Below, piece after piece: positions 1 through 21,122 of a DNA stretch of 21,122 bases. How positions within the stretch are numbered: the first letter of the stretch is position 1; every line of letters begins with the position of its first letter. The notes beneath the pieces were generated by a model, which had not been told where the DNA came from, made no database searches, and saw only the letters and a list, made by a program, of their open reading frames with translations. The DNA is from Vulcanimicrobiota bacterium. Lineage in GTDB: Bacteria; Vulcanimicrobiota; Vulcanimicrobiia; Vulcanimicrobiales; Vulcanimicrobiaceae. The DNA lies in assembly GCA_003135555.1 (NCBI GenBank), contig PLCF01000051.1:1-21122 (forward strand), given 5' to 3'. A program made the translations under genes and the position numbers.

Positions 1-243
1 GACGGCGACGGCGACCGCATGCTCGCGGTCGACGAGAACGGCGCCGCGATCGACGGCGACCAGATCATCGCGATCCTCGCGCTCGACCAGGAGGTCGCCC
101 AGGTCGCCGTCACTGTGATGACCAACCTCGGCTTCCACGCGCTGATGCGCGAGCACGGCATCACCGTGCACACAACCGACGTCGGCGACCGCTACGTGCT
201 CGAGGCGCTGCTGCGCGAAGGCGCGCTCCTCGGCCGCGGGTAG
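1..243 (+). pseudogene. glmM: Internal fragment of phosphoglucosamine mutase, ending prematurely (probably an assembly chimera rather than a true pseudogene)
   Basis: Frame 1 reads DGDGDR (metal-binding loop)...VTVMTNLG...[10 protein letters not shown], typical of GlmM. Where GGEQSGH is expected it reads LLGRG-stop (TAG 241-243). Confidence 0.8.
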
Positions 244-462
244 CGCCTCGCCGTTGAGCGAGGGTGTCGTGACGACCACGACTTCCTTGCCGGTTTGCGC
301 ATTGAACGTCGAGACTTGTCCGTTGATCTGCGCGATCGCGGCATCCGAGAGCAGGTGCGCGTCGTCGAACACGTAGCTGCTGCGCGATGCGTTCGCGGGC
401 GCCAGGGTCGCCGCGGTGATCGTCAAGGCTGCGAGGGCAGCGAGCGCTGCCGGCGTTTTCAT
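205..462 (-). CDS. TPM-domain (YgcG/TLP18.3-like) exported protein, N-terminal part only
   Basis: Not in the ORF track because there is no stop before the window edge. From ATG at 462: [25 protein letters not shown] (signal peptide), then [56 protein letters not shown], matching the TPM pattern V.D.A.LL...TG.E..VVT..SL.G. Below ~205 the frame is simply antisense glmM. Confidence 0.75.
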
Positions 463-529
463 CGGTGGCTGATCCTCCGGTGTCCGAGTACCCGGGCCCG
501 ACCGGGAAGTTGCGAGGGGTGCTGCGGCG

Positions 530-646
530 TCAGTGGATGATCAGAATGACGCCGACCGACGTCAGAACGAAGATCGCGAGGGTGATCCAAGCAACGGCCC
601 GGGTGAAGATCTTGCCGGACTTGCGCCGGCGTCCGGGGGCTTTCAC
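530..646 (-). CDS. 38-aa single-pass membrane protein (DUF4044-like pattern)
   Basis: GTG overlaps the rsfS stop (GTGA). Translation MKAPGRRRKSGKIFTRAVAWITLAIFVLTSVGVILIIH: basic N-terminus plus a hydrophobic helix. Confidence 0.6.
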   Translation of the reverse strand: MKAPGRRRKSGKIFTRAVAWITLAIFVLTSVGVILIIH

Positions 647-987
647 CGGGCCTCAGCCCGTGCTTCTGCGACGCGGCCCCAAAGCCGCTCGAGGTTGTAG
701 AACTGGCGTTGCTCGGGGGTGAAGACGTGCGCGACCACGTGGCCCAGGTCGATGAGGATCCAGCCCCCGTCCGAGTGCCCTTCCAAGCGTGGGCGCAGCC
801 CGGCCGCCTGCGCGCTTTCGACGATCGCGTCGGCGATCGAGCGCGTCTGAATCGCCGAGCGGCCGGTGACGATGACGAACGAGTCGGCCACGATCGTCCG
901 GCCGGTGAGGTCGAGGATTTGGATGTCTTCGCCTTTCTTGTCCTCGGCGGCATCGCGCACGAGCGCGACCAGATCGAGCTCAGGCAG
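643..987 (-). CDS. rsfS: Ribosome silencing factor RsfS (Iojap)
   Basis: DKKGEDI..LDL, D.FVIVTG.S..Q, EG....WILIDLG.VVAHVF..E.R.FYNLERLW motifs. The first canonical start is GTG 960; CTG at 987 behind GGAGGAG is the likelier start. Confidence 0.95.
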   Translation of the reverse strand: MPELDLVALVRDAAEDKKGEDIQILDLTGRTIVADSFVIVTGRSAIQTRSIADAIVESAQAAGLRPRLEGHSDGGWILIDLGHVVAHVFTPEQRQFYNLERLWGRVAEARAEAR

Positions 988-1567
988 GGCGTCTCTCCTC
1001 CAGGGGTGTGATGATTCCGTAGTGCCGGGCCGCGGCCAGGGTCTGCGGGGCGAGGGCGCGGCCCGGGGTCAGGTGCGCGATCGACGACCGCAGCGTCGCG
1101 CGCATCGCCGCGTCGAGATCGCGGAACGCCAGCGCGGCCAGCGCGGCGCGAGCGTCGAAGTCGCGGCCGGGCTCCAGGCCGTCGGCGAGGTACACAACGG
1201 CGTCCAACGGGCTCATGACCGCATCCGCGAGCGTGTGTTTGCGGATCGCCGACAAGACCGCGGCGTCGGCGATGCCGAAACGCTCGCGGGCCAGCTCGGC
1301 GCCGAGCCGCGCGTGCAGCACGATCGGATTGGCGCGCTCGAACGCGTCGATCGGCAGCCCGCGCTCGGCGCATTCGCGCAGCAACCGCTCGGCCGGGTAC
1401 AGCCGCGCCAGATCGTGCAGCATCCCGGCGACCCGCGCGCGCAGCGCGTCGGCGCCGTGCGTGCGCGCGAGCCGGCCGGCCAGCCGTGCGACGCGTACGA
1501 CGTGCGCGAAGCGATGGGGCTGCGCGAGCTCCGCGCTCACCCGGCGGCAGATGCGCGCGAACTGCAA
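980..1567 (-). CDS. yqeK: HD-domain symmetrical Ap4A hydrolase YqeK
   Basis: RFAHVVRV, AGMLHDLAR, LHARLGA, AIRKHT, VYLADGLEPGR motifs; conserved position upstream of rsfS. Confidence 0.9.
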   Translation of the reverse strand: MQFARICRRVSAELAQPHRFAHVVRVARLAGRLARTHGADALRARVAGMLHDLARLYPAERLLRECAERGLPIDAFERANPIVLHARLGAELARERFGIADAAVLSAIRKHTLADAVMSPLDAVVYLADGLEPGRDFDARAALAALAFRDLDAAMRATLRSSIAHLTPGRALAPQTLAAARHYGIITPLEERRPA

Positions 1568-1596
1568 TCCCGTTAGCGCGAAAGCGGTATCCGGCG

Positions 1597-2298
1597 TCAG
1601 TGCCGTACCTCGCGCAGCACGCTCGCGCCGATCGAACGGCCGCCGAGCTTGGCCGGCGCGAATGCGTCTTGTGCCAAGCGCGTGACGAGCTGTTGGTCGA
1701 ACGCGGCGTCGTCGCTGGCGACGATGACCATGACCTTGCGCACGCTGCCGGTGCGGTCGAGGTCGAGTCGCAGCACGGTCGCACGATTGCCGTTGCCGTC
1801 GGGTACGCTGCTGTGCTTGAGCACGGGTGCGGTGAAGGGGAACGCGTTTTGCGTCGGGTGCGGGTCGGCGAGATACCCGAGCCGCAGCAGCGTCGCGCGG
1901 TCGCCCACCACGACATGGGTCAACTTCGACGAGGCGGGGTCGAACACGAGCACGATTCCGGAGTCGGCGTTGCGCCGAAAGACGCGGAAGCTGGGGCCTT
2001 CGGTCTCCGCGTCCGTCGCCAACTCGTCGCGCGCACCCAGCGACGTCGTGGTGCCGAAGGTGAAGGTGTGCGTCTTACCGTCGACGTCGACGGCGTACGT
2101 CGTCCCGAGTGGGAACGCGAGGTCGACGGCGTGGATCACGGCGTCGTCGTCGACGATCGCGGCGACGCTTGCGAGCGCGTCTCCGAAGACGACGTGCTGG
2201 CCGTCGTCGCGCGACGCGACCCAGGCCGGCGCGCCGTACGCGCGCACGAGCGTAGCGAGCGGACGATGCAGCAGGTCGACGGCGGGCGGGGCGATCAC
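1597..2298 (-). CDS. Hypothetical protein with C-terminal TonB-C-like domain
   Basis: GTG at 2298 overlaps the rimI stop (GTGA). The C-terminus VLRLDLDRTGSVRKVMVIVASDDAAFDQQLV...FAPAKLGGRSI fits the TonB C-terminal pattern. Confidence 0.6.
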   Translation of the reverse strand: MIAPPAVDLLHRPLATLVRAYGAPAWVASRDDGQHVVFGDALASVAAIVDDDAVIHAVDLAFPLGTTYAVDVDGKTHTFTFGTTTSLGARDELATDAETEGPSFRVFRRNADSGIVLVFDPASSKLTHVVVGDRATLLRLGYLADPHPTQNAFPFTAPVLKHSSVPDGNGNRATVLRLDLDRTGSVRKVMVIVASDDAAFDQQLVTRLAQDAFAPAKLGGRSIGASVLREVRH

Positions 2299-2867
2299 CC
2301 GGGAGGCGTCGCAGGACGCTGGGCGATCTCGGCGTCGAGCGCGGCGCGCAACGCGCGCAGGCGCGCGGCGTACAGCTCGCCCTTGAGGTTGCCGGCCCAC
2401 ATGACCAGCGCGTTCTCGCCGTTGTCGCTGTAGTATCCACGGCGCGTCGAGACGGTGGTGAATCCGTATTTTCGATACAGCCGTTGCGCGTAGTCGTTGG
2501 ACTCGCGCACCTCGAGCGTGATCCACGACGCGCCCTGCGTGATGGCCTCGTCGAGCAGCTTGAGCAGCATCTCCTCGCCCAGCTTGCGCCCGCGTTGATC
2601 GGGATGCACGGCGATAGTGGTGATGTGCGAGTCCTCGAGAATGACCCAGATGCCGCCGTAGGCCACGATGGCGTCACCGAGCCGACCGGTGAAGTAGTGC
2701 GCCAGCTTGTTGTCGCGAATCTCGTTCGAAAACGCGTTCGCCGGCCACGTCGTGGTGAACGACAGCGCCTCGATCTGCAGCACCGCCGTCAAATCCGCCT
2801 GTATCATCGGTTCGATGACCAGCGGCTCGGGCGCGCCCGCGCCAGCCGGATACAGTTCAGCTTTCAC
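2295..2867 (-). CDS. rimI: Ribosomal protein S18-alanine N-acetyltransferase
   Basis: IEALSF..W, HITTIAVHPDQRGRKLG, TLEVRESN..AQRLYRKYGF, RRGYYSDNGENALVM; GTG 2867 overlaps the tsaB stop. Confidence 0.93.
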   Translation of the reverse strand: MKAELYPAGAGAPEPLVIEPMIQADLTAVLQIEALSFTTTWPANAFSNEIRDNKLAHYFTGRLGDAIVAYGGIWVILEDSHITTIAVHPDQRGRKLGEEMLLKLLDEAITQGASWITLEVRESNDYAQRLYRKYGFTTVSTRRGYYSDNGENALVMWAGNLKGELYAARLRALRAALDAEIAQRPATPPG

Positions 2868-3508
2868 GATTTGCGCTGCGTGACCGCGGGCGATTCGCCG
2901 TAATCCGGGGCTAGGGCGTGCGGGGTTGGGCTCGGCGCGCGGGTGCGGGCGAGCTGGGCGATCGCGGCGGCGGGGACATCGGCCCGGGGCTGGAGCGCTC
3001 GCACGGTCCAGCCGCGTTCGGCGATCTCCGAGAACACGTCCTCCGTATTCCCGCCCACCTGCACGACGCCCGGTGCCCCGGTCAGCAATCGGTCGAGGAC
3101 TTCGGCGGTCCTCCCGCACGCTGTCGCCGCCCCGTCCGGGCGGCGCAGGCGCGCGCAGATGACCCCGCGGCGGCCGCGCACGGCGATCAGCACGGGGAGC
3201 GGGGGTTGGGCGGGCTCGAGGGCGTCGTACGACGAGATGCCCACCAGCGGCACGCCGCCGGCGTAGGCCAGCGCCTTGGCGTACGAGACCGCGATCCGCA
3301 CGCCGGTGAACGAGCCCGGCCCGACGCCGACGGCGATCCGGTCGAGGTCGCGCAACCGCAGCCCGGCCTCGGCGAGCAACGCGGCGATGCGGTCGAGGCC
3401 GCGTTCGAGCGCGTCCTGGCGCTCCGAGGCGGCAACCCGGCACCGCACGCCGTCGTCGACGGCCGCCGAGAAGCCGCCCAGGGCGGCATCGAGGGCCAGG
3501 ATCTTCAC
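2864..3508 (-). CDS. tsaB: tRNA t6A biosynthesis protein TsaB
   Basis: MKILALD...IAVGVGPGSFTGVRIAVS.AKALA...P.Y; GTG 3508 overlaps the tsaE stop. Confidence 0.93.
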   Translation of the reverse strand: MKILALDAALGGFSAAVDDGVRCRVAASERQDALERGLDRIAALLAEAGLRLRDLDRIAVGVGPGSFTGVRIAVSYAKALAYAGGVPLVGISSYDALEPAQPPLPVLIAVRGRRGVICARLRRPDGAATACGRTAEVLDRLLTGAPGVVQVGGNTEDVFSEIAERGWTVRALQPRADVPAAAIAQLARTRAPSPTPHALAPDYGESPAVTQRKS

Positions 3509-3954
3509 CGCGCGCCGAGCGGTCCCGGCCGGCGCGTGATGCTCACGCGGCGCGGCCCGTCGCCGGCCCCCTCGATCGCCACCTCGATCCGGCCGTCCGG
3601 AAGCCGGCCGCCGGCGCGCTCGGGCCACTCCACGAACGCGACGGCGGTGCCGGCGAAGGCGTCGTCGAGTCCCAGCTCGGGCCACTCCGCGGCCGGGTCC
3701 TCGAGGCGGTACAGGTCGATGTGCTCGACGGGGGGAGTCCCGTCGTAGCGCTGGCGGAACACGAAGGTTGGGCTGCTGACCGCTTCGTCGGAGCCGTGCA
3801 ACGCGCGCACGGCGGCGCGAACGAAGGTGGTCTTGCCGCTGCCCAGGGCGCCGCACAGTGCGACGATGTCGCCGGGGACCAGCGTCTGGGCGAAATCGGC
3901 CGCAAAAGCCTCGAAATCGGCGCGGTCGTCGAGGACGTCATCCTTTGAAGTCAG
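3505..3954 (-). CDS. tsaE: tRNA t6A biosynthesis ATPase TsaE
   Basis: The frame continues upstream of the ORF-track start: LVPGDIVALCGALGSGKTTFV (Walker A)...VSSPTF...HIDLYRL...VEWPER. The start is inferred at CTG 3954 or ATT 3957. Confidence 0.9.
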   Translation of the reverse strand: MTSKDDVLDDRADFEAFAADFAQTLVPGDIVALCGALGSGKTTFVRAAVRALHGSDEAVSSPTFVFRQRYDGTPPVEHIDLYRLEDPAAEWPELGLDDAFAGTAVAFVEWPERAGGRLPDGRIEVAIEGAGDGPRRVSITRRPGPLGAR

Positions 3955-3965
3955 AATGGTGTTTG

Positions 3966-4202
3966 GTGCTTCTGCGAACGAGTGACGTCCTCGTCGGGGT
4001 CATCGCCGGCGCCGTTTGCTCGGTGATCGCGGCGATCTTCGAAACCGTCGTCCTGACGGCGCGATTTTTCTCTTTGGGACGCATCGGCGGCGGGCTGGGA
4101 AGCAAGCTGCTGATCATCGCCGTCGTAGGAGCGATCGTCGGCGGAATCGTGGGGTTCCTGGTCGGCGCCATCTTCAAACAGCGCGAACCAAAACCTCGGT
4201 GA
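3966..4202 (+). CDS. Small hypothetical membrane protein (two predicted TM helices, Gly-rich)
   Basis: MLLRTSDVLVGVIAGAVCSVIAAIFETVVL...LLIIAVVGAIVGGIVGFLVGAIFKQREPKPR; start TTG 3963 or GTG 3966. Confidence 0.65.
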   Translation: MLLRTSDVLVGVIAGAVCSVIAAIFETVVLTARFFSLGRIGGGLGSKLLIIAVVGAIVGGIVGFLVGAIFKQREPKPR

Positions 4203-4298
4203 GGGCCGCCCGAATGCGGCCGCCGCGGCTCGACGCCGCCGGGCCTGCGCGCGTCCCGCGCTCGATTCTCGAAACGTCTTGAACCCTAGAAAGAACCT

Positions 4299-6896
<2,598 letters not shown>

Positions 6897-6903
6897 GCCG
6901 AGA

Positions 6904-7626
6904 CTAGGGTGGAGCGGCCTCGACGTAGTCGCCGACGTGCGGCGCGCGCGTCCCGACCACGGTCGCCTGAACGTACTTGCCTTCGGTCTCGAGGACGATC
7001 AGCTCGACGGGGTCGGCGTACCGCTTGGCGTCCGCGTCAGCGAAGACGCGCAGGACTTGGTTGATCGAGAATCGGCCGCCGTTTTCGAGCATCACGACGT
7101 CGTGGTCGATGCGGACGATGCGTGCCACGGATCCCAGAGCGAGCGGATCGCGCGCGAGCGCCGCCCGCGCGGCGCGCTCCCAGGTTCGCTCGGCGTTGAA
7201 TTCACGATCGCGCTCGGCCTCGGTTATCGGGTCACTCTCGATGCGGACCGTCTTGGTCGGCGACACGGCCCCCGTGAGGCAGTTGCGCACCGTGAAGCGC
7301 GCGATGCCGTACGCGCGGGACGTATCTTGCGCGAACCCCGGCAGCCGCATGGCGCGGTCGAAGGTCGCGAAGACAGCGTACATCGCATGATCGGCGCGGC
7401 AGCGCGCGTCGTCGGGCAGCGCGGTGCCGTCTTCGGCCGTTACGCTGCGCGCGCCGACGTACTCGAGGGCAAGTTTGCGCCACAGGCTCGCCGGCATGGT
7501 CGGCTGCGCGCTCTCGCTGACGTCGGTGACGATCAAGATGTGGTCCGATACCGGTGCGCGGGCCGGGGCGGTGCCAGGCGCGGTTGCACCGAGGATCAGG
7601 GCGGCAGCAAGCGTCAGCGGCAGCAA
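6904..7626 (-). CDS. Exported hypothetical protein
   Basis: 240-aa ORF filling the gap between gyrA and trxA, with a signal-peptide-like N-terminus MLPLTLAAALILGATAPG and normal composition. Confidence 0.7.
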   Translation of the reverse strand: MLPLTLAAALILGATAPGTAPARAPVSDHILIVTDVSESAQPTMPASLWRKLALEYVGARSVTAEDGTALPDDARCRADHAMYAVFATFDRAMRLPGFAQDTSRAYGIARFTVRNCLTGAVSPTKTVRIESDPITEAERDREFNAERTWERAARAALARDPLALGSVARIVRIDHDVVMLENGGRFSINQVLRVFADADAKRYADPVELIVLETEGKYVQATVVGTRAPHVGDYVEAAPP

Positions 7627-7710
7627 GCCCGGACCGTTCGACGCGGCCGGCGCCGAAACCGTCGCTCGGGCGCCGGGGTCGGAGTGGTCGGAGGTACGAA
7701 ACCCACAGCT

Positions 7711-8043
7711 ATGAGCGCACTGCCCGACGTCAGCGAGAGCACCTTTCCGACCCTGGTGCTCGGATCCGACAAGCCCGTCCTGGTCGACTTCTGGGCCCCC
7801 TGGTGCGGCCCGTGCCGGATGCTCTCACCGGTCGTGGAGAAGGTCGCCGGCCAAATGGGCGACCGGGTCAGCTTCGTCAAGCTGAACACCGACGAGAACC
7901 CCAGCGTCTCGGGGACCTACGGCATCTCGGGGATCCCGTGCTTGATCCTGTTCAAGGGCGGGCAAGCCGTCGACCGCATCGTCGGCTTCGTCCCCGAGCA
8001 GCACATCCGTCAGATGCTCGACAAGCATCTGGCCGCGGCGTGA
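7711..8043 (+). CDS. trxA: Thioredoxin
   Basis: PVLVDFWAPWCGPCRM...KLNTDEN...GIP.L..FKGG; ATG at 7711 with GGAGG upstream. Confidence 0.96.
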   Translation: MSALPDVSESTFPTLVLGSDKPVLVDFWAPWCGPCRMLSPVVEKVAGQMGDRVSFVKLNTDENPSVSGTYGISGIPCLILFKGGQAVDRIVGFVPEQHIRQMLDKHLAAA

Positions 8044-8046
8044 TCG

Positions 8047-9411
8047 CTGCCTGATCTGCGCGGCCTGCCGGCCGTCCACCGCATCCTCGACGAACCGCGC
8101 GTTGTGCGGTTCGTCGCGCTTTTGGGCGCATCGACCGTGAAGCGCCACGTCGACGCAGCGCTCGACGCCGCCCGAGCCGAGGAGCCGACGCCGCCGGCCG
8201 GCGCCGTCGTCGAGGACGTCCTGGCGCGCGCCTCCGCGGAGGCCCGGCGCGGGCTCGGGGAGGTTCTCAACGGCACGGGCATCCTGCTCCACACCAACCT
8301 CGGCCGCGCGCCGCTGGCCCGCGAGGCGCTCGACGCGATCGGGGACGCGACCGCCGGTGCCTCCAATCTGGAGTACGATCTCGACGCCGGTTCGCGGGGC
8401 TCGCGCTACGATCGGTTGGGGGCGCTGCTGCGCGCCGCAACCGGCGCCGAGGACGGCCTCGTCGTCAACAACTGCGCGGCTGCGGTCCTGCTGGTGCTCG
8501 ATACGTTCGCGCGCGCCCCCGACGGCTCGGCGCGTGAGGTGATCGTCGCACGCAATCAGCTCGTCGAGATCGGCGGCGGGTTCCGCTTGCCGGAGGTCTT
8601 GGCACGCAGCGGGTCGCGCCTGGTCGAGGTCGGCGCAACCAACAAGGTCCGAATCGGCGACTACGAGCGCGCGCTGGGCCCGAACACCGCGCTGCTGTTG
8701 CGCGCGCACCCGTCCAATTATCGCATCGAGGGCTTCGTCTCGGAGGTGTCGGGCGCGGAGCTCGTCGCGCTCGGCCGCCGCGCCGGGCTCCCGGTGGTCG
8801 AAGATCTTGGGAGCGGCGCGCTCCTCGATCTGCGCGCCTACGGTTTGCCGCGCGAGCGCACCGTGCAGGACGCCGTGGCGGACGGCATCGACCTGATCGC
8901 TTTCTCGGGCGACAAGCTTTTGGGTGGTCCCCAGGCCGGCATCATCGTCGGCCGCACCGCGCTCGTCAAACGCCTGCGCGCCAACCCGCTCTTGCGCGCG
9001 TTACGGATCGGCGCTCCGACAATCGCCGCGCTCGCCGCGACACTGCGCCTGCACCTCGATCCCGCCGGCCGCGAGCGCATCCCGTTCTACCTAATGCTCG
9101 CGACGCCGCTCGACGAGCTGCGCCTGCGCGCCGCGGCGCTGTGTGCGCAGTTGGAGGGTCTCGACGTGCGCATCGACGACGTGGCAGGCTACGTGGGCGG
9201 TGGTGCGCTGCCGCTTGCGCCGCTGAAATCGGTTGCCGTGGCTTGGCGCCCGGCGCGCGCCGACGCAAACGCGGCCGCGGCGCGACTGCGTGGCGGCGCG
9301 CCGCCCGTGGTGGCGCGCGTCGCAGGCGACCGCGTGCTGATCGACTTGCGCGCGATCCCGTCGCAACGCGACGGGGACGTGGCGGCGGCGCTCCGGGCCG
9401 CGGCGCCCTAA
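8047..9411 (+). CDS. selA: L-seryl-tRNA(Sec) selenium transferase
   Basis: NGTGILLHTNLGRAPL, SNLEYDL..G.RG.R, VVNNCAAAV, VEIGGGFRLPEV, EDLGSG, PLP-lysine motif FSGDKLLGGPQAG. The start is uncertain (CTG 8047 inferred; GTG 8104 is the first canonical start). Confidence 0.96.
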   Translation: MPDLRGLPAVHRILDEPRVVRFVALLGASTVKRHVDAALDAARAEEPTPPAGAVVEDVLARASAEARRGLGEVLNGTGILLHTNLGRAPLAREALDAIGDATAGASNLEYDLDAGSRGSRYDRLGALLRAATGAEDGLVVNNCAAAVLLVLDTFARAPDGSAREVIVARNQLVEIGGGFRLPEVLARSGSRLVEVGATNKVRIGDYERALGPNTALLLRAHPSNYRIEGFVSEVSGAELVALGRRAGLPVVEDLGSGALLDLRAYGLPRERTVQDAVADGIDLIAFSGDKLLGGPQAGIIVGRTALVKRLRANPLLRALRIGAPTIAALAATLRLHLDPAGRERIPFYLMLATPLDELRLRAAALCAQLEGLDVRIDDVAGYVGGGALPLAPLKSVAVAWRPARADANAAAARLRGGAPPVVARVAGDRVLIDLRAIPSQRDGDVAAALRAAAP

Positions 9412-9418
9412 CTCCGAC

Positions 9419-11281
9419 GTGCACGTCGTCGGCACGGCGGGTCACGTCGATCATGGGAAATCGTCGCTGGTGCGCGCGCTGACCGGAACCGATCCCGACC
9501 GCTGGATTGAAGAGCAGCTGCGCGGGATGACGCTCGACCTCGGGTTCGCGCATTTGCGCTTCGACGACGGGGTCGAAGCCGGGATCGTCGACGTCCCCGG
9601 ACACGAGCGCTTCCTGCACAACATGCTCGCCGGCGCGGCGGGGATGGACGTGCTGCTCCTGGTCGTCGCCGCCAACGAAGGCGTCCGTCCCCAAACGCTC
9701 GAGCACCTCGCGATCGTGGACTTTCTCAACGTGCGGCGGGCGATCGTGGTCTTGACCAAGCGCGATCTCGTCGACGATGCCGCCCTGGCCGAGGTCGAGC
9801 GCGAGGTGCGTGCGGCGATCGACGGAACCGTCGCGCAGGGCGCGCCGGCGATCGCGGTCTCCACCCTGAGCGGCGACGGGATCGACGCGTTGCGCGCCAC
9901 GATCCACGCGACGCTCGCCGCGTTGCCGCCACGCCCGGCCGGCGCTCCGGTGTTTCTGCCGGTCGACCGCGTCTTCGCCTTGCCCGGCCACGGCACGATC
10001 GTTACCGGAACGCTGATGCAGGGGACGCTGCGCGTCGGTGAGACGCTGCGGCTCGAGCCGCCCGGCCGCGCCGTACGGGTGCGCGCCCTGCACGTCTTCG
10101 GATCCCCGCGCGACGCCGTCGGCGCCGGTGCCCGCGTCGCGGTGAACCTGCCCGGCGTCGAGGTCGGTGAGCTGCGGCGCGGCGCGGTGCTCGGCGACGA
10201 CACGTTCGCCCCGAATGCGGCGCTGTCGGTGCGCTTTCGCGCGCTACCCGGTGCGGAGCGAATCCTGCACCGGCGCACGCCGGTGCGGGCGTATCTCGGC
10301 GCGGCCGAGATTCTGGGCACGCTGGTGTTCGACGATGCCGCACCACCGCCGGCGGCGACACCGGCCGGGGCGACGCTGCATCTGCGCCGCGCGACGACGA
10401 CCTATCCCGGCGAGGCCTTCGTGGTGCGCTCGGTCTCACCCAAGACGCTGCTCGGCGGCGGGACCGTCGGCGCCGGTGCGGTGGCGTCGTTCGATGCGGT
10501 CGCGCCCGACGTCGAGGCGGTCGCGAGCGTGCTCGCCGCGGCCGGGCTGAGCCCGCGTACCGCCGCCGAGCTCGGCGCACGCGCGAACGTGCGCGAAGAG
10601 CGGGCCGTCGAGATTCTGGCCGAGCTCGTCGCGAGCGGCTCGGCGCGGCGGCTGCAAAAGCCGGCCGGTTACCTCGACGGCGCGGCGGCCGACGCGCTGG
10701 CCGAGCGCATCGGCGCGTCGCTGCTGCGGCGTGAATCGGAATCGGCGTGGATGCTCGGAACCACCTCTCTCGCGCTGGCGCGCGAGCTCAGCCTCGACGA
10801 AGGTTTTCTGGTGCGCTTTCTGGCCGCTGAGGCCGAGGACGGGCGGCTGGCGGCGCGGGCGGGCTATTTCGCGACCGTGAGCCATCGGCCGCGCCTCAGC
10901 GAAGAACAGCGTGCGTTCTTCGAGCGCGTGGTCGTCGCCGACGCCGCGCAACCGCTCGTCCCCGTGCCGCTCGACGACGTCGTCGGCGAGCTGCGCCGAG
11001 CCCGGATCCCGGGGATCGCGCAGGCATTCGATACGCTCCTAGCGACCGGTGCGCTGGTCAAGGTCGGGGGCGACGTGTATCGGGGCGTCCAGATCGCCGA
11101 GATTCGCAAGCGCCTCGAGGCCGCCGTGCGCAGCACCGGGCCCATCACGATGTCCCGATTCCGCGACGCGGTCGGAACCACGCGTAAGTACGCCGTGCCG
11201 CTCATGGAGTGGTTCGACGCCACCGGTGTGACGGTCCGCGACGGGGACGTGCGCGCGTTGCGGCAAAGCGGCCTGCGTTGA
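9419..11281 (+). CDS. selB: Selenocysteine-specific elongation factor
   Basis: GTAGHVDHGKS, RGMTLDLGFA, DVPGHERFLHNMLAG, TKRD and C-terminal winged helix TRKYAVPLMEWFD; follows selA. Confidence 0.96.
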   Translation: MHVVGTAGHVDHGKSSLVRALTGTDPDRWIEEQLRGMTLDLGFAHLRFDDGVEAGIVDVPGHERFLHNMLAGAAGMDVLLLVVAANEGVRPQTLEHLAIVDFLNVRRAIVVLTKRDLVDDAALAEVEREVRAAIDGTVAQGAPAIAVSTLSGDGIDALRATIHATLAALPPRPAGAPVFLPVDRVFALPGHGTIVTGTLMQGTLRVGETLRLEPPGRAVRVRALHVFGSPRDAVGAGARVAVNLPGVEVGELRRGAVLGDDTFAPNAALSVRFRALPGAERILHRRTPVRAYLGAAEILGTLVFDDAAPPPAATPAGATLHLRRATTTYPGEAFVVRSVSPKTLLGGGTVGAGAVASFDAVAPDVEAVASVLAAAGLSPRTAAELGARANVREERAVEILAELVASGSARRLQKPAGYLDGAAADALAERIGASLLRRESESAWMLGTTSLALARELSLDEGFLVRFLAAEAEDGRLAARAGYFATVSHRPRLSEEQRAFFERVVVADAAQPLVPVPLDDVVGELRRARIPGIAQAFDTLLATGALVKVGGDVYRGVQIAEIRKRLEAAVRSTGPITMSRFRDAVGTTRKYAVPLMEWFDATGVTVRDGDVRALRQSGLR

Positions 11282-14200
11282 GCGGTCTTCCCCCGCCCCA
11301 GTCCGCCGCCGCTGCGCAGGCGAGCGGCGCCTCGATTCTCGACGCCGACCTGCGCGCGTTTCTCGAAACGTTGCCGCAGATCGTCTGGCGCACGACGGCG
11401 GACGGCTTGCACGACTACTTCAACGGGTTCTGGCACGACTACAGCGGGCTCACCCCCGAAGCGTCGCTGGGCGACCGATGGACCGGCGCGATCCACGCCG
11501 ACGATGCCGTGGCCGCGACCGCAGCGTGGCGAGCGACCGTGCGCGAAGAGGCGCCCTACGATATCGAGTTTCGCCTGCGCGGCCGCGGCGGCGCGTATCG
11601 CTGGTTTCTCGCCCGCGCGACGCCGCTGCGCGACGCGAGCGGTCGCATCGTGCACTGGTACGGCACGTGCACCGACATCGATGCGCAGAAGCGCGTCGAG
11701 GTGCAGTTCCGCGCCATCGCCGAGGCGATCCCGCAGATGGTGTTCACTGCGCTCCCCGACGGCAGCATGGAGTATCTCAACGCGCACGTGTACGACTACA
11801 CCGGGATCGAACGCGATCCGGCCGCGTGGTCGTTGCGCGCGCTCGTCCACTCCGACGACTTGGCAGCGATGTTCGGCGCATGGCGGGGTTCGATCGCGAG
11901 CGGCGATCCGTATGAAGCCGAAACGCGGCTGTTGCGCGCCGACGGCGCCTATCGCTGGTTCATCGTACGCGCGAGCGCGCTGCGCGATCCTGAGACCGGC
12001 GCGCTGACGCGCTGGTTCGGCACCTGTACCGACGTCGACGACCTGCACGGCGCCGCCACGCGCGACGCGTTCTTGGCCCGCGCCGACGAGCTCTTCGGCG
12101 TCGAGCTCGACCCTGAGGCGATCGTGCGCGCCGTCGCGCGGGCCGCGGTCGAGTCGTTCGCCGACTACGTATTCTTCGATCTCGCCGCCGAGGACGGGCA
12201 GCTGCGGCGTGCCGCGGTCGACCACCGCGACCCCAGCGGCCGAGAGCGGCTCCAACGTTCGCTGGGGGAAGCAGCGCCGGCGGAGCACCCGATCCGCCCG
12301 GTCTCGACCGCGTGGCGCAGCGGCGAGAGCGTGTTGGTGCCGCGCATCGACGCGTCATGGTGGCGGCGTGCGGCGATGGACGATGCCCACTTCGAGCGGA
12401 TGCGCGGCGAAGGGCTGTCATCGCTGATCACCGTGCTCATCACATCACGCGGACGGCGCTACGGCGTGCTCTCGTTCTGCCGCGCGCACGCCTCGCAGAG
12501 CTACGGTGATTTCGAGCTGGTGACCGCCGAGGAACTGGCGCGGCGCGTCGGTGCGGCGCTCGAAAACGCGCAGCTGTACCAGGAAGCACGCGCGGCGGCC
12601 GAAGCGCACCGCACCATCGCGGAGCGCGAGGCGTTCTACGCGCGGCTCGGCGAGGAGTTGGCCGAAACGCTCTACCTGCGCGAAACGCTCGACATCGCGA
12701 CGCGCCTGCTCGTGCCGTCATTCGCGGACTGGGCGGTGGTGAACTTGATCGACCAGGACGACGCGCTTTTCCTCGCGGCGTCCCATCATCGCGATCCCAC
12801 TCTGGACGCGCGGACGCGCCGCCTGCTCGACCTGCGCTACCTCGCCGCCGAAGCGCACGGCGGCTCGCCCGCGGTCGTGCGCACGAAGCAGCCCGTGATC
12901 TACGAGCACGTCCCGCAGGGCGGTATCGGTGCAGTGACGGGACCGTACCGCGAAGCGATCGGCGCGCTCGGCGTGACGTCGGCGGCGATCGTTCCAATCG
13001 CCTTTGGCGGTGCAGTGCGTGGCACGATCGCGATCATGTACGACCGCACCTCGGAGCGCCACTACTCTCAGGCCGATCTGCCGTTCTTCGTCGAGGTCGC
13101 GCGCCGCTTGTCGCCGGCGATCGGAAACGCCGAAGCGTACGAACGCGAGCGGCGGGTCGCATGGACGTTCCAAGCCGCCGCGCTCACGATGGACCTGCCG
13201 CGCGTCGCCGGGATCTCGTTCGACGCGCTCTACGAGCCCAGCCGCAGCGAGGCGCTCATCGGCGGCGACTGGTACGATGCGTTTCGCGTCGCCGACGGCC
13301 GAATCGTGCTGACCATCGGCGACGTGGCGGGCAGCGGGCTCGACGCGGCCGCGACGATGGCGGGGATTCGCCAGAGCCTGCGCGGCGCCGCCGCGATCAA
13401 CCCCGATCCCTCGGTGATGCTCGACGCCGCCGATCGCGTGCTGCGCTGGCAGGCACCCGAACGATTCGTGACCGCCTGGGTCGGGGTGCTCGATCCGGTG
13501 TGGGCGACGCTGATGACCGCGGGGGCCGGCCATCCGCCGCCCTTGGAGCGACGCGCGGATGGAAGCGTGCGCCAACTCCCGGCCGGCGGTCTGCCGCTCG
13601 GCCTGCGCGAGCGCGGCGGCGACGTGACGCGCCAGCTCGTGCTGGCCCCGGGCAGCGCACTGCTGCTCTACACCGACGGTTTGATCGAGGCCGGTCGCGA
13701 CGTGATCGCCGGCGAGGCGGCGGTCGCGCTGGCGCTGCGTGGGGCCGACGTCGAAACGGCACCGGCACGCGCGATCCATCAGGCCGTCCTGGGCGACATC
13801 GTGGCCAGCGACGACGTGGCGCTGCTCGTCGTCGCCTTTCGCGATTCGCTGTTTGCGCTTGGTGGCGAGCGCGGTGCGCAGCGCTGGACGTTCGATGTCA
13901 ACGACCGCGCTGCGGCGACGCAGGCGCGCACCGCGATGGTCGAGGTACTGGAACGGCGCGGCGTCGCCGAGCTCGAGCGCACGATCGCCGAGCTCATCTT
14001 CGCCGAGCTGATCGGCAACGTGAAACGGTACGCCCCCGGCCCCGTGGACGTCGCGCTCGATCTCAGCGGCGAGTTCGGCGTCCTCCACGTGGTCGATTCC
14101 GGCGAAGGCTTTCAGCACAACGCGCGCTTGCCCGCCGACGCGCTCTCCGAGAACGGGCGCGGCTTGTTCATCGTCGCGACGATCGCCGAAGAGTTCGCGG

Positions 14201-14295
14201 TGACACGCGTTCCGGGCGGCGGAGCGCACGCGCGCGCCGTGCTGCCGGGCCGCCTCGGGGGAGTCCCCGAACCCGCCTACACCAGCGCGAATTAG
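11278..14295 (+). CDS. Multi-sensor SpoIIE/PP2C phosphatase with anti-sigma-kinase-like HATPase tail (PAS-PAS-GAF-GAF-SpoIIE-HATPase)
   Basis: Two PAS/PAC repeats (YRWFL.RA.P.RD..G....WYGTCTDID), two GAF repeats, IGGDWYD / IGDVAGSG / AGHPPP / LYTDGLIE / DDVALL phosphatase motifs, and ELIGN...D.GEGF...GRGLFIV. TTG 11278 overlaps the selB stop. Confidence 0.88.
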   Translation: MSGLPPPQSAAAAQASGASILDADLRAFLETLPQIVWRTTADGLHDYFNGFWHDYSGLTPEASLGDRWTGAIHADDAVAATAAWRATVREEAPYDIEFRLRGRGGAYRWFLARATPLRDASGRIVHWYGTCTDIDAQKRVEVQFRAIAEAIPQMVFTALPDGSMEYLNAHVYDYTGIERDPAAWSLRALVHSDDLAAMFGAWRGSIASGDPYEAETRLLRADGAYRWFIVRASALRDPETGALTRWFGTCTDVDDLHGAATRDAFLARADELFGVELDPEAIVRAVARAAVESFADYVFFDLAAEDGQLRRAAVDHRDPSGRERLQRSLGEAAPAEHPIRPVSTAWRSGESVLVPRIDASWWRRAAMDDAHFERMRGEGLSSLITVLITSRGRRYGVLSFCRAHASQSYGDFELVTAEELARRVGAALENAQLYQEARAAAEAHRTIAEREAFYARLGEELAETLYLRETLDIATRLLVPSFADWAVVNLIDQDDALFLAASHHRDPTLDARTRRLLDLRYLAAEAHGGSPAVVRTKQPVIYEHVPQGGIGAVTGPYREAIGALGVTSAAIVPIAFGGAVRGTIAIMYDRTSERHYSQADLPFFVEVARRLSPAIGNAEAYERERRVAWTFQAAALTMDLPRVAGISFDALYEPSRSEALIGGDWYDAFRVADGRIVLTIGDVAGSGLDAAATMAGIRQSLRGAAAINPDPSVMLDAADRVLRWQAPERFVTAWVGVLDPVWATLMTAGAGHPPPLERRADGSVRQLPAGGLPLGLRERGGDVTRQLVLAPGSALLLYTDGLIEAGRDVIAGEAAVALALRGADVETAPARAIHQAVLGDIVASDDVALLVVAFRDSLFALGGERGAQRWTFDVNDRAAATQARTAMVEVLERRGVAELERTIAELIFAELIGNVKRYAPGPVDVALDLSGEFGVLHVVDSGEGFQHNARLPADALSENGRGLFIVATIAEEFAVTRVPGGGAHARAVLPGRLGGVPEPAYTSAN

Positions 14296-15554
14296 ACGAT
14301 GGCGATGCTCTTGCGGTAGTCCGCGGCGAAGATCGACTTGGGGATCATCGCGTGGACGCCGTTTTGCACGTCGACCATCTGGGTGATGCGGAAGTCGACG
14401 CCGATCGAGGCCAGCCCGTAGGCGTCGTCCCGGCTGAGCCCGGCCTTGTCGTGCAGGAAGTCGATAGTGTTGCGCAACGCCACGCGTAACGCGTCGTTCA
14501 CCGACGGATCGAGTCCCAGCGCGATCCAGTGCGTTGCGGTTTCGGCGAACGGCCACTTCGGGGCCACGTTCTTGTGCAGGATCACCTGCATCCGGACTTC
14601 TTTCATCGCCGTCTCGATCGCGGTGAGGTTCACCTCGCCGTCGCCTTGCAGCGCGTGCGAGTCGCCGGTGAAGATCAACGCACCGGGATGGATTACCGGC
14701 ACGAACAGCGACGAGCCCGCGGTCAAGTCTTTGAGGTCGATGTTGCCGGCGTGCTTGCCGGGCGCGACCGAGCTGACCGCCTTGTCGCCCTCCGCGGCGA
14801 TGCCGATTGTTCCCTGAAACGGCTTGAGCTCGAGGCGAATGCGATCGTTGAAGGCGACGTACTGCTGCGCGGGATCGAGCTTGAAATAGTGGACGTGACC
14901 GTCGGGAAACTCGTCGGGCAATGTCCCCGTCTTGATCGTCGCGCCCGGGTTGTGGAAGTTCGCGCCGAAGCCGACTGTCTCGAGGCGCAGGAACCGGATC
15001 TGCACCGTGTCGCCGGGCATAGCGCCTTTGACCGCGATCGGTCCGATGATGCTGTGCACGCCGCGCCCCGGACTGTTCCGGCGCATGTTCGCGAGCTCGT
15101 CGGCGGGCACGCCGGGTTGAAGCTTGTTGAGGAAATGGGTCCAGGTGTTCTCGTACACGACGACGTCGCCGGAATCGACGCTGAGGATCGGCGCCTTGGC
15201 GGGATCGAAGAGGCCTTGAACGACCGTGTCGTTGTTCGACGGCACGACGTGCGTGCGCCCGAGCGCGACCGGCTTTACCGTCGACGTCCAGTCGTACGAG
15301 GAGTTACCGGCGGTCGGGGCCGCCGATGTCGTGTCGGGCAGCACCGTGTCGGCCAGCGCGAACGCAGCGGCGGCGCCGCCGATTCTCAGGGCGCCGGCGC
15401 GCGACACGCGCCAGCCTTCGTAGCGCTCCTCGACCTCGGCGCCGTCGACCGCGTCGTGCGCGCGCAGCTCGCGCCGGCGCTTCTCGTCGCTCAAGAATCC
15501 GGTCAACGCGTGGGAGAAACGCTTCCCGATCCAGTGCTCGCTGCAGCCGAACAT
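14292..15554 (-). CDS. Acetamidase/formamidase (FmdA/AmdA) family protein
   Basis: GPIAVKGAMPGD, PFQGTIG, HAGNIDLKDL..GS.LFVPV...GAL...GDSHALQGDGEV..TAIE, AYGLAS..VDFRITQMVD; ATG 15554 with GGAGGTGA RBS. Confidence 0.9.
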   Translation of the reverse strand: MFGCSEHWIGKRFSHALTGFLSDEKRRRELRAHDAVDGAEVEERYEGWRVSRAGALRIGGAAAAFALADTVLPDTTSAAPTAGNSSYDWTSTVKPVALGRTHVVPSNNDTVVQGLFDPAKAPILSVDSGDVVVYENTWTHFLNKLQPGVPADELANMRRNSPGRGVHSIIGPIAVKGAMPGDTVQIRFLRLETVGFGANFHNPGATIKTGTLPDEFPDGHVHYFKLDPAQQYVAFNDRIRLELKPFQGTIGIAAEGDKAVSSVAPGKHAGNIDLKDLTAGSSLFVPVIHPGALIFTGDSHALQGDGEVNLTAIETAMKEVRMQVILHKNVAPKWPFAETATHWIALGLDPSVNDALRVALRNTIDFLHDKAGLSRDDAYGLASIGVDFRITQMVDVQNGVHAMIPKSIFAADYRKSIAIV

Positions 15555-15634
15555 AGCTTCACCTCCGAGAGTCTGCCGTGCCGTTGCTGCTCCGACCCGG
15601 CGTTCGGCCGCTCCTTCGGCCGACCGGTACATCC

Positions 15635-16303
15635 CTAGCGCGCGGCGCTCTCGCGCAGCGTCGCCAAGATGCGATCGCGGCTTCCGGTGAGGTGCGCGCT
15701 CATGCGCTCGACGGCCAGCTCGGCCTCGCCGTGGGCGACCGCGTCGGCGATCCCCTCGTGATCGTCCCAGGTGTCGACCGGATAGTCCCCGGCTTGGAAG
15801 TACGCGTGCATCACGCGCATGATCTGCGACCACTGCGCTCCCAGGGCGGCGACGAGGTGCGCGTTGTCCGACGCCGCGGCGATGTCGGCGTGAAAGTCGC
15901 GGTCGAGCCGGAACAGCGCCGTCAGGTTCCGCGCCGCGATCGCTTGGCGCGCCTGCGCGTGGCGCTGCTTCGTCGCGCCTCGCAGGTCCGCAAAGCGCTC
16001 CGCCGCGCGCCGGAGCGCAAGCGATTCGAGTGCGAGCCTGAGCTCGTAGAGGTCGACGATGTCCTTGGGCGCCAGCGGCCGCACGATCGCGCCCCGGTTG
16101 GGGGTGATCACGACCAGCCCCTCACCTTCGAGCCGGCGCAGCGCCTCGCGCAGCGGTATGCGGCTCATCCCGAAGGCCTCGGCCAGCTCTTCCTGGACCA
16201 GGCGGGTGCCCGGAGCGTAGCGCCCGGTCAAGATCGCCTCGCGCACCGCGTCGACGAGGCCTTCCGAGCGCGGCTCCAAGCCCCGTGCGAGGTTCAATGC
16301 CAT
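15635..16303 (-). CDS. GntR family (FadR/FCD subfamily) transcriptional regulator
   Basis: REAILTG.YAPGTRL....LAEAFGMSRIPLREALRRLEGEGLV...PNRGA.V HTH, plus an FCD domain (D..FH..I...S.N..L...H..I..A). Confidence 0.93.
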   Translation of the reverse strand: MALNLARGLEPRSEGLVDAVREAILTGRYAPGTRLVQEELAEAFGMSRIPLREALRRLEGEGLVVITPNRGAIVRPLAPKDIVDLYELRLALESLALRRAAERFADLRGATKQRHAQARQAIAARNLTALFRLDRDFHADIAAASDNAHLVAALGAQWSQIMRVMHAYFQAGDYPVDTWDDHEGIADAVAHGEAELAVERMSAHLTGSRDRILATLRESAAR

Positions 16304-16306
16304 ACG

Positions 16307-16316
16307 ATTGTATACA
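16307..16316. promoter_or_regulatory. Putative GntR operator 1 (ATTGTATACA) next to the gntR start
   Basis: TGTATACA palindrome at 16309-16316; shares ATTGTATACA with site 2. Confidence 0.7.
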
Positions 16317-16330
16317 CCCGACAGGAGGGG

Positions 16331-16362
16331 TTGACCTCCCCCACCGTAAAATTGTATACAAT
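16331..16362 (+). promoter_or_regulatory. Putative sigma70-type promoter of the mutase operon
   Basis: TTGACC at 16331-16336, with TATACA (16355) or TACAAT (16357) downstream (spacer 18 or 20 bp); RBS GGAGGT at 16370-16375. Confidence 0.5.
16351..16362. promoter_or_regulatory. Putative GntR operator 2 (perfect palindrome ATTGTATACAAT)
   Basis: 12-bp perfect AT-rich palindrome in GC-rich DNA, overlapping the -10 region; TGT-N-ACA is typical of GntR-family operators. Confidence 0.75.
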
Positions 16363-16385
16363 CTAGACCGGAGGTAGCCCGAGCC

Positions 16386-18062
16386 GTGCAGACGACCGAG
16401 AAGACCATCGCCGACGAGCAGCGCGAGTGGGAGCAACTGACGCTGCTGCCCTTTACCGCACGCCGCCCCGAATCGCGTGAGGCGTTCCGCACCCAAGGCG
16501 GGGCAGTGCTCGAACGGGTCTACACGCCCGCCCACGTCGCGGACATCGACTTCAGCCGCGACATCGGCTTCCCGGGCCAGTTCCCGTACACGCGTGGGCC
16601 CTACCCCACGATGTACCGGGCGCAGCCGTGGACGATGCGCCAGATCGCCGGCTTCGGCACCGCCGACGACACGAACGCGCGCTTCCGGTTCCTCATCGCG
16701 CAGGGTCAGACCGGAATCTCGACCGACTTCGACATGCCGACGCTCATGGGCTACGACTCCGACGACGTGCGCAGCGAGGGCGAGGTCGGGCGCGAGGGCG
16801 TCGCGATCGACAGCGTCGACGACATGCTCGATCTCTACGCTGGGATCGACCTCGAGCAGATCAGCGTCTCGATGACGATCAACCCGTCGGCCTGGATCCT
16901 ACTCGCCATGTACCTCGTGGTCGCCGAAGAGCGCGGCTTCGACCGCACCAAGCTCTCGGGGACGATCCAGAACGACATCATCAAAGAGTACGTCGCGCAG
17001 AAGGAGTGGGTCTATCCGCCGCGACCGGCGATGCGCATCGTGCGCGACACCATCACCTATTCGGCGCAGCACCTGCCGCGCTACAACCCCGTCAACGTCA
17101 GCGGCTACCACACGCGCGAAGCGGGGAGCACGGCGATCCAGGAGGTCGCCTTCACCCTGGCGGCTGGGATCGCATACGTCGAAGAGGTCGTGAAGGCCGG
17201 GATCGACGTCGACGACTTCGCGCCGCGCCTGTCGTTCTTTTTCGTGTCACAGATCGACTTCTTGGAAGAGGTCGCCAAGTTCCGGGCCGCGCGCCGCGTC
17301 TGGGCGCGCGTCATGAAGGAGCGCTTCGGCGCGCGCAAGCCCGAATCGATGCGGCTGCGTTTCCACTGTCAGACCGCCGGCGTGTCGTGCACCGCACGCG
17401 AGCCGCTCAACAACATCGCCCGCACTGCGATCGAAGCGCTGGCCGCCGTTTGCGGGGGCGCGCAGTCGCTGCACACCAACGGCTACGACGAAGCCCTCTC
17501 GATTCCCAGCGAGCCGGCGATGAAGATCGCGCTGCGCACCCAACAGATCATCGCCGAAGAAGTCGGGATCGGCGGCACGATCGATCCGCTGGCCGGCTCC
17601 TACGCGCTCGAACGGCTCACCGCCGACATCGAGAAGGGCTGCTTCGACTACTTCGCTGAGGTCGACAAGCGCGGCGGCGTCGTGAAATGCCTCGAGGACA
17701 ACTACTTCCAGATGGAGTTGGCCGACGCGGCGTACGACCTGCACCGCCGCAAGGAGGCCGGCGAACGGCACATCGTCAGCGTGACGAAGTACCGCGATGA
17801 CAGCGCCAACCCGGTGGTCGAGCTGCACCACGCCGACGAGGGCGCGGCGGACCGGCAGCTGGCGCGGCTGCGCAAGACCAAGGCGGCGCGCGACGCGAAC
17901 GCCGTGAGCAGGGCCCTCGACGAGATCGTGCGGGTCGCGAAGACCGACGAGAACCTCATGCCGGCGACGATCGCCGCCGTGAAGGCGCGCGCGACCGGCG
18001 GCGAGATCGTCAACGCGCTGCGTCCCGTATTCGGGACGTACGTCGAGACGCCGGTCTTTTGA
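16386..18062 (+). CDS. hcmA: B12-dependent acyl-CoA mutase large subunit, 2-hydroxyisobutyryl-CoA mutase type
   Basis: [22 protein letters not shown] (Ile87 where MCM has Tyr89), [17 protein letters not shown] (Asp114), [14 protein letters not shown] (Gln205 where MCM has Arg207), SGYH.REAG, QSLHTN.YDEAL; no B12 domain in this polypeptide. Confidence 0.88.
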
Positions 18063-18982
18063 TCGCCCGCCGCGTGCACCGCGATCTGGCGCGGGCGATC
18101 ACGAGCGTCGAGAACGGCATCGCGGACTACCAGGTCACGGCGGCGCGGCTCGCCGCTCAAGGGCACCGCCGCGAGGGCGCGGGCCACGCCGCCATCATCG
18201 GCGTGACCGGTCCGCCCGGCGCCGGCAAGTCGACGCTGGTCGACCGGCTGATCGAGGGCTTCCGTGCGAACGGTGAAACCGTCGCGGTGATCGCCGTCGA
18301 TCCGTCGTCGCCGTTCACGCACGGTGCGGTACTGGGCGATCGGGTGCGCATGCAGCGGCACGCCGGCGACGCCGGCGTCTTCATCCGCAGCATGGCCTCG
18401 CGCAGCGCCGGCGGCGGGCTCGCGCCCGCGACTCGCGACGCGGTGCGGCTGGCCGATGCGGCGGGCTTCGACGTCGTGGTCGTCGAGACGGTCGGCGTCG
18501 GCCAAGTCGAGCTCGAGATCGTCGCCGTCGCCGACGTGATCGTGGTCGTCACCGTCCCCGCGCTGGGCGACAGCGTTCAGACGATCAAGGCCGGTTTGAC
18601 CGAGATTGCCGACATCTTCGTGGTCAACATGGCCGATCGGCCCGGCGCGAACGCGACCGCGGTCGACCTCAAGCACATGGTCCGCGAAGGCAAGCGCGAG
18701 ATTCCCGTGCTGCAGACCATCGCGCGCGACGGCACCGGCGTATCCGAATTGTTCGCGGCGCTCGGGGCGCGGCGGGGCGCCGAAGACTCGAACGCGGTTC
18801 GCGCGGTCCGCTTCGAGCTGGTGCGCCGCGCGCGCGACGAGGCGGTGCGCCACGCGCTGGCCGCGCTCGATTCACCCGATGCCGCGGCGATCCTCGAGCG
18901 GCTGCGAGCCCACGAACTCACGCGCAACGACGCGATCGATCTCTTGCTCCCCATGCTCGGAGGACCCGTTCATGCCCATTAA
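18059..18982 (+). CDS. meaB: MeaB/MeaH (ArgK) family GTPase chaperone of the mutase
   Basis: [66 protein letters not shown] overlaps the hcmA stop. Confidence 0.93.
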
Positions 18983-19403
18983 GGTACTCGTCGCCAAGCC
19001 CGGACTCGACGGCCACGACCGCGGTGCGAAGATCGTCGCGCGGGCCTTGCGCGACGCGGGGATGGAAGTGGTCTACACCGGCCTGCACCAGACGCCCGAG
19101 ATGATCGTCACCGCAGCGGTGCAAGAAGACGTCGACGTGGTCGGCGTGAGCATTCTCTCCGGCGCGCACATGACGATCTTTCCAAAGATCATGGCGCTGC
19201 TCAAGGAGCACGACGTCGACGACATCGCGGTCGTCGGCGGCGGCGTGATCCAAGAGGCCGACATCCCCAAGCTCAAGGCGCTGGGCGTACGCGAGATCTT
19301 CAACGCGGAGGCGACGACGCAAGAGCTGATCGACGGCATCGAGCGGATCGTCGGCGAGACCGGCCGGGATCGCTCGCGGCGCGAAGCCGGCGCGGCGCGG
19401 TGA
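18972..19403 (+). CDS. hcmB: Cobalamin-binding small subunit of the mutase
   Basis: [18 protein letters not shown] (DxHxxG), [17 protein letters not shown] 18972 with GGAGG RBS. Confidence 0.9.
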
Positions 19404-20785
19404 TCGACGCCGCGCCCGTCGCGTGGCCGCTCGCCTACGACCGGGCGTACCGGCCGCCGAGCGACGCGCCGTACTGGGACGCCGCGCTCGAGACGATCTC
19501 GGAGGACGAGCGCGCGAGCGTCATCCTCGGCAAGATCGGGCGCCTGATGGCCTGGGCGTACGAGCGCGCGCCATTCTACCGCACGCGCTGGCAGGCTGCC
19601 GGCCTCGAACCGGGTGACGTGAAATCGCTCGAGGACTTCGCGCGCGTTCCGACGATCGCCAAAGCCGACCTGCGCGCCGATCAGGCCGCGCATCCGCCGT
19701 TCGGGTCGTATTTGTGCATCGAGCCGGCTGAGATCGTCCGCATCCACGGAACCTCGGGGACGAGCGGCCGGCCGACGGCGTTCGCCTGGAGCCGCGACGA
19801 CTACGACCGCATCGCGGAGTCGCACGCGCGCATCATGTGGAGCTTCGGCCTGCGGCCCAGCGACACGGTGTTCGTCGGCTCGATCTTCTCACTCTACGTC
19901 GGCTCGTGGGGCGCGCTGGCCGGGATCGAACGGCTCGGCGCCGCGGCGTTCCCGTTCGGCGCCGGCGTCCCGGGGATGACGCTGCAAGCGGTTTCGTGGA
20001 TGGCGCAGATGAAGCCGACCGCGTTTTACGGGACGCCCTCGTACGCGTTGCGGATCGCCGAGACGGCGCGCGCCGAAGGGATCGACCCGCGCGACTTCGG
20101 CCTGCGCATCATGTTCTTCTCCGGCGAGCCCGGTGCGGGGATCCCGGCGACGAAGCGTCTGATCGAAACGACGTTCGGCGCGCGTTGCATCGACAGCGGC
20201 AGCATGGGCGAGGTCACCCCCTGGATGAACCTGTGCGAGTGCGAGCACCGTACCGGGATGCACCTCTGGCAAGACATCGTCTACACGGAGCTGCTCGATC
20301 CCGCGACGATGCGTCCGCTGCCGTACGGCGCGACCGGGACGCCGGTCTACACGCAGCTCGTCCGGCGCGGGCAGCCGATGATCCGGCTCGTCTCGGGCGA
20401 TCGGGCGGAGTGGACGAACGATCCGTGTCCGTGCGGGCGCACCTATCCGCGCTTCGGGCGCGGGATCATCGGGCGCATCGACGACATGCTCGTCGTGCGC
20501 GGCGAGAACATCTACCCGTCGGCGATCGAGGACGTGCTGCGCGAATTTGCCGAGCTGGGGACGGAGTTCGAGATCGTCGTCTCGCGTCCCAAAGCGCTCG
20601 ACGTCCTCACGATCTGCGCGGAGCTCGCCGGGCCGTGCAACGAAAACGAGCTGCGCTACCGCCTGGGCGCGCAGCTCAAGCGTCAGCTCGGCATCCGCGC
20701 TGAGATCGCGTTCGTCCCCAGCGGCGCGCTCGCACGCACCGATCTGAAATCCCGGCGGGTGCGCGACGAACGGTCTACGAGCTAG
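19400..20785 (+). CDS. hcl: Phenylacetate-CoA ligase family enzyme, probable 2-hydroxyisobutyrate-CoA ligase
   Basis: [39 protein letters not shown]. The segments W...YD..Y.PP....YW, HPPFG.Y.C, AHARIMW-like and [15 protein letters not shown]...AFPFGAG resemble Aquincola HCL as recalled; GTG overlaps the hcmB stop. Confidence 0.8.
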
Positions 20786-20795
20786 CCGCCGGCGC

Positions 20796-21122
20796 TCAGT
20801 GGTGCAGCGTCCCCCAGGCCAGCGACGTGATCTTCCACGCACCACCGGACTTCGCCAACACGAAGGTCCACGTGCCGACGTCCGGGACCCGCTTGCCGGC
20901 CATCATCGCGGTGAACGTGACTTGGGCGACCATGTATGCATGATCGCCGCTGACGTCGATGAAAGGCTTTGGCGCGATCGTGGTCTGAAAGCCGCTCAGC
21001 TTCGCCTGCGTGATGAACGCCTTGAACGCGGTGGCCCAGCGCACGCACGCGTCGGCGCCTTTCCACGAGTACGGCGGAAACTCGTCGACGACGGTCGCCT
21101 TCGCGGCGCAGTTCGCGCGCAG
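20796..21122 (-). CDS. NTF2/SnoaL-like fold protein, 5' part outside the window
   Basis: Open from the window edge: ATVVDEFPPYSWKGADAC..W...VSGDHAYMV....F.....G.WTFVLAKSGGAWKITSLAW. Confidence 0.7.
   Translation of the reverse strand: MRANCAAKATVVDEFPPYSWKGADACVRWATAFKAFITQAKLSGFQTTIAPKPFIDVSGDHAYMVAQVTFTAMMAGKRVPDVGTWTFVLAKSGGAWKITSLAWGTLHH

What the first reader, a model, noticed from the sequence alone, without database searches (positions are those of the whole stretch)
14292..20785. Amidase plus GntR divergently linked to the hcm operon: candidate amide-fed entry route to 2-HIBA
Seen: gntR and an acetamidase/formamidase lie on the minus strand 80 bp apart, divergent from hcmA across an 82-bp spacer. 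Known: FmdA/AmdA enzymes hydrolyse short aliphatic amides, and acetone cyanohydrin (from plant linamarin) can give 2-hydroxyisobutyramide and then 2-HIBA. Inference: the locus may use 2-hydroxyisobutyramide or another 2-hydroxyisobutyryl amide as N and C source, which would point to a natural source of 2-HIBA. I do not recall this gene combination being described. The adjacency could be coincidental.
Basis: inference. Interest (0 to 1): 0.7.

Follow-up and report, generated by a model that had tools for sequence, protein, structure and literature searches.

The report
Optional amidase beside 2-hydroxyisobutyrate operon
A soil bacterium carries the known vitamin-B12 operon for breaking down 2-hydroxyisobutyrate, and an amide-splitting enzyme sits on its regulator's transcript in several relatives, but most copies of each occur without the other, so the amidase looks like an optional passenger and not a dedicated entry route.

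Summary
GntR beside hcm is published. The amidase link is conserved but optional: beside hcm in 8 of 25 hcm-bearing genomes of the genus, often stop-start coupled to gntR; in 3 others it holds the same chromosomal site without hcm; 0 of 66 hcm-type loci outside the phylum have it. No nitrile enzyme lies in the locus; a nitrile hydratase is unlinked. The window has lost a DXR-II-like oxidoreductase that stands at this site in 14 of the 25 hcm genomes. In 12 other genomes an Fe/2-oxoglutarate dioxygenase replaces hcm, never co-occurring with it, under a related GntR where one is present. Best reading (0.5): an old resident amide hydrolase captured into the gntR transcript. Cyanohydrin route: 0.15. 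Boldest reading (0.15): a regulon with a third, B12-free route for 2-HIBA or a close analogue. The scan noted an hcm operon with an amidase once before on other DNA (e1-6743704, untested). New variant of a known kind; interest 0.4.

The parts
14292..15554 (-). FmdA/AmdA-family amidase, 420 aa; decayed Tat-like N-terminus (S51-R52-A53 instead of SRR); strong ribosome-binding site GGAGGT upstream
15555..15634 (-). 80-bp gap between gntR and amidase; no terminator-like site; place where relatives carry a DXR-II-like oxidoreductase and other genes
15635..16303 (-). GntR regulator with FCD domain, 222 aa
16308..16317 (.). operator-like palindrome 1 (TTGTATACAC), 4 bp before the gntR start
16351..16362 (.). 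operator-like palindrome 2 (ATTGTATACAAT), 23 bp before hcmA; holds a -10-like TACAAT on both strands
16386..18062 (+). hcmA, 2-hydroxyisobutyryl-CoA mutase large subunit (Ile87, Asp114)
18059..18982 (+). meaB/meaH G-protein chaperone
18972..19403 (+). hcmB, B12-binding small subunit
19400..20785 (+). hcl, 2-HIBA-CoA ligase (Tyr166, Ser241)

Best explanation
The right half is the known 2-HIBA mutase route: Hcl activates 2-HIBA to its CoA ester, B12-dependent HcmAB with MeaB isomerises it to 3-hydroxybutyryl-CoA (shown by homology and motif identity). GntR binds the two TTGTATACA palindromes and represses both divergent promoters until an acid effector is present (inferred from co-variation of box and gene). 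The amidase is an intact, probably cytoplasmic metal-dependent hydrolase of small amides that has long sat at this chromosomal site (between selB and clpB), usually behind a DXR-II-like oxidoreductase. It is the last gene of the leftward gntR transcript and so is probably co-induced with hcm (inferred), but it is an optional passenger: it would release ammonia or amine from a range of small amides and feed hcm only incidentally. The window's compact gntR-amidase order arose by loss of the oxidoreductase (inferred).
For: Only 8 of 25 hcm genomes of the genus have the amidase, against 3 of 18 without hcm (n = 43, p 0.31). The same site holds the amidase without gntR-hcm in G018, G035, G039 and in other genera (G421, G587). 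Outside the genus, 21 genomes have the amidase and 25 have hcmA, 3 have both. 6 of 29 metagenome amidase loci show hcmA; the rest lie beside unrelated genes or on short contigs. 0 of 66 hcm-type loci of other phyla have an FmdA gene. The slot behind the oxidoreductase is filled variously by DJ-1, 3-hydroxyacyl-CoA dehydrogenase or acyltransferase genes. The amidase tree broadly follows the trees of its neighbours, as inheritance with repeated loss would give.
Against: Where the oxidoreductase was lost the amidase was several times kept and coupled to gntR (stop-start overlap in G031, L186, L193, G573), and in L188 and L190 it stays next to hcmA although gntR is gone. All 11 site-resident amidases of the genus are in genomes with hcm or its dioxygenase replacement, 0 of 6 in genomes with neither (p 0.31). 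The twin-arginine motif is missing in 120 of 120 closest homologues, which fits a move to the cytoplasm. Amidases that cleave the trifluoro analogue of 2-hydroxyisobutyramide exist (PMC11732141, passages). Genomes are 53-99% complete and related, so the counts are weak.
Confidence: 0.5

Rival explanations
1. Functional regulon for a small acid with a fully substituted alpha carbon (2-HIBA or a close analogue such as 2-aminoisobutyrate or 2-methylglycerate). HcmAB/Hcl, the thiamine lyase and an Fe/2-oxoglutarate dioxygenase plus DXR-II-like oxidoreductase are alternative routes; the amidase frees the acid from a natural amide that need not come from a nitrile (primary amide, N-acyl form, peptide fragment, hydroxyisobutyryl-lysine).
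For: hcm (25) and the dioxygenase (12) never co-occur among 43 genus genomes; the dioxygenase stands directly before the oxidoreductase in 11 of the 12 and falls in three places on the selB tree. Regulators of hcm loci, of dioxygenase loci and of alphaproteobacterial GntR-dioxygenase loci form one clade (support 0.96) with shared FCD residues; G004 has the dioxygenase-type GntR with hcm. The same box precedes both types. A 2-hydroxyacyl-CoA lyase over the NF058623 cut-off sits in some hcm operons.
Against: No substrate was tested. The dioxygenase's solved relatives are entries named phytanoyl-CoA dioxygenase, leucine hydroxylase and ectoine hydroxylase. The exclusion may reflect few replacement events at one insertion site; the selB backbone is poorly resolved. 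0 of 20 alphaproteobacterial dioxygenase loci have hcm or the amidase. Six dioxygenase loci have neither gntR nor box.
Confidence: 0.27
2. One reading: acetone cyanohydrin (from linamarin) is hydrated by a nitrile hydratase to 2-hydroxyisobutyramide, which the amidase turns into 2-HIBA and ammonia for hcm.
For: The chemistry is described as a biotechnological route (PMC2847961, passages). Nitrile-hydratase-like alpha genes occur in 27 of 44 genus genomes, including 9 of 11 with the site-resident amidase; the five such loci read show no FmdA-type or other evident amidase neighbour (by reading of the called genes).
Against: The hydratase is never in the locus; association with the amidase p 0.15, with hcm p 0.06 in the negative direction. 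G006 and G028 (96% complete) have amidase and hcm but no hydratase match. The three CN-hydrolases of the genome are N-carbamoylputrescine-amidase-like, unassigned and Lnt. PMC2847961 stresses the instability of the cyanohydrin.
Confidence: 0.15
3. Pure neighbourhood: the amidase has its own promoter and is not even co-induced with gntR or hcm.
For: In the window it has an 80-bp gap and its own ribosome-binding site; in G421 and G522 it points away from the oxidoreductase.
Against: Gaps of 7-16 bp or overlaps with the upstream gene in G034, G020, G028, G031, G018, G035, G039; no terminator or promoter consensus in 14200-16500.
Confidence: 0.08

Closest known systems
hcmAB-meaH-hcl cluster with GntR of Aquincola tertiaricarbonis L108 / Methylibium petroleiphilum PM1 (PDB 4R3U, 6HDW; PMC7176365)
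   Same: All four genes, the mutase and ligase motifs, and a GntR upstream on the opposite strand.
   Different: Gene order hcmA-meaB-hcmB-hcl; the regulator's transcript continues into an amidase (and, in relatives, a DXR-II-like oxidoreductase); host phylum Vulcanimicrobiota by the titles of the closest records.
Lyase-HCL cluster of Actinomycetospora chiangmaiensis (PDB 7PT1; PMC7176365)
   Same: Seven relatives carry an orthologous lyase near hcm.
   Different: The window has no lyase in the locus; relatives have mutase and lyase together.
FmdA/AmdA family: 3B9T, 2F4L, 2II1, 5UBU, 2WKN
   Same: Fold and conserved GNxD, GDSH, GDGE motifs.
   Different: About 22-30% identity; far below the formamidase FmdA equivalog cut-off (71 of 500 bits); own subfamily with an MFGC N-terminal extension; no characterised close member.
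DXR-II-like oxidoreductases DLO1/DLO2 (PDB 3UPL; PMC3847144)
   Same: The gene missing from the window but present in relatives is PF21135 and matches 3UPL/3UPY.
   Different: Function unknown in print; the passages searched give no link to a mutase or dioxygenase.

Membership tests
2-hydroxyisobutyryl-CoA mutase (HcmAB) operon | Large subunit closest to HcmA, with Ile and Asp at the two specificity positions (I90/D117 numbering recalled) | tested here: met
   Ile87, Asp114; the genome's other two mutases have Phe/Ala and Tyr/Ala
2-hydroxyisobutyryl-CoA mutase (HcmAB) operon | Separate B12-binding subunit, MeaB/MeaH chaperone and HCL ligase in one operon | tested here: met
2-hydroxyisobutyryl-CoA mutase (HcmAB) operon | GntR upstream on either strand | tested here: met
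2-hydroxyisobutyryl-CoA mutase (HcmAB) operon | Enzyme activity on 2-HIBA and its CoA ester | not testable with these tools
   needs assay
FmdA/AmdA amidase family (PF03069) | Pfam score over the gathering cut-off and family fold | tested here: met
   109.6 bits against 27; all significant fold hits are family members
FmdA/AmdA amidase family (PF03069) | Conserved metal-site residues (their role recalled) | tested here: met
   N271, D273, D298, H300, E307, E314 invariant in 31 of 31 aligned sequences
Formamidase FmdA equivalog (NF045496) | Score over 500 bits | tested here: not met
   71 bits
Tat-exported amidase | S/T-R-R-x-F/L-L motif | tested here: not met
   S-R-A-G-A-L in the window; 0 of 120 closest homologues match; distant paralogues keep SRRELL
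Nitrile hydratase-amidase cluster | Nitrile hydratase genes next to the amidase | tested here: not met
   hydratase-like locus on contig C96, not C38; unlinked in relatives
Dedicated hcm feeder enzyme | Co-conservation with hcm | tested here: inconclusive
   8 of 25 in the genus, 1 adjacent case in another genus, 0 of 66 outside the phylum
Dedicated hcm feeder enzyme | Co-transcription and co-induction | not testable with these tools
   gene overlaps suggest it; no usable RNA data

The most novel reading that the evidence does not exclude
The site is one GntR/TTGTATACAA regulon for 2-HIBA or a close natural analogue in soil Vulcanimicrobiota. An Fe/2-oxoglutarate dioxygenase hydroxylates a methyl group (2-HIBA to 2-methylglycerate, or 2-aminoisobutyrate to alpha-methylserine) and the DXR-II-like enzyme oxidises or rearranges the product: a third, B12- and CoA-free route that replaces the mutase in 12 genomes and is common in Alphaproteobacteria. 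The amidase feeds either route from an amide. Its substrate would name the long-sought natural source of the mutase's substrate.
Probability: 0.15. Interest if true: 0.75.

Novelty: new variant of a known kind. Interest (0 to 1): 0.4.

Why it matters
PMC7176365 states that many hcm-bearing bacteria come from pristine habitats and that a natural source of 2-HIBA or a related acid is not yet identified. Accessory genes under the same regulator are the cheapest handle on that question. This locus gives three testable enzymes (amidase, DXR-II-like oxidoreductase, dioxygenase) and a defined operator. If the amidase is only a passenger, the finding reduces to a new host phylum for a known operon.

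Tried and rejected
RNA evidence: no RNA holder listed; contigs laid at 80% likeness were short pieces of other organisms and bridged nothing. Promoter and terminator scan of 14200-16500: 0 and 0; the hairpin in the 80-bp gap is not better than shuffles (z 0.0). Genome-wide enrichment of TGTATACA: none (3 seen, 3.1 expected); the box rests on position and conservation. Remains of the oxidoreductase in the gap or genome: none found (genome 84% complete). I first read the broken nitrile hydratase on C96 as a pseudogene; about a dozen clustered gaps, mostly one-base insertions in this genome's copy, look more like local sequencing error, so it is left open. The structure model (pLDDT 70) confirmed the family and gave no substrate. 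Careful selB tree did not finish; the quick tree has 11 of 28 inner branches open. Paper searches without a relevant hit: mutase plus 2-hydroxyisobutyramide: 0; no listed paper holds both 2-hydroxyisobutyr- and the phylum names; 15 of 137 listed. Yaneva 2012, Kurteva-Yaneva 2015, Weichler 2015 and Sonke 2005 were not held, so their cluster figures and supplements may show an amidase that I could not see. Look-alike earlier findings by place: none.
Full report
Observation. The window is the whole of contig C38 of an 84% complete genome. The closest hcmA records are titled Vulcanimicrobiota / Ca. Eremiobacteraeota / Ca. Elarobacter. Pfam gives FmdA_AmdA, GntR+FCD, mutase, MeaB, B12-binding and AMP-binding. 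The mutase is HcmA-like (4R3U, E 2.5e-220; Ile87 and Asp114 identical in the alignment), the ligase HCL-like (6HDW). The residue numbers I90/D117 and Y164/S239 and their roles are recalled, since the papers were not held.

Two palindromes, TTGTATACAC (16308) and ATTGTATACAAT (16351), lie in the 82 bp; the 8-mer core is expected 7e-5 times per 82 bp. At least one box is present in 21 of 21 other genus hcm loci that have a GntR. It is absent in G042 (no gntR) and in 6 of 6 dioxygenase loci without gntR, but kept in G025, which lacks gntR. I read it as the GntR operator (inference; no paper found). A GntR upstream of hcm is 'usually present' according to PMC7176365 (passages and parts 1 and 3 of 6 read), so that part is known.

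Conservation of the amidase link. Among 81 relatives, 29 matched hcmA and 13 the amidase. With two partial genes at contig ends (G031, G024), 25 of 44 genus genomes have hcm. The amidase lies within 4 kb of hcmA in 8 (G000, G034, G037, G010, G006, G028, G020, G031). In G018, G035 and G039 it holds the same site without hcm; in G007 a distant paralogue and in G023 a deleted copy lie elsewhere. On 43 genomes (G032, unpublished, left out) the table is 8/17/3/15, p 0.31; kin are not independent and many genomes are incomplete. In a phylum sample of 401, 33 have the amidase and 43 hcmA; outside the genus the numbers are 21 and 25, with 3 holding both: adjacent in G573, 7.3 kb apart with clpB between in G522, on separate contigs in G421. 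One genus has the paralogue in 13 of 18 genomes and hcmA in 0 of 18. Of 29 metagenome loci, 6 show hcmA (at least one duplicates a genome already counted) and one more shows gntR; many contigs are short. Of the 80 best hcmA loci of genome contigs, 66 distinct ones are from outside the phylum; none has an FmdA gene by tblastn or by a profile of 120 homologues, and four amidase-signature queries found nothing. About 18 of the 66 are a Val-type mutase without hcl, and 80 of 586 candidates were kept, so this is a sample.

Co-transcription. The gntR stop overlaps the amidase start in G031, L186 and L193 (TGATG) and in G573; gaps to the upstream gene are 7-16 bp or overlaps in G034, G020, G028, G018, G035, G039. 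The window's gap has no terminator-like site. The amidase is therefore probably the last gene of the transcript that starts at the box (inference). It keeps the family's conserved motifs and fold and has lost the twin-arginine motif that distant paralogues keep, so it is likely active and cytoplasmic.

The wider site. Between gntR and the amidase most relatives carry a DXR-II-like oxidoreductase (PF21135; 3UPL), found in 28 of 44 genus genomes and 14 of 15 of good quality, not in the window's genome; it flanks the hcm locus in 14 of 25. PMC3847144 (passages) calls such enzymes uncharacterised. A PhyH-family dioxygenase is in 13 of 44 genomes (12 of 43 without G032), none of which has an hcmA match; it stands directly before the oxidoreductase in 11. 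It appears in three places on a weakly resolved selB tree. GntR-dioxygenase-oxidoreductase also occurs in Alphaproteobacteria: of 20 loci read, 9 have the GntR and 7 the oxidoreductase within about 8 kb, 0 hcm, 0 amidase. These GntRs, the dioxygenase-type GntR2 and the hcm-type GntR form one clade (0.96) apart from the genome's other GntRs, and G004 pairs GntR2 with hcm. Seven hcm loci also hold a thiamine lyase; the one tested passes the 2-hydroxyacyl-CoA lyase cut-off. Against a tidy story: the dioxygenase's solved relatives include leucine and ectoine hydroxylases, and plasmid homologues of the oxidoreductase lie mostly in sugar-catabolic clusters (3 of 4 annotated regions).

The cyanohydrin route. 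PMC2847961 (passages) describes nitrile hydratase plus amidase giving 2-HIBA and notes the instability of the cyanohydrin. The genome has a hydratase-like locus on C96, broken by about a dozen small gaps that may be sequencing error. Such genes are in 27 of 44 genus genomes, never at this site; they do not track amidase (p 0.15) or hcm (p 0.06, negative). No clear nitrilase was found. Amidases acting on the trifluoro analogue of 2-hydroxyisobutyramide exist (PMC11732141, passages); that some belong to FmdA/AmdA is recalled, not seen. The route is chemically possible but has no genomic support specific to it.

Verdict. Shown: a canonical hcm operon, an intact FmdA-type gene, and a conserved but optional adjacency limited to part of one phylum. 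Inferred: operator, co-transcription, cytoplasmic location, loss of the oxidoreductase. Unknown: the amide. Passenger 0.5, broader regulon with amide feeding 0.27, cyanohydrin route 0.15, no co-regulation 0.08. I found no paper joining hcm and an amidase, but the key primary papers were not readable. One earlier scan note reports an hcm operon with an amidase and a CoA-transferase in another genome; I could not test it, and it slightly raises the amide-feeding readings. New variant of a known kind; interest 0.4.

Noticed in passing
L134, L137-L154 (Rhizobiales and relatives), e.g. L146:5152-9644: HcmA-like mutases with Val at the Ile position and no hcl; in 16 of 18 distinct Val-type loci a class III aminotransferase gene precedes hcmB-meaB-hcmA, mostly followed by crotonase-like and ligase-like genes. 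The one tested matches 2,2-dialkylglycine decarboxylase (1D7R, E 5.5e-202). Suggests a mutase route for 2-aminoisobutyrate or isovaline; no paper found. Possibly more interesting than the finding itself.
   Followed up: partly
L049, L050, L051, L205, L206, L208, L210, L211, L213, L215; L204, L250-L255: Uncharacterised GntR / PhyH dioxygenase / DXR-II-like oxidoreductase module, mutually exclusive with hcm in the genus; more than 7,000 protein clusters match the dioxygenase at E 1e-90.
   Followed up: partly
L046:13845-17142, L047, L048, L068, L066, L073, L074: Mutase and 2-hydroxyacyl-CoA lyase in one cluster; in four of them with a second type of HCL (about 53% identical to the window's).
   Followed up: partly
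G000:C96:16900-18030; L218, L219, L221, L222: Nitrile-hydratase-like locus whose beta subunit is split into two genes of about 90 aa; alpha scores just under the TIGR01323 cut-off. The own copy is frameshifted many times.
   Followed up: partly
L266:6340-8879: Two tandem amidase copies behind gntR in G573, the second broken.
   Followed up: no
L263:15215-19742, L264, L271-L274: A second hcm type (about 58% identical, order hcmB-hcl-meaB-hcmA) in other genera of the family, probably acquired separately.
   Followed up: no
window 8104-11281: selA and selB lie next to this site throughout the genus; PMC7176365 ties 2-HIBA lyase growth to selenium-dependent formate dehydrogenases. May be plain synteny.
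   Followed up: no
window 11209-14295: 1028-aa PAS-GAF-SpoIIE-HATPase sensor whose stop overlaps the amidase stop; present at this site in many relatives.
   Followed up: no
L178, L179, L183: Close amidase homologues at the end of a cluster that reads like crotonase, feruloyl-CoA-synthetase-like ligase and short-chain dehydrogenase (labels from my reading, not scanned).
   Followed up: no

Follow-up and report, generated by a model that had tools for sequence, protein, structure and literature searches.

The window analyzed here, a 21,122-nt stretch of DNA, belongs to a genome of the Vulcanimicrobiota (Eremiobacterota), a mostly uncultured soil phylum. The four overlapping genes claimed for this region by the original prediction are all present as open reading frames on the + strand (Table 1). 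Their junctions overlap by 4 nt (hcmA/meaH, TTGA), 11 nt (meaH/hcmB) and 4 nt (hcmB/hcl, GTGA). Overlooked by the original prediction were a divergent GntR/FCD gene and two palindromic boxes between this gene and hcmA. A single operon of hcl, hcmAB and meaH next to a GntR gene fits the hcm cluster definition of PMC7176365, which reports such clusters with GntR for many bacteria of unpolluted habitats and describes the ligase-mutase route, its (S) product and the usual GntR. The operon lies after selA-selB, among housekeeping genes. An acetamidase/formamidase-family gene also adjoins it; since this gene is present in 5 of 20 regions and missing from others, we do not count it as part of the operon. 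Within the window there was no tRNA or Rfam match, a promoter and terminator scan gave nothing exceeding chance, and three RNA runs yielded only short, divergent pieces that speak neither for nor against expression.

Table 1. Genes and candidate regulatory elements of the hcm locus (positions in the window)
Feature	Position	Strand	Description
hcmA	16386-18062	+	558 aa; 2-hydroxyisobutyryl-CoA mutase large, substrate-binding subunit; Ile87, Asp114, Gln205
meaH	18059-18982	+	307 aa; MeaB-family G-protein chaperone
hcmB	18972-19403	+	143 aa; cobalamin-binding small subunit; DxHxxG at 13-18
hcl	19400-20785	+	461 aa; 2-hydroxyisobutyrate-CoA ligase; Tyr166, Ser241
GntR/FCD (FadR-type) regulator gene	15635-16303	-	222 aa; divergent from hcmA; Pfam GntR + FCD
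Box 1, TGTATACA palindrome	16309..16316	no strand	5 nt upstream of gntR start; candidate operator
Box 2, TTGTATACAA palindrome	16352..16361	no strand	upstream of hcmA ribosome-binding site; candidate operator

The mutase is of the split type, with a substrate-binding subunit and a separate B12-binding subunit carrying DxHxxG. HcmA scored 736 bits against the Aquincola HcmA structure (4R3U_A), compared with 450-466 bits for MCM and 258 for IcmF, and is 59% identical to PM1 HcmA and 61% identical to ELW1 IbcP. The codons singled out in the original prediction (ATC 16644, GAC 16725 and CAG 16998) do encode Ile87, Asp114 and Gln205, and alignment with Methylibium PM1 HcmA (562 aa) places the first two on native Ile90 and Asp117, as proposed. 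The corresponding positions in 4R3U chain A are 101 and 128; subtracting an 11-residue tag gives native 90 and 117, an offset based on the native N-terminus and the alignment. The position of Ile87 is Ile in 4R3U and Tyr in human MCM, Ile90 being a specificity residue of HcmA; opposite Gln205, 4R3U has Gln and the MCM structures have Arg. A reviewer commenting in supplement 1 of PMC11599936 states that Asp117 of HcmA hydrogen-bonds the substrate hydroxyl. Asp114 would be expected to hold the hydroxyl here and to set the S preference. In a 39-row tree whose outgroups were typed by residue, the protein groups with PM1 and ELW1 HcmA (support 100/100) and apart from Tyr-Ala-Arg, Phe-Ala-Gln and Leu-Leu-Asn mutases, rather than with MCM-, ICM- or PCM-type rows; this tree is without characterised MCM, ICM and RcmA rows, takes Xaut_5043 as a PCM, and leaves the comparison with the solved MCM and IcmF to the scores.

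The ligase is likewise set apart from PaaK, both by score (550 bits against 6HDW, 215-231 against PaaK structures) and by a tree that places it on the HCL side with PM1, ELW1 and Py2 HCL (SH-aLRT 99). It is 53% identical to PM1 HCL, and its Tyr166 and Ser241 correspond to PM1 Tyr164 and Ser239, both absent from two PaaK-like outgroups; Zahn is said to have described these two in 2019 as pocket residues of HCL. The original prediction had anticipated automatic annotation as methylmalonyl-CoA mutase plus PaaK, and the hcm genes of PM1, ELW1 and Py2 indeed carry labels such as methylmalonyl-CoA mutase (family), AMP-binding protein or phenylacetate-CoA ligase. Taken at face value, such labels would make this an isobutyryl-, methylmalonyl- or pivalyl-CoA mutase operating with a phenylacetate-CoA ligase, which we regard as highly improbable. 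Among NCBIfam models, only generic mutase domain ones exceed their cut-offs and the ligase matches PaaK best, yet the PaaK models reach 264 bits where 700 are required and 256 where 646 are, and the scores against HCL and HcmA structures lie far above those against PaaK and MCM. Sequence, specificity residues, trees and gene context thus support the HcmAB/MeaH/HCL reading over MCM, ICM-type, PCM-type or PaaK assignments. The genome has separate Tyr-Ala-Arg (contig C81) and Phe-Ala-Gln (contig C22) mutases, and housekeeping mutase roles are therefore already covered.

Among the 80 nearest loci, 59 share the Ile-Asp-Gln residue set, and hcl lies in the examined flank of 50 of these 59, versus none of 19 Val-Asp-Gln loci. 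Because rhizobial Val-Asp-Gln mutases, with other neighbours and without hcl, fall inside the Hcm clade, membership of this clade alone is insufficient to fix the substrate. Support for 2-hydroxyisobutyryl-CoA as substrate comes from five relatives, in which a 2-hydroxyisobutyryl-CoA lyase gene (678 bits against 7PT1, with the column of the catalytic Glu493 conserved) sits inside the operon, between hcmB and hcl. HcmA of the Vulcanimicrobiota lineage forms its own deep subclade, sister to every other Hcm-type row, and its substrate range could differ since characterised enzymes are absent from this subclade. The same chemistry might thus serve mainly another tertiary hydroxy acid of this kind, for example 2-hydroxy-2-methylbutyrate, 2-HIBA being just one of several substrates; a related lyase takes C4 and C5 acyl groups (PMC8760513). 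We nevertheless consider this unlikely: ten mutase positions compared with PM1 HcmA are all equal but for two, Asn196 (Ala in PM1) and Val209 (Ile in PM1), the Asn also being found in ELW1 IbcP, and the HCL pocket motifs near Tyr166 and Ser241 are conserved.

HcmB is 55% identical to PM1 HcmB, and its 153 bits against 4R3U_C are not diagnostic by themselves, since the Aeropyrum-type mutase domain 2YXB scores level (153). MeaH matches TIGR00750 at 263 bits (cut-off 241) and keeps the P-loop GPPGAGKS at 51 and switch II ETVGVGQ at 143, with switch III residues Asp171, Gln174 and Lys177 at the spacing of MeaB Asp182/Gln185/Lys188 (PMC9974510). Its base-specificity motif is NMAD (190-193) instead of (N/S)KxD; 6CUM and 3NXS have NKAD. 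This Lys-to-Met change in the guanine-binding motif is lineage-wide and new here, and not all GTP binders carry the (N/S)KxD motif (PMC11594714). Judging from the motif, the NMAD chaperone may handle GTP unlike known MeaB proteins.

Overall, the genes most probably form an operon under GntR control that catabolises 2-hydroxyisobutyrate (2-HIBA) taken from outside the cell. HCL would spend ATP to make 2-hydroxyisobutyryl-CoA from 2-HIBA, and HcmA/HcmB would convert this by a radical 1,2-shift to (S)-3-hydroxybutyryl-CoA, with the GTPase MeaH loading and repairing the mutase with adenosylcobalamin. A 3-hydroxybutyryl-CoA dehydrogenase and a thiolase encoded on another contig would then yield two acetyl-CoA, to be assimilated via the glyoxylate shunt. 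Genes for these steps are present in the genome: a dehydrogenase 54% identical to the PM1 hcm-linked dehydrogenase adjoins a thiolase (C58), and isocitrate lyase is located on C55. Some observations weigh against this reading. Adenosyltransferase (PF01923, PF02572) and CobS were not found in the 84% complete genome; since PF01923 is present in 38 of 43 congeners, including all 15 good ones, the missing adenosyltransferase is probably an assembly gap. Neither a transporter nor a route to 2-HIBA turned up, and MeaH is without the lysine of NKxD. We infer that the host grows on 2-HIBA, scavenging the acid from its environment and salvaging B12.

The statement in the original prediction that no ether or alcohol oxygenase genes are nearby remains true outside the window as far as the queries went, in the 84% complete host genome and 43 congeners. 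No known route making 2-HIBA was found in these genomes with the queries used, nor were MTBE, tert-butanol or isobutene orthologues (MdpA and EthB were left out of the sequence queries), and the host genome had no match to isobutene monooxygenase subunits or the GMC diol dehydrogenase. Family-level matches to the tert-butanol Rieske oxygenase occur in 24 of 44 genomes, with a best score of 190 bits and none full-length above 40%; the host gene, which a PF00848 search had missed, is only 31% identical to the query. Diol dehydrogenase matches (8 of 44 genomes) reach at most 38% over full length. Strong matches to soluble di-iron monooxygenase were confined to one genome, G201, which is without hcl, and the weak match in the host is a ferritin-like gene between aldehyde dehydrogenase and ring-cleavage-type dioxygenase genes. 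The host genome also has one fatty-acid-desaturase-family gene. Nor is a cyanohydrin route (nitrile hydratase plus amidase) supported: nitrile hydratase alpha occurs in 27 of the 44 genomes of the genus but does not follow the distribution of hcl (11 of 24 hcl-positive versus 15 of 19 hcl-negative congeners), and the host copy is split across three frames.

The lack of a source pathway among the queries used would also fit a mutase running in reverse in vivo, turning 3-hydroxybutyryl-CoA into 2-hydroxyisobutyryl-CoA, either for protein acylation or, in the lyase-bearing relatives, to link acetone and formyl-CoA to central metabolism, with HCL only recycling free acid. Either reaction can run both ways, and for Desulfococcus biacutus a lyase-mutase pair has been put forward as a means of using acetone (PMC7176365). 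That acetone-using strain is, however, without HCL (PMC7176365), and a dedicated ATP-spending ligase with a divergent repressor is the layout of a catabolic operon. Furthermore, the host genome has no lyase orthologue, its best match (246 bits, 35%) lying beside formyl-CoA-transferase-like genes. We therefore judge reversal very unlikely and favor catabolism of 2-HIBA.

Compared with known systems, the locus shares its four genes, a divergent GntR gene, the mutase Ile/Asp/Gln and the ligase Tyr/Ser with the hcm cluster of Aquincola tertiaricarbonis L108 and Methylibium petroleiphilum PM1 (4R3U, 6HDW). It differs in gene order (hcmB-hcl-meaH-hcmA in PM1), in its separate deep subclade, in a housekeeping stretch instead of a degradation plasmid, in the NMAD of MeaH and in a cluster that lacks genes for adenosyltransferase, dehydrogenase and lyase. 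In Mycolicibacterium sp. ELW1, ibc cluster 2 (ibcMNOP; PMC13188929) likewise has mutase, ligase, chaperone and GntR/FadR regulator, but the strain also possesses isobutene monooxygenase, epoxide hydrolase, diol dehydrogenases and B12 synthesis, for which ELW1 queries found no orthologues here. The lyase-HCL cluster of Actinomycetospora chiangmaiensis (AcHACL, 7PT1) has the ligase family and the CoA ester in common, whereas the host genome has the mutase route only. The (R)-preferring RcmAB of Kyrpidia tusciae and Bacillus massiliosenegalensis carries out the same overall reaction with hcl and meaH linked, but is only a distant relative of HcmAB (PMC7176365); the protein studied here carries the Asp117 equivalent and groups with HcmA, in a tree without an RcmA sequence.

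Within the genus, hcl is found in 25 of 44 genomes, and the lyase in 13 of 401 genomes of the phylum. Neither the searchable literature nor the publication describing the first isolate yielded a report of hcm in Vulcanimicrobiota; papers behind subscription and most supplements lay outside this search. As far as the searchable literature goes, the extension to this phylum is new; the gene set itself is known and the copy an ordinary one. Its modest interest is that hcm appears long established in a soil phylum showing none of the known 2-HIBA-making routes, which sharpens, but does not answer, the question of the natural origin of 2-HIBA raised in PMC7176365. We tentatively suggest that an old HcmA/HCL lineage of Vulcanimicrobiota's own, kept at one chromosomal site in more than half of a soil and peat genus, might reflect a natural supply of 2-HIBA, or of a C5 homologue, that was steady in acidic, nutrient-poor soils well before there were fuel ethers, with some members having gained a second, B12-free exit (lyase plus foreign hcl). 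2-HIBA with B12 would be a concrete substrate for enriching this phylum, and the divergent HcmAB and lyase sequences could help those who engineer these enzymes to produce methacrylate precursors or to assimilate one-carbon compounds (PMC2847961, PMC11599936).

The GntR protein is the likely regulator of the hcm operon. It is the genome's best match to the hcm-linked GntRs of PM1 and Py2 (~30% identity), and its gene adjoins hcmA in relatives too. The 82-bp gntR-hcmA gap holds both conserved GTATAC boxes, which we propose, from their conservation, as a candidate operator, new here. The Box 1 core TGTATAC is invariant in 11 of 11 aligned gaps, and TGTATACA is absent from the PM1 and Py2 gaps. 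The Box 2 10-mer TTGTATACAA, a single copy genome-wide, is found in 16 of 16 upstream regions and is invariant in all 11 aligned; it overlaps a possible -10 element, and a sigma-70 scan did not find a consensus promoter. GntR would probably repress both promoters at the two boxes and release them on binding the acid or its CoA ester, and regulator and boxes could then offer a ready sensor for tracing the natural source of 2-HIBA. Of the three copies of the Box 1 8-mer in the 3.57-Mb genome, two are within the gntR-hcmA gap; the third sits inside a flagellar-type gene cluster (C60) and thus adds no target to a wider GntR regulon.

The four overlapping plus-strand genes of the original prediction, running from a mutase large subunit to a ligase, were borne out by the open reading frames at 16386-20785 and by overlaps of 4, 11 and 4 nt at the hcmA/meaH, meaH/hcmB and hcmB/hcl junctions, and the three codons it named encode Ile87, Asp114 and Gln205. 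The GC content of the block (0.67-0.71) is the same as in the remainder of the window; the genome, G000, in which the window is C38:1-21122, comprises 3.57 Mb and is 84% complete. The prediction of an HcmA rather than a methylmalonyl-CoA mutase (MCM) was upheld. Among solved structures, Aquincola HcmA (4R3U) is matched best, at 736 bits over residues 8-558, versus 445-466 bits for MCM structures and 258 bits for IcmF. HcmA is 59% identical in alignment to that of Methylibium petroleiphilum PM1; Ile87 aligns with the native specificity residue Ile90, and Asp114 with Asp117. Tree building, a check named in the original prediction, placed HcmA in a 100/100 clade with the Hcm references PM1 HcmA, IbcP of Mycolicibacterium sp. 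ELW1 and Xaut_5021; the 39 rows comprise 30 fetched loci, six plasmid references, two G000 paralogues and the query, leave out RcmA and characterised MCM and isobutyryl-CoA mutase (ICM), and have an outgroup of long branches whose order is unsure. The mutases that fall outside this clade read Tyr-Ala-Arg, Phe-Ala-Gln or Leu-Leu-Asn in the columns of Ile87, Asp114 and Gln205. We take Xaut_5043 to be a pivalyl-CoA mutase. The HcmB score (153 bits to the HcmB structure) is not diagnostic, because 2YXB is matched equally well.

Coordinates of the hcm operon and of other features (window positions unless a contig or fetched region, L, is named)
Feature	Position	Strand	Description
hcmA	16386-18062	+	558 aa
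meaH	18059-18982	+	GTPase; passes MeaB model
hcmB	18972-19403	+	small subunit, DxHxxG
hcl	19400-20785	+	461 aa
gntR	15635-16303		GntR/FCD gene, divergent from hcmA
selA-selB	8104-11281		ahead of hcm region
PAS-PAS-GAF-GAF-SpoIIE-HATPase protein	11209-14295		1028 aa, after selA-selB; variably present among relatives
acetamidase/formamidase-family gene	14292-15554	-	directly downstream of gntR; N-terminal stretch similar to export signal
DUF4440/SnoaL-like gene	20796-21122	-	convergent with hcl, truncated by window end
B12 mutase, Phe-Ala-Gln type	G000:C22:24905-28904		with own MeaB and small subunit
mutase large subunit, Tyr-Ala-Arg	G000:C81:21059-22636		stand-alone
Val-Asp-Gln mutase	L157:3156-10054		alongside aminotransferase, enoyl-CoA hydratase and another AMP ligase
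lyase-bearing loci of G011, G117, G219, G165 and G293, respectively	L111:10012-11757, L113, L115, L117, L120		operon combines mutase, lyase and ligase

The fourth gene likewise matches HCL, as predicted, rather than PaaK. Its product scores 550 bits against the HCL structure 6HDW versus 215-231 bits against PaaK structures, retains Tyr166 and Ser241 at the columns of PM1 HCL Tyr164 and Ser239 (pocket residues), and clusters with PM1, ELW1 and Py2 HCL in a 35-row quick tree. The identification of the operon as a 2-HIBA system is correct and well supported. The combination of hcl, hcmAB, meaH and GntR resembles the system of PMC7176365, where hcl of many strains shares its operon with meaH and either hcmAB or rcmAB, usually alongside GntR; its carriers come mostly from pristine habitats, which may indicate an unidentified natural source. 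Gene order differs, being hcmA-meaH-hcmB-hcl here and hcmB-hcl-meaH-hcmA in PM1/Py2-like clusters. Other papers describe induction of the cluster in the isobutene degrader ELW1 (PMC13188929) and biotechnological uses (PMC11599936, PMC2847961). The window operon is an added member of the known hcm system; its host phylum is new, and it adds a candidate operator as well as a minor variant of the chaperone.

Independent support for 2-hydroxyisobutyryl-CoA as substrate comes from five related genomes, whose operons have taken in an enzyme that acts specifically on this ester. A 580-aa thiamine enzyme between hcmB and hcl scores 678 bits against the actinobacterial 2-hydroxyisobutyryl-CoA lyase 7PT1 (next family, 223) and keeps the column of the catalytic Glu493 (PMC8760513). 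The hcl genes of these loci are only 52-54% identical to that of the window and fall in a different clade of the quick tree, as if, judging by sequence, a lyase-hcl pair had been swapped in for the native hcl. A foreign-lineage hcl is also present, without lyase, in G215 (L121). The lyase occurs in 13 of 401 genomes, a denominator that, like the 400 used for HcmA below, includes twelve genomes flagged unpublished, none among the positives; it was not found in genome G000. An hcm gene or hcl adjoins it in nine of the 12 loci listed. The pairing has precedent in the PM1 and ELW1 clusters, which carry lyases 50% identical, and PMC13188929 suggests a minor route for the ELW1 enzyme.

Taxonomic classification, also named as a check, assigned the contig to Vulcanimicrobiota/Eremiobacterota, whose records are its closest named relatives (81-92% identity). 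We found no report of hcm in Eremiobacterota in the literature searched, and the main text of the isolate paper is silent too. HcmA matches of 58% or more occur in at least 44 of 400 other genomes of the phylum and at least 19 of 32 congeners, with Ile-Asp-Gln in all 29 other-genome loci returned. Within the genus, hcl was found in 25 of 44 genomes (11 of the 15 good ones); these tallies include G360, flagged unpublished, which is hcl-negative, hydratase-positive and adenosyltransferase-positive and gave the best diol-dehydrogenase match. Eleven HcmA rows from the phylum group by themselves (100/99), and every other Hcm-type row falls in the sister group. The eleven branch roughly by genus, family and order, with one row of another family nested within. 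Together with the fixed site of the cluster after selA-selB within the genus, this suggests long residence in the lineage. Elsewhere in the family, different genera carry PM1/Py2-like clusters (G126, G130, G284, G313; L126-L129), and on sequence grounds the copy in the first three is a second acquisition. Beyond the phylum, Ile-Asp-Gln was found in Actinomycetota, Rokubacteria, Chloroflexota, Acidobacteriota and Pseudomonadota. Of the best 80 among 586 loci, 59 carry it, and hcl lies in the flank of 50 of these.

Most genomes of the family carry two matches of the C22/C81 mutase kind. A conserved rhizobial mutase with Val-Asp-Gln (L059, L062-L070, L072-L080) forms a long branch nested among the HcmA sequences, with hcl nearby in none of 19 loci, and may act on a substrate other than 2-HIBA.

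The GntR/FCD gene was absent from the original prediction. The 82-bp gap between it and hcmA contains TGTATACA at 16309 and 16353; this 8-mer has three copies in the genome versus 3.1 expected overall, two of them within the gap. The GTATAC core of both boxes is invariant in 11 of 11 aligned gaps, which come from related genomes and in which bases flanking the boxes vary freely, and the second box was found in all 16 upstream regions printed. GTATAC fits FadR-type operators, and the boxes are candidate operators that GntR would bind. In L145 (G055:C15), TTGTATACAA boxes lie on both sides of a lyase gene upstream of gntR-hcmA, suggesting that the same regulator extends to the lyase there. The acetamidase/formamidase-family gene lies near hcm in five of 20 fetched regions.

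MeaH has NMAD at residues 190-193 (18626-18637), versus NKAD in solved relatives. NMAD stands in place of the guanine-binding (N/S)KxD motif in each of the 25 lineage genomes where it could be read (loci covering the motif among L081-L110). A further 55 rows read (N/S)K(A/C/S)D, and NMAD also occurs in one Mycobacterium paralogue. Switch II and switch III residues are intact. In Ras the motif lysine stacks on guanine, and many GTP binders lack the motif, according to PMC11594714. Five fetched regions of the lineage (L118, L119, L123, L124, L125) lack meaH in the cluster.

Downstream, G000 encodes isocitrate lyase and a 3-hydroxybutyryl-CoA dehydrogenase, 54% identical to that of PM1, adjoining a thiolase. 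Neither CobS nor an adenosyltransferase was found in G000, and we infer that B12 is obtained by salvage; 38 of 43 congeners have the adenosyltransferase. The claim that no ether or alcohol oxygenase lies nearby held genome-wide for the queries used: the ELW1 isobutene monooxygenase subunits and GMC diol dehydrogenase had no match in G000, and the best match to the PM1 Rieske oxygenase was only 31%. Oxygenase and diol-dehydrogenase queries gave family-level matches only in 43 congeners. A nitrile hydratase route found no support, the presence of the hydratase not being correlated with hcl across genus genomes. Its alpha subunit is intact in 26 congeners and is split over three reading frames at G000:C96:17524-18020 (L161-L163), through an assembly error or as a pseudogene. 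Finally, genes for an aldehyde dehydrogenase and a ring-cleavage-type dioxygenase flank one for a ferritin-like di-iron protein that matches Phenol_Hydrox weakly (L149; G000:C83:9807-13091).
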